IMG/VR virus record: IMGVR_UViG_3300048852_000028
Coordinates: 1 to 46,724 of that record
DNA: 46,724 bases
Strand: one strand, 5' to 3'
Source: a virus
Lineage: Duplodnaviria > Caudoviricetes
The notes beneath the pieces are model-generated. The model made no database searches. It was not told the origin of the DNA and saw only the letters and a list, made by a program, of their open reading frames with translations. Within the stretch, counting starts at the first letter, position 1; each line of letters begins with the position of its first letter. The position numbers and the translations under genes were made by a program. Shown here in pieces: positions 1-46,724 of the stretch.

Positions 1-14
1 GTGAGGAGAGTCGA

Positions 15-338
15 ATGGCTCTGACGGGACGTTTTAATCTTCGCAAAACTTTCACCGGCCGCATCGTCCTGCAGGTGGAGGAGGAGGTGACGGGCTTCTG
101 GGGGCGCATGTTCGGCAAGGCCAAGCTCCACCGGCGCTGGCGCGATGCGAACGTGCTCGATCTGGCCGCGCCCGAACTGCGAAGCCTCGTCGACCTGCGC
201 TTCCGCCCCCGGTACATGCCTCAGACCAATGAGACCCCGCAGGAATGGCCCAAGTCTCCGCGCCAGCTCGAGGCGATCCCGGCACAGACCCTTCATTATG
301 AAACCTACCCGGAAGACGGGCGCTTCTCGACGCATTGA
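15..338 (+). CDS. Hypothetical protein, host flank
   Basis: 107-aa ORF with GAGGAG RBS; lies outside the att site. Confidence 0.6.
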   Translation: MALTGRFNLRKTFTGRIVLQVEEEVTGFWGRMFGKAKLHRRWRDANVLDLAAPELRSLVDLRFRPRYMPQTNETPQEWPKSPRQLEAIPAQTLHYETYPEDGRFSTH

Positions 339-353
339 GGAGCGCTGCACCTG

Positions 354-767
354 TCAGTTTGCCGAGGCAGATCCCGGCCCTGGTTTGCCAGAAGGCGTTC
401 CATCGGGATTCATGCCGTACTTCCTGTAGGTCGCCTGCAGGTCCTCTTCCTCGGCGGCCTTCATGCGGGCGTGGCTCTTGGCGCGGAAGGCTTCATTGGA
501 AACATTCACGCCGACTAGGAGCGGGATGGACGACAGGCCCGTCTTGTCCATGGATGCCGCCATCGCGCCAGCGCCCTGGACGGTGCCGAGAGCGCGTGCT
601 TCGGCCTCCAGTTCGGCGTGAACCCTAGCCGAAGCGGATCCCGGCTCGCCAATGCCCGCACTTTGAGGAGACGCTGCCGTGGCCATCGGGCCGGCGCTTT
701 GACACCCAGCGAGCGCCATGAGGAATGCCACGGCAATTGCGGATTTTCGTGCTGCACAAGACGGCAT
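354..767 (-). CDS. Putative lipoprotein, host flank
   Basis: Signal peptide and lipobox (AVAFLMALAGC); start chosen at MPSCAARK. Confidence 0.5.
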   Translation of the reverse strand: MPSCAARKSAIAVAFLMALAGCQSAGPMATAASPQSAGIGEPGSASARVHAELEAEARALGTVQGAGAMAASMDKTGLSSIPLLVGVNVSNEAFRAKSHARMKAAEEEDLQATYRKYGMNPDGTPSGKPGPGSASAN

Positions 768-1059
768 GTTCCCGGACCTGTTATGACGTAGCGGTATTCT
801 GCCACTTAACACGGTTCCGACTTTGTCTTCCCCATCCAAACAGAGAGGATCGGGCATATTTGTTGGCGCATCGCCTGCACGTCCGATGGGAAGATCTTGA
901 AGCTGCCGTGTCCGCAACAGAGGGCGCCGCGCCAAGTGAAGAGCAGAGAGCCCTGTGGTGGCTCGGTCTCCATTGCCGGGGTGAAAGGCTGCCGATCATG
1001 CGCAATCGGAAGGTAGAGATGCTTCTCTCGAAGGTGAATTATGATCTTCGGCTAAGAAA

Positions 1060-1114
1060 TGGTCGGAGTGGCAGGATTTGAACCTGCGACCCCCACGTCC
1101 CGAACGTGGTGCGC
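1060..1114 (-). other. att site: 3' half of tRNA-Pro(CGG)
   Basis: Reverse complement has the anticodon arm CCACG-TTCGGGA-CGTGG, the T arm GCAGG-TTCAAAT-CCTGC and ends in ACCA; the 5' half is absent; 100 bp from the integrase. Confidence 0.9.
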
Positions 1115-1189
1115 GACGCTGAAACCCCTTATTTTCTGGGCTTTTTCAGTTGCGGTTGACTCTGAATGTTCACGTTCTGTCGTCGCGAA

Positions 1190-1208
1190 CCTGTCTACAG
1201 CCTGTCTA
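1190..1208. repeat. Probable integrase arm-type sites
   Basis: CCTGTCTA twice, 11-bp period, between the att core and the integrase stop. Confidence 0.5.
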
Positions 1209-1215
1209 ACGCGCA

Positions 1216-2325
1216 TCAGGCTTTTCTCACAATGTTATCAGCCGCTTGCTTCTGAAAATCGGCATGATGATGGCCATAGGTCTTCTCAAGGGTCTCGACA
1301 GTCATTCCGAGGAAGCCGGCCGCCTCCCACAGATCCGTTCCGCGCTGCATCAGCCAAGTCGCGGCAGTGTGTCTCAAAGTGTGCGGCGTAACCCCCTCAA
1401 GGCCCGCATCCTCACAGGCTCGGCGGAATGCCTTCTCAAGGTCGGTCCCGATCGGCTTGCCATTCCATTCAACCGCATAAAGCTGGCCCTGCTTGCGCCA
1501 GCGCGTCAGGTGAGCAAGGAGCCGATCCGGCAGTCTAACCGGTGGCCGGCGCTTCTTGGTCTCAACCTCGCCCGCGGCGCGCCGGTAGAAGACGCCCCGC
1601 TCAAGATCGATCCAGCCTGAGCCTGTTCCCGGCATGAGGGTCGCGCCGCAGACGGCGCCAGCTCGCGATCCGGTGTAGAGCGCCACTAGGACAAACCGCG
1701 CCACGTGTCGGCGGCTGTAGCGTCCCGTCATGTGCCCCTTCTGTGTCTCCCGATAGCGCCAGGCCGCCCAGATCAGGCGAGCGGCTTCCGAGCGGGTCAG
1801 CCAGCGCTCCCGGGGCGGGGACCGCTCTGGCAGCACAACCTCAACGATCTCATTACAGAGCCCCTCGGCACGGTGATATTTGATTGCCGCCCTCAGATCC
1901 TCCAGCTCGCGCCTCGCGACCTTCTTAGCCCGCCAGGTGACGTAGGCGCGGCAGTTCCGGCCATTCACATCGGCTAGGGTCTTGCCGGTCCAGAATTTGA
2001 GGAGGGGAATGGCTCGCTGGGCGACTTCCTCAGGGCGGGCCTGCGTCGGTGCTTTGTCAGTCAGATAGATATTGATGACGTCCGCTACCGGAATCGCAGT
2101 GGCACCACGGCCGCGCTCGCGCGAGGGGCGGTACTTTTCTGCGATGTAGTCGGCGAGGGCTTGCTCTGCCTCTGGCGGAGCCTTTCGGCGGTTCGTAACG
2201 CGGATGCCTGTGCTTCGCTTAGCCGCTCCGTCTCGGATGACCCAGACGCCCTCTCTCTTGCGCCCGTCCGTTCCTTTGAAGGACGGCTGCGCCCAGAGGC
2301 GGGGGCCTTTGTGGTGTTGCGGCAT
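1216..2325 (-). CDS. int: Tyrosine integrase
   Basis: LYTGSR, HTLRHTAATW and C-terminal TYGH catalytic motifs. Confidence 0.95.
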   Translation of the reverse strand: MPQHHKGPRLWAQPSFKGTDGRKREGVWVIRDGAAKRSTGIRVTNRRKAPPEAEQALADYIAEKYRPSRERGRGATAIPVADVINIYLTDKAPTQARPEEVAQRAIPLLKFWTGKTLADVNGRNCRAYVTWRAKKVARRELEDLRAAIKYHRAEGLCNEIVEVVLPERSPPRERWLTRSEAARLIWAAWRYRETQKGHMTGRYSRRHVARFVLVALYTGSRAGAVCGATLMPGTGSGWIDLERGVFYRRAAGEVETKKRRPPVRLPDRLLAHLTRWRKQGQLYAVEWNGKPIGTDLEKAFRRACEDAGLEGVTPHTLRHTAATWLMQRGTDLWEAAGFLGMTVETLEKTYGHHHADFQKQAADNIVRKA

Positions 2326-2525
2326 AATTCCCTCATGCTCTCAATGGCGGCCAGGGTCGTGTAATCCTTCCCGGCGATACGTTCGATCATCAGATTTCCT
2401 CGCGCGGCCTCCTTACGCAAGCCGCTAACGCCAATGGACCCATCGGGGAAGGCCAGCCGAGCCGCTGTCTCGAGGCGGAGCGGAGTGGTGGGAGAGACGT
2501 TCTCAAGTGTGAGTTCCTGTCTCAT
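2085..2525 (-). CDS. Excisionase-like protein
   Basis: N-terminal winged-helix-like segment (LRLETAARLAFP...LRKEAARGNL...RIAGKDYTT); directly upstream of and overlapping int. Confidence 0.65.
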   Translation of the reverse strand: MRQELTLENVSPTTPLRLETAARLAFPDGSIGVSGLRKEAARGNLMIERIAGKDYTTLAAIESMRELCRNTTKAPASGRSRPSKERTGARERASGSSETERLSEAQASALRTAERLRQRQSKPSPTTSQKSTAPRASAAVVPLRFR

Positions 2526-2733
2526 GACGTGCTCAACTTCCTCAATTATCCATGACCATAGCGAAAGCGCAGATCTCAGCCTTTGCGACGCTCTAGATGT
2601 TGGGTCTCAAAGAGTTGGCTGTCCCCGCTAGCATCTCGATTCGCTGAAACGTCCGTGCGATGCGCAGGGCGCATGAGACCGTTGATCATTGTGGGCTGGC
2701 CTTCGACCAAAGTCGAAGATAGAAGGCACGCAT

Positions 2734-2812
2734 CCCGTCGCGTTGCGGCGGGCGCCCTTCTTGGGCGTTTCCTCCCTAAACTTCGGGCCGCTCGCAAGGG
2801 TGGCCTTTTTCT
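2734..2812 (+). ncRNA. MmgR/suhB (alpha-r8)-like small RNA
   Basis: CGCCC-TTCTT-GGGCG hairpin, then TTTCCTCCCT (2768-2777), then a GGCCGC..GTGGCC-T5 terminator; matches the remembered family layout. Confidence 0.75.
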
Positions 2813-2924
2813 TTGCTGTCTCATCCTCTCGGTCATGAGCAGGCTCCCTTCCGTCTGGAATTGAGAGTGGCGGTTTCAAGGCCGAACGGCTGCGCTTGGT
2901 GCATGCCAGCTTGGCATTGGATGA

Positions 2925-2954
2925 GGTGACAGGCTTGGGATCGCCTCACCATCT
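2925..2954 (+). promoter_or_regulatory. Sigma70-type promoter for the AbcR-like sRNA
   Basis: GTGACA (2926-2931)-N17-CCATCT (2949-2954), placing +1 near 2961. Confidence 0.5.
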
Positions 2955-2960
2955 CAGGGG

Positions 2961-3048
2961 AGACGCGATCATACCTCCCGCTCGCGTCGTTCCCTCTGGA
3001 AGGGCCGAGGCCCCACCTTCGGGCTGCTGGAAACGGCAGCCCTTTTTG
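2961..3048 (+). ncRNA. AbcR (alpha-r15)-like small RNA
   Basis: GACGCGA/TCGCGTC hairpin with a CCTCCC loop, then GTTCCCTCTGGA, ACCTTC and a GGGCTGC/GCAGCCC-T5 terminator. Confidence 0.7.
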
Positions 3049-3319
3049 TTGCCTGCTCATGGCCGGATGTCATCTCGGTAAGGCCTCGTTAAGCATGTCG
3101 GCCTAGAACGGCCCGACCGAAGGCCGATGCATTGCCCCATCTTGTCCTCGGCTTTCGGAGAGAGGGTCGCTGTCTGGGCAGCGGCCCTTTTCGCATTTGA
3201 TTGAGCTTTGACCACAGGCGCACCTCAGTGTGTCAGGACGGCTATAGCCAGCACGAAGCATGCGGCTGCGAAGAACCAGAGGAACCACGCGGGGTAGGGG
3301 TGGTAACCGTCTTCGGGGA

Positions 3320-3598
3320 TCATGCCACCCATCGGTTCTTTCCGGCGTTAATCACTTGGAAGCGACGCCACCGCACTCTATCGACGAGGCGTGGGTATCC
3401 GCCGCTGTCTCGGAAAGGTGGACCTCCAGTGGAGTTAGCTCTGGTCGTACTAGCCGTGGCTACCTTCGCAGCTTTGGTCATTCCATCGCTTGTGGGCGTA
3501 TTCCTCGATCCCCACGGGTTCAAGGATCGTCCGATGCCGCCGAGCCTTGCTCCTCCCAAGGAGCGCAACCGATTTGGATTGCCGAACCGGGTGCTCAT
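3320..3598 (-). CDS. Phage hypothetical protein
   Basis: Coupled by ATGA overlap within the early-left operon. Confidence 0.5.
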   Translation of the reverse strand: MSTRFGNPNRLRSLGGARLGGIGRSLNPWGSRNTPTSDGMTKAAKVATASTTRANSTGGPPFRDSGGYPRLVDRVRWRRFQVINAGKNRWVA

Positions 3599-3804
3599 AC
3601 CGCGCCTCCGAAAAGGTCGCTCTTCGCAGCCTCAGCATCAGCCTTCGCCCTACAGTCCCGAGCGATCTGCTCCATCATCGCCAATTGGTCGTCCGCAAAC
3701 GCCTGAGTCATACGGCGATCCTCGACCCAGCGCGGATAAACGCGGCGGCGTTGCTTCACTTCCCGTCCGGCGCAAGTAGCCAGTTGCTCTAGCGTGAAGG
3801 TCAT
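3595..3804 (-). CDS. Phage hypothetical protein
   Basis: Coupled ORF; REVKQRRRVYPRWV, ends in DLF-type tail. Confidence 0.7.
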   Translation of the reverse strand: MTFTLEQLATCAGREVKQRRRVYPRWVEDRRMTQAFADDQLAMMEQIARDCRAKADAEAAKSDLFGGAV

Positions 3805-4019
3805 GGGTGCACCTCAGTCGCAGATCCACCGTGCTCGACCGCTGGAACGCGAGACGGAACTGCCAAACCGGCCGGCACGGCGGAAGGGGCTTGATACGGC
3901 TTGCAGCGCGAGCCGACGGTGAGCCAGATACGCTCAACACGTGCATTGTGTTCGTCAATACGATCGGACAGATCCCTTCCAATGAGTAGGGACGGCGGGA
4001 TGTGGATGGGTTCGCTCAC
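3801..4019 (-). CDS. Phage hypothetical protein
   Basis: 4-bp overlaps with both neighbours. Confidence 0.55.
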   Translation of the reverse strand: MSEPIHIPPSLLIGRDLSDRIDEHNARVERIWLTVGSRCKPYQAPSAVPAGLAVPSRVPAVEHGGSATEVHP

Positions 4020-4414
4020 CGGCTGCTGCTCCTGATGACTTCTCCGGTTCTCCGGTCCACAAGATCACCGTTGATCTTTTGCTTGAACCGGCTGTCTCGG
4101 CTCGTCGGGAACTTGCTCGGCTTGCGAATACCGACGTGGCGCATTTTCATGCGCTTCGCTTTGGCGATACGGGCGATGTCGCCGTCACTACCGTGGGTCT
4201 TGGCATCGGCGCAGGCCTTATGAGCCGGCCCGCGGTTCTCCATGGCATTCGTGCCGCCGAGGCCGAGAGCCCGAAGGTGCTCGTCAATCCATGGCTCGCC
4301 TGCCTCAATCTTCCGATCGCACAGGACGCAACGACCGCCGAAGGATTCGAACAGCTTGAGGCGTTGCGTGGGCGTCAGAGGCTTGCGCTTGGTGCTGCCG
4401 ACGTCCTCAGTCAT
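4016..4414 (-). CDS. HNH endonuclease
   Basis: CVLC...EHLRALGLGGTNAMENRGPAHKAC. Confidence 0.85.
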   Translation of the reverse strand: MTEDVGSTKRKPLTPTQRLKLFESFGGRCVLCDRKIEAGEPWIDEHLRALGLGGTNAMENRGPAHKACADAKTHGSDGDIARIAKAKRMKMRHVGIRKPSKFPTSRDSRFKQKINGDLVDRRTGEVIRSSSR

Positions 4415-4926
4415 GCTGCCCTCTCGACAGTCCGCGTTAGCGTCTCCGGTTGAGTGCCGATCATCTCAGCCAGCACGTCGAGAACCTTGTTCTTGCTCTC
4501 CTGGAAGACCTGCTTGCCCATAGCTGCCTTGGACTGGCTCTTCGCTGTCCAGACGGTCACGACGGCTTCAAAGGTCGTGACGACGGCGAACTCATCCATC
4601 GGCTTGATGAAGGCAGCGATCCTCAGCGCCTCAGCCTTGGAATTGCAGACGATCGAGCGTTCATCACGGTAGCCGGCCTTGATCAGAGCATACTTGCGGA
4701 GATGCTCTTCCGTCGGGAAGCGCTCGGCCTGACTCTCGGGCAGGTTCATCCATGCTAGATGGATCGCCGCAAAATAGTGATTGTGGTTCGCCTGGGAGCG
4801 GTGCTCCTGCACGGCCAGGCGGTATTCCTCGCCGACCACATACGACCGGTCGCACTCTGCCTGGAAGCGACGGTGCGGGACCATCGCCTGCCCCGTCCAT
4901 TGGAATAGAATTGGAGCCGTGCTCAT
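4411..4926 (-). CDS. NinB/DUF1367-like recombination-associated protein
   Basis: RSQANHNHYFA...SKAAMGKQVF pattern; sits between ERF and HNH. Confidence 0.55.
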   Translation of the reverse strand: MSTAPILFQWTGQAMVPHRRFQAECDRSYVVGEEYRLAVQEHRSQANHNHYFAAIHLAWMNLPESQAERFPTEEHLRKYALIKAGYRDERSIVCNSKAEALRIAAFIKPMDEFAVVTTFEAVVTVWTAKSQSKAAMGKQVFQESKNKVLDVLAEMIGTQPETLTRTVERAA

Positions 4927-4935
4927 CGGTCAACC

Positions 4936-5679
4936 TCAGAACGGGATATGATCGTCGGCGAGCTGCGAGGCGCGGCTCTGCGGCTTGCCGGCTGGCGGCT
5001 CGCGGTTCTCCGGCATCGCGGTTGGGTCCGAATCGGCCTCAAGCTCCTTGCGCTTGGACTCGTCTACTGACTTCACCCACGCCTGATCCTCCGGGTTGAG
5101 CAGGCTGTATTCCCGCTTGAAGTTCGCGTTCTGCCAGAGCTTGTCGAGCGAGGCGATCGAGGGACGCGCCTTGACGGCCTTGACCATCTCCTCGGCAGGA
5201 GAGGGCTCAGGAGCTGGCCCTTTCTTTTGGGCCTGCTGCTGCCGCTGCGGTGGAGTGTCCTCATCCGCGTCCGGGTCCTCGTAATCGCCAGTAGGGATCT
5301 CGAACAGGGTCAGGTGGAAGTACTTGTGCGCGGACGTGTGGCACTTGTTTAGCGCTTTGTCGTCAAAGCCACCCTTGGTGTTGCGCGCCGCCGCCATGCC
5401 GGTACGGACAATCTTTTCCGGCCACGTATCCCCGCTCTTGTGAGCGATCGTGAACTCGTAGTTCACAGCGAGGATCGTGCCGCCCTCTAGGAACTCACGC
5501 GACTTCTCGTTCTGGAAGACGACAAGACCCTCGCGAGCCATGAGCGGCTGAAGCTTGTGGAGGATGTCGGATGCGGAGGCGTACTTGTAGCGGTGAAACT
5601 CATTCACACCCCGCTTCTCGACGGCGCCAACCTCTTCCATCACCTTCGCAATCGATGTCACAATGGCGCTCATGATCAC
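4936..5679 (-). CDS. ERF-family single-strand annealing recombinase
   Basis: KRGVNEFHRYKYASASDI, KALNKCHTSAHKY, LFEIPTGD-x-DPD; C-terminal DDHIPF. Confidence 0.85.
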   Translation of the reverse strand: MIMSAIVTSIAKVMEEVGAVEKRGVNEFHRYKYASASDILHKLQPLMAREGLVVFQNEKSREFLEGGTILAVNYEFTIAHKSGDTWPEKIVRTGMAAARNTKGGFDDKALNKCHTSAHKYFHLTLFEIPTGDYEDPDADEDTPPQRQQQAQKKGPAPEPSPAEEMVKAVKARPSIASLDKLWQNANFKREYSLLNPEDQAWVKSVDESKRKELEADSDPTAMPENREPPAGKPQSRASQLADDHIPF

Positions 5680-6401
5680 ATCACCTTCTCTTCATGGACT
5701 TTGAGGCCGGGCACAGTCTCGCCACGGACGCCACGGCTCACGAGCTTCGCGGCCATGCCATCGAGGAACTCCTGATACTCATCCTTCTGGTTGGCCCAGA
5801 GGTAGCGGGCGAAGGCGGTGTAGTCCGTCACTTCCGCCCGGTAGGTAGTCCGCAGCCCTTTGGCGCGACCGGCGCCGGTGACGTGCGCCTTGTCCTTCTC
5901 GGCTCGACGGGCGGCCTTTTCTGCTTCCTCAGCCTGCTTGAGTTGTGTCTCGGCAGCCTCACGCGCTTCAAGGTCGTAGCGGTGAGACGCCTGCATGGCC
6001 TCTTCGGCTTTGCGGCGCTCTTCCTCGGCAACTCTACGGGCCTCCTCAGCCTTGGCCCGCTTCTCGTCCTCCATCTTGCGGAGGTATGGCGTCAGAGCTT
6101 GCTTGCAGGCATCCCTGGCCAGATCGCAGCGGGTGAGCAGTGGCTTGAAGGTTTCCTGCACCGCCTTCGCTGCTTCGTCATGTGGACGCTTCTGCTCCAT
6201 GCGCAGCTCATCGGCGACCTTGCGAGCCTTCATGATCATGCCGTCGAGAAGACCAACGGCATCGGCCTGCTTCTGGTCGGCAATCGGCTCTCCGTCGAGG
6301 AACCCCTTCGCCTGGTCAAACAGAACGAGGATCTCGCTTTCGATCGTCTCGAAAGGTGAGGGCGGATTATTGTGGCCGATGCTTGCGATAGCGGCGCTCA
6401 T
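5676..6401 (-). CDS. Coiled-coil phage protein (recombination module)
   Basis: IGHNNPP N-terminus, long Ala/Glu/Arg coiled coil, C-terminal VPGLKV. Confidence 0.75.
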   Translation of the reverse strand: MSAAIASIGHNNPPSPFETIESEILVLFDQAKGFLDGEPIADQKQADAVGLLDGMIMKARKVADELRMEQKRPHDEAAKAVQETFKPLLTRCDLARDACKQALTPYLRKMEDEKRAKAEEARRVAEEERRKAEEAMQASHRYDLEAREAAETQLKQAEEAEKAARRAEKDKAHVTGAGRAKGLRTTYRAEVTDYTAFARYLWANQKDEYQEFLDGMAAKLVSRGVRGETVPGLKVHEEKVM

Positions 6402-6670
6402 TGTTGCTTCCCTTCCTTGGGCAGTTTGATCAGAGGCTTCTGCCATCCGCACTCCTGAGAGAGTTTTGCGGTGGTCTTTGCCTTGAGGCGGTCGGCGTAC
6501 CGGGTGATTGGGCCACGGCCGCGCATGGTGAGAGTTGCTCGCTTCACAGCTTCACCGCCTGACAGACTGAGAAGATGATGAAGCCGACTAATCCGCAGCA
6601 CAGAGCGAGAAGGAACCAAGTCTGAGCGGCGTCACAGAAGGCGCGGCACTTGGGATGCTTGAAGGACATC

Positions 6671-7159
6671 TCAGTAACCCCTCGGGTAGACTTCGGCCTC
6701 GCCGCGAGCGACGTTCTTGCCGAGGAGGGTGAGTTCGTACATCACCATGTTGCTGCTACCGGCCATGCGCTTGTCCACGCGGTAGCGATCGAACAGTCCG
6801 TGGTAATAGGCGGCCTTCATCACAGGGTCGCTGTCGCTGGTGTAGAAGTGATCCCGGTAGCCAGCTTTGAGACCCGTCCCGCCGTAAGCGTGCTCCACGC
6901 AATGCAGGATGTCGGACGAAAGGTGAGGGGCTAGCGGATGACGTTCTGGCAGAACTTGGTCGCGCCACTCGGCACGGACTACACGAGCGTACTTCAGCAC
7001 GTCCTTGAACTTCATGTTCCAGGCATCGCTAAGGCGATAGTAAAGCTCGCTTACAGCCTTCCCGCGCGTTGGAGCATAGATGTAATCGGTTATAGTCGTG
7101 CCGTAGCCGGAGACGGTCGCCTGCCAAGCCTTTCTGGTGCGCTCCTTGTTCGCCATCAC
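6671..7159 (-). CDS. Phage hypothetical protein
   Basis: 162-aa ORF in the early-left operon. Confidence 0.7.
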   Translation of the reverse strand: MMANKERTRKAWQATVSGYGTTITDYIYAPTRGKAVSELYYRLSDAWNMKFKDVLKYARVVRAEWRDQVLPERHPLAPHLSSDILHCVEHAYGGTGLKAGYRDHFYTSDSDPVMKAAYYHGLFDRYRVDKRMAGSSNMVMYELTLLGKNVARGEAEVYPRGY

Positions 7160-7398
7160 GCAGCTCCTGGATAATCCGGGTCGTCGGCAGTGATGCGGTT
7201 CTCGTCGTCGCCGCCGCAGGGGCAGGGGCCGACAGAGAGGCTGTAGCGATCAGCGGTGAAGATCCAGCCGCGGCCAGCGCAATGGCGGCAAAGCTGATTG
7301 CCCATCGTCACATTCAGGATGTCTTGGATCGAGACTTGCTCAATCGTGATCGGCTGGACGGGTCGGGAACGCGGACGGAATGATACGACTTCGCCCAT
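7156..7398 (-). CDS. Small Zn-finger-like phage protein
   Basis: CRHCAGRG...CPC; VVSFRPR N-terminus. Confidence 0.6.
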   Translation of the reverse strand: MGEVVSFRPRSRPVQPITIEQVSIQDILNVTMGNQLCRHCAGRGWIFTADRYSLSVGPCPCGGDDENRITADDPDYPGAA

Positions 7399-7530
7399 CT
7401 CACGCTCCCGCTGCAACAGACAGAAGGGCGACAGCCACGGCAAACACGCCGAGGCAGGCTAACTCACACGCATCTGAGAGAAGGGATCTGAGGAGGGGCA
7501 TCAGGGGCTCATCCGTTGTTTGGATGAGCC

Positions 7531-7580
7531 TAGTCTGCACGGAAAAATCCGTATGTCAAACGAAAAACGGAAATTTCCTT
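7531..7580 (-). promoter_or_regulatory. pL/OL: leftward promoter with repressor operators
   Basis: TTGACA-N16-CAGACT on minus; ACGGAAAAATCCGT (7539-7552) in the spacer; ACGGAAATTTCCTT (7567-7580). Confidence 0.75.
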
Positions 7581-7652
7581 GCGGTCATATCGGTATGTGG
7601 TAGCTTATCATACGGAAGAAAGTTCTTGGATTGTTCCCCGCAATCCACAGAC

Positions 7653-7678
7653 AAGAAAGCCCGGCGCTGAGCCGGGCT
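7653..7678 (-). terminator. Intrinsic terminator of the cI operon
   Basis: AGCCCGGC/GCCGGGCT stem followed by a U-rich run on minus. Confidence 0.65.
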
Positions 7679-7744
7679 GTGGAGAATGTCATGCAGAAAT
7701 ATGCTGGCGGTCCGGCTGCTCAACCGGGAGGCGCAGACGAGAAG

Positions 7745-8050
7745 CTAATGAGCCTTTCGGCGGCTGTGGCGCTGTGCCAGGATGAAGGCGGCGAATGTTG
7801 CGCGTGCGTTGCTATCGACCTTGCCTCCGTTCGCTTTGCTCCATTCGAGGAAGGTGTCAGGGTCGATTTCGACTTTCTCGAGCGTATAGCTGGCGTAGCG
7901 AGGATCTTTCATAAGACCTTCGGTCCTTCGGAGCCAATGGTCGTAGTCGGGTTGAAAATCGGGATCGATGGAGAGCCAACGAGACCAGTCTTCTTTTCTT
8001 AGCCATGCTACAGCGATCCCCTGAACGCCTTTCTTAGGTGGGCCCGTCAT
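7745..8050 (-). CDS. Hypothetical protein co-transcribed with cI
   Basis: Immediately downstream of cI and before the terminator. Confidence 0.7.
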   Translation of the reverse strand: MTGPPKKGVQGIAVAWLRKEDWSRWLSIDPDFQPDYDHWLRRTEGLMKDPRYASYTLEKVEIDPDTFLEWSKANGGKVDSNARATFAAFILAQRHSRRKAH

Positions 8051-8106
8051 GCGGTCTACTCCCCTGATGACTGCTTCTTCTTGCCGCGAGAGCGGCGGTG
8101 GTTCTC

Positions 8107-8883
8107 CTAGAGGCGCGTTACTTTGCACACGACGCGGCCAATCACTTGCAGGTCCTCTGCGAGTATTTCATCCGTGCCATGCGCCGGATTATCGGACTTG
8201 ATTCTGATCTTGACCGGGTTGCTACCTTTCACGACCTCCAGCCGCTTCACAGCTATGCCGATGCCGTCGAAGATTGCGAACAACCCATCTGGCGAGGGCG
8301 CTGTCTGGGCGCGATTGATCATCACCCGATCCCCAGGCAGCAGGGTGGGAATCATGGAGTCGCCATCTACTGGAATGAAATCGACATCACCCTCTCGGGC
8401 GCGCAACTCGGTATGTAAATAGTCGACCGGAAGCTTCCATACTGCTCGCACTCCGTCGAGCACCTTGCCATCCACCATAACGCCAGGCGCGAGCCTGCCT
8501 TCGCCTAGGCCGGCTATGACATTTCTTTCTGGCACCTCGCCGGGTTGAAGGTCCCCGCGCTGGATGCGGATCTCCACCGCATGGGTGGCCCGATCCTCAA
8601 TGAACTCCGGGTCTGGCTCAAATTCTTGCCCAATCGGCACGCGGCGGATGTGGTCCTCGTCCCCAATCTCGTACTTAAACAGCGACCCAGGCTTCAATTC
8701 GAACTCCTCTTCGATCGCCGTAACCTCGGCAGCCCCGATGGATTTCTTACGTCCATTGAGGAAGTCGCGAAGGTAATCCGGTTTCCGGCCGATCTTCCTT
8801 GCCAAGGTGGTCGGGTCGAGCCCCTTGGAGTCAAGGAGCGTCGAAATGTTGGTCCGGAGGCGTTCTGGGCTGGTCTGTCTCAT
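8107..8883 (-). CDS. CI-like repressor (HTH plus S24 peptidase)
   Basis: N-terminal HTH (LARKIGRKPDYLRDFLNG); VDGDSMIPTL and AVKRL Ser-Lys dyad. Confidence 0.92.
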   Translation of the reverse strand: MRQTSPERLRTNISTLLDSKGLDPTTLARKIGRKPDYLRDFLNGRKKSIGAAEVTAIEEEFELKPGSLFKYEIGDEDHIRRVPIGQEFEPDPEFIEDRATHAVEIRIQRGDLQPGEVPERNVIAGLGEGRLAPGVMVDGKVLDGVRAVWKLPVDYLHTELRAREGDVDFIPVDGDSMIPTLLPGDRVMINRAQTAPSPDGLFAIFDGIGIAVKRLEVVKGSNPVKIRIKSDNPAHGTDEILAEDLQVIGRVVCKVTRL

Positions 8884-8885
8884 AG

Positions 8886-8963
8886 GCGGAATTATCCGCT
8901 TTCTCTCAAACGGAAGCGATACGGAAATTTCCTGTTGTACAAACGGATATTTCCGTTCAGTAT
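8886..8963. promoter_or_regulatory. OR/pR switch region
   Basis: GCGGAATTATCCGC (8886-8899), ACGGAAATTTCCTG (8921-8934), ACGGATATTTCCGT (8943-8956); TTGTAC-N17-CAGTAT. Confidence 0.75.
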
Positions 8964-8969
8964 GTCCGC

Positions 8970-9221
8970 ATGGAAGAGACACTGCGCCACCACCTTTTCT
9001 TATGCGTACGGGCTTTCGAGCGGGCGACTGACACCACGCCAGCGACGGTCGGAAAGCGTGCGCTTAACGACAACACGTTCTTTGCCCGGATTTCCGAAGG
9101 GCAGGGGTTCACGGTCAGGACCTTCGACCGCGTCATGGAATGGCTCTCCGCCAACTGGCCTCACGATGCTGAGTGGCCGGAAGGAGTCGAGCGTCCCGAC
9201 GCTCGAGAGAAGGCTGCCTGA
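8970..9221 (+). CDS. Cro-like repressor
   Basis: Divergent from cI; HTH (TPATVGKRALNDNTFFARI), WLSANWP tail. Confidence 0.75.
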   Translation: MEETLRHHLFLCVRAFERATDTTPATVGKRALNDNTFFARISEGQGFTVRTFDRVMEWLSANWPHDAEWPEGVERPDAREKAA

Positions 9222-9405
9222 TGCCTTCCATTCCCCAATCCCCTTCCATCGGCACCGCCTCCTTAGCCGCCGATGTGAAGAGCGCGGGCGGCGCACTCCC
9301 TTGCCCCGCCGCCGCCCGCGCTTTCGTTTCAGCCCCCGCTTCCACGGCTCTGGTTATGCCCCGCCGGGGCGCGAACATCATCTCAAATCACTAGGCAAAC
9401 GTTCC

Positions 9406-9903
9406 ATGAACACTCGGAACCCGTATACCTCCATCAAAGCAGCCTTTGACGCTGATGTTGACCGTCTCGGTGGCGTCGTTGTCGCTGCCAGCAAGAGCCG
9501 GGTAGGGCAGGCGCTCATCTCCCGCTACTCGTCCATCTCCGATCAGAACATCACCACGCATGTGCCGGCTGATGTGCTCTTGGACATCACGATGGAGCTC
9601 GTTCGCCGTGGCGGCACTCCTGAGACGCTCCAAGTTCTCGCTGACTTGGCAGGCTTCAAGCTTGTGCCGCGGGAGTCTTCGGGCGTAGCTGGCGATAGCC
9701 TCATTCGACACCTTGCCGACACTACGAAAGCTCAGGCTCGTCTTTCTACGACGATCGCTGACGCTTTGGCAGACGGTCGCATCGACCCGCGTGAGAAGCA
9801 GGCAATCGATGCCGCGGCCGCGGCCGAGGAGAAGGAACTCGCCGAACTGCGCAATGACCTGCAGCCCGCGACCGTGACCCCGATCCGTGGGAGTGCGGCA
9901 TGA
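9406..9903 (+). CDS. CII-like phage regulatory protein
   Basis: Position after cro; ALADGRIDPRE C-terminal motif. Confidence 0.6.
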   Translation: MNTRNPYTSIKAAFDADVDRLGGVVVAASKSRVGQALISRYSSISDQNITTHVPADVLLDITMELVRRGGTPETLQVLADLAGFKLVPRESSGVAGDSLIRHLADTTKAQARLSTTIADALADGRIDPREKQAIDAAAAAEEKELAELRNDLQPATVTPIRGSAA

Positions 9904-10175
9904 GTGAAATGGCCCCCGATCTTATCCGCTCCTACGTGGACCGGATCCTCCGCATCAAGGAGGAAGAGGACACCCTGAAGGCAGATATCAAGGACATCTA
10001 CGCCGAGGCCAAGGGCAACGGCCTGGACAAGACTGCTTTGGGCGATCTGATCACGCATCTTCGGAAGCAAGCCAAGAACCCTGAGAAGCAGGCTGAGCGT
10101 TCGACGCTGTTCGACCTGTATCTCGACGCCTACACGAACGCGCCTCACGCGCATACGCATACGCGTGAGGGCTGA
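9900..10175 (+). CDS. gapR: GapR/DUF2312-family nucleoid-associated protein
   Basis: IRSYVDRILRIKEEEDTLKADIKDIYAEAKGNGLD signature. Confidence 0.85.
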   Translation: MSEMAPDLIRSYVDRILRIKEEEDTLKADIKDIYAEAKGNGLDKTALGDLITHLRKQAKNPEKQAERSTLFDLYLDAYTNAPHAHTHTREG

Positions 10176-10177
10176 TC

Positions 10178-10666
10178 ATGGGCGATATCTGCATCCTTGG
10201 CGTCGATCCCGGCTCTTCCGGCGCAATCGCCCTATACTGGCCTTCCGCCCCTCACGTGATAATTGCCGAGGATGTGCCGACTGTTGACGGGGCGATCAAT
10301 CCCGCCGCTCTCGCCCGCCGTCTCGAAGAGGCTCGGCCCTCCCTAGCGATGGTCGAGCTGGTCGGTGCCATGCCAAAGCAGGGCGTCTCCTCAACCTTCA
10401 AGTTCGGTGTCGCCTATGGCTTGGTTCGCGGTGTCATCGGGGCTGCGTTCATCCCCATGCACCTCGTCACCCCTGGCAAGTGGAAGAAGCATTTCCGCCT
10501 TTCGTCCGACAAGGAAGAGGCGAGGGCGCTTGCAACCCGCCTCTGGCCGGCCGCGACGTGCTTCGCGCGCAAGAAGGACCACGGTAGGGCGGAAGCGGCT
10601 CTGATCGCTCGCTATGCCGCTGAGACCATGTTCAGCGACTTCAAGCTCACTCACGTAGCTGACTAG
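10178..10666 (+). CDS. RuvC-like Holliday junction resolvase
   Basis: ILGVDPG, VELVGAMPKQGVSSTFKFG, DHGRAEAALIA. Confidence 0.85.
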   Translation: MGDICILGVDPGSSGAIALYWPSAPHVIIAEDVPTVDGAINPAALARRLEEARPSLAMVELVGAMPKQGVSSTFKFGVAYGLVRGVIGAAFIPMHLVTPGKWKKHFRLSSDKEEARALATRLWPAATCFARKKDHGRAEAALIARYAAETMFSDFKLTHVAD

Positions 10667-10694
10667 CCACGCAGCAACCCCTTGGGAGACCGAC

Positions 10695-11042
10695 ATGCCA
10701 CTATCTCCAGCCGCAGAACGGGAAATGCTTCAGAGGCACGGAACGGCGGCCTTTAAGCTGAAGCCGGGCAGCATCGTCAGCGCGGCCGAGCAGGATCTCC
10801 GCATCCGTCAGAACAAGAAAGATGACATCGATGAGCCCGGCCGCCCTTATGCGTTCGTATGCTCCCACGTTCGAAAGGCGAAAAGTGCAGGGGAGTTGAT
10901 TGAGCTTGCCCTGGCGCATCCCGAGAAGGGTGTAGATAGCGGCAAGTATAACACGCGCCTTATCTACGGCGATCAAGACCTTCTGCGCGCCGCTCTTGCT
11001 CTGGCGCAGGCCAGGGCGATCGTCATCGAGGCGGCCGAATGA
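10695..11042 (+). CDS. Phage hypothetical protein
   Basis: GGGAG RBS; part of the early-right operon. Confidence 0.6.
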   Translation: MPLSPAAEREMLQRHGTAAFKLKPGSIVSAAEQDLRIRQNKKDDIDEPGRPYAFVCSHVRKAKSAGELIELALAHPEKGVDSGKYNTRLIYGDQDLLRAALALAQARAIVIEAAE

Positions 11043-11239
11043 GCAAGCGCGGGTACGGCATCTTCAATCCGAAGCCGGAGAAGGTGCTCTCCACGGCGCG
11101 CATTGAGCAACACGTCTGCGAGATCTGCGGGCAGCGCGGATCCTTCGGCTATGGCGCTAGCTACCTGCGCGGAATCGAAGGCCGCTGGCGGTGCTTCTCC
11201 CATCGCATGGAGAACGAAGCAAAGGGAGAGGCGGCATGA
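11039..11239 (+). CDS. Small Cys/His phage protein
   Basis: HVCEICGQRGSFG...WRCFSH; coupled overlaps. Confidence 0.65.
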   Translation: MSKRGYGIFNPKPEKVLSTARIEQHVCEICGQRGSFGYGASYLRGIEGRWRCFSHRMENEAKGEAA

Positions 11240-12018
11240 GCATCGATCCCGCCATTCTGCGTGCCATGGCTGATGCTGGCGCTTCTATCGAAGTGATCTT
11301 GGCTGCTGTGGAAGCGGCGAAGGCAAGGGAAGACGCCGTTCTCGCGGAGAAGCGTGCGAAGGCAGCGGCGAAGAAGGCCCGCCAACGTGCCGCTAAACGT
11401 CCTGCCGTCACCCACATGTCCCCCGATGTCCCGGGGACAAGCGGGGACACATCGGGACAGGCCGGGACGGCAGGGGACACCCCCTCCCAGGTTCCCCCCA
11501 ATGATAATAACTCTAACCCCCCTCCTACCTCCCCCGGTTCCGATGCTGACGCATCGGCGCTGCCTGCTGTCAGCGACCCAGAAGTTTCGATCAACGACCA
11601 AATCTGGAATTCGAAAGCAGCCCTGTCCGACCTGTCGGGCAAATCGGAAGCCAGCGTCGGCAAGTGGATTGGCAAGGCGCTGAAAGACCATCCGCCCGAT
11701 GTCGTGAAGCAGGGCATCGACGCCGCCCTGCTCGCCGGAACCCGAGACCCCTTCAGCTATGCCCGGAGCGTGATGCTCAACTCTCGAGGAGCCCAGAATG
11801 CCAAGTCAGGAAATCGCAACGGTCGCTCCCATCCCGCCGCTCGACTCGAGGGCACCGCGGCTCGAGTCGCTGCCATCATGGGCTACGGCGATGAACACGA
11901 TGGTGATGGATCTTCGGAAGAACGACGCGTATCGGATCGGTCCGCATGGTCGGAAGGTCGTAACCCTTCCCGCTTCCTCGATGCCGAACCAGACACAGCG
12001 GGCGTTTATCGAGCGTAG
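11236..12018 (+). CDS. Replication initiator-like protein (O analog)
   Basis: Position in the operon, internal iterons, low-complexity linker, C-terminal helical domain. Confidence 0.65.
   Translation: MSIDPAILRAMADAGASIEVILAAVEAAKAREDAVLAEKRAKAAAKKARQRAAKRPAVTHMSPDVPGTSGDTSGQAGTAGDTPSQVPPNDNNSNPPPTSPGSDADASALPAVSDPEVSINDQIWNSKAALSDLSGKSEASVGKWIGKALKDHPPDVVKQGIDAALLAGTRDPFSYARSVMLNSRGAQNAKSGNRNGRSHPAARLEGTAARVAAIMGYGDEHDGDGSSEERRVSDRSAWSEGRNPSRFLDAEPDTAGVYRA
11417..11516. repeat. Putative phage origin: iterons plus AT-rich tract
   Basis: TGTCCC x2 then GGGAC(A/G) x5 at a 10-bp period, followed by AATGATAATAACTCTAA. Confidence 0.7.
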
Positions 12019-12580
12019 GGTCGCTGAACTCGACCTGATGAGCCAGCCGGGACCCGCGAAGGAAATCGACGCCACCATCGGCGCGATCATCATCCGGTAC
12101 GCCACGGCGCGCCAGGATGACGACATGATCCGCGCCCGGTCCGAGGGCTATCGGATCGTACTGCGGGACTTTCCGGCGTGGGCTGTCCGCGAAGCCTATG
12201 CTCGGTGGCTGAAGGGCGAGATCGGTCGTGAGTACGACGCATCCTTCCCGCCGCCTGAGCGCGTTCTGCACGATGCCGCGAAGAACCTCGTAATGGCAGC
12301 TATGGGCCAGCGTATCGGCCTGCAAATGGTACTCGACGCCGTGAGCTATGAGCCACCGTCCGAGGCCGAGATGCAGGTGCGTCGGCGCCAGCTGGAGCAG
12401 GTCATCCAGGGCATCGCTACCAGCGTCAGCCCTGAAGATCGCGGCCCTGGCTCGCTGAAGCGTCGGCCGGAAACTCCCGAAGAGCAGGCGCGCAAAGAGC
12501 AAATCTTAACCAACCCCGGGAAGGGTATTCTGGCCGGTCTACGTGAGATAACGGAGGCGAACCATGCCGCAGCCGAATGA
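11798..12580 (+). CDS. Replication accessory protein (P-analog position)
   Basis: LRDFPAWAVREAYARW...FPP pattern; follows the initiator. Confidence 0.55.
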   Translation: MPSQEIATVAPIPPLDSRAPRLESLPSWATAMNTMVMDLRKNDAYRIGPHGRKVVTLPASSMPNQTQRAFIERRVAELDLMSQPGPAKEIDATIGAIIIRYATARQDDDMIRARSEGYRIVLRDFPAWAVREAYARWLKGEIGREYDASFPPPERVLHDAAKNLVMAAMGQRIGLQMVLDAVSYEPPSEAEMQVRRRQLEQVIQGIATSVSPEDRGPGSLKRRPETPEEQARKEQILTNPGKGILAGLREITEANHAAAE

Positions 12581-12791
12581 AACGGAAGCGACGGTGGAGC
12601 AGCGCGCCCGTGCGGTGCGCTACTGGGAGCAGAAGATCCGCCCGCAGATGGCTACGAAGGAGCAAGCCAAGCCGAAGGAAGATCCTTTCGAAGCTCTTGC
12701 GCGCCTCAAGTCCGAGGGCTGGGGCGATCTGGCGGCCAGTGACGCCATCAAGGCGACCTTGCGGAATGCGAACAAAGGTGGGGCTGCATGA
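12564..12791 (+). CDS. Phage hypothetical protein
   Basis: GGAGG RBS; coupled to the next ORF. Confidence 0.55.
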   Translation: MPQPNETEATVEQRARAVRYWEQKIRPQMATKEQAKPKEDPFEALARLKSEGWGDLAASDAIKATLRNANKGGAA

Positions 12792-13129
12792 AGTACCGTG
12801 CTCCCCATGAAATCGCTGCCGAGATCAGGGCGGCCAAATGGGCAGGAAAATCCCTGACCGAACTTGAGGCTGAGTTCGATATCAGCCGGCGAACTGCCGT
12901 CCGCTACACGAGGGGCGTCACTGTCAGGGCGAGGGCAGGGCGTCAAGCCCAGTACGACCCTGAGAAGGTGCTGAACCTGCTCAAGCAAGGCCTATCGCAA
13001 ACCATCATCAGCGAGCGCCTCGGCATCTCCCGCGCACAGGTCTACCGCATCTGCAAGCGCACCTATGGCGTCGGGCCTTCAGAACTCCCCGCCCATCTCG
13101 CCCGCATGGAATGGAAGGCAGCTGCATGA
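12788..13129 (+). CDS. Tandem-HTH DNA-binding protein
   Basis: SLTELEAEFDISRRTAVRY and LSQTIISERLGISRAQVYRI. Confidence 0.75.
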   Translation: MKYRAPHEIAAEIRAAKWAGKSLTELEAEFDISRRTAVRYTRGVTVRARAGRQAQYDPEKVLNLLKQGLSQTIISERLGISRAQVYRICKRTYGVGPSELPAHLARMEWKAAA

Positions 13130-13809
13130 CGAACCTCCCCCGCTTCGATCTGTCTGCTGAAGTCCAAGAGTGGCTGCAACTTGCTCCTGAGCTCGTTGCG
13201 CAGTTCAAGGAAGTCCCGCCTGTCGACCACACACCCCCGGAGACTTTCGAGGGTCTCACCTGGTTCGTGGTCGTCTGCAATCCGAAGTGTGAGCGGAGGG
13301 CACAACTTGGCCTCCGCCGCTCCGGGTACCAGACGTATCTGCCGGTTGAACGAAAGTATGTCGTGCGCTCTCGCAAGAACGTTGAGACTGAGAACCCGCT
13401 TTTGCCGCGATACCTGTTCCTCGGGCTCCGGGCCTTCGGTCAGGAAGGCGGGCAGGACCTTTACAAGCTTCGTGGCATCGATGGAGTTGAGAAGGTGGTT
13501 AGGTTCGAGGGCGAGCCTCTCACGGTCCACTACAAGCGCCTTGAGATCCTGCGAGATCGGGAGCGGGAAGGGGAATTCGACCACATCAAGCGTGCAGAAG
13601 AAGAGAAAGCGCGCAAGAAGGCTCTCAGGGCCAAGTGCCGCCCCGGTGCCCATGTCAGTCTACTGAACGGTGCCATGGCCGGCTTGCATGCCGTCGTTCA
13701 GAAGGTCCAGTCCGGAGGACGCATCGAGGTGCTAATCGACTTCCTCGGTGGTGTGACAAGGGCTAAACTGAAGCTCGACGAAATTGATTTGATTGAGGCT
13801 GCTGAATGA
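13126..13809 (+). CDS. NusG/RfaH-family antiterminator
   Basis: NGN domain (WFVVVCNPKCE...YLP...PLLPRYLF) plus KOW (PGAHVSLLNGAMAGLHAVV...IEVLIDFLG). Confidence 0.88.
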   Translation: MTNLPRFDLSAEVQEWLQLAPELVAQFKEVPPVDHTPPETFEGLTWFVVVCNPKCERRAQLGLRRSGYQTYLPVERKYVVRSRKNVETENPLLPRYLFLGLRAFGQEGGQDLYKLRGIDGVEKVVRFEGEPLTVHYKRLEILRDREREGEFDHIKRAEEEKARKKALRAKCRPGAHVSLLNGAMAGLHAVVQKVQSGGRIEVLIDFLGGVTRAKLKLDEIDLIEAAE

Positions 13810-14159
13810 AGGCGATGCACGCGATATGCCACCATGTAGATAACAGGCCGGACCACTTCCATTCGGACGGAGAACTGGGTCGCTATCGATCGGGGATCTG
13901 GAAGCTCGAAGCGGACGAAGCATCTGGCCTTAAGGGTGGTTGGCTGTACCTTCATGAGACGAGCAAACAGCGGGCATACCTACGAGCAAAGATCGAGTCC
14001 GTCGAGGGCCCCGATGCTGAAGGGAAATATTGGTTGGTTGTCCGCAAACAGCCAAAGACGGGCAACGTGGCTTGGCGCGGCGCAGTAGCTACTTCAAGCA
14101 GCTATGTCAGGGTTGTCGATGCTACTCTCCCCATCGAAATGGAAAACGCCAGCACCTAG
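13806..14159 (+). CDS. Phage hypothetical protein
   Basis: Coupled to the NusG paralog; LYLHETSKQRAY. Confidence 0.7.
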   Translation: MKAMHAICHHVDNRPDHFHSDGELGRYRSGIWKLEADEASGLKGGWLYLHETSKQRAYLRAKIESVEGPDAEGKYWLVVRKQPKTGNVAWRGAVATSSSYVRVVDATLPIEMENAST

Positions 14160-14260
14160 CACTTGCAACTAAGGCGCTGCCACGCTAGTTATATGTTCAC
14201 AGAGCAGGGCCGTGTGTTGCAGATTTGCCACCGCGTGTCCTGCGTTAGCATTGGTCGAAT

Positions 14261-14292
14261 GCCCCGGCGAGATGATCGCGCGGGGCTTTTTT
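14261..14292 (+). terminator. Intrinsic terminator ending a putative late leader
   Basis: GCCCCG...CGGGGC stem plus T6. Confidence 0.75.
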
Positions 14293-14312
14293 GCGCCTCA
14301 GTGGCCTATTCG

Positions 14313-14615
14313 CTAGCCGCGACCGTAGTACTCGCGCCTCTCCCAGTACGGACGCTCATGATGGCGACGCCACCAGGGACGTGCCCAAGGCGGCGGGCCA
14401 TCACCGCGACGCCAGTGCGGACGATCATAGTGGCGCCGTGGCGGACCACCGTACCTGCGCTCATAGCGCGGTGGGCCATAGTATTGGATGCGCTGCACCA
14501 AGGTACTGGAAGCGTCGGGGATGACTACAGGGCTTGTTAATGGGTTCGCAGAGGCTGTCTGAGCTGCAAAGCCAGCGGCAGCGAGCGCAAGAGCAAAGAC
14601 CACTTTCTTCAACAT
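14313..14615 (-). CDS. Small secreted Arg/Pro/Tyr-rich protein
   Basis: Signal peptide, IQY motif, GAGGAGG RBS. Confidence 0.8.
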   Translation of the reverse strand: MLKKVVFALALAAAGFAAQTASANPLTSPVVIPDASSTLVQRIQYYGPPRYERRYGGPPRRHYDRPHWRRGDGPPPWARPWWRRHHERPYWERREYYGRG

Positions 14616-14704
14616 GTTACCCTCCTCAGGGAATGCATTGAGAGTGCACCCTAGGGAGTGAACCCGCTCTGAATGTAGATCGGTCTAAGCGTTCATCTTT
14701 CCTC

Positions 14705-14818
14705 ATGCCCTCTAAACGCAAATCCCACATCCGAGACGACGGCTGCCTCATGATCGAGATAAGCCCCAACCTCTACGTTGAAGAGAGTATCGCTGAGAGG
14801 CTGGGGTTGCTGAGGTAG
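14705..14818 (+). CDS. 37-aa peptide whose 3' end is repeated downstream
   Basis: MPSKRKSHIRDDGCLMIEISPNLYVEESIAERLGLLR*; downstream copies are conserved mainly at the amino-acid level. Confidence 0.6.
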   Translation: MPSKRKSHIRDDGCLMIEISPNLYVEESIAERLGLLR

Positions 14819-14930
14819 TGACCTGGGCCGATGTGACAGCGCAAGCCAGGAAGGATTAATCCCGGAGATATCATTGCTCATCACTTCTCAGAAGGACATT
14901 ATTCCGGAGTCTCCAGACCCGGGTGATGCT

Positions 14931-15044
14931 ATGGAAAGCCTGTTAATTGCTTCTGTCTTCCTGAGCGTGACCCTCACGACCTTCATGCTGCTTGTCACCC
15001 TGACGAACATGGCGAGCCCGATACTTGGATTGACCATCCATTAA
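14931..15044 (+). CDS. Small membrane peptide
   Basis: MESLLIASVFLSVTLTTFMLLVTLTNMASPILGLTIH*. Confidence 0.4.
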   Translation: MESLLIASVFLSVTLTTFMLLVTLTNMASPILGLTIH

Positions 15045-15097
15045 GGCGCTCTCGGCCAATACCTTGAGGACTTGGCTGAGAGTCCGGGGCTGCTGCG

Positions 15098-15253
15098 CTA
15101 GGTTAGCAGAGCCGAGCGATAACTGATTGCCCACACACATAACCCAATACCCACAACGAGAGCGAGCCAGTTCAGGGACCGATCCAGCAATGTAGCGGGC
15201 AGAACGGCAGCGGTTTGGGCGCGCGTCTTCTTCGGTGACAGATCTACCGGCAT
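15098..15253 (-). CDS. Small single-TM protein
   Basis: AAGGA RBS; WLALVVGIGLCVWAISY helix. Confidence 0.5.
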   Translation of the reverse strand: MPVDLSPKKTRAQTAAVLPATLLDRSLNWLALVVGIGLCVWAISYRSALLT

Positions 15254-15302
15254 GATTTGTCCTTCAAAGCTGAAAGGGTTTCGAGGAGGGCGATTGCTCG
15301 GA

Positions 15303-15524
15303 TCAAGCAGGACCACAGGGGCCTGGTGCCAAAGGCGGCAAGCAGGATCCGATCATCTTCTCGTTGTACCAGAGCTCCACCCGGCAGTTGTTTGCTAGGC
15401 TGCTTACCCACTCACGAGCTTGAGCCTCACTGGTCCAAACCACAGTCTTGACGGTGGCTAAGCCAGTAGACGGGTCTACGATGACAGCTTGGTAAGGCTG
15501 GGTTGAGTTGGTCGACCAGTTCAT
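15303..15524 (-). CDS. Small hypothetical protein
   Basis: GAGGTG RBS; EAQAREWVSSLANNCRVELW pattern. Confidence 0.6.
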   Translation of the reverse strand: MNWSTNSTQPYQAVIVDPSTGLATVKTVVWTSEAQAREWVSSLANNCRVELWYNEKMIGSCLPPLAPGPCGPA

Positions 15525-15700
15525 GATGCACCTCAGAGCCTTATGGCGCTTCGAGGTGCGGGGTCGCGCCTAAAAGGGCAGTAGTCGACTTGGGAACCAC
15601 TGATCTATCAAATATGGTGATGGCGGGAGGCTATTTACAGGTCATTCCTTGAGTTGCACAAAGACCAGCAATACCTCGTCGACCGTTAGGTCGGGCGAGC

Positions 15701-15952
15701 CTAATGCAGGGTTTCTGGGATGAACCGCTCACTCCCCATGGTGACCCTGACTGATGCCACCGGTTGCCTCCTGTCGTTTTTGACTTCAACGGTGATCGCG
15801 CCGCCTTTGCTTGCTGGGAGACGATCTGACCCGAATTCACCTGCGATGTGCATTGCGGCGGTCTCGGCAGCATCGATATTCTTCAGGTCCAGCCCGGTTT
15901 CATCAGGCTCGAGGCCGAAACCTTCTCGTAAGTCGAAGTAAAAACGAGGCAC
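15701..15952 (-). CDS. DUF6894-like small protein
   Basis: MPRFYFDLREG...DETGLDLKNIDAA N-terminus. Confidence 0.75.
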   Translation of the reverse strand: MPRFYFDLREGFGLEPDETGLDLKNIDAAETAAMHIAGEFGSDRLPASKGGAITVEVKNDRRQPVASVRVTMGSERFIPETLH

Positions 15953-16078
15953 AGGTCGTGCTCCTAAAAGGACTCAACCCTTAGTTCTGTCCATGGTTCA
16001 TAAGTATTCTCACCACGTTGCCTGACATCAATGCCTCAGACTTCGCGACCACAAAGCAGGGCCGAGAAGGTGGGCTCC

Positions 16079-16186
16079 TCAGAAGCTAAGGAAAGCCATG
16101 GCCAAGAGCCCGACGAAGCCCACGGCAGCGATGCATATGAAGGCTAGCCAAGTTTTGGATCGTCCTTTTGGCACATCGCCGAACAT
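16079..16186 (-). CDS. Small single-TM peptide
   Basis: TGGAGG RBS; MFGDVPKGRSKTWLAFICIAAVGFVGLLAMAFLSF*. Confidence 0.5.
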   Translation of the reverse strand: MFGDVPKGRSKTWLAFICIAAVGFVGLLAMAFLSF

Positions 16187-16414
16187 GAGGCCTCCACTGA
16201 AATTCCCGATAGGTATCTCGTAGGCTTTGATTGAATGTTCTTACGGTCCGCCAGGTAACGTAGGGCCGATCTCAGGGACATCCTTCTCCGCTTCCTCACC
16301 CTGACGCTCAGGTGAAACCAGACGGAACTCCAATTGTCCGAGATGCGCAAGAAGCAGATCTGAACTGTCACCTGCAAAGCTCACTCGGCATACCTGCTGA
16401 GTTGACATTTGAGG

Positions 16415-16639
16415 TTAGTTAGGAAGTGTGTCGTTTGGGTTGACTGCGACATCCGTCACAGTTTCCAGTACAGTACCCGCCACAATGGGCGGCGCTCCTA
16501 GTGAGATGGTGATAGCGGCAGAGCACGCTGGGCAAGCATAGACCGTACCGCTCTGGAGGGCGCCTGAGCTTTCAATGTCGACGCTGTAAGTCTTCACGCT
16601 CAACAATGGCTCTGCGCAGTTAGGACATTTCGCTGACAT
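16415..16639 (-). CDS. Zn-ribbon small protein
   Basis: CPNC...YACPAC. Confidence 0.65.
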   Translation of the reverse strand: MSAKCPNCAEPLLSVKTYSVDIESSGALQSGTVYACPACSAAITISLGAPPIVAGTVLETVTDVAVNPNDTLPN

Positions 16640-17032
16640 GGCACACCCTTAGTCGCATTGCCGGAGTGGAACCTAGTATTGATACCTGGTCAATCGAGGC
16701 TGAATGCCCAAGCTCCTCAATCGCAGAGCAAGGCCGAAAGAACAGTAGCAATTATACTTTAGTTGTGGATCCAGAATTGTGTGACTTTGGTCACAGAGAA
16801 CCACTCCACAGTGAGCCATCCTCATCCTGGCCTGTCGTGTGCGCAGTAGGATTAGGAGAGCGGGATGATGCAGCCGAAGCAGATCGCCCCTGAACCCAGC
16901 CAGAATGCTGTCAAAGAACATGTGAAGGAGATGTTGAGGAAGCTTCCGAGAAGAACGCAGACCTCTAGGCAAGCTCACTCAAATCATTCTTGCAATCTGA
17001 CGAAAAGGCAGGGCTTCTGAGGTAGCGCTGCC

Positions 17033-17140
17033 TTAGATCAGGTGCCCGATCGACATGCCCAGCAAGGCAACGGCTCCCAAGCCATCGATCAGAAGCAAAG
17101 AGTTGATTATCCGCTCGAAGATGGCTTCGCGGTTGAGCAT
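17033..17140 (-). CDS. Small membrane peptide
   Basis: GGAGG RBS; MLNREAIFERIINSLLLIDGLGAVALLGMSIGHLI*. Confidence 0.45.
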   Translation of the reverse strand: MLNREAIFERIINSLLLIDGLGAVALLGMSIGHLI

Positions 17141-17278
17141 GTTTGTGGCCTCCCCATGATACTTCATAGGGAAGCTTCGCCTTAGGCTCTTTGTGCGAGC
17201 GCAAACACTGATGCTTGATGCCCCGGCCAGTACGTAGAGGAGCACCTGGCCGAGAGGCTGGGGCTGTTGAGGTAGTAC

Positions 17279-17848
17279 CTAGCCGTGACGCACCGGTGGC
17301 TTTGCTCCAGACGGAGGAAACCCGGTCTCCATGTCGAACTTTCGCCGCCGGCTCTCAACTAACGGGATCCTCATTCTGATGCTCAAGAGGAGCATTATCG
17401 AAGTGTCCGTGAAGGCTGCCCGCGGTGTTCCATTCGTGGGTGCGCCGAAGATGTTGGTAGAAGTTGATTTCAGGTTGGCAACTCTCGCGGCACGAGACTG
17501 GTCTGAGAGCTTAACCATGATGTCATGCGCGAAGTCATTCCGGATCTTTCTTATGATCTCGCAATCGTCTCTCTCCCGCTGAGATACCAGCCCTAGCGCA
17601 AATGATGCCGATACACGGCTGGAAAATGTCGAGAGTGGCGAGCTACCTCCGCTCGACAAAAGCCTTTTGCTCGCCTCATCTTCGAGGAGGAATGCAGCTA
17701 TCAGCTTCGCAAGCGCGTCATCCAACATCGCGGCACATACCAGTACACACCCGCGTTCGCTCTCATTATTAAGTTCGGCGGTTTTCTGGAAGAGTTCGGG
17801 CAGGAAGTCGGGCGGTGAGCCCGCAAACTGGATCTCGTGATCGCTCAT
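17279..17848 (-). CDS. MtlR-like HEPN-fold protein
   Basis: ESERGCVLV, PLSTFSSRV, IRKIRNDFAH (RxxxxH); GGAGGAG RBS. Confidence 0.8.
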   Translation of the reverse strand: MSDHEIQFAGSPPDFLPELFQKTAELNNESERGCVLVCAAMLDDALAKLIAAFLLEDEASKRLLSSGGSSPLSTFSSRVSASFALGLVSQRERDDCEIIRKIRNDFAHDIMVKLSDQSRAARVANLKSTSTNIFGAPTNGTPRAAFTDTSIMLLLSIRMRIPLVESRRRKFDMETGFPPSGAKPPVRHG

Positions 17849-17944
17849 TTCTCCTCCCGGCCCTGTGATCGAGTAAAACTTACAGCAGTCGTGCCCGTGG
17901 GCAAGCTCACTAATATCAAGCCTCGGTTGTCCTCCGCTCCTCTC

Positions 17945-17985
17945 AGGCTGAGCCAAAAAGAAAGGGCTCCGAAGAGCCCTTATCG
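17945..17985 (-). terminator. Intrinsic terminator
   Basis: AAGGGCTC-TTCG-GAGCCCTT plus a U-run on minus. Confidence 0.75.
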
Positions 17986-18246
17986 TTAGCGACGGACCGT
18001 CCAGCAGCGCTGGACACGTTCCCTTACGATCCTGCCTCGAACGCGCTTGGTCACGGTGTCCCACTTGCACTCCCTATGAGGGCGTCCAAATCGCCCATCG
18101 CCAGGGCGATATTGAGCGTAGGTGATATCGGACTTGGATGAGAGTTCCGGAATACGGACGAGAGGTCGAGCCTGTGGCGCAGGCCCGCTCAGGCTGACGA
18201 ACCCAGCCAGAGCAACAGTAGCGAGCGCGAGCTTTCCAAAAGTCAT
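17986..18246 (-). CDS. Small secreted Arg-rich protein
   Basis: Signal peptide, AQY motif, C...C pair; followed by its own terminator. Confidence 0.75.
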   Translation of the reverse strand: MTFGKLALATVALAGFVSLSGPAPQARPLVRIPELSSKSDITYAQYRPGDGRFGRPHRECKWDTVTKRVRGRIVRERVQRCWTVRR

Positions 18247-18389
18247 AGGTGATCCTTGTTCTTAGTTGAGCCCCGGCGCGCAAAGACACCCCAGCAAGTG
18301 AACAGTTGGTTAATCCAGACATTACGATTTGGTCATGGTGGCGATGCCCAAGCCCCTAGATCACAGAGCAAGGCAGAGAGAACACGACT

Positions 18390-18521
18390 CTACCGCCGTC
18401 TGGTAAAATGGCCGACAGCTGCTCCTAAGGCGATGCCGATGGCAATCCCGATCGCGACGTTGTCCATAGCAGCGCCTAAGGCGGCACCGAGGCCCACACC
18501 AATCGCCATGCCCAGAGCCAT
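18390..18521 (-). CDS. Gly-zipper membrane peptide
   Basis: MALGMAIGVGLGAALGAAMDNVAIGIAIGIALGAAVGHFTRRR*. Confidence 0.6.
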   Translation of the reverse strand: MALGMAIGVGLGAALGAAMDNVAIGIAIGIALGAAVGHFTRRR

Positions 18522-18553
18522 CGTTCAATCTTTCCTATTCGGTAGGGGTCTGA

Positions 18554-18883
18554 ATGATGGCTCCTGATCGCAGAGCCCGCAACCGTGAGCACAACGCCAA
18601 GCGAGGCTCAGCCCGAGAGCGCGGTTACAACACAAGGTGGGAGAAAGCCCGTAAGACCTACCTGATGCGCAATCCCCTGTGCGTCATGTGCCAGAAGGAA
18701 GGGCGAGTGACAGCGGCTACGGTGGTCGATCATATCATCCCGCATAAGGGCGACACCGCTCTGTTCTGGGACACCGAGAACAACTGGATGTCGTTATGCG
18801 CTCACTGTCATAACTCGACAAAACAGCGGATGGAGAAGGGTCGGTTTCAAGTTGTGGGCGAGGATGGCTGGCCTGTTGAGTAG
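18554..18883 (+). CDS. Terminase-associated HNH endonuclease (HK97 gp74-like)
   Basis: RGYNTRW, PLCVMC, VVDHIIPHKGD, LCAHCHNSTK, DGWP. Confidence 0.9.
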   Translation: MMAPDRRARNREHNAKRGSARERGYNTRWEKARKTYLMRNPLCVMCQKEGRVTAATVVDHIIPHKGDTALFWDTENNWMSLCAHCHNSTKQRMEKGRFQVVGEDGWPVE

Positions 18884-18973
18884 GAGAGTCGTCTCAGGCT
18901 AAAATAATTCGGCCCGACGCAGTGCTTGCAACACTGGCCGGGCCTAACCGCTAACGATCGTGCGAGGATCGAA

Positions 18974-19732
18974 ATGGCTGAAATTATTACTCCCGCAAAA
19001 CGGGAGAAAGCGCAATGCTCTGGCGATGGTTGTTCCAAACCTTCTTGGGCCAGAGGCTACTGCAAGACCCACTATTCCCGCTGGCGCATCCATGGAGATG
19101 CTAACAAGGTTCTTAACGGCAGCCGCCTGCCTCCTATCTGCGAGGCTCCTGGGTGTGACCGCAAGACCCACACCAGATGGAAGCGCGGCATGGCAGTGTG
19201 TAACCGGCACTGGCAGATGCTCCATCGCTATGGGCAGTTAAAGGCCCCGCCGTCCGCTCCGCTCGACCCGCTGCCTCTTTGCTCGGTTGCGAAGTGCAGG
19301 AATGAGGTAAGGTCCAGGAGTGCTGGCCTCTGCGAGAAGCACTATGGCCGTCTGCGTCGTGGTGTTGCAGTCAATGAAGATAGGACGGTTATCGGTCGGT
19401 ATCTGAACCACGCTGGCTACATCAAGGTTCTTCGCCCTGACCACCCCTTAGCCGATAGCAAAGGGCAGGCATACGAACACCGTGTCGTGGTTTACGACGC
19501 GAGGAAAGGCAAAGAGCCTAACTGCTTCTGGTGTGACAAGGCACTGACCTGGTCTGAGGCAGTCATAGACCACCTGAACGAGACCAAGGACGACAACAGG
19601 GCTGAGAACCTTGTGCCAGCTTGCAACGACTGTAACAGAGCAAGGGGCGCAATGGTCCCATTCCTGAAACGGATGAAGTGCGAGGCAGTTGCCCCCTTCA
19701 TAGAGACGATCAAGACGATACGAGGCGAGTGA
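18974..19732 (+). CDS. Free-standing HNH homing-type endonuclease
   Basis: Three C-x4-C...C-xxH repeats, YEHRVV, CFWC...IDHLNETKDDNRAENLVPACNDCN. Confidence 0.85.
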   Translation: MAEIITPAKREKAQCSGDGCSKPSWARGYCKTHYSRWRIHGDANKVLNGSRLPPICEAPGCDRKTHTRWKRGMAVCNRHWQMLHRYGQLKAPPSAPLDPLPLCSVAKCRNEVRSRSAGLCEKHYGRLRRGVAVNEDRTVIGRYLNHAGYIKVLRPDHPLADSKGQAYEHRVVVYDARKGKEPNCFWCDKALTWSEAVIDHLNETKDDNRAENLVPACNDCNRARGAMVPFLKRMKCEAVAPFIETIKTIRGE

Positions 19733-19971
19733 GCATGATGTTTACCCACATCGGTAGGAAATGGTCGGTTATTCAGATTGGCGGCTCGTTCTTCGCACGT
19801 GATGATCAGGGTTGCGATACTGGCCCGTATTCAACCGCTAAGCCGGCAGCTGAATGGGCCGGAGCCATCAGGCCGTAAGCAAGCCTCACCATAACAGGGA
19901 CAAGCAAAGGGAAGAGCAACGACGCTTTCGGCCTGTGGGTGATGACGGGTGGCCCATATAGGCGGCTGGCT

Positions 19972-20247
19972 CTACTCGCCCGCGTCAATATCTCGGAACA
20001 TCTCTCGTAGCGCCGCTAGAAGCATCGGATGAGCCTGTTTTCCCTCCGCCATGGATAGAAAGTCGTTGATGCCGAACCGCTCTTTGCTCTCGGTAAAATC
20101 TACGTCAGTATGTGTGATCTGATGTTGCAGGGTGTTTTCTATCCAGAGCCCTGGAGCGTCTGTATCAAGAACTAGATGCCACCACTCTCGAGTGCTTCCT
20201 GACGGATACGCGGCACTGAACGCCAACTCGCGCTTTAAAACAGGCAT
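19972..20247 (-). CDS. Hypothetical accessory protein
   Basis: GGAGA RBS; 91 aa, antisense to the late operon. Confidence 0.6.
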   Translation of the reverse strand: MPVLKRELAFSAAYPSGSTREWWHLVLDTDAPGLWIENTLQHQITHTDVDFTESKERFGINDFLSMAEGKQAHPMLLAALREMFRDIDAGE

Positions 20248-20397
20248 TCGTTTTCTCCACGTGTTCTTGTGACCAGTGAGGAGAGAGGCGAGATAGCGTA
20301 GTAGATGTAGAAGCCACAGACCGATCCGTGGCTTCTCACAGACTGTACGTAGTACGGTGGACCTCGATCGCTAGAATGATAGTGGCCCATGAAAATC

Positions 20398-20589
20398 TTA
20401 GTAAGTGTCACACATTTCAGACGGCGTAACTGCGACAGGCACTTGTGACCCAGAGCCGTACACGTTTGACGCCAAGGCGAGAGCAGCCCAGCGGGCCTCT
20501 TCCTCAGTTGTGTACTGATAGACAGTCTGACCCTGGCATATAACGGACCAGAGTTCTTCCTGCAGCTGCATAACATCGAAACGTGGCAT
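20398..20589 (-). CDS. Small hypothetical protein
   Basis: WSVICQG...YTTEEEARWAALALA pattern. Confidence 0.5.
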   Translation of the reverse strand: MPRFDVMQLQEELWSVICQGQTVYQYTTEEEARWAALALASNVYGSGSQVPVAVTPSEMCDTY

Positions 20590-20651
20590 GTTGTCGGCCC
20601 CCAGTGACGAGAAAAGCCTAACCTTTCGATTTCGCACCTGCAGCATACTCT

Positions 20652-20745
20652 GAAGGGGTAGGGGGGTGGTCAAAGGTTTAGATCCTTTCCACCTCGGACC
20701 GGCGTGCATCCAAAACTTCTCATTTTTGCAGATTAACGTTCTAAG
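20652..20745. other. Probable cos/packaging region
   Basis: Non-coding G-run (GGGGTAGGGGGGTGGTCAAA) and GGACCGGCG just upstream of terS; position typical of HNH/cos phages; cut site not defined. Confidence 0.4.
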
Positions 20746-20759
20746 ATTGGATACTTGCA

Positions 20760-21155
20760 ATGGCTAAGCGTGGCGCGAAGCCCAAGCCTGCGCATCTTCG
20801 CCTGATCGAAGGAACAAGAAATGTCACGCGCCACGGGACCGAAAAAGAGATCCGTGAGGCGGTTGAGGCGAGCGTTCAGAGTTTCGGGAAGTTGACCCGC
20901 CCTAAGTACCTGAAGGGCGAGGGGTTGGCCGCCTGGAAGAGGTACATCGAGCCAGCGTCTTGGCTGGATGCTTCCAGGGAGCCGGCAGCGATAGCGTTTT
21001 GTGAGTTGTGGCAAGAGTTCCGGTTTGCCCCCACGAGTTTTCCGGCTTCGAAGCATGGGCAGATGCGGGCCTACATGAGCGAGCTCGGCCTGACGGACGA
21101 ACGCAATAGAGGCGATACCGAGCGGGATGACAAAGACGAGTTCTTCGACGACTGA
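20760..21155 (+). CDS. terS: Terminase small subunit
   Basis: RGAKPKPAHLRLIEG N-terminus; ELGLT...R C-terminus. Confidence 0.85.
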   Translation: MAKRGAKPKPAHLRLIEGTRNVTRHGTEKEIREAVEASVQSFGKLTRPKYLKGEGLAAWKRYIEPASWLDASREPAAIAFCELWQEFRFAPTSFPASKHGQMRAYMSELGLTDERNRGDTERDDKDEFFDD

Positions 21156-22979
21156 TCGCGCCACTCTCTATGCAGAGGCCGTCGTCAGAGGCGAAATCGT
21201 TGCTGGCCCCCATGTCCGGAACGCCTGCAGGCGCCATCTGGACGATCTGAAGCGGGATGACATCGCATTTGACCCGGCCGCAGCCACGAAGGCGCTCCGG
21301 TTCTTCGAAGAGAAGCTTCGGCTGAGCGAGGGACAGTTCGAGGTAGGGCTTTCAAGTCTCAGCCTCCGCAGGATTTCATCATCGGGTCGCTGTTCGGCTG
21401 GAAAAAACTGGACGGCCGGCGCCGGTTTCGTCGGGCTTACATCGAGCAGGGCAAGGGGAACGGGAAATCGCCCCTTGCTGGCGGGATTGGGCTCTATGGC
21501 CTGATGGCTGATGGCGAGGCGGGCGCGGAAATCTACTCGGCTGGCGCGACAAAGGACCAAGCTGGCATCCTTTTCCGCGATGCCGTGAAGATGGTCGACA
21601 AATCGCCGGATCTCGACAAGCGCCTCAAACGCAGCGGCGGCCCCGGCAAGGAATACAACCTCGCATATCTCGCCAAAGGGTCGTTTTTCCGACCGGTTTC
21701 GAGGGAGACGAAGAAGACAGGTTCGGGCCCGCGCCCGCATTTCGCGCTTGTGGATGAGGTCCACGAGCATGCGGATGGCGGCATCATCGAGATCCTTGAG
21801 CGCGGCTTCAAATTTCGTCGCCAGCCCCTCTTGCTGATGATCACCAACAGCGGATCCGACCGAAATTCGATCTGCTGGGCTGAACATGAGCATGCAGTGA
21901 GGGTCGCGGCCGGGAACATCGACGCGAAGGACGAAGATGCCCACTATCTGGGCGAAGTGCTGGACGACAACACGTTCTCTTATGTGTGCGCCTTGGATCC
22001 GGGGGATGATCCGCTGAATGACCCCTCCTGCTGGATCAAGGCAAACCCGCTCTTGGGCGTCACGATCACAGAGGAATACCTGCACGGTGTCGTGGCGCAG
22101 GCCAAGGCGATGCCGAGCAAATTGAACGGCATCCTGCGCCTGCACTTCTGCCATTGGACGGACGCGGACACGGCTTGGATGACGCGAGCGGCTCTTGAGC
22201 CTGCCATTGCCGATTTCGAGCCGCACGACCACAAGGGCAAAGAAATCTGGATCGGCTGCGACCTGTCGCAGAACCGGGACATCACCGCCCTCGCGGCGGT
22301 CGTGAAGACAGAAGAGGTTGAGGTAGTGTCCGAGCGCAATGGTCAGACGCAGACCGTTCGCAAGCCAACCTATGATGCCTGGATCGAGGCCTGGACCCCA
22401 GGAGACACCTTGGACGCCCGTTCTTTGAAGGACAAGGCGCCTTATCGACAGTGGGTCGAGGGCGCGCACATCCATGCTCCGAAAGGGGAGAGCATCCGCT
22501 TCGATCACGTCGCGCAAGCCTTGGCGGAATATGCCCACGATTTCAACGTGAAGTGTGTAGCCTATGACCGCTACGCCTTCCGCAGGGGCTTTGAACCGGA
22601 ATGCGCGGCGCTGGGCATCAATGTCGAGTTCGTCGAGCACCCGCAGGGCGGCACAAAAAAGGGCAAGCCAAACGAAGGGATGGCCCAAACGGCAAAGGCG
22701 GCAGGGCGCGAGTCTGAAGGCTTATGGATGCCTGGTTCGGTGCGCGAGCTTGAAGACGCTCTGCTAGAGGGGCGTATTCGGCTGAAGCGGAACCCGGTGC
22801 TGATCTCGGCCATGATGAGCGCAGTCACCGACAACGACCGCTGGGGCAACTACTGGCTGGCGAAAGAGCGGGCCGTGAACAAGATCGACGCCGCTGTGGC
22901 GCTGTGCATGGCGATCGGCGCCGCGAAATCCTACGAAGGCGCAAAGCCTAAACAATTCCACATGCTTATCCTGGGCTGA
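21127..22979 (+). pseudogene. terL: Terminase large subunit with a 1-nt frameshift near 21342
   Basis: The N-terminal frame switches at FE|GRAF into the frame carrying QDFIIGSLFGW, Walker A GKGNGKS, LVDEVHEH and KIDAAVA. Confidence 0.88.
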
Positions 22980-22993
22980 CAAGGACTCCTGCA

Positions 22994-24964
22994 ATGAACC
23001 GTATGTACTCGGTCCTGACCGTCAAGGCGGTCGAGGAGGACCAGCGTATTATCCGCGGCGTGGCGACGACCCCCAACCCTGACCGAGTAGGGGACATCGT
23101 TGAACCCTTGGGCGTCCAGTTCAAGAACCCCATGCCACTCCTGCACCAACACGACCACGACAAGCCGGTCGGCACCGTCACCTTCGACAAACCTACCAAG
23201 GACGGCATCGCCTTCGAAGCCCGCCTGCCGAAGATCGAAGAGCCTGGCCCGCTGCGTGATCGCATTGAAACCGCGTGGGGTGAGGTCAAGGCCGGGCTGG
23301 CCCGCGCCGTCTCCATCGGCTTCCGCGCTCTCGAATACTCGTTCCTCGATGAAGGCGGCATCCGTTTCAACAAGAGCGAAGTTCTTGAACTTTCTCTCGT
23401 CTCCGTGCCGGCCAATGCCGATGCGGTGATCTCCACCATCGAGTCGATTGATGCCCCTCTGCTCGCCGCGACTGGCAAAGAGCCCAAGGCAACTGATCGG
23501 CCTGTCCGCCCGGGCGCTTCCGGAAAAACCGTCAAATCCGTCAACTTGCGCCCGAAGGAGGGCACTGGAATGAAAACTATCGCTGAACAGATTGCGGCAC
23601 TTGAGGCCTCGCGTCAGGCCAAGTCCGCCCGCATGGCTGAAGTCATGCAGAAGTCCATCGACGAAGGCCGCTCGTCCGATCAGGCCGAGCAGGAAGAGTT
23701 CGACACGTTGGAAGGAGAGGTCGAAGCCATCGATGGCGACCTTAAGCGTCTCCGCGCTCTGGAGAAGGCACAGGCAGCCTCCGCCAAGCCGGTGGTTCAC
23801 AACCAGATCAAGACGGGTGCCGAAGGTGCCGCCGTCCGCTCTGGCGTCTCTCTGCCGAAGCCTGCCCCGGAGAAGGGGATCCGCTTCGCCCGCTACGCGA
23901 AGTGCCTAGCCCTTTCGACAAAGACCCATCAGCCTGTGGCAACTATTGCCGAAGGCATGTACGGCAAGACCGACCCAGATCTTGTCGACATCGTCAAAGC
24001 CGCTGTGTCCGCGATGACGACTAGTAACACGGATGCTCTGATCGGCAACGAGGGCGGCTTCGCGGACTTCGTGGAGTTCCTCCGCCCGATGACGATCCTG
24101 GGCCGCTTCGGAACCGGCAATATCCCGAACCTCACCCAGATCCCCTTCCGAGTGCCCCTGATCACTGAAACTTCCGAGACCGAGGCTCAGTGGGTTGGTG
24201 AAGGCAAGGGTAAGCCGCTGACGAAGTTCACGGTTGGTCGCAACGAGATCACCCCGTTGAAGATCGCAGCCATCGCAGTTCAGACCATGGAACTGATCCG
24301 CGATAGCTCGCCGTCTTCGGACGTGCTCCTGCGCAACTCGCTGGCTAAGGCTATCGCCAAGCGCTCGGACGTCTCGTTCATCGATCCGACCTCCGCGGCG
24401 GTCAACGGCGTACGGCCGGCTTCGATCCTCAACGGTGTCACGGCTGTCACCAACAGCGGGGCAACCGGTGCCGACGGGGTCCGTGAGGATGTGCAGGCGC
24501 TCATCGGCGCCTTCGTTGCGGCACACAACCCGCTTCAGTCCGGTGTCTGGATCATGGGTGCCACCTATGCCTTGCGGCTCATGATGATGCTGAACCCGCT
24601 CGGCCAACGCGAATTCCCCGGCATTACGATGCAGGGCGGCACGTTCTTCGAACTGCCGGTCATCGTCTCGAACTACCTTGGCGACTACGTGGCCCTGGTG
24701 AATGCCGAGGACGTCTACCTCGCTGATGAAGGCGGTGTCGACATCGCCATGTCCACGGAGGCCTCCTTGGAGATGGTCGATAACCCGACGCAGGACGCCG
24801 GCGCCTCCACGCCGGTCGATGCCGAGCTGGTGTCGATGTTCCAGACCAACAGCGTAGCGTTCCGTGCCGAGCGGACAATGAACTGGGCTCGTCGTCGTGC
24901 CAGCGCGGTCGCCTGGATGGACAATATCACCTGGGGTGACCCTGCCGCACCTGAGACGCCTTAA
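22994..24964 (+). CDS. Fused prohead protease and HK97-fold major capsid protein
   Basis: LLHQHDH, SIGF, ELSLVSVPAN, then WVGEG and FQTNSVAFRAE. Confidence 0.92.
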   Translation: MNRMYSVLTVKAVEEDQRIIRGVATTPNPDRVGDIVEPLGVQFKNPMPLLHQHDHDKPVGTVTFDKPTKDGIAFEARLPKIEEPGPLRDRIETAWGEVKAGLARAVSIGFRALEYSFLDEGGIRFNKSEVLELSLVSVPANADAVISTIESIDAPLLAATGKEPKATDRPVRPGASGKTVKSVNLRPKEGTGMKTIAEQIAALEASRQAKSARMAEVMQKSIDEGRSSDQAEQEEFDTLEGEVEAIDGDLKRLRALEKAQAASAKPVVHNQIKTGAEGAAVRSGVSLPKPAPEKGIRFARYAKCLALSTKTHQPVATIAEGMYGKTDPDLVDIVKAAVSAMTTSNTDALIGNEGGFADFVEFLRPMTILGRFGTGNIPNLTQIPFRVPLITETSETEAQWVGEGKGKPLTKFTVGRNEITPLKIAAIAVQTMELIRDSSPSSDVLLRNSLAKAIAKRSDVSFIDPTSAAVNGVRPASILNGVTAVTNSGATGADGVREDVQALIGAFVAAHNPLQSGVWIMGATYALRLMMMLNPLGQREFPGITMQGGTFFELPVIVSNYLGDYVALVNAEDVYLADEGGVDIAMSTEASLEMVDNPTQDAGASTPVDAELVSMFQTNSVAFRAERTMNWARRRASAVAWMDNITWGDPAAPETP

Positions 24965-25024
24965 ACGTTCAAATAACATCGCCGGCCTCGTACGCGGGGC
25001 CGGCATCCTCAGGCGGAGGTTGCC

Positions 25025-25327
25025 ATGAAGAAGTCTTCCTACATGACCCGGGCGATGAAGGCTCGAGATCCTCGCTATGCCCGTATCCTGTCGGGGCTCG
25101 GCTACGAGCGAACCGGCATGGTTGCACAGAAGCCCACGGCGACGAAAAAGCCATTTGCTTGCAAGGGCGATCATGACAGAGATGGCAAGACCGGTGGCGC
25201 CCTGAAGCAGGCGGAAAACCTGTCCGCTCTCCGCAAGCAGTATCAGAACGTCGTCGGCAAGAAGCCGTTCGGCGGCTGGGATGCCAAGATGCTCGAAGCC
25301 AAAATCGCTGCAGCTACCAAGGCCTGA
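25025..25327 (+). CDS. Small head-module protein
   Basis: GGAGG RBS; C-terminal GKKPFGGWDAKMLEAKI. Confidence 0.7.
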   Translation: MKKSSYMTRAMKARDPRYARILSGLGYERTGMVAQKPTATKKPFACKGDHDRDGKTGGALKQAENLSALRKQYQNVVGKKPFGGWDAKMLEAKIAAATKA

Positions 25328-25330
25328 TCA

Positions 25331-26695
25331 ATGCGCCTTTTCGGCATGAACATATCCCGCGCCAAGGCGGAGGAGAAAGCGCTCGCGCCGGTCTCTCAGA
25401 ACAGGGGCTGGTGGCGCATCCTTGAGGCTTTCTCAGGCGCGTGGCAGAGGAACGTCGAAGTCCGGTACGACGACGTTCTGTCCAACCATGCCGATTTCGC
25501 CTGCCGCACCTTGATCGCCTCCGATATCTCCAAGCTGCGGATTAAGCTCGTTCGAAAGGACGAGAGCGACATCTGGACGGAGACGACAAACCCGGCCTAT
25601 TCGCCTGTCCTGCGCAAGCCTAACCACTTTCAGAACCGGATCCAGTTCATGGAGAGCTGGGTCCTGTCGAAGCTCCAGCGCGGCAATGCCGTGATCCTGA
25701 AGCAGCGGGACGGCCGTGGCGTCGTCAAGGCGCTCAATGTGCTCGATTGGACCCTCGTCACGCCCCTCGTGGCTGATGATGGTAGCGTGTTCTATCAGCT
25801 CAACACAGACAACCTGGCAGGTCTCCCCGAAGCTGTGACGGTGCCGGCCCGGGAGGTCATCCACGATCGCTTCAACTGCTTCTATCATCCGCTGGTAGGC
25901 CTCTCACCCATCTTCGCGGGCGGGCTCGCCGCGACGCACGGCCTCGCGATCCAGAACGACAGCACGACGTTCTTCCAGAACGGAGCCCAGCCGGGTGGCA
26001 TTCTGACGGCACCGGCGGCGATCAGCGACGAGACGGCGAAGCGCCTGAAGGAGCATTGGGAGCAGAACTTCTCTGGCAAGAATTCCGGTAAGGTGGCGGT
26101 TCTTGGCGATGGGCTGAAATATGAGGCTATGAAGGCGAAGGCAGTCGACTCCCAGCTCATCGAGCAGCTGAAGTGGCCTGCGGAGGTCGTCTGCTCAACC
26201 TACCACGTCCCGCCATACAAGGTTGGTGTCGGCACAATGCCGACCAACAACAATGTCGAGGCGCTCAATATCGAATACTACTCTCAGTGCCTTCAGGTTC
26301 TTATCGAGTCGATTGAGCTTTGTCTCGATGAGGGACTCGGCATGGGAGAGAATATTGGCACGGAGTTCGACGTCGATAATCTCCTGCGCATGGATACCAC
26401 GGCCCTGATCAACGCTGAGAAGGAAGCCGTTGGTGCCGGTATCAAGGCTCCTAACGAAGCCCGCAAGCGGCTTAACCTTGGCCCCAAGGCCGGCGGCAAC
26501 AGCCCGTACCTTCAGCAGCAGAACTATAGCCTTGAGGCTCTCGCTAAGCGTGATGCACAGGCCGACCCATTCGGAACGGCTCCTGCAGCGACCCGCGAGC
26601 CTTCGGAAGAAGAGGAAGCCTCGCGTCAACAGGCGGAGCAACGTGCCTTCTTCGCAGAGGCGGCACTATCATTTCAAAAGGGTCTCGCGGCATGA
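25331..26695 (+). CDS. HK97-family portal protein
   Basis: IASDISKL, LRKPN, GLSPI, FFQNGAQPGG, NEARKRLNL. Confidence 0.93.
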   Translation: MRLFGMNISRAKAEEKALAPVSQNRGWWRILEAFSGAWQRNVEVRYDDVLSNHADFACRTLIASDISKLRIKLVRKDESDIWTETTNPAYSPVLRKPNHFQNRIQFMESWVLSKLQRGNAVILKQRDGRGVVKALNVLDWTLVTPLVADDGSVFYQLNTDNLAGLPEAVTVPAREVIHDRFNCFYHPLVGLSPIFAGGLAATHGLAIQNDSTTFFQNGAQPGGILTAPAAISDETAKRLKEHWEQNFSGKNSGKVAVLGDGLKYEAMKAKAVDSQLIEQLKWPAEVVCSTYHVPPYKVGVGTMPTNNNVEALNIEYYSQCLQVLIESIELCLDEGLGMGENIGTEFDVDNLLRMDTTALINAEKEAVGAGIKAPNEARKRLNLGPKAGGNSPYLQQQNYSLEALAKRDAQADPFGTAPAATREPSEEEEASRQQAEQRAFFAEAALSFQKGLAA

Positions 26696-27663
26696 TTGAC
26701 GCCAAGGCTTTCGGCGAAGAACTCGCCGGGATCGTAAAGGGCCAACTGGCGCCGATCCTGTCCCGTATTGAGGCGCTGGAAAAGCGTCTCGACGGATTGC
26801 CGGCACCTCGCGACGGCAAGGATGCCGATCTCGGGGAGGTCCGCCAGATCATCGCTAACGAAGTCCAGGGAATCAAAACGGCCCTTGAAGATATCAAGGC
26901 TCCCGATCTGCCGGATATTCCTGCCATCGTGGCAGAAGAGGTCGAGAAGGCTATCTCTGCTCTCCCTTCGCCTCAAGACGGTAAGAGCGTCACAGTCGAA
27001 GAGGTCGTGCCGCTGATTGTCTCGGAGGTCGGAAAGCGTGTCAGTGAGCTACCCAAGCCGAAGGATGGCGAGCCCGGAAAGGACGGTGCGAGCGTCGATC
27101 GCGCGGAAGTAGAGCGCATGGTAGCGGAATCTGTCGGGAAGGTCGTCTCGGCGATCCCGGCGCCGAAGGATGGAGCCGACGGCAAGGATGGTAAAGATGG
27201 CGTCGGTCTTGCCGGTGCGATCATCGACCGGTCGGGTGAGCTTGTCGTGACCCTCACCAATGGCGAGACCCGGAATCTCGGCCCCGTGATTGGTAAGGAC
27301 GGCCAGCCCGGTAAGGATGGCGCAGACGGCTTCGGCTTCGATGATCTGGAAGCCTCCTACGGCGGCAATAAGACCGTCATGCTGAAGTTTACCAAGGGCG
27401 CGCGCGTGAAGGAGTTCGCCTTCACCCTCCCTATTGTGATCGACCGTGGCATATTCTCCGAGGGCAAATCCTACACCGCTGGTGACGGCGTGACCTGGGG
27501 TGGCTCGTTCTGGATTGCCCAGAAAGACACCGGGTCGAGGCCAGGCGATGGCGGTGACTGGCGTCTGTCTGTGAAGAAGGGCAGGGATGGCCGCGACGGC
27601 GTGATGAAGGAAGCAAAGGCGAATGAGCCGGTGCGCGTCGGCGTGCCAGGGAAGGCGGTCTGA
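26692..27663 (+). CDS. GKDG-repeat (collagen-like) head-associated protein
   Basis: Repeated PxPxDGK / GKDG units; C-terminal GDGVTWGGSFWIA...WRLSVKKGRDG. Confidence 0.75.
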   Translation: MIDAKAFGEELAGIVKGQLAPILSRIEALEKRLDGLPAPRDGKDADLGEVRQIIANEVQGIKTALEDIKAPDLPDIPAIVAEEVEKAISALPSPQDGKSVTVEEVVPLIVSEVGKRVSELPKPKDGEPGKDGASVDRAEVERMVAESVGKVVSAIPAPKDGADGKDGKDGVGLAGAIIDRSGELVVTLTNGETRNLGPVIGKDGQPGKDGADGFGFDDLEASYGGNKTVMLKFTKGARVKEFAFTLPIVIDRGIFSEGKSYTAGDGVTWGGSFWIAQKDTGSRPGDGGDWRLSVKKGRDGRDGVMKEAKANEPVRVGVPGKAV

Positions 27664-27664
27664 C

Positions 27665-27961
27665 ATGGCGCTCATCACCAAGGTACAGGCCAAGAACCAT
27701 CTTCACATCGACTTTGATGACAGAGATGCGGATCTCGATATGAAAATGCAGCAGGCCGAGGAGATTGTGATCGACTATCTCAAGAGGCCCGATCACGGAT
27801 GGACGGAACTGACTGTGCCCAAGACTGTGCAGGCCGCCATCCTTCTCGTGCTCACGGCGCTGTTCGATGATCGGGATGGAAGTGGAGGAGGGGACCATCT
27901 CGCTCCTGGTGGCCCTGTCGCGCGACTGCTTAGTCGCTATCGAGATCCTGCAATCGCATAG
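27665..27961 (+). CDS. Head-tail connector (gp6-like)
   Basis: AKNHLHID, VQAAILL, LLSRYR. Confidence 0.85.
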   Translation: MALITKVQAKNHLHIDFDDRDADLDMKMQQAEEIVIDYLKRPDHGWTELTVPKTVQAAILLVLTALFDDRDGSGGGDHLAPGGPVARLLSRYRDPAIA

Positions 27962-28578
27962 TGTGGTGCTTGAAAGGCAGTGCGCCCCGGCCGAGGTGCT
28001 GTCTTGAAAACCTCAGCCAGGACGCATGCGATGCCGGTTGCAACACCGCAGGGCAACCATAGTGCGAGATGAATGAAGAGAAAGTTGCTGCACGAACGGA
28101 AACGCCCCGGCTGAGGGCTCTCGTAATCCTCAGCCAGGGCGTCGGCGCTCTTGGGGGGCTTCGAGCGCACGAACATATAACACCCGTCGACCGTGGCCAT
28201 ATTATGGATGCCCGAATGTCCGCTGGCATAGTCATCAGCGGCACTATGCATCTGGGTCTCGCGTGACTGACATCCTGATCATCGCGTGAACATCAGGGTT
28301 TCTGACAGGAGCAACGACGGGAGCCTTCCCGAGCGTGATCAAGGCAATGACAGTGAAGAGAATATGAAGCTTTGATGGGGACACGAAAGCACCTGGGTAC
28401 GCAAAAGCAGGCGCGGGTTTTGGGCCCAAGATCCTGAATCAAACCTTGCGGCTGAAATGAAAATTTCGGTGTCCTCTGACGGAACTAATCGCGGCGAATT
28501 TCACCCCGAAGAGCCGGGGAGTTTTGTCCCCATCCTTATCCACACGGCAGCTTTCAGCGCCATGAAAGAGGGTTAACA

Positions 28579-28926
28579 ATGCCTTCATCTGGACAGCTTC
28601 GCGAGCGCGTTACCTTCCAGCGCCGCGGCGTGGTCGACGACGGCTATGGCAATGAGGTCTCTGGACCTTGGGCCGACGTTTTCACGGTGGCCGCCAACAT
28701 CCGGCCGGCGCGCGGCAGGGAAGAGGTTCTCGCCCAGCGCCTGCAGGGCGTGCGGCCGACAGAGATTGAGGTCCGGTGGTCGTCTCAGACGGTCCCGATC
28801 CAGCCGGAATGGCGGGCTGTGAACGCTCGCAAGCCCTCCGAGATCTACAACATTCACGACATCCGCGACCCTGACGGCAAGCGGGCGTGGAACATCCTCA
28901 CTTGCACCCTCGGCGTAGCCACCTAA
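28579..28926 (+). CDS. Head closure/adaptor protein
   Basis: GQLRERVTFQ...DDGYG...W. Confidence 0.85.
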   Translation: MPSSGQLRERVTFQRRGVVDDGYGNEVSGPWADVFTVAANIRPARGREEVLAQRLQGVRPTEIEVRWSSQTVPIQPEWRAVNARKPSEIYNIHDIRDPDGKRAWNILTCTLGVAT

Positions 28927-28938
28927 AGGAGAAGAGCC

Positions 28939-29127
28939 ATGGCTCAGCAGGCGAAGTTCACCAAGGATTACACCCACCCGATCAGCTTCGGCGTCGAGAA
29001 AGCCTACAAGAAGGGCTATGAGGGCTTGATCCCCGAAGCCCACTATGAGGCGGCCAAGGCTGCCGGCGTTCTCGAGGAAGCGACCACTCCTGCGAAGGAC
29101 GAGAGCAAGGCTAAGAGCCGGTCGTGA
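28939..29127 (+). CDS. Small virion-module protein
   Basis: AAGGAG RBS; coupled to the next gene. Confidence 0.6.
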   Translation: MAQQAKFTKDYTHPISFGVEKAYKKGYEGLIPEAHYEAAKAAGVLEEATTPAKDESKAKSRS

Positions 29128-29594
29128 GCAGCCTCAAGGGGCGAGCTCGTCTTCTCAAGAAGATGGCCGCCATCCCCGCCGACATTCGGAAGGAGATGGC
29201 GACCGCCATCAAGCAGGGCGCCGAGGACATCGTGCGCCTTCAGAAGAGCCTGGCCCCGGAAGACAGCGGAGATCTGCGCGACTCCATCGTCTCGATCGCA
29301 GGCGGTGCCGCTCCAAAATATTCAACCTTCAAGGGCAAGCAAAAAGGCGGCGGCAAGAGTGATCCTGACCTCTCGGTCACGATCTCTGCCGGCAACGCCA
29401 AGGTCCGTTATGCCCATATCGTGGAGTTTGGCTCCGCGCCTCACGTCAACGGCGGTTTCTTCGCAGGCTCACAGCATCCCGGGACGCCTGCCAAGCCCTT
29501 CTTTTTCCCCGGCTACAGGGCCATGCGGCGAAAGGTGAAAGGGCGCATCACCCGCGCCACGAAGAAAGCCATCAGAAAGTCGGTCGGACAATGA
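29124..29594 (+). CDS. HK97 gp10-like tail completion protein
   Basis: APEDSGDLRDSI, YAHIVEFG, PAKPFFFP. Confidence 0.88.
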   Translation: MSSLKGRARLLKKMAAIPADIRKEMATAIKQGAEDIVRLQKSLAPEDSGDLRDSIVSIAGGAAPKYSTFKGKQKGGGKSDPDLSVTISAGNAKVRYAHIVEFGSAPHVNGGFFAGSQHPGTPAKPFFFPGYRAMRRKVKGRITRATKKAIRKSVGQ

Positions 29595-29995
29595 GCGCAG
29601 CGCTTGCTCTGCAAAAGGCCATGGTGGCGACCCTCCGCGCCAATGCTCTCCTGACGGCTGTCGTGTCGGCTCGGATCTATGATCGCGTGCCGGCCAACGC
29701 CCCTCGGCCTTATGTCCATCTGCGGCAGTTTCAGGAACTCGATGACAGCAACGACTGCTCGGATGCCTGGGAAGTCAACGTGGATCTTGATGTCTGGTCC
29801 GAGACGCCTGGAAAGCCGGAAGCCTCCCGGGCTGCCATGGCGATCCGCGATGCCCTGCATGATCAGGATCTCACCCTTGATGAGCCTTATGCGCTTGTCG
29901 AACTTCGCCACCGTGACACCCAGATCGGGGACGGCGGCGACGGGCTGCTGACCCGCGCTCGTCTCAGCTTTCGGGCGCTCATCGAGCGCGTCTAA
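29591..29995 (+). CDS. Tail terminator (DUF3168-like)
   Basis: ALQKAM, RIYDRVP, PYV, LDVWS. Confidence 0.85.
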   Translation: MSAALALQKAMVATLRANALLTAVVSARIYDRVPANAPRPYVHLRQFQELDDSNDCSDAWEVNVDLDVWSETPGKPEASRAAMAIRDALHDQDLTLDEPYALVELRHRDTQIGDGGDGLLTRARLSFRALIERV

Positions 29996-30016
29996 ACCCA
30001 GCCAGGAGAACCTACG

Positions 30017-30457
30017 ATGGCGAAGCCTACTACCCTGTCGGCAGCGAAGCTGCTTGTTCTGATCGGTGACGGTGCCGAACCCGAAGTCTTCGCCGCTCCC
30101 TGCGGCCTGACTTCCCGCGGCATCAACTTCTCGAAAGAGACGAACGACACGAACGTGCCGGATTGCGCCGACCCCGATGCTCCGCAGTGGGTCGAGCGCG
30201 TCACGACCGCGCTGAGCGGCACTGTGTCCGGTTCCGGCATTCTGGCTCAGGAAGCCCTGACGACCTGGCGCACATTCTTCTTCTCCACCGAGTCGAAGAA
30301 CTGCCGCGTTCGCATCGACGGCGGCACCGGCTGGGGCCATTGGGAAGGCAAGTTCCACCTCACCAGCTTCAACGTGACCGGCGAGAACGGCGAGAAGATC
30401 GGCGTCGAGGTCGAACTGCAGAATGATGGCGAGATCGTCTGGGTCGCTGCCACATGA
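30017..30457 (+). CDS. Tail tube protein
   Basis: IGDG...FAAPCGLTS, VSGSG, WEGKFHLTS. Confidence 0.88.
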   Translation: MAKPTTLSAAKLLVLIGDGAEPEVFAAPCGLTSRGINFSKETNDTNVPDCADPDAPQWVERVTTALSGTVSGSGILAQEALTTWRTFFFSTESKNCRVRIDGGTGWGHWEGKFHLTSFNVTGENGEKIGVEVELQNDGEIVWVAAT

Positions 30458-30882
30458 GTGCAGACGCCTCCAAGACGTTCGAATGGGCTGATGGCGAGTA
30501 CAAGTTCCGGCTCGCCATCGGGCAGCTTCGCGAGCTGCAGGACAAGACCGGCGTCGGGCCTTATGCCCTTCTATCCCGCGTCATTGATGGCACGTGGAAG
30601 GTCGATGACCTTCGCGAGGTCATCCGCCTCGGCCTGATCGGTGGCGGGCTGGAGCCCCTCAGGGCGCTCTCGCTCGTCAAGAACTATGTCGAAGGCCGGC
30701 CGCTCATGGAAAGCCTCACGCCTGTGAAGGTGATCCTGGCCGCGGCCCTGTTCGGGGATCCTGACGACCCCGTGGGAAAAAGGGAACCGGAGAAGACCGA
30801 GGATCAACCCGGTTCCACTTCTCCGGTCTCTATGGAACCGGCGCAGTCCTCGGCTTCAGCCCCGATGTCGTTGACCGCATGA
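30454..30882 (+). CDS. Tail assembly chaperone G
   Basis: FRLAIGQLRELQ, IRLGLIGGG; between tube and tape measure. Confidence 0.85.
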   Translation: MSADASKTFEWADGEYKFRLAIGQLRELQDKTGVGPYALLSRVIDGTWKVDDLREVIRLGLIGGGLEPLRALSLVKNYVEGRPLMESLTPVKVILAAALFGDPDDPVGKREPEKTEDQPGSTSPVSMEPAQSSASAPMSLTA

Positions 30883-31028
30883 GCCTCTGGCAGTTCGCCG
30901 CCTGTGTCGATGGACACAACAAGGCGAACTCACCGGAAGAAGAAATCGACCCGCTGTCTGCCTCGGACTTTGACGACATGCTCTCGCGGCATGCGGATTG
31001 GATCCAGGCGGGCGCTCGCACCCACTAG
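30454..31028 (+). CDS. Tail chaperone GT made by -1 frameshift at G GGA AAA (30774-30780)
   Basis: In-frame slippery heptamer; the -1 frame is open to TAG 31026-31028 (GFSPDVVDRMSLWQFAAC). Confidence 0.8.
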
Positions 31029-31039
31029 AAAGCACCTCC

Positions 31040-32944
31040 ATGGCGACAGACCTAGAGACGCTTGTCGTGCGTCTGGAAGCCCAGATGCGGGGCTACGAGC
31101 GCGAGATGCAGCGGGCTCGCAGCACGACGGACAAGCAGACAAAGGCAATCGAGTCTCGTTTCAAGGGCCTCAACGCCAACATCAGCCGAGCCATGAATAC
31201 GCTCGGCAATGCCGTGCGCGGGGCTCTGACGGGCGTTTCCCTGCAACAGGTGGCGCAGTTCTCGGACAGCTTCACGAGGGCTCAGAACGCGCTCCGCGTG
31301 ACCGGTCTCGAGGGCGAAAAGCTTCAGGCGACATTCACCCAGATTGCCGCGATCGCAGAGCGCACCTCGTCCCCGATCGAGAGCATGGCCGAGCTCTACG
31401 GCAAGACCGCTCTCGCACAGAAGGAACTTGGCGCAACCTCGGCGGAGATGCTGGCCGTTACGGAGCAGGTTGGCCAGGCGTTGCTTGTCCAAGGCACCTC
31501 GGGCGCCCAGGCGGCCGGCGCCATTCAGCAGTTCGGCCAGCTCCTGGCGAGTGGCAAGGTGGAGTCGGAAGAGTTCGGCTCGGTCCTCGACGGCCTGTTC
31601 CCGATCGCGCAGGCGGTGGCGAACGGCATGGAAGAGGCAGGCGGCTCGGTCGCCAAGCTGCGGGCGCTGATCAAGGACGGCAAGGTCTCCTCGGAAGCCT
31701 TCTTCCGTGCGCTGCAGGCGGGTTCTGACGGGCTCGCTCAGCAGGCGGCCAGTTCTGTTCGCACCTACGGTCAGGAATGGACCCGCGTCGAGAATGCCCT
31801 CACGCTGGCAGCCGGCGCCATGGGCAAGCTCACCGACGCTTCGGGCGGGGTGGGTCGCTTTGTCGATGCGCTGGTCAACGACATTGCCAAGATCCCCGAT
31901 GGGCTCAAATCCACGGTCGATGAGATCAACCGGATCATTGCGCTCTTCGAAAAGCTCGCGTCTTACATCCCGAAATTCGAGGATCTTCGCTCGGCCTCTC
32001 AGCAGGGGCTGACGGCGGTCGATCCTGACCGCATGGCACGGCCGGCTGAAACGCCCCTGACCATGACGGTCAAACCCCGCAAAGCCATTTCACTGTCGAA
32101 TTATGCGGTCCCTAGCGACGAGAAGGGCGGCAAGTCGCGCAAGGAGCGCGAAAGCGAATACGCCCGGGAAATCGCCCAGATCAAGGAGCGCACGGAAGCC
32201 CTCCGTCAGGAGGCCTCGACGGTCGGGCAGTCCGAAGGCGAGATCGCCAAAGCCCGGGCGGCTTTCGAACTTCTGAGAGCGGCCAAGGAGTCGAACGTCA
32301 CTGTTGATGCCGCGCTCACGGCCAACATCAACGCGGTCGCTGCAGCCTACGGCCAGGCGGTCACTGAGCTTGCCGCCGCAGAGGACGCCATGCGCGATGC
32401 GCAGGAGGCCATCAGCGAGTTTCAGGATATCGCGGCCGATGGCGTCAAGGGCTTCGTGTCCGATCTCATGGATGGCGTCAGTGCGGCAGAGGCCCTGCAG
32501 AACGCTCTCAAGCGGGTCGGTGACCGGCTTCTCGACATGGCCCTCGACGCCGCCCTCAAGGGAGCCTTCGGCGGCACCAACGGGGCGGGCGGCATCGGCT
32601 CACTGTTCTCTAACCTGTTCACGGGCGCCCGCGCCTCTGGCGGCTCTGTACAGTCGGGCGGCACCTGTCTTGTGGGCGAGAACGGCCCCGAGCTCCTCCG
32701 CATGGGCAAGAACGGCATGATCAAGCCGAACTCAGCCCTAGGCAAGGGAACCACGAGCGGCGGCATGCAGGTGGTCATCAACAACAACACCGGATCCCAA
32801 GTGGCAACCCGGCAGACGCAGGGTCCGCGGGGGCCGCGCCTCGAGGTTCAGATTGACGAGATGGTGGCGAGTGCTCTGATGAGCGGGTCCAAGACCGGGG
32901 ACGCGCTCAAGGCCATGCAGCGCAACCGGATGGGAGGCCGCTGA
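31040..32944 (+). CDS. Tape measure protein
   Basis: LETLVVRLEA start, Ala-rich helical body, RASGG...LVGENGPE. Confidence 0.92.
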   Translation: MATDLETLVVRLEAQMRGYEREMQRARSTTDKQTKAIESRFKGLNANISRAMNTLGNAVRGALTGVSLQQVAQFSDSFTRAQNALRVTGLEGEKLQATFTQIAAIAERTSSPIESMAELYGKTALAQKELGATSAEMLAVTEQVGQALLVQGTSGAQAAGAIQQFGQLLASGKVESEEFGSVLDGLFPIAQAVANGMEEAGGSVAKLRALIKDGKVSSEAFFRALQAGSDGLAQQAASSVRTYGQEWTRVENALTLAAGAMGKLTDASGGVGRFVDALVNDIAKIPDGLKSTVDEINRIIALFEKLASYIPKFEDLRSASQQGLTAVDPDRMARPAETPLTMTVKPRKAISLSNYAVPSDEKGGKSRKERESEYAREIAQIKERTEALRQEASTVGQSEGEIAKARAAFELLRAAKESNVTVDAALTANINAVAAAYGQAVTELAAAEDAMRDAQEAISEFQDIAADGVKGFVSDLMDGVSAAEALQNALKRVGDRLLDMALDAALKGAFGGTNGAGGIGSLFSNLFTGARASGGSVQSGGTCLVGENGPELLRMGKNGMIKPNSALGKGTTSGGMQVVINNNTGSQVATRQTQGPRGPRLEVQIDEMVASALMSGSKTGDALKAMQRNRMGGR

Positions 32945-33309
32945 TGGCTCTCCCCGTCTGGCCGGCTTCATTGCCCCACATGCCGCACATCCGCAGCCAG
33001 CCCGAGCCCTTCCGCGGAGCTCTGGAGAGCGAGATGACGGCAGGGAACACCCGTTCCCGCCGCACGGCGACTGTCGTGATCGGCGTCGTGGACATGACGA
33101 TTCGCATGACGACCGCGAAGTATCAGACCTTCAGGGCCTTTGTGCGCGACACGCTCAGCCACGGGACAGCAGACTTTGAGATGCCGGTCTGGGATCTCGC
33201 CGGCTGCCCTGTGCGTCGGGTGAAGCTGCGCAACAAGGGCCATTATGTACCCGCGCGTGTTGGGGCTCACATCGACGTGTCTTTCTCCCTCGACGTTTGG
33301 GATCTCTAA
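32944..33309 (+). CDS. Distal tail protein-like
   Basis: WPASLP, SEMTAGNTRSRR, FVRDTLSHGT. Confidence 0.75.
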   Translation: MALPVWPASLPHMPHIRSQPEPFRGALESEMTAGNTRSRRTATVVIGVVDMTIRMTTAKYQTFRAFVRDTLSHGTADFEMPVWDLAGCPVRRVKLRNKGHYVPARVGAHIDVSFSLDVWDL

Positions 33310-33348
33310 ATGCCGATTTCTGCAACGCAAGCCTGCAGCAACGTGGCG

Positions 33349-33666
33349 TCAATGCCTTTCCTTCAAAGGCGGTGCGAGCTTAAGGGCCTCCCTAGCTTCG
33401 CGCTCAATAGCATCAAGGATCAGCATGATCCTGCCCCTAATCTCATCAGTGATTTCCAGGTCCTCGCCATACTGAGTTCGGACGTTGCCCCGAAAGCTTG
33501 CGAGATTCCAATCTAGCATCGCACGAGTATTGATAATGCCCTCTTCAGGATCGCCGGCTCGTATCTTTACATGCTCAATGAGCAAATGGGTCATCAAGAA
33601 GCTCACACCTTGTCCAAGCGCGCGAGCATACAAGAGCATTCGCTCAAGTTCTTCTTCATTAGCCAT
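33349..33666 (-). CDS. Hypothetical accessory protein in the tail module
   Basis: 105 aa, antisense, visibly lower GC. Confidence 0.65.
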   Translation of the reverse strand: MANEEELERMLLYARALGQGVSFLMTHLLIEHVKIRAGDPEEGIINTRAMLDWNLASFRGNVRTQYGEDLEITDEIRGRIMLILDAIEREAREALKLAPPLKERH

Positions 33667-33742
33667 TGCAACTCTACCCTCTGCCCCTGCTAGAGGGTAG
33701 CCAGGTAAGGCCGCGCTACAATGGATCTATCAGGTTAATCCT

Positions 33743-34279
33743 ATGCCCATCAGTGCTACCCAAGCTTGGGCCGAGGCCGCCGCCTCCGCGCCCAAGGATG
33801 AGGTCATGCTCATTACGATCGAGCTGATCCATCCAACCTTTGTGGAGAACGGCGCTCCTGCCCCGATCCGCGCCGTGCGCAATACCGTCGATGTCAGCTT
33901 CCGTCTGGAGGATGGCGCACCGGTGGGCGGCGGCACCGTCGTTCCCTTCAAGGCCATCCCCTTTGAGATAGACTATCCCCGCATCGGCAACCTCGGTGCC
34001 GAAGCCACCGTCCGGCTCGACAACGTGAACCGTGATGCCTCCCGCTATCTGCATGAAGCCGTGAAGATGAACACCCCGATCACGGCCATCTTCCGCGGCT
34101 ATCTGGCCTCTGATCCCAACACTGTCGGCCAAGGCCCCTACAAGCTGATCCTGCGCAACGTGAAGCGCAAGGGGCGCATTCTTGAGGGGCAACTCGCCAT
34201 CGCCCGCCCGCAGAACATGCGCGTGATGCGCGAGGTCTATGACATGGTTCGGTTCCCGAGCCTCCTGCAGGTGTCGTGA
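33743..34279 (+). CDS. DUF1833-like tail tip protein
   Basis: TIELIHP, IRAV, FKAIPFEI, LDNV, YLASD, RFPSL. Confidence 0.8.
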   Translation: MPISATQAWAEAAASAPKDEVMLITIELIHPTFVENGAPAPIRAVRNTVDVSFRLEDGAPVGGGTVVPFKAIPFEIDYPRIGNLGAEATVRLDNVNRDASRYLHEAVKMNTPITAIFRGYLASDPNTVGQGPYKLILRNVKRKGRILEGQLAIARPQNMRVMREVYDMVRFPSLLQVS

Positions 34280-34776
34280 TGAGTGACGGTCTGACCGAAG
34301 AAGATTACTACTACGCAGAGAAGCGGGCGCGTGAGGAACTTGACTCCGACCTTGAGGCTGACCGTCTCGCCTTCTTTGAGAGCCTGATCGGCGAGCCCTA
34401 CAAGATCGGAGAGCGCGGCCCCGCCTCGTTCGACTGCTACGGCCTCGCCCGTCACATCCAGAACGAGCTTGCGGGCGTCGACATGCCCGATGTCGCCTTT
34501 GCCGAGCCCACGACCAGGGCCCAGGCCGAGGCCATGCTCTCGCATCCCGAGCGGCAGGCCTGGGAGGAGATCCCCGAAGCCGAGGCGCGTGAGCTTGATC
34601 TTGTGCTCATGGGAAACGTGCAGAAGCGCGATTTCCATCTCGGCACCTACATCGTGCCTGTCACGACGGGCGCGGTGATCCACATCGACAAGGCGGCCGG
34701 CGTGGTCGTGGACGATCTGCCGGCGCTCCGGGCTTCCGGCTTTAACTTCCTGAGATTTTTTAGGCGCAAATCCTAA
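34276..34776 (+). CDS. NlpC/P60 tail protein
   Basis: IGEPY...GPASFDCYGL, HLGTY, IHI. Confidence 0.85.
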   Translation: MMSDGLTEEDYYYAEKRAREELDSDLEADRLAFFESLIGEPYKIGERGPASFDCYGLARHIQNELAGVDMPDVAFAEPTTRAQAEAMLSHPERQAWEEIPEAEARELDLVLMGNVQKRDFHLGTYIVPVTTGAVIHIDKAAGVVVDDLPALRASGFNFLRFFRRKS

Positions 34777-34778
34777 TC

Positions 34779-37700
34779 ATGAAGCTTGCCATCAAGCATA
34801 ATCTCCTGGTCTTCGATCCGGAGCGCGACGACGTTCGCTTGCCTGAGAGCGGGCTCGTGCTCCCCATTGCCGAGCACAAGACCCGCAAGCGCAAGCCGAC
34901 GATCGAGCAACTGGTCGCTGAGACCGGCTGGCGCTTCGATCTGCCGACCGTCTGCAAAGTGAATGGTCTGTATTATGGCCGCACCGAATGGGCGACCCAT
35001 CGGCTGGCCGCCAACGATAACGTCGAGTTCATCAGCCGGCCGCTCGGCGGCATGGGCGGCGGGGGCGGCTCCTCGGCCAAGTCCATCGGCGCGATCGTCG
35101 CCATGGTGGCGCTCACGGCGCTCGCCCCTTGGGCCATGGGTGCCATCGGCTTGACCGGTGCGGCGGCCTCGATCGGCTCCTCCCTGCTCATCGCAGGCGG
35201 GGCCATGGCCATCAGCCATTTTCTCAAGCCCAAGGCAGGCGGCAAGACCGCAGAGACGGAAGAGCTTTACTCCTTCGGCTTCGGCGGCAACCAGGCCCGC
35301 CCGCTGCAGCCAATCCCGGTTCTCTATGGCCGCACCCTGTCCTTCCCCGACTTCGCCGCCCCGAAATATTCGGAATACGACGGCGACAGCATGACCGAAT
35401 ACGCCCTGCTCGCTGTGACCTGCGGAGACGCAGACATCGAGGAGGTTCGGATCGCGGACACCCGCATCTGGACCAAGAGCGGCGGCTATAACTCCTCATT
35501 CCCGGGCATCACGATCCAGATCCGCAAGCCCGGGCAGAAGGTCACGCTGTTCCCCGTCAACGTGGTCACGGCCTCGGAAGTGTCGGGCATTGAGCTCGGG
35601 ACGGACTTCACGCCCGGCTTCACGGCCAATGCTGCCGGCACGACGGCGCTGAAACTCCTGCTCGACTTCGTGTTCCCGAGCGGGTTGTTCATGACGTGGA
35701 AGGGCGAACTGCGGAGCCTCTCCGTTGATGTGGCCGTGCAGATCCGTCCGGTGAACGATGCCGGCGCTCCGACAGGCGCCTGGGCTGATGTCTGGAACAA
35801 GACCTATACCTATTCCAAGCAGAGCCAGATCCGCATCACGGAAGAGATCGACATTCCCGATGGCCGTTATGAAGTGCGGGCACGGCGGACGAACTCCTCG
35901 ATGGAGGATTGGGCGCCTGACGACCGGCGCGGCGGTGCGGATCAGGTCGTCTGGTCGGCCCTGCGCGCCCAGATCGACGGCCCGAACTCGTTCCCTGGCG
36001 TCACGACCATCGCAGTCCGCGCCAAGGCGGGCGAGGCCCTGCAAGGCATCATGAATGGCCAGATCGGCGTCATCGCGACCCGTATCATTCCCGTCTGGAC
36101 GGGTTCGGGCTTCGTGGAGCAGGAAAGCCGCTCCATCGCCTGGGCTGCGCTCGACATCTGGCGGAACTCTGCCTATGGTGCCGGCCTCTCGCTCGATCAG
36201 ATCGACTTCCAATCGTTCTATGCCTATGACCAACTCTGGGCGAGCCTCGGGCACACCTTCGATCACGTCTTCAAAGAGCCCCAGACCTTGGACGACGCTC
36301 TCGAGACGATCCTGAAGGCGGGCCGCGCCATGCCGGCCCCGGTGGGCGATCGCCTGACCATCGTCAGGGACGAACCCCGCGGCATCCCGCGCATGATGTT
36401 CACCGACTATGACATCGTGCGCGACAGCCTCACGATCGACTACACCCTGGCCGATGACGACATCGCGGACGGGATCATCGGCGAATATCTCGACGCCACG
36501 ACCTACAAGTTGGCCGAGGTGTCCTCTGCGCCCGATGGCGTGACCCTTGCCAAGCCCTCGCGCGTGCAGTTGACCGGCGTCAGCAAGCGCTCGCAAGCGG
36601 CCGGCCTCGTCCGGTTCATGGCCGGCGAGAACCAGTATCGCCGCGTCATGGTCTCATGGACGGCCCGCGCCGAAGGACGCCTGCTCAAGCGCGGCGATCT
36701 GGTCATGCTGTCCTGCGAGGAGCCTGAAACCTGGGGCCAATCGGCCGAGGTCGTGGCTTACAACGACTCCTTCCGGCAGATCACCTTCGACCAGCCGCTC
36801 GATTGGGACGCGAACGCCATCAACCATTACGTCGAGATCCGGCGCAGGGACGGGCAGCCGTGGGGGCCTGTGCGGGTCAGCCGTGGCTCTTCCGCCCGCA
36901 TCGCCGTCGTCAATGCCGTCGATTTCGCCAATGAGGCTACGCGGCAGGGCATGAGCCTTGCGGATGCGATTGCCCGCTCTGACCTGGCCGACAAGCCCAC
37001 GGCGGCATTCTCTCCCGGCGAGCCCCGCACCTTCCGCGTCCTCATCACGGAAGGCACGCCCGACACGGACGGGGAGCACATCACCCTGACCGGCGTGCTG
37101 GACGATCCGACCGTCTACGCTGTGACCGAGACCGGCGTCACGCCGCTGCCGACCATCCCGGATGTGTTCTCGCAGTCGATCCCGGTCATCACGACGCTCG
37201 CCGCGCAAGTCTACCAGCGCGGGATGAGCCTGATCCTGCAGGCCGGCTGGCAGCCCGCCCCGGGCGCCCTGCGCTACATTGCCGACGTGTCCTATGACAA
37301 CCGGCAGACATGGGTCCGCGCCTATGAGGGCGACAAGACTACCTTCGAGGCCGTTGTCGCAGGGGCTCAGAAGATCTTCGTGCGCGTGGCCGGCATCACG
37401 CCCGCCAACATCATCGGCGTCTATAGCATCGTTGAGGTGAACCCGCCGCCGGTGGTGCTCGACAACACCTTCTTCATCATGAAGATCCGGCCAGATGATC
37501 TCATTCCGGAACTCAGCCGGGATCTCGAAAGCCTCGCCATCCTCGATAGCCTCGCGGACATGGCCGGCGAGACCCGCGTCGTGGCCGAGGAGGCAGATGA
37601 CCGCGGCAGGGCGGCCATTACCGAGGTCGCCAAGGTCCGCGTCGATACCGAGAGCGCCATCGCGCAGCTCACGACCACCGTCGAGGCGCAGTTCGATGAA

Positions 37701-38129
37701 CTTGAAGTCAGCGTTCAGGAGCAGTTTACGGCCGTCGCGACCATCACCGGCCAGCTCATCGGGGCCTACAAGGTCACGATCAACTCGGGCGGCTACTTCG
37801 GCGGCTTCCAGCTTGTCGGCGCCAATGGTCCGGGCGGGTTTCAGAGCGAATTCAAGATTGCGGTCGACAAGTTCCTCGTCGGGGCCCCCGGTTCTGGGTT
37901 CGGGGAGGAGGCGGTCTTCTCGATCGCCACTCACAACGGCATCGGCCGCATGGTGCTCCGCGGCGACTTCATCGCGGACGGCAGCATCAATGCCAACCAG
38001 ATCAACGTCCTGAACCTCTCGGCCATCAGCGCTCAGATCGGCACGGTGTCATCCTCGCCGAGCGTTACAACCGCAGGCGGCTTCATCCTCGACGGCCCGA
38101 ACCGCCGCATTGAAATCTGGGACGTATAA
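34779..38129 (+). CDS. Central tail fibre / host-specificity J-like protein
   Basis: 1116 aa; NQARPLQPIPVLYG, FN3-like segment, coiled coil, C-terminal IADGSINANQI. Confidence 0.88.
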   Translation: MKLAIKHNLLVFDPERDDVRLPESGLVLPIAEHKTRKRKPTIEQLVAETGWRFDLPTVCKVNGLYYGRTEWATHRLAANDNVEFISRPLGGMGGGGGSSAKSIGAIVAMVALTALAPWAMGAIGLTGAAASIGSSLLIAGGAMAISHFLKPKAGGKTAETEELYSFGFGGNQARPLQPIPVLYGRTLSFPDFAAPKYSEYDGDSMTEYALLAVTCGDADIEEVRIADTRIWTKSGGYNSSFPGITIQIRKPGQKVTLFPVNVVTASEVSGIELGTDFTPGFTANAAGTTALKLLLDFVFPSGLFMTWKGELRSLSVDVAVQIRPVNDAGAPTGAWADVWNKTYTYSKQSQIRITEEIDIPDGRYEVRARRTNSSMEDWAPDDRRGGADQVVWSALRAQIDGPNSFPGVTTIAVRAKAGEALQGIMNGQIGVIATRIIPVWTGSGFVEQESRSIAWAALDIWRNSAYGAGLSLDQIDFQSFYAYDQLWASLGHTFDHVFKEPQTLDDALETILKAGRAMPAPVGDRLTIVRDEPRGIPRMMFTDYDIVRDSLTIDYTLADDDIADGIIGEYLDATTYKLAEVSSAPDGVTLAKPSRVQLTGVSKRSQAAGLVRFMAGENQYRRVMVSWTARAEGRLLKRGDLVMLSCEEPETWGQSAEVVAYNDSFRQITFDQPLDWDANAINHYVEIRRRDGQPWGPVRVSRGSSARIAVVNAVDFANEATRQGMSLADAIARSDLADKPTAAFSPGEPRTFRVLITEGTPDTDGEHITLTGVLDDPTVYAVTETGVTPLPTIPDVFSQSIPVITTLAAQVYQRGMSLILQAGWQPAPGALRYIADVSYDNRQTWVRAYEGDKTTFEAVVAGAQKIFVRVAGITPANIIGVYSIVEVNPPPVVLDNTFFIMKIRPDDLIPELSRDLESLAILDSLADMAGETRVVAEEADDRGRAAITEVAKVRVDTESAIAQLTTTVEAQFDELEVSVQEQFTAVATITGQLIGAYKVTINSGGYFGGFQLVGANGPGGFQSEFKIAVDKFLVGAPGSGFGEEAVFSIATHNGIGRMVLRGDFIADGSINANQINVLNLSAISAQIGTVSSSPSVTTAGGFILDGPNRRIEIWDV

Positions 38130-38551
38130 TGGCCCGACGTATCGTCATGGGGATGATGAGCAACGGCAGCTATGACTTGCGCATCTCGCGCAGGGGCTTC
38201 GATGCTCTGACGGCGGACGTGAACAACGATCGGCAGATCAGCTTCTCGGCGCAGCGGGCCGCTCGGGCGAAGGTCGGTGCGGCGGGCAACGTGGCGGGCC
38301 TGAACTCGTGGGTAAACTTCGGGCGCACGTTCGACTATCCGCCCCCGACGCTGGCCGCCATCAAGAGAGGCGGGCGCATCTATTTCAATATGTATACCTA
38401 CATTAACCCCAGCGACGGCAGCTTCTTCGGCAGCCCCTTTACCCTCGTGGTGCAGGCGAACCGCTGCAAGGCGGTGAACTGCATCCCATGGGGCGGGTTC
38501 AACTTCGCGGCCGGCGACAATTACCAATTCTACACCTTGGCGGATGACTGA
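38129..38551 (+). CDS. Tail-tip accessory protein, paralog 1
   Basis: MARRIVMG...LRISRRGFDA. Confidence 0.7.
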   Translation: MARRIVMGMMSNGSYDLRISRRGFDALTADVNNDRQISFSAQRAARAKVGAAGNVAGLNSWVNFGRTFDYPPPTLAAIKRGGRIYFNMYTYINPSDGSFFGSPFTLVVQANRCKAVNCIPWGGFNFAAGDNYQFYTLADD

Positions 38552-38925
38552 TGGCTCGGCGGGTGGTGTTGGGCAACAGGGGCGGGGCATACGGCCTGTG
38601 GGTGTCCAAGCCGGGGTTCGACGCGCTCTCGGCAGCCGACTCCGGGCTTCTGTTCACGATGACGCGTCGGAGCGGGATGGTACTGGCCTCCGGTACGGCA
38701 ACTGTTCCCTCTGGCGGAAGTTCTCTCAGAGTAGCCTTCGGCGACACATTCCCGAGCATTCCGCTCGTTTTCTGCGGCAGCATGAACACCTATCCGAATG
38801 ACCGCGCCGTCAGCATCTCAGTTGATACATCCGGCTTCAACCTTCGGGCTGAAAGCGTGAACGGCAGCTTCCCGGCCGCCGGCACGTCGGCTCGCTGGTT
38901 CGCCGTCATGAGAAGCCAGGGCTGA
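38551..38925 (+). CDS. Tail-tip accessory protein, paralog 2
   Basis: MARRVVLG...LWVSKPGFDA. Confidence 0.7.
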   Translation: MARRVVLGNRGGAYGLWVSKPGFDALSAADSGLLFTMTRRSGMVLASGTATVPSGGSSLRVAFGDTFPSIPLVFCGSMNTYPNDRAVSISVDTSGFNLRAESVNGSFPAAGTSARWFAVMRSQG

Positions 38926-38928
38926 GCG

Positions 38929-39444
38929 ATGGCAAGGCGTGTTGTTCTCGGCCAGGTTGGCGGTGCATTTCGCTTTCGGGTCGCTCAGCCTGGGGTTGAT
39001 GCCGCGACGGCGGATCTCGATCAACTCATCTTCGATGCGGACGCGATCCCGACCCGCATTCTGGCAACAGGGCTTGCTACGGTGGGGCAGACCCTGGATC
39101 CGAATGTGCCCACTCTGCGAGAGCTATCGCATGGCGTCTCGCCGTCGCTCGTCATTGGTGTCGCGCAGTCCATCTATACGACGCCCGGGCAGGTTGATGA
39201 AACAAACCAATGGGTCGTCATCCAACGGCTCGCACCGAGCCAGGGCGGCGGCACAGGTGCCTTCACCATCGATCCTGCTGGGCTCAAGGATGGCTGGGCA
39301 GCCCCTTGGTACTGGTTCGGCACCGAGAGCGGCGGCGCTACGCAATCTTGCGGCTGGCGTCTCGGCTGGGACTCTTCGAAGGTCTACCTCTACAACCACA
39401 GCGCCCGGGATATCCGCGTGCGCTGGACAGCATTGGACTTCTGA
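38929..39444 (+). CDS. Tail-tip accessory protein, paralog 3
   Basis: MARRVVLG...FRVAQPGVDA. Confidence 0.7.
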   Translation: MARRVVLGQVGGAFRFRVAQPGVDAATADLDQLIFDADAIPTRILATGLATVGQTLDPNVPTLRELSHGVSPSLVIGVAQSIYTTPGQVDETNQWVVIQRLAPSQGGGTGAFTIDPAGLKDGWAAPWYWFGTESGGATQSCGWRLGWDSSKVYLYNHSARDIRVRWTALDF

Positions 39445-39446
39445 AA

Positions 39447-39863
39447 ATGCTTCTCTACACGGACAAGGACGGGCGTTACATCGGTCATCTCGATCAGGGC
39501 TATCCGGCACTGCCGGAAGTACTTGAGAAGGTGAGCGCGGATCAGGGCGGCAACGTCTACGACATCCCGCCGCTTGTGCCCGAGTTCTGGCACTTTCCGA
39601 AGGGCGTCCCGACCATCCGGCCCATCCTCGATTACACAGTCACGGAGAAGGAAGACGGCGGCGACAAGGTGATGGTGATCGCAGGTATTCCCAAAGGTGT
39701 CACGGTGACGGTCGCAGGCCCCGACGGCAATCAATCCTGGGAGGCTGACGGCGACGAACTCGAACTCGTGCTGCGCACCGCGGGCGATTACAGCGTGTCC
39801 TTCGATCCGTTCCCCGCCCAGCCGGTGGCCGTCCATATCTCCGTCACTGAGAAGGGGGCTTGA
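39447..39863 (+). CDS. Tail-module hypothetical protein
   Basis: Contiguous in the operon; GIPKG...GDYSV..DPFP. Confidence 0.7.
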   Translation: MLLYTDKDGRYIGHLDQGYPALPEVLEKVSADQGGNVYDIPPLVPEFWHFPKGVPTIRPILDYTVTEKEDGGDKVMVIAGIPKGVTVTVAGPDGNQSWEADGDELELVLRTAGDYSVSFDPFPAQPVAVHISVTEKGA

Positions 39864-39864
39864 G

Positions 39865-40206
39865 ATGGCGCGTCTTGAGTTCGGCCCCTCCGTCGATCAG
39901 CTCCGCGACATGGCAGAGCAGGCGATCGACAGGCACTTTGAGCCGGTGCGCCTGCGCATGGCCCTCTATAACCGCAAGGTCACGGAAGCCCGCAATCATC
40001 TCGCCGGCACCCCGTCCGCCATGCTCAACAAGGAAGCACAGCGCCGGCACATCAAGGCCGACGAGATCGCCCGCCATGTGGTGACGCTCGCAGAGGCCGA
40101 CGAGGCCACGGAAGACGACCGTACGGCCCTGAAGTTGAAAGTCCGCAAAGCCCTGACGGCTGAGAAGATCCGCAGGATCCTCGCCCAGAACGGCATCACT
40201 CTCTGA
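39865..40206 (+). CDS. Tail-module hypothetical protein
   Basis: Contiguous in the operon; LYNRKVTEAR. Confidence 0.7.
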   Translation: MARLEFGPSVDQLRDMAEQAIDRHFEPVRLRMALYNRKVTEARNHLAGTPSAMLNKEAQRRHIKADEIARHVVTLAEADEATEDDRTALKLKVRKALTAEKIRRILAQNGITL

Positions 40207-40218
40207 GCAGGAACCCCA

Positions 40219-41454
40219 ATGGCTCTCGACCCCTCATACTTCTTCTACAGCGAAGGCACGATCTCGCTGACGAACGGCTCGGACATCGCGACGGGCAACT
40301 TCACGGCCTGGGATCCGGCCGTCCTGCCGTTCGATTTCGTCTATCCGAACGACGGCACGGCGGGCATGTCCGTGATCAAGGAAGTGCTGGCCATGGACGA
40401 GATCCGGCTAGCGAAGCCCTGGACCGGCCCGACGTTGATCGATGTGCCCTATTTCATGGTCCGATGGACTCGCCACACGGATCCGCGCATTTATGCCCTG
40501 CGCGTGTCGGATTATCTGACGCGGCTGAAAGGCATTCCTGAGAACATCGAGGAATTTGCAGACCAGATCAGTGCTGACGCGGCCGCCGTGGCTGCCGCGA
40601 TGGCAGCGCTGGCGGGCATTGAGGCCAATGTCGATGCTGATCGGCAGGCGGCGGAGACGGCAGCGGGGACCGCTACGGGAGCGGCAGGAGCAGCGGCCCA
40701 AAGCGCAGCGACGGCGCAGCAATGGGCCGAGGCGGCTTCCACGACGGTCCTCCCCAATAATAGCGTCTCGAATGCAAAACTGGCCGACATGCCGACGGCC
40801 AGCATAAAGGGGCGGGCAACAGCGGGCATCGGTGACCCCGAAGACCTGACAGGTGCGCAAGCGGCCAGCATTCTGCCTGTGGTCCGCTACGATGCCGCGC
40901 AGAGCCTCACGGCGGCGCAGAAGACACAGGCAATTTCGAATATCGGGAGTGCATTCCGAAAGCTCGATGCTGTGAAGGTCACTGGCGGGGTGGGCAGCGG
41001 GGGTCTTGTCATCCCCATCCCTTCCGATGTTATGCTGATTGCCATCCGAGGCGTCTACACGCCATCCGTGGCCGGCGCGCGGCTTGGCATGCGTGTCAGC
41101 CGGGACGGCGGCTCAGTGTATGACAGTGCGAGTAACAGTTACATCCGAGGTTATATCTTCAACTCTGGCGCATCTCTGACGGCCAACGCTGTCTTCGAAG
41201 CCGATACTCTTTATCTGACATTTCCGCTCTCGGTCACAGCCCTATTCTCGACTTGCAATGCAATCTTCAGCCCCGGGGCTGCTGGGAAGAACGCCCGACT
41301 CACCACTCTGAACGGTGGCCAGGACGGAAGCGGTATCAACAGCGCGATTGATACCTACAACGTTGGCGGTGCCGGGCGCGTAACGCACCTTAGTATCTTC
41401 GCATCATCTGGCGTTCTGGGAGATGGGACTGCGATCGTCGTGGAGGGCTACTGA
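40219..41454 (+). CDS. Side tail fibre / receptor-binding protein
   Basis: YSEGTISLTNGS N-terminus, Ala-rich coil, VRYDAAQSLTAAQKTQAISNIG, beta-rich C-terminus. Confidence 0.8.
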   Translation: MALDPSYFFYSEGTISLTNGSDIATGNFTAWDPAVLPFDFVYPNDGTAGMSVIKEVLAMDEIRLAKPWTGPTLIDVPYFMVRWTRHTDPRIYALRVSDYLTRLKGIPENIEEFADQISADAAAVAAAMAALAGIEANVDADRQAAETAAGTATGAAGAAAQSAATAQQWAEAASTTVLPNNSVSNAKLADMPTASIKGRATAGIGDPEDLTGAQAASILPVVRYDAAQSLTAAQKTQAISNIGSAFRKLDAVKVTGGVGSGGLVIPIPSDVMLIAIRGVYTPSVAGARLGMRVSRDGGSVYDSASNSYIRGYIFNSGASLTANAVFEADTLYLTFPLSVTALFSTCNAIFSPGAAGKNARLTTLNGGQDGSGINSAIDTYNVGGAGRVTHLSIFASSGVLGDGTAIVVEGY

Positions 41455-41455
41455 G

Positions 41456-41761
41456 ATGGAAACCCGTAAGGTCTGGCTGGGCGGCAGAGAGGTGGATGTT
41501 ACTGCCGATTTCGGTCCGCCACCGACTCCGCCAGCTGATCCGGTTCGGGTCTATAAAGCCCCCATGTTTCGCAAGATGTCTGATGCCGAATACGAGGCCT
41601 ATCTTCAGATCCGGGCTGGCTTTCCGCCGCGCCTGCAGGCGATCTTCGACGCTGCCGAGTTTCTGTCATCCGACGATGAGTTCTGGCCGGCCCTGGTTGG
41701 TGCGGCCGAGCAGGCCTATGGGGCAGATCGGGCAGCTGAGATCTTGGCTCCGACCGTGTGA
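41456..41761 (+). CDS. Putative tail fibre chaperone
   Basis: Small ORF directly after the fibre gene. Confidence 0.55.
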   Translation: METRKVWLGGREVDVTADFGPPPTPPADPVRVYKAPMFRKMSDAEYEAYLQIRAGFPPRLQAIFDAAEFLSSDDEFWPALVGAAEQAYGADRAAEILAPTV

Positions 41762-41847
41762 TTTTGGAACGAAATCTCATCTACGCCACGTCTTGGAGCG
41801 CGTCACTTTGCATGGTAGGTCCTCGGACTTCATGAACTGGTGGGGAC

Positions 41848-42998
41848 ATGCAAGAGCAAGGACAGCAGTCGACGGGCAGGATTTACCTCCCCCAATTGGA
41901 TGGGCTTCGATTTGTGGCTTTTTTTTGGTCCTAATCCACCATCATATAACTGCTAGGTATTACTTCCCGGCTGAATCAAAGGTCGGCGCTCTCCTTGGCG
42001 GCATAAGCACATTCGGTTGGGCGGGCGTCGATATTTTCCTAACACTGTCCAGTTTTCTAATCGTGACCTTGCTCATGCTGGAACGGAAGGTAACTGGGAC
42101 GATCTCGATCAGAGGCTTTTACATCCGGAGGGCCCTCCGGATCTGGCCGCTCTATCTGGGCTTTGTGGTGTTCGGGATTGTGCTGCTTCCGCTCGTGCTC
42201 CCCGCGGCGCAGCCCTATTGGGACAACGTTCGGTGGCATCTCTTCCTGTACCTGACATTTACGGGCAATTTTTCGTATGCCTACTTCCCGGCACTCAACT
42301 ACGCAGCGCATCTCTGGACCATCTCACTTGAGGAACAATTCTATTTAGTGGTCCCGGTACTCGTCGTCTTGGCCCCGCTCCTAGGCAGGTCGCTCGGGTG
42401 GTGGGCTCTTGGACTTATGGTGATCGCCGCGGCGTTTCGGCTCTACATCCAGGCTAACGGGGTTAAGTATCCGATCATCTGGGTTATGCCAGTGACCCGG
42501 CTCGATCCCTTCGTTGTCGGCGCAGTATGCGCTTGGATCTACTCAAGCCAGCGCCATTTGCTCAGCGAAAAAGTTGGTTGGCCTCTGGCAGTTTGTGGGG
42601 TCGCCGGTTTCGCATTGGTGGCGCAGGGCGATTACATCGGAGGTCGTTCTCTGGACGCCGTGTGGCAGTTCACACTTGTAGCAATAAGTTCTGGAGCGCT
42701 GCTGCTCTCGGCGTTGTCGAAGGCCGGAATAGGTCGAATGCTCTCGTGGCCGCCGGTCGTTTTCCTCGGCAAGATCTCATTTGGACTCTACGTCTATCAC
42801 TTGCTGCCGATTATGCTGGAGCAACGATTTCTTGGGCTCGGGGATCGGCTCGGCAAGACGCCTGCAACCTGGCTCCTCATTCTCGCGATCGTGTTCTCTG
42901 CGACAGTGCTTCTGGCCGTCGCCTCGTACTATGGGTTTGAACGTCGCTTCGTCCGATTGAAGGAGCGATATGAGCGAATAAAGTCGCGCCCGGCCTAA
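41848..42998 (+). pseudogene. Acyltransferase-3 (OafA-like O-acetyltransferase), out of frame at T8 (41919-41926)
   Basis: N-terminus RIYLPQLDGLRFVA is in one frame; GVDIFLTLS, FYIRRALRIWPLY, HLWTISLEEQFY and LGKISFGLYVYH are in the -1 frame. Confidence 0.88.
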
Positions 42999-43002
42999 CA
43001 AC

Positions 43003-43031
43003 CAGCCGCTCTTCGGAGCGGCTTTCTCTTT
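43003..43031 (+). terminator. Intrinsic terminator after the acyltransferase
   Basis: AGCCGCTC-TTCG-GAGCGGCT plus a T-rich run. Confidence 0.8.
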
Positions 43032-43102
43032 GCCACATCACGAGGACACCATGACCACCGAGACATTCGGGCGGGCGCGCTCGCGTTGGGTCGGAACGCA
43101 GA

Positions 43103-43450
43103 TCACTGTTTCGGCATGCTGTTTCCGTTATTCCGGACTGCTGGCCGGGTCCGACTGATAAGTTGAGCCTTTTTACCCGTCCGGACCTGTGCTGCAATCT
43201 GGTCGATGTTGGGAAAACCATATCTTGCGAGGGACGCCAGCATGGCTCTTTCCTCAGCCTGACAAGCAAGCAGTGCGCCCTCTGCAACTTCGTCTAATGT
43301 GGCTCCTGGCGTGTTGAGATACGCCTTGTTCACGCACGCGTTCCAACGATTTCGCATCGCGTCTATTTCAGTCTCTTTCACTTCCCTGGGTGTCTGGGCA
43401 TAGCAGCCGCTAGACACCAGAAGAGCAGTACAAAGTGCAACCAACTTCAT
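43103..43450 (-). CDS. Secreted accessory protein
   Basis: Signal peptide MKLVALCTALLVSSGCYA; two Cys in the mature part; GGAGG RBS. Confidence 0.7.
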   Translation of the reverse strand: MKLVALCTALLVSSGCYAQTPREVKETEIDAMRNRWNACVNKAYLNTPGATLDEVAEGALLACQAEERAMLASLARYGFPNIDQIAAQVRTGKKAQLISRTRPAVRNNGNSMPKQ

Positions 43451-43562
43451 AGATCCCCCTCCGCCGCATGGAATGCGATCCTAGGAAACGAGGGTTGCAA
43501 GTTGCTTACCCAGGCTCGCTTCCGCGGGCCATTTTTTATGTCCAACCCCCAAGAGGATCCCC

Positions 43563-44243
43563 ATGGATAAGACCTTCCCTAAACCGGCGGCGATGCTGCT
43601 CGACTTCATCGGCAGCAAGGAAGCTCCCAAAGGCTACGATACCGTCTATGCCAACCGCATGGATCGAATGCCGAAGCCCCTCACGTCCATGACGATGAAG
43701 GAGGTCCTCGATCAGGGGAAATGGCGCACGAAGACCTTCGGCTCCTCTGCCTGTGGCCGCTACCAGTTCATGGACGCTACCCTTCGGGATTTAGCCACCG
43801 AACTCGACCTGAAGGCTGAAGATCGGTTCACGCCTGACTATCAGGACCGGCTTGGCCTGCATCTGCTCCGGCGCCGCGGCTACGACAAGTGGGTGAACGG
43901 ACAGATCTCCGACCATGGCTTCATGATCAGCCTGGCCACGGAGTGGGCGAGCTTCCCGGTTCCTTACCGCATGAAGGGCGCCCACCGGACCGTTGAGCGG
44001 GGCCAAAGTTACTACGCTGGCGACGGTCTGAACAAATCTCTGGTGACTGCCGAGGCTGTGGAGGCTGCCCTGACAAAGGCTAAGGGTGCCGCTGGCGAGG
44101 CTCCCCTTCCGCCCCCCCGGCCTGTCCCGCCGCCTCCGGACATCGAACCCGCTCCGGTTCCCGTCTCCCAGCCCGCCACATCAGGCGGGCTTTTTGCTGC
44201 CCTCAAAGGCTTCCTTGAGGCCCTCTTCGGAAAGAAAGCGTGA
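43563..44243 (+). CDS. Endolysin, lysozyme-like fold
   Basis: LLDFIGSKEA..GYD, SSACGRYQFM..TL, FTPDYQD, EWASFP. Confidence 0.88.
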   Translation: MDKTFPKPAAMLLDFIGSKEAPKGYDTVYANRMDRMPKPLTSMTMKEVLDQGKWRTKTFGSSACGRYQFMDATLRDLATELDLKAEDRFTPDYQDRLGLHLLRRRGYDKWVNGQISDHGFMISLATEWASFPVPYRMKGAHRTVERGQSYYAGDGLNKSLVTAEAVEAALTKAKGAAGEAPLPPPRPVPPPPDIEPAPVPVSQPATSGGLFAALKGFLEALFGKKA

Positions 44244-44794
44244 TGCCACCCATCATCGGATTGCTCCTCCAATACGCTCCTGACCTGATCGGCATGTTTG
44301 CCGGCGACAGGACCGGCCCTGCGGCCGGGAAGGTTGTGGATGCTGCCAAGGTCATCTTCGGCACGGACGACCCGAAGGCCGCGCAAGCGCAGATCGAAGC
44401 CGACCCGAAGCTCGCTGAAGTGTTTGTCGAGCAGGCCAGGACGGCGCTTGAGGTCTTCCGGCTGGAGATCCAGGACATCCAAGACGCCAGGGCGCAGACC
44501 CTTGCTCTCAACAACAGCGGCTCCGTCATGGCCTGGGGCGCTGCGATCGTTTCGGTTTTCGTCACCATCATGTTCGGCGGGGCGCTGTACTTCGTCCTGG
44601 CGAGGTCGATCCCTTTTGATGAGCGGCAAGCCACTATCGCGAACATCCTGCTCGGCGTCCTCGGCGCGGCACAGATGCAGGTCATCAACTATTGGCTCGG
44701 CAGTTCGTCGGGCTCCAAGCGATCAGGCGATGCCGTGAGAACCATTGCCGAGCGGGCCATCGCTGAGACCGTCCTGCCGCGCAAGGTGAGCTGA
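44240..44794 (+). CDS. Holin-like membrane protein
   Basis: DIQDAR, two TM helices, INYWLGSSSGS; follows the endolysin. Confidence 0.75.
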   Translation: MMPPIIGLLLQYAPDLIGMFAGDRTGPAAGKVVDAAKVIFGTDDPKAAQAQIEADPKLAEVFVEQARTALEVFRLEIQDIQDARAQTLALNNSGSVMAWGAAIVSVFVTIMFGGALYFVLARSIPFDERQATIANILLGVLGAAQMQVINYWLGSSSGSKRSGDAVRTIAERAIAETVLPRKVS

Positions 44795-44799
44795 ACATC

Positions 44800-45156
44800 A
44801 TGGGCAATGCCGCCAGCCTACAAGACACAGCCCTGACCCTCGGCGGTCTCCTCTTCCTCCTCGGCGGTCTCTTCACCGTCCTCAAAGTTCGTGACTGGCT
44901 CGATGCCAGGATCAAGGCCGAGGCTGAGGAAGCCTGTCGAGAGGCGAGGGACGCTTCCGCCTCGGCTAAAGCTGCCCATGAAAAGGTGGCGCTTCTGCAA
45001 TCCGCCCTGACGGCCTACCGCGAGACACAGGCCGAACGCCTTGTCTCAAGGGAAATCCTGAGGGAGGTGGAGGATCGGCTGACTGGAGCCATCGACCGTC
45101 TCGGGGATCGCTTCGATGGATTGCTGCGCGAGGTGATCAAGCAGCGGCGGGAGTAA
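44800..45156 (+). CDS. Lysis-module membrane/coiled-coil protein
   Basis: N-terminal TM; EVEDRLTGAIDRLGDRFD. Confidence 0.7.
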   Translation: MGNAASLQDTALTLGGLLFLLGGLFTVLKVRDWLDARIKAEAEEACREARDASASAKAAHEKVALLQSALTAYRETQAERLVSREILREVEDRLTGAIDRLGDRFDGLLREVIKQRRE

Positions 45157-45252
45157 GCAGGAACTTAGAACGTCATTTTGCCGTCAAGGTTTAATGGCCA
45201 AGGTCCGGCCCATTGCAGTAGCGAGTAACTATACTACGCGGAAGCATTGCAA

Positions 45253-45285
45253 GCGCCCCGCTGGCTCACGCTGGCGGGGCTTTTG
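45253..45285. terminator. Terminator between the lysis module and a convergent gene
   Basis: GCCCCGCTG..TGGCGGGGC stem plus TTTT. Confidence 0.6.
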
Positions 45286-45616
45286 CCTCCGGCTCGGCAT
45301 AAAGCGCCTCCGGCTTGCGGCCATAGTTCACATCGAGGATGAACTTGCTCACCCGCTCTTGCCATTCGGGAAGGTGAGGGTAGCAATACATAGCTCTGGG
45401 ATGCAGGGCATAGGCCGGCATGGCATTGGGCTTCTCGCACTCCCAATCCTCGGTTAACCGGTCCACGGCCTGGTAGACAGGGTACGTCTCTCCCAGCTTC
45501 TCGATCAGCTGCGCCTTATCGAACCGGCCCTGCCGCCCGCACTTGATACACTCCACGACCAGCTTTGGGAGAGGGTAGTGCCTGAGCTGAAACGTTCGGT
45601 CGTAAGTCTTGGGCAT
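45266..45616 (-). CDS. Small Cys-containing protein, probably SOS-regulated
   Basis: VECIKCGRQGRF...LIEKLG; upstream LexA box. Confidence 0.7.
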   Translation of the reverse strand: MPKTYDRTFQLRHYPLPKLVVECIKCGRQGRFDKAQLIEKLGETYPVYQAVDRLTEDWECEKPNAMPAYALHPRAMYCYPHLPEWQERVSKFILDVNYGRKPEALYAEPEAKAPPA

Positions 45617-45632
45617 AATTCCACCGCGTCAA

Positions 45633-45647
45633 GAACAAATCGGGAAC
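45633..45647. promoter_or_regulatory. Alphaproteobacterial LexA box
   Basis: GAAC-AAATCGG-GAAC (GAAC-N7-GAAC), 16 bp upstream of the 45616 start. Confidence 0.75.
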
Positions 45648-46248
45648 ATGCTCCTCTGAGGCGTAGAGAGTCGAGCCTCATAAAAGGGCAGGGGACTGGT
45701 GGCTGTGGAAACAGTGGACAGCAGTTTGCTTTCGCGTCGCATCTCTCGCGTGCCGCAGCTTCTGTGTCGACTCCATGTTCGCATCAGCAGGCAACGAAAT
45801 TCTATAGGGCCGCATGTGGGCCCGACAAACAAGCCGACCTGCACCGGATTAACCCAGAACTGGAAGTCCCCCGGAGATCGCTGGCGGAACAAAGCTAAGC
45901 CGCCGGTAGTTGAGGCTGCCAGATTTGGTCATCGGAGGGATGTGCATTGTCTCTAGCTCTCGCCAGTCGCTCAGACCGATCAACCGCCAGCAAGAAATGG
46001 GATACTGAGATGCTGGCATACGTTGGGGCGCTTCCAGGAACGGCGCTGGGATGCATGTACGAGATCTACGAAGCCCTCTCTCATGACATAAGCACGATCG
46101 AGTCATTTGCCGAGATCTTGGGGGAAATCACAGCGGCCGCGCTCGTAGGTGCAGCTTTGTTCGCCGCAGTCTCTGCCATTCGCAATAGGCGTTTGGCCTC
46201 CTAAACTCACCGGGGACAGGCAGCGGTGTCGTGGGAGTGGGTAGTCTG

Positions 46249-46428
46249 CTAGCGACCGGCTCCAGTATTGAAGAAAAGATAAGCAACTATCGCCGCGCCG
46301 GCGATGAGGAGCACGGCAATGGCAGTCAGAGTGGGCCAGCCAATTCGGGTTTCCCGTGCCAAGCGTTCTTTCAGCTCATGCCGCTTCTGATCTAGTGCCA
46401 CATCCGTCTCTTGCTGCCCGTAAACCAT
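46249..46428 (-). CDS. Small single-TM protein
   Basis: 59 aa with C-terminal TM (TLTAIAVLLIAGAAIVAYLFF). Confidence 0.5.
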   Translation of the reverse strand: MVYGQQETDVALDQKRHELKERLARETRIGWPTLTAIAVLLIAGAAIVAYLFFNTGAGR

Positions 46429-46597
46429 TGCTGCCCCGCTAGAGATGATGCATCTCCAGCAAAATTCGCCAGGTGCGCCCTTGTCTCAGTCTAAGGGGTC
46501 GTCCGACCTAGGGGCCAGACCTTAAGAACACAGAGGGGTGCGGCACTGCGTCGTTCCAAGCCTATGGCGTCGAGGCAGAAGGGAGGGTTGAGGCCGA

Positions 46598-46673
46598 TGG
46601 GCAGGGAGGCAGGGCTTGGACACTGCATCTCTGGGAACGGGATCCCGGCGCTCTGGCGTTGAGCTACCCCCTG
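46598..46673 (-). ncRNA. Non-canonical tRNA-like RNA (76 nt, CCA end)
   Basis: CAGGGGG/CTCCCTG acceptor stem, TA, GCTC/GAGC D stem, anticodon-like and T-like arms, C-CCA. Confidence 0.65.
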
Positions 46674-46681
46674 TAGGGCCA

Positions 46682-46710
46682 GATATTCCTCCACGGCACC
46701 GCAAACGCAA
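46682..46710 (-). promoter_or_regulatory. Sigma70-like promoter for the tRNA-like RNA
   Basis: TTGCGT-N17-AATATC, placing +1 within a few nt of 46673. Confidence 0.45.
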
Positions 46711-46724
46711 TTGTACTGAGGGGG

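Follow-up and report, generated by a model that had tools for sequence, protein, structure and literature searches.

The accessory interval between S and the HNH gene

The window, the whole 46,724-nucleotide stretch analysed here, is a temperate phage of the Microvirga type, a prophage of a soil bacterium, and carries an accessory interval that runs from a small core gene, S, to an HNH endonuclease gene. The interval measures 147–3740 bp in 28 phages and has a GC fraction of 0.549 compared with 0.611; as in the accessory (moron) hot spots of temperate phages, variable genes lie between core genes conserved in related phages. The left anchor is a NusG/RfaH-paralogue antiterminator gene (13111..13809, + strand; Pfam NusG, E = 3e-11), whose product matched the RfaH and UpxY models below their cut-offs. 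A conserved leader that folds into a hairpin and has a U-tract (14162..14295, +) is common to the relatives and is likely the late promoter or terminator; it is absent from the list returned by a terminator scanner. S lies directly 3' of the leader in several relatives. In the window it is an intact gene of 37 aa (14705..14818, +), and it is present behind the leader in all 23 nusG-paralogue loci. S has a dN/dS of 0.17, and its predicted model consists of three strands and one helix (pLDDT 86.5). Pfam, PHROG and NCBIfam contained no family match for S, Foldseek against viral structures gave no match at E ≤ 0.001, and neither S nor the second small core gene, T, had a usable Atlas match.

T is situated between S and the HNH gene in compact relatives and is represented in the window by a broken copy (16276..16366, +) that has lost its start and contains an internal stop. 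The intact HNH endonuclease gene (18554..18883, +) forms the right anchor upstream of the terminase genes. The compact relatives show the order leader-S-T-HNH within 150–800 bp from S to HNH, and their cargo abuts the S stop or the HNH start. Outside the interval, an Erf-like annealing protein (4936..5679, −) with an adjacent exonuclease gene (5676–6452) is a candidate recombinase, albeit not a required one, and the window contains no tRNA genes. Searches of open-access main texts found no description of this Microvirga locus.

The cargo is mostly antisense, opposite to the upstream promoter. Between the leader and S, an ORF of 100 aa with a signal-peptide-like start (14313..14615, −) has homologues in L082, L255, L271 and L277. 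It is followed on the same strand by a 49-aa ORF (14888..15037), by three ORFs within 15098..15952 (15098–15316, 15303–15524 and 15701–15952, the last a DUF6894 member), by a hydrophobic 35-aa ORF (16079..16186) and by a zinc-ribbon-like gene (16415..16639), whose surrounding block (16409–16744) has an S relic at one end and an HNH relic at the other in L265. Further minus-strand cargo comprises an ORF whose true start is probably further in (17033..17245; 93% in L120), an MtlR-like gene of 189 aa (17279..17848; Pfam MtlR, E = 5e-5, just under the cut-off), an 86-aa ORF with a signal-peptide-like start between two HNH-start relics (17986..18246), the module of which also occurs in L082, L092 and L120, and a glycine-zipper-like ORF of 43 aa (18390..18521). 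None of the 12 cargo products in the window matched a defence family, and no toxin family or toxin–immunity pairing was found among them.

Relics of S ends and HNH starts

The preliminary description reported five copies of the S 3' end, S itself included, and convergent cargo ORFs ending at 15098, 16079, 17033 and 17279; all five stretches and all four ends were confirmed. A non-circular test of the relics used a 27-nt profile built from the alleles of 13 other phages. The top plus-strand matches were at 17249 (42.9 bits), 14792 (40.4), 15075 (24.7) and 16999 (15.6), the next match on this strand scored 6.6 and the best on the minus strand 8.3. Across 300 shuffled versions of the interval, the 95th percentile of the best score was 8.7 and its maximum 15.9, which places the relic at 16999 at the edge of the null. 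In this comparison with shuffled sequence, 17249 and 15075 scored above the null, whereas 16061 taken alone did not exceed chance, its score being reached by 34% of 200 gap-allowed shuffles. This weakest relic is nevertheless confirmed, at the level of sequence, by natural variants without its one-base gap: the base missing behind 16071 is present in contigs of six of seven public runs, the seventh having no coverage there. A second line of support is its junction with an HNH-start relic, the register of which recurs at four junctions in other phages or genomes.

The four S 3' relics all lie on the plus strand. Relic 1 (15051..15101) scores 24.7 bits, and L270 has the same junction on its left. 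Relic 2 is part of the fused junction with the HNH-start relic at a shared microhomology (16031..16089). Relic 3 (16999–17025) follows a short, weak 19-nt start relic of a second HNH type (together 16968..17025), and relic 4 (17219..17275; 42.9 bits) is the site within which relatives from runs X5, X6 and X7 diverge. Three of the window relics are closer to alleles of other phages than to the window's own S, with the best of the 13 others chosen for each comparison. In 33 of 88 cases, some of them non-independent, the stop of S or of an S relic lies at most 12 nt from the end of a convergent ORF, compared with 11% of random positions. The S end bears some resemblance to the E. coli ops element, a parallel that was dropped because the post-stop bases are not conserved.

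The earlier description was incomplete, as five HNH-start relics and one T relic also lie in the interval. Beyond the two mentioned above, type 1 relics occur at 16704..16744 (+) and at 18344..18391 (+; 93% to the beginning of the intact L095 HNH gene), and a start relic of the second HNH type lies at 17897..17951 (+; 43 bits), with intact forms in L083 and L094. HNH-start and T relics equal S relics in frequency, all 187 S, T and HNH-start matches are co-oriented within their loci, and no S match of at least 10 bits was found outside the intervals in 375 kb. The earlier note had asked whether relic number tracks cargo number; longer intervals do contain more relics (rho 0.57, n = 28), and for S and HNH relics combined the correlation is 0.74 (n = 28, weak relics hand-added and near-duplicates kept). 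The outer ends of the S relics are fixed at the stop codon. Their inner edges are scattered, with 24–91 nt kept and 35 flank clusters among 45 relics, and the edge lengths depart from uniform (KS p 0.025). A resemblance between the start of the leader and an HNH-start repeat (family D4) was seen in few alleles only and was treated as chance.

Eight clear fusions of an HNH start to an S end were identified, five of which fall on one microhomology of ~16 nt common to both genes; these five are in the same register, with 54–57 nt from ATG to stop and differing flanks, and a sixth uses a second microhomology. When averaged over alleles, the favoured register ranks only third of 225 (mean 8.8 versus 6.8 ± 1.2); of the ten registers with the highest means, it and the register of the second microhomology reach the best single matches (14/16 and 15/16). 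Descent from one old hybrid that swapped its flanks could also account for the five fusions in the same register. Since automated calling produced 12 false positives in 300, only junctions starting at the HNH ATG were retained. Exact scans for further fused junctions returned none from viral contigs, and from genomes nothing beyond the L082 junction already known. Many relics are one-sided, with unrelated DNA upstream of the S relic, so the HNH/S microhomology accounts for some joins only.

Exchange of modules and its possible mechanism

Comparison of related loci revealed gains, losses and swaps whose breakpoints map into S copies, in agreement with the preliminary description. L089, L100 and L102 differ from L097 and L101 by a 414-bp in-register indel between S and a relic. 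The window module containing the 49-aa ORF (14798–15070) is common to the chromosomal locus L270, with both ends inside S copies. X5 and X6 diverge at 17223 in relic 4, and L120 matches the block to the right at 96.5%. A contig of X1, which may be from another phage, shows an in-register joint of 14803 to 16072. Multi-gene blocks are common to relatives as units, and recent common blocks (at least 90% identity) mostly end in S, T or HNH-start copies, among few independent phage clusters. Pooled breakpoints had core elements on both sequences in 96 cases, on one in 17 and on none in 99, with 10 at edges, a count that is confounded because some alignments extend into HNH or break off where the cargo ends have diverged.

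These patterns, all of them comparative, suggest, with a probability of roughly 0.68, that the S-HNH region is an accessory hot spot in which passengers are separated by S ends and HNH starts that are likely scars of out-of-register recombination between related phages and are likely reused as homology pads to add, drop or swap passengers. The process would start from compact relatives such as those observed, with cargo abutting the S stop or the HNH start. A crossover between two phages, fusing the HNH start from the first with the S end from the second, would then stack both cargo blocks and leave an HNH-start/S-end scar, with the ~16-nt microhomology favoured and other registers also occurring. 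In-register recombination between S, T or HNH copies, visible as a sequence pattern, would remove or replace modules by the action of a putative enzyme, and deletion would trim the scars from the inner side, so that the end touching the cargo survives.

No dedicated recombinase is needed; the work is probably done by general enzymes, either host RecA or annealing proteins of the phage, Erf among them. Pads of 25–60 nt are short for RecA. Erf is encoded in three of five viral records and two of five genomes; a RecT gene lies on another contig of G002, and none was found in the other four genomes. The assignment of ERF as the required recombinase was not upheld, as ERF was not found in the genome or the record holding the L082 and L098 arrays (G002 and G461, both of which may be incomplete). 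Erf of phage D3 is described as recombining 78%-identical substrates as efficiently as lambda Red in the portion of PMC3945230 that deals with it.

The preliminary description envisaged circles with one S 3' end that integrate at the intact S by ERF and push older cassettes downstream. This strict scheme accommodates modules flanked by an S copy at either end (for instance S-Tudor-S, found in L265 and L267) and an S that is always restored upstream, but it is improbable given that HNH-start and T relics are no rarer than S relics, and given the several-gene blocks common to relatives as units, the arrays in which ERF was not found (G002 and G461, with the same reservation) and the lack of an age gradient, window relic 1 being weak and relic 4 strongest and the L082 relics scoring 69/14/88 bits. 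From the landing-pad idea, it stands that the modules bring with them a homologous S 3' end derived from other alleles; the one-sided integron-like pad does not, because HNH-start relics bound the other side, inner edges are scattered and decay is unordered along the array. We consider slightly less probable still that the relics are purely passive, left by random illegitimate joins and deletion trimming and never reused. Scattered inner edges fit such an origin, and geometry alone puts flanking-gene ends into the join when cargo abuts them; the 414-bp indel, the X1 joint (with its caveat of a single contig) and the differing cargo between the same relic pair at aspS speak for reuse.

Selection of the relics as cis signals, such as an RNA hairpin protecting convergent cargo mRNA, a ribosome-binding site or an antiterminator loading site, appears quite unlikely. 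There is no consensus pair in 20 alleles, stems vary between copies, relics down to 24 nt in length have no hairpin and no Rfam family reached threshold (one sub-threshold match lies outside the array), against which stand hairpins in some alleles or relics (z down to −3.1), a mean z of −1.0 to −1.7 relative to synonymous recoding and an S end that precedes an ATG in several phages. A dedicated site-specific recombinase acting on a site in the S end, whether integron-like, Xer/dif-like or a phage integrase, is largely refuted. The fixed outer relic ends and the presence of a tyrosine integrase would suit it, but the inner edge is not fixed, synonymous divergence extends across the repeat, and the integrase, 12 kb from the array, scores 27.9 bits against an IntI cut-off of 265 and adjoins a tRNA-Pro attachment fragment. 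attC sites have RYYYAAC...GTTRRRY ends and a conserved ssDNA hairpin; the interval contains no such end pair and no consensus fold. The noted absence of attC and IntI held. Integron arrays likewise consist of small single-gene passengers separated by a repeat, whereas here there is no IntI, attC, age order or crossover fixed in all junctions, and the cargo is mostly opposite to the upstream promoter. Tandem islands of the tRNA type, where site-specific integration restores a gene end, displaced fragments have a constant length and every island has its integrase, also differ, as fragment lengths vary here and the interval holds no integrase or tRNA. The varied inner edges, the absence of attC and the two relic-rich relatives in which ERF is missing make a dedicated cassette machine unlikely.

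Related arrays and the aspS slot

By analogy, the S-HNH locus works like the orphan arrays of T6SS and CDI loci and like phage boundary sequences, short conserved module-end sequences used as crossover points; the two-sided variant is new and the kind of system is known. The term 'undescribed system' was too strong, since publications on T6SS and CDI arrays and, for one gene, on a mycobacteriophage describe the same logic. As in orphan arrays, truncated copies of a conserved gene with variable length head each module, modules are common to genomes from repeat to repeat, and deletion in register runs onto the main gene. The cargo does not consist of a toxin C-terminus with its cognate immunity gene, and the locus is not a member of the T6SS, CDI or Rhs arrays, though working alike.

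In the sections of PMC5361080 on Vibrio cholerae T6SS effector-immunity arrays, integron-like stacking without an integrase is attributed to homology-facilitated illegitimate recombination and ordinary homologous replacement, and displaced 3' gene ends remain as they do here. The T6SS anchor gene is an effector and the cargo its cognate immunity genes, whereas the present cargo is unrelated and mostly antisense, both flanking genes have left scars and the array sits in a phage late operon. CDI/Rhs orphans, as portrayed in part of PMC3150448, similarly keep varying lengths of the conserved gene, share modules that run from one conserved motif to the next and are loaded onto the main gene by deletions; in contrast to them, the relics here end in a stop and are unfused to cargo, so it is the passengers that change on recombination rather than a domain of a protein. 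The account of mycobacteriophage Island3 gene 68 in PMC3029335 describes an insertion at whose boundary the last 18 codons of the upstream gene are duplicated, and explains it by general recombination. That was a single event, whereas the present array is family-wide and multi-module, is scarred on two sides and shows a preference for one microhomology between the two genes. P2/P4 accessory hot spots resemble this locus in rapid cargo swapping between core genes, in small intergenic remnants that include core-gene pseudogenes and in homologues within cryptic chromosomal islands; in the hot-spot passages of PMC13586616 the remnants are not mapped as reusable pads. There the authors leave the mechanism open, with processes still to be elucidated, and how temperate-phage hot spots are loaded and swapped is still an open question (PMC13586616, as stated in those passages). 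At the S-HNH locus, scars legible at base level on both module sides, a predicted favoured crossover and natural gain/loss pairs make the mechanism directly testable.

Passenger exchange apparently also takes place at a phage-free chromosomal site, as judged from sequence comparison. Upstream of aspS, four Microvirga chromosomes have this same pairing of an S end with an HNH start, with unrelated cargo in each, and no phage genes lie within the stretch read. A bolder and tentative reading, which we hold to be possible but doubtful, is that the S end and HNH start constitute an integrase-free cassette-exchange system in which the inter-gene microhomology seeds tandem arrays and the aspS copy is a docking slot that would trade passengers, a PD-T7-4-like defence gene (cargo of L261) included, with passing phages by double crossover. 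If the aspS slot truly exchanges cargo with phages, phage gene fragments of 40–70 nt would make a chromosomal intergenic site an entry point that defence genes and others could use repeatedly, and S/HNH relic pairs would mark candidate cargo genes in Microvirga genomes. In the aspS tree, in which one of 15 inner branches is firm, the slot-bearing genomes need five changes, and the slot may have had one origin.

Core genes of the phage and location of the scarred array

The window is the complete 46.7-kb record of a temperate tailed phage. Its genes encode an integrase, Erf, an exonuclease, a repressor, a NusG paralogue, an HNH protein, terminase, and head, tail and lysis functions. Positions 1058–1117 match the end of a tRNA-Pro gene in Microvirga genomes, and the closest named relatives of both the HNH protein and the nusG paralogue are from Microvirga. 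The RfaH/UpxY-like NusG paralogue occupies the position of a late antiterminator, and a conserved leader with a hairpin and U-tract follows it (13111–14295 for the two together). The scarred array is located between this paralogue and the HNH gene (18554–18883, plus strand), where the GC content is lower (0.549 vs 0.611). The large terminase is annotated as two overlapping ORFs of 125 and 491 aa (21127–22979), which suggests a frameshift or a split gene, and an O-antigen acetylase-like gene (41496–42998) is flanked by tail and lysis genes.

The intact 37-aa small gene at 14705–14818 (S) is a genuine core gene. It was found in all 23 loci reached via the nusG paralogue (a few being the same prophage twice), in 22 of 76 Microvirga genomes and in only 3 of the 401 genomes sampled from the family; 153 protein representatives match it at E ≤ 0.001, and its dN/dS is 0.17. 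Compact relatives are arranged as leader, S, T and HNH, with an S–HNH gap of down to 147 bp. T, a second small core gene, is conserved (39–51 aa), and its stop overlaps the HNH start in several phages; it is intact in L087 (9234–9377), broken in the window (16276–16366) and present in two copies in L098 and L119, and it has no match in Atlas or NCBIfam. S also has a long form of roughly 75 aa (L099:9657–9884; L083:10059–10283; P0001), which carries its terminal AERL.L.R-like motif twice, around a GGIVG.GKPY.VGE insert, and the short form may be derived by recombination between these inner repeats.

Gene-end relics between the cargo genes

On rereading, the five S stretches and four convergent stops of the preliminary description were all as described. 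When an S profile trained only with alleles of other phages was run over the window, intact S and three relics scored above all else; one of the three, at 16999–17025, borders the shuffle null, and the relic at 16061–16089 is not significant by itself. The base missing from the latter is present in six of the seven public sequencing runs compared with the window. Overlapping contigs from three runs (X3, X5 and X6) track most of the array at ~90–97% identity, which rules out an artefact of assembly; run X1, possibly the source sample, was not counted as independent support. A possible sixth S end, very worn and not significant alone, lies just 5′ of the zinc-ribbon cargo (16389–16416), and locus L265 has a clear S relic at the corresponding place.

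The second repeat family of the window, overlooked in the preliminary description, consists of HNH gene starts: relics at 16031, 16704 and 18344, plus two from another type of HNH, at 16968 (weak) and at 17897. Relatives contain the same mixture of S, T and HNH-start relics. With each locus oriented by its main hit and three unoriented loci excluded, 187 of 187 hits of at least 10 bits were co-oriented within their own locus. No S hits occurred in 375 kb outside the S-to-HNH intervals, compared with 16 counted in 35.7 kb inside, two of which were added by hand and one of which (L099) is the inner repeat of the long intact form. Longer intervals hold more relics: interval length correlates with the number of S relics (rho 0.57, n = 28) and with that of S plus HNH relics (rho 0.74, n = 28), and the interval of the window is the longest. 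The scarred array is real and family-wide. It follows that each module is a piece of some donor phage's S-to-HNH interval, together with the gene ends that happened to be attached to it.

The HNH C-terminus has left a relic (19890–19958; 61% over 23 aa) 3′ of the intact HNH gene, with more cargo before terS; this is a second scarred slot, and L125 is alike. Phages L093 and L116 are 98% identical over S, cargo and T and split ~20 nt into the HNH start (L093:10279–10300; L116:1847–1868), with different HNH subtypes and divergent terminases beyond, and the HNH start is therefore also a module boundary for packaging genes.

Formation and probable reuse of the joins

The outer ends of the relics are fixed at the S stop or the HNH ATG, and the inner ends vary, S relics (n = 45 in 35 flank clusters) keeping 24 to 91 nt. 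This variation, together with the lack of attC ends, a conserved fold and IntI, excludes a site-specific crossover; for attC and IntI, the result agrees with the earlier statement that they are lacking. Five of eight clear HNH-start/S-end fusions share one register, with differing flanks on both sides (window 16031, L082 10957, L098 10935, L122 and L272), at which S and HNH agree in as many as 14 of 16 bases. A sixth lies on a second match, formed by the RKTY codons (at best 15 of 16), and the remaining two are at other places. Three points call for caution: in the mean over alleles, the shared register ranks only third of 225; the majority of relics are one-sided; and the five same-register fusions could be descendants of one hybrid.

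Gain and loss breakpoints fall inside S copies: a 414-bp module that separates L089, L100 and L102 from L097 and L101 has one end in S and the other in the S relic, in register with each other. The first module of the window is also found at chromosomal locus L270, and each of its ends falls inside an S copy. X5 and X6 match the window as far as 17223, inside the fourth relic (17219–17275), and carry other DNA beyond, and L120 is 96.5% identical to window 17033–18780; these alignments make it likely that the window arose by recombination at this relic. An X1 contig has 14803 joined in register to 16072, but may belong to another phage. The arrays show no decay gradient, and block-wise stacking accounts for this better than insertion at a first position, with intact S as landing pad. 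Erf, previously offered as the recombining enzyme, is plausible, and D3 Erf is reported to be active on 78%-identical substrates (PMC3945230), but no Erf turned up alongside the L082 and L098 arrays.

The array was likely built, as far as sequence comparison can tell, by a known route, general recombination, in a new form. In its workings it resembles three known cases: the Vibrio T6SS arrays built by sequential displacement (PMC5361080), the orphan modules of CDI/Rhs (PMC3150448) and phage boundary sequences, with a single-gene precedent in phage Island3 (PMC3029335). It is the same kind of region as the P2/P4 accessory hot spots (PMC13586616). It is neither an integron nor a member of either toxin system. 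Searches of the open-access literature found neither the Microvirga S/HNH locus nor the aspS slot described, and no case of scars on both sides with a preferred microhomology between the two genes.

S relics near aspS in Microvirga chromosomes

S relics occur upstream of aspS in 5 of 19 Microvirga loci (about 1.5 kb upstream covered for most). Four genomes (G031, G005, G034 and G071) each hold an S end paired with an HNH start in this slot; all four share the right-hand junction, and their four cargos, of 322–774 bp, are unrelated. Among these cargos, one matches the PD-T7-4 defence model (E 8e-16) and another has its homologue (57%) in phage locus L122. No phage genes were recognised in 11-kb stretches of G031, G005, G034 and G074; the stretch covered in G071 was 3 kb long. 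An exchange of cargo between the slot and phages is one tentative reading, on balance less likely than not. A single long ancestral array that lost different parts in different lineages is another possible explanation, as is the passage of the complete island from one species to another, and the aspS tree favours none of the three. L252 is a decayed remnant whose tRNA-Pro site is that of the window; it keeps S, so chromosomal S copies can arise by prophage decay.

A Tudor/Agenet-domain gene (L261:4390–4911) accompanies an S relic in four Microvirga loci (L261, L265, L267 and L268), lying between two S relics in L265 and L267. The DNA right of the slot (L261:5750–6000) is a multi-copy Microvirga repeat, present in 52 of 76 genomes, and opens with a GTTC-N7-GTTC motif that resembles the alphaproteobacterial LexA box.

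Follow-up and report, generated by a model that had tools for sequence, protein, structure and literature searches.

A tRNA-shaped RNA in the cargo region of Microvirga prophages, probably a non-decoding relative of accessory tRNA-Trp

Bacterial Y RNAs of the YrlA type are non-coding RNAs that mimic tRNA, and in this respect the RNA described here resembles them; it differs in being tRNA-sized and apparently tRNA-derived and in giving no Rfam match, and no Rsr/Ro60 gene was found among the neighbours scanned. By analogy, the RNA would work most like a pseudo-tRNA of the kind represented by tRNA-Other of B. cereus. Like the RNA, tRNA-Other is described as linked to tRNA-Trp and as adjoining mobile DNA (PMC3399842). 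It is also described as poorly charged and as acting outside translation (PMC3399842), which for the RNA is a prediction only. According to the same account, tRNA-Other keeps the Trp anticodon, forms part of longer regulatory RNAs and belongs to a T-box-using host (PMC3399842), whereas the loop of the RNA is free, its acceptor end is switched, and it is carried as cargo by a prophage of an alphaproteobacterium. The features by which a pseudo-tRNA is recognised, i.e., a tRNA-like fold, non-canonical elements and conservation among relatives, were all found in the RNA.

The staphylococcal non-proteinogenic tRNA-Gly species share with the RNA an altered T-loop triplet and a dedicated tRNA body (PMC7826273), and a FemX-fold protein lies beside some Trp-type relatives of the RNA. 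However, the account of these tRNA-Gly species describes them as keeping Gly identity and as charged (PMC7826273), whereas the RNA carries no complete identity set, and no FemX-fold transferase was found beside window-type RNA. The Trp-type relatives keep the acceptor part of the identity, but the window-type RNA does not. The tRNAs by which phages counter host defences are, like the RNA, phage-encoded, tRNA-shaped and optional cargo (PMC12409363, PMC11555353); the tRNA-Lys, tRNA-Thr and tRNA-Asn of T5 are reported to act against PARIS (PMC12409363), and a phage tRNA-Tyr against retron-Eco7 (PMC11555353). As described there, these tRNAs are decoders with an essential anticodon, whereas the loop of the RNA drifts and matches no depleted host tRNA. 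Nearest to the RNA, both by sequence and by tree, are alphaproteobacterial tRNA-Trp(CCA) and the accessory tRNA-Trp genes of Microvirga; compared with tRNA-Trp(CCA), the RNA has lost A1:U72, G2:C71, G73, the CCA anticodon and TTC.

The window, i.e., the whole stretch of 46,724 nucleotides that was analysed, was found to be a lambdoid Microvirga prophage with integrase, repressor, terminase, capsid, tail and endolysin genes. Its left attachment site corresponds to the 3' 60 nt of tRNA-Pro(CGG) (1058-1117, minus strand), and the integrase gene lies at 1216-2325 (minus strand), with a suhB/MmgR small RNA near it (2747-2821, plus strand; 66.8 bits). Bases 1-340 match a gene that is found across Microvirga, often beside tRNA-Pro. 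A sibling prophage in genome G036 has the left end in common with the window, and its right end extends for approximately 7 kb from the lysis genes to an intact tRNA-Pro. Because this sibling occupies the same site and has no copy of the RNA, the RNA was considered optional cargo. The window contig presumably stops before the right-hand attachment site. It was also considered whether the window could be a circular phage; this was rejected, as no terminal repeat was found, bases 1-340 are host-like and the right-hand site of the sibling lies beyond the cargo region.

In three phage or prophage-remnant records (the window, L086 and L083), the RNA lies beyond the tail or lysis genes on the opposite strand. 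In the window, it lies beyond the endolysin gene, identified by a PHROG match, and two following ORFs (43563..45156, plus strand) and is encoded on the strand opposite to them. An O-antigen acetylase-like gene between the tail and lysis genes (41496-42998, plus strand) is likely serotype-conversion cargo, and the matches to the terminase large subunit and to the portal family each fall on two consecutive ORFs (21127-22979 and 25331-27663). The copies of the RNA on the M. terrae plasmid and in M. tunisiensis adjoin homologs of other cargo ORFs of the window. A cargo ORF of 116 aa (45266-45616, minus strand) contains a CxxC motif, matches no family and has two homologs beside the M. tunisiensis copy. 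Another fellow cargo gene, a 59-aa ORF with a hydrophobic stretch (46249..46428, minus strand), gave no Pfam, PHROG or PADLOC match, and its position is not fixed, since it is downstream of the RNA in the window and upstream of it in the virus record L001.

The RNA gene is 76 nt long and occupies 46598..46673 (minus strand); it was delimited from the sequence, from six copies with invariant stems, and from the alignment and tree with the Trp-type relatives. The sequence-only reading had placed a 76-nt tRNA-like RNA on this strand and quoted its sequence, which was confirmed and proved to be one of six homologous copies. It had given the extent as 46598..46710; the part up to 46673 is the RNA, but 46710 is the start of a putative -35 box. 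The structural elements that it named, i.e., the acceptor and D stems, a D loop without GG, an 8-nt anticodon loop, a bulged T stem, TCCAAGC and CCA, are all present in the sequence. The acceptor stem has 7 bp, the D stem has 4 bp, and CCA is encoded. The acceptor end consists of C1:G72, A2:U71, C73 and the encoded CCA, and C73 with CCA (46598..46601) is invariant in 6/6 copies. The D loop is AACGCCA, with a single G kept. In the T arm (46609..46626), the loop reads TCCAAGC, with TCC replacing TTC, and the stem has a one-base bulge. The anticodon stem has 5 bp, including a C-A mismatch in 5/5 distinct clade rows, and closes a loop of 8 nt (46636..46643); alternatively, this arm can be read as 6 bp with a 6-nt loop. 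The 8-nt loop is as quoted in the sequence-only reading, but the CCC around which it was described varies among copies. Thus, among the features of a canonical tRNA, the RNA has the 7-bp acceptor stem, the D stem, the T stem (with one bulge) and NCCA and lacks the 7-nt loop with a conserved anticodon, the D-loop GG and the T-loop TTC.

Bases for candidate tertiary contacts are present in the sequence (U8-A14, A9-U12-A23, A15-U48, G26-A44, G19-C56 and U54-A58), where the assignment of G19 within the D loop is tentative. The loss of G18 would accompany the loss of U55, while the lone D-loop G and C56 remain and are expected to pair as in tRNAs in general.

Taken on its own, the single window sequence is a weak case for an RNA. 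ARAGORN, whose score had been proposed as a check, made no call at this site; under relaxed settings it made at least 51 calls in the window and was discarded as uninformative. Rfam gave no tRNA match at the site at E values up to 10, and the best member of the clade (L082) scored 27.5 bits with RF00005, compared with a gathering threshold of 29. A weak match to chrB-b (17.5 bits versus 36.5, E 0.86) was attributed to chance. The folding z-score of the window RNA was -0.69, and its minimum-energy fold is not the full cloverleaf, which lies approximately 5 kcal/mol above it. The combination of acceptor stem, U8, D stem and CCA in the proper geometry occurred 0.3 times per resampled window (40 resamplings). 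It is because homologs conserve the RNA that it exceeds chance.

The six copies were found in the window, the virus record L001, the M. terrae plasmid pR24_1, M. lupini, M. tunisiensis and a metagenome contig, i.e., in three Microvirga species, two virus records and one metagenome contig. BLAST and a covariance model agreed that the window-type form is present in 3/76 Microvirga-genus genomes, a tally that counts the unpublished genome G043 among the negatives. With the covariance model R1, the RNA was not found in 151 genomes of the family outside Microvirga; of the 29 new loci examined there, ARAGORN called 28 as tRNAs, and the remaining one is an odd tRNA-like sequence. A BLAST search of annotated phages with the RNA gave no match. 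Among pattern matches in genome contigs, 2/14 were family members and the rest were discarded; L002 and 11/12 matches of another search fell outside the clade, and 8/9 matches of a later search were unrelated to the RNA. No RNA run was among the sequencing runs listed, which is uninformative as to expression. Four runs of a single study gave contigs that span the RNA without a listed difference inside it, which is weak evidence because differences near contig ends were filtered. A literature search, with most subscription journals and supplements outside its scope, returned no description of the element, and "Microvirga" with "tRNA-like" gave 0 papers. The RNA element is real and conserved, and it is apparently undescribed.

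The distribution of changes within the RNA was compared with that in the adjoining DNA; the statistics that follow rest on six copies and about eight substitution events. Variable columns amounted to 0/42 at paired positions, 3/68 in the body, 5/8 in the anticodon loop and 21/49 upstream (body versus upstream, p 6e-7; loop versus body, Fisher p 1.5e-4). Because the search patterns had fixed some positions, the test was rerun. With the four BLAST-found copies alone, the body and upstream values were 3/68 versus 12/37 (p 2e-4), and with the pattern-fixed positions masked they were 2/38 versus 15/37 (p 3e-4). By minimal substitution events, 5/8 fell within 8/76 positions (p 5e-4). Invariance in the six copies extends to the D loop, which is unpaired, and to the linker, the variable region and the CCCA end; therefore, more than hairpins is protected. 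The three body changes are in the T-stem bulge and the last two T-loop bases, which we take to lie outside the core tertiary contacts of tRNA. The window and L001 have the same RNA over all 76 nt, although alignments of the tail, lysis and cargo regions give 80-86% identity between the two phages. An overlapping small ORF was rejected as the source of conservation, since in the six frames most changes would be non-synonymous or run into stops, so that the conservation is not explained by coding. A search for compensatory changes, suggested along with the original observation, found none inside the clade, but two acceptor pairs have changed on both sides relative to L024.

These data bear on how the loop may be used. 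If the RNA were a decoy offered to anticodon nucleases by its loop, a strict form of what the sequence-only reading had proposed, the loop should be kept, and the known activity of phage tRNAs against PARIS and retron nucleases (PMC12409363) would be a precedent. However, no other part is as poorly conserved as the loop, which shows no more constraint than the upstream DNA (p 0.43), and an anticodon change is reported to have abolished the rescue by phage tRNA-Tyr (PMC11555353). Because the loop drifts, this explanation is disfavoured and was considered very unlikely. Even less can be said for a working decoder or a frameshift suppressor acting through the 8-nt loop, which we regard as extremely improbable: some relatives (L173-L175) keep G73 and A1:U72 with loops of 8-9 nt, and bulged T stems occur in phage tRNAs, but the six copies show five different anticodon loops, one without the usual U, and no synthetase identity set is complete.

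The alternative of decay also had to be weighed. The RNA could be a decaying tRNA-Trp pseudogene that was recently spread by recombination between prophage cargo regions; it is rare (3/76 Microvirga-genus genomes), a tRNA-Trp of the host's own is present, some relatives (L177 and L198) are clearly decayed, and Rfam tRNA scores fall stepwise from canonical tRNA-Trp (67-76 bits) through the relatives (49-60 bits) to L082 (27.5 bits) and four other clade loci without a match. On the other hand, the body has diverged far less than the loop and promoter, although these travel with it, with the above concentration of events in the loop, and the acceptor stem and NCCA have been rebuilt after the identity change. 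Decay was therefore considered unlikely. The preference for a non-decoding tRNA mimic over decay, already expressed from the sequence alone, was supported by the invariant stems and by the constancy of the body relative to the loop and upstream DNA, a pattern that fits selection on tRNA shape without decoding and speaks against random decay. The bulged T stem that the sequence-only reading had pointed out does not speak for lost function: of 40 viral matches to the T-arm motif, 23 lay within ARAGORN-called tRNAs, mostly tRNA-Met. As this bulge recurs widely, it was rejected both as a mark of decay and as a sign of shared ancestry with distant phage tRNAs. In its form before the last pair of the T stem (L130-L169), it recurs in phage tRNAs, and 16/23 called cases are tRNA-Met(CAT).

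The alignments indicate that the RNA was derived from accessory tRNA-Trp genes. Neither this ancestry nor the switched acceptor end had been recognised in the sequence-only reading. Its nearest relatives are tRNA-Trp genes called by ARAGORN, and the tree agrees, with weakly supported deep nodes. L024 has the same promoter region, GG-less D loop and bulged T stem as the RNA and is itself called tRNA-Trp by ARAGORN. Model R1 scored 16 places in 10/76 genomes above the canonical-Trp score, of which three were window-type and 13 were others. The relatives comprise near-canonical Trp-type forms (L178, L179, L195 and L196), GG-less Trp forms (L024, L026 and L027), loop-expanded forms that keep A1:U72 and G73 (L173-L175 and L197) and the decayed forms named above. 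Over 18 rows, three of which are canonical tRNAs, the cloverleaf covaries, with eight pairs changed on both sides, compared with 0/500 shuffles. In the tree, the clade has a support of 100/99, a stem of 0.24 and tips of at most 0.043, so that its history, as far as sequences can tell, is one of a burst of change followed by stasis. Relative to L024, the acceptor region is one base shorter on both strands, which suggests a register slip in which one pair was lost, C1:G72 was gained on top and a new C73-CCA end arose. Canonical tRNA-Trp, the accessory genes, the loop-broken forms and the identity-switched form make up a series in which a tRNA can be seen to leave translation.

Several of the loci recovered in these searches are of interest in themselves. 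L173-L175 (1501-1577, minus strand) and L197 (3056-3131, plus strand) have anticodon loops of 8-9 nt with A1:U72 and G73 kept; L174 could present UCA, perhaps as an opal suppressor, L175 has an 8-nt loop around CCA and might be a frameshift suppressor, and L173 has a tandem partial duplication upstream. L024, the closest of the Trp-type relatives, lies inside an element with an integrase and a DUF3987 gene that resembles a phage satellite (L084, 4448-9887). In another genome of the family, L208 (1501-1572, minus strand) is a tRNA-like sequence with a 4-nt anticodon loop and the anticodon stem of L024, and it is missed by ARAGORN. Other viral tRNA-like sequences have intact acceptor and D arms with odd or enlarged anticodon arms, i.e., L067 (1452-1525, minus strand), L002 (1458-1557, minus strand), L072 (1499-1591, plus strand), L155 (104-182, plus strand) and L158 (253-329, plus strand), and these may point to a wider class. 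An array of 20 tRNA genes within 2 kb was found in genome G110 (L206, 1090-3036, minus strand).

Identity elements were then compared with those of the host. Bacterial Trp identity is described as residing in G73, A1-U72, G2-C71, G3-C70 and the CCA anticodon (PMC9976931). In the alignment, the clade lacks G73, A1:U72, G2:C71 and the anticodon and keeps G3-C70, G4-C69, G5-C68 and A9; despite the loss of identity, the 7-bp acceptor stem and NCCA are retained. For the host, 53 of the 62 Rfam tRNA matches in M. terrae were used, the other nine being left out as presumed repeated rRNA-operon copies. In these 53 genes, position 73 is A in 31, G in 17, U in five and C in none; C1:G72 occurs only in four tRNA-Pro genes, and the D-loop GG and T-loop TTC are present in all 53. 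Two other identities were rejected. Bacterial tRNA-Pro is described by G72 with A73 and by G35/G36 (PMC9976931), and the RNA has C1:G72 but neither A73 nor the anticodon. A tRNA-His of the G-1:C73 type (GUG) fails because the base before C1 is A in 6/6 copies and host tRNA-His has A73, as described for the group to which the host belongs (PMC3064791). Because the Trp identity elements are lost and C73 is unused by the host, the RNA is predicted to be uncharged and probably is never charged. Such an acceptor end, unused by the host, may make the RNA a natural orthogonal scaffold.

The flanks of the gene were examined for signals of expression. A putative promoter (46683..46710, minus strand) consists of TTGCGT and GAATAT separated by 16 nt. 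TTGCNN is found 37 nt from nucleotide 1 in 7/7 loci, with GAATAT-like hexamers 16 nt later, and TTGC boxes precede eight selected canonical tRNA-Trp genes of the family; a scan of the window for the sigma-70 consensus did not list this site. These observations are no more than suggestive of a promoter of its own, such as the sequence-only reading had assumed. Downstream, 6/7 columns directly after CCA vary, and no terminator-like site was found within approximately 290 nt after the RNA. The pyrimidine-rich stretch at 46578..46592 (minus strand) opens a repeat that is dispersed over the cargo region, and its L001 counterpart matches five places in L086 and eight in L083. Because the repeat recurs in L086 and L083, this stretch is unlikely to be a dedicated downstream RNA and is probably not part of the RNA, and the suggestion that the tRNA-like structure is a processing signal for a downstream pyrimidine-rich RNA was weakened, the bases after CCA being variable as well. 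In the window, the repeat (a pyrimidine-rich part and the start of a short ORF) lies at 46225-46245 and 46578-46592 (both minus strand), and it is also present in L083, L086, L087 and L272; it separates small cargo modules at Microvirga prophage ends and may drive the shuffling of cassettes.

More generally, the cloverleaf could act in cis as a tag at the 5' end of a cargo transcript, where it would process or stabilise the downstream part. The lack of a terminator-like site close downstream, the 59-aa ORF that follows on the same strand in the window and the membership of B. cereus tRNA-Other in longer RNAs (PMC3399842) agree with this. However, the downstream neighbour differs between copies, conservation falls immediately after CCA, and the pyrimidine-rich repeat also exists without the RNA, so that a cis role appears improbable. 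Still more so, and scarcely credible, is a function at the level of DNA as an attachment or recombination site. The RNA does lie within a shuffled cargo region, and integrases are encoded within approximately 4 kb of two relatives (L084 and L200), but the prophage integrates at tRNA-Pro, the D arm is invariant, and no direct repeat of the RNA 3' end was found in 17 wide loci, where the repeat search returned two short matches at chance level and, in L199, a partial duplication in tandem that involves the 5' part.

The reading that we prefer, with a probability of about 0.4, is that the RNA is a free-standing, uncharged decoy that draws off a host protein recognising the acceptor end or elbow of tRNA and that it takes no part in translation. 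As a first step, which the alignments show, an accessory tRNA-Trp gave rise to an RNA with a conserved body, a free anticodon loop and replaced Trp identity bases. Secondly, its own promoter would be active in the lysogen, and the transcript would be trimmed to 76 nt and fold into an L-shape. Thirdly, the RNA would be ignored by all synthetases. A functional uncharged non-decoder, which is what these three steps together amount to, is considered fairly probable. The last step is conjectural, namely, that the RNA titrates a tRNA-targeting anti-phage or toxin enzyme, for example, a toxin that modifies the CCA end or a nuclease that grips the tRNA body. Since the acceptor-T helix, the D-T core and CCA are kept while the anticodon and identity are dropped, the reader would be a protein that sees the shape or the CCA end; for a prophage, titration of a toxin or defence enzyme directed at tRNA is the likeliest use of such an RNA.

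Proteins with suitable contacts have been described. Anti-phage defence includes toxins by which CCA and the acceptor stem are bound (10.1101/2024.07.05.602228), and AriB is reported to contact sites far from the loop, with the authors allowing that viral tRNAs may inhibit it (PMC12409363). Against a decoy, the same work on toxins describes FaRel2 as picking its substrates by acceptor pairs 1, 2, 4 and 5 (10.1101/2024.07.05.602228). Because FaRel2 reads acceptor pairs, a decoy against a toxin of this type ought to carry a copy of a host stem, but the acceptor end of the RNA resembles that of no host tRNA among the 53 M. terrae genes. It also counts against a decoy that the anti-defence phage tRNAs characterised are reported to need their anticodon (PMC11555353). 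A scan of 32 proteins of the window and neighbouring loci revealed no clear defence system, with weak HNH and HTH domain matches only.

The FemX-fold protein near some relatives offers another explanation, in which the Trp-type relatives donate amino acids, outside protein synthesis, to a Microvirga GNAT that decorates a surface polymer, and the uncharged prophage form inhibits this enzyme and thereby changes the receptor of the phage. Homologous PF13480 GNAT genes lie less than 2 kb from 4/13 Trp-type relatives in three arrangements, of which one includes a flippase. The top eight Foldseek matches of the GNAT model (pLDDT 92.5) were FemX and FemA, but CoA-dependent tandem GNATs ranked 9-10 in the same search; no sequence relative of the GNAT was found in PDB. 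FmhB is described as ignoring the anticodon arm, and the staphylococcal non-proteinogenic tRNA-Gly as lacking TTC (PMC7826273). Co-occurrence by genome was 7/10 versus 13/66 (p 0.002), but without the four seed genomes it was not significant (3/6 versus 13/66, p 0.12). Such an RNA was found within 1.5 kb of 0/27 other GNAT loci, a flank too short to catch the 1.8-kb arrangement. Among the ORFs scanned beside the window-type copies there was no such GNAT, and M. terrae, which has the RNA, gave no GNAT match. On the locus counts and the co-occurrence without seeds, the GNAT was not supported as an obligate partner, and this explanation as a whole was judged rather unlikely. Close homologs of the GNAT were found in Microvirga only, the single hit among 401 order-level genomes being the centre genome itself. 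The gene is multi-copy (L085, 6876-8153; L088, 2609-3931; L197, 1587-2858; L200, 1462-2733) and adjoins several atypical genes derived from tRNA-Trp, in one case with a flippase and a ligase-like gene. The GNAT and these genes possibly constitute a tRNA-dependent surface-modification system.

Returning to the uncharged decoy, a broader version of it is conceivable, though on balance doubtful: temperate phages would have captured a tRNA-Trp and made it into an orthogonal decoy without an anticodon, which acts only through its shape and is directed at defence toxins or at a FemX-fold surface enzyme, and this decoy would belong to a wider class that is missed by tRNA finders and maybe includes L067, L208 and L173-L175. 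The phage tRNAs known so far overcome tRNA-targeting defences by replacing the decoder that was destroyed. A phage RNA under selection for the shape of tRNA, yet released from both the anticodon and charging, would point to inhibition by mimicry as a second route and would provide a 76-nt reagent for testing it.
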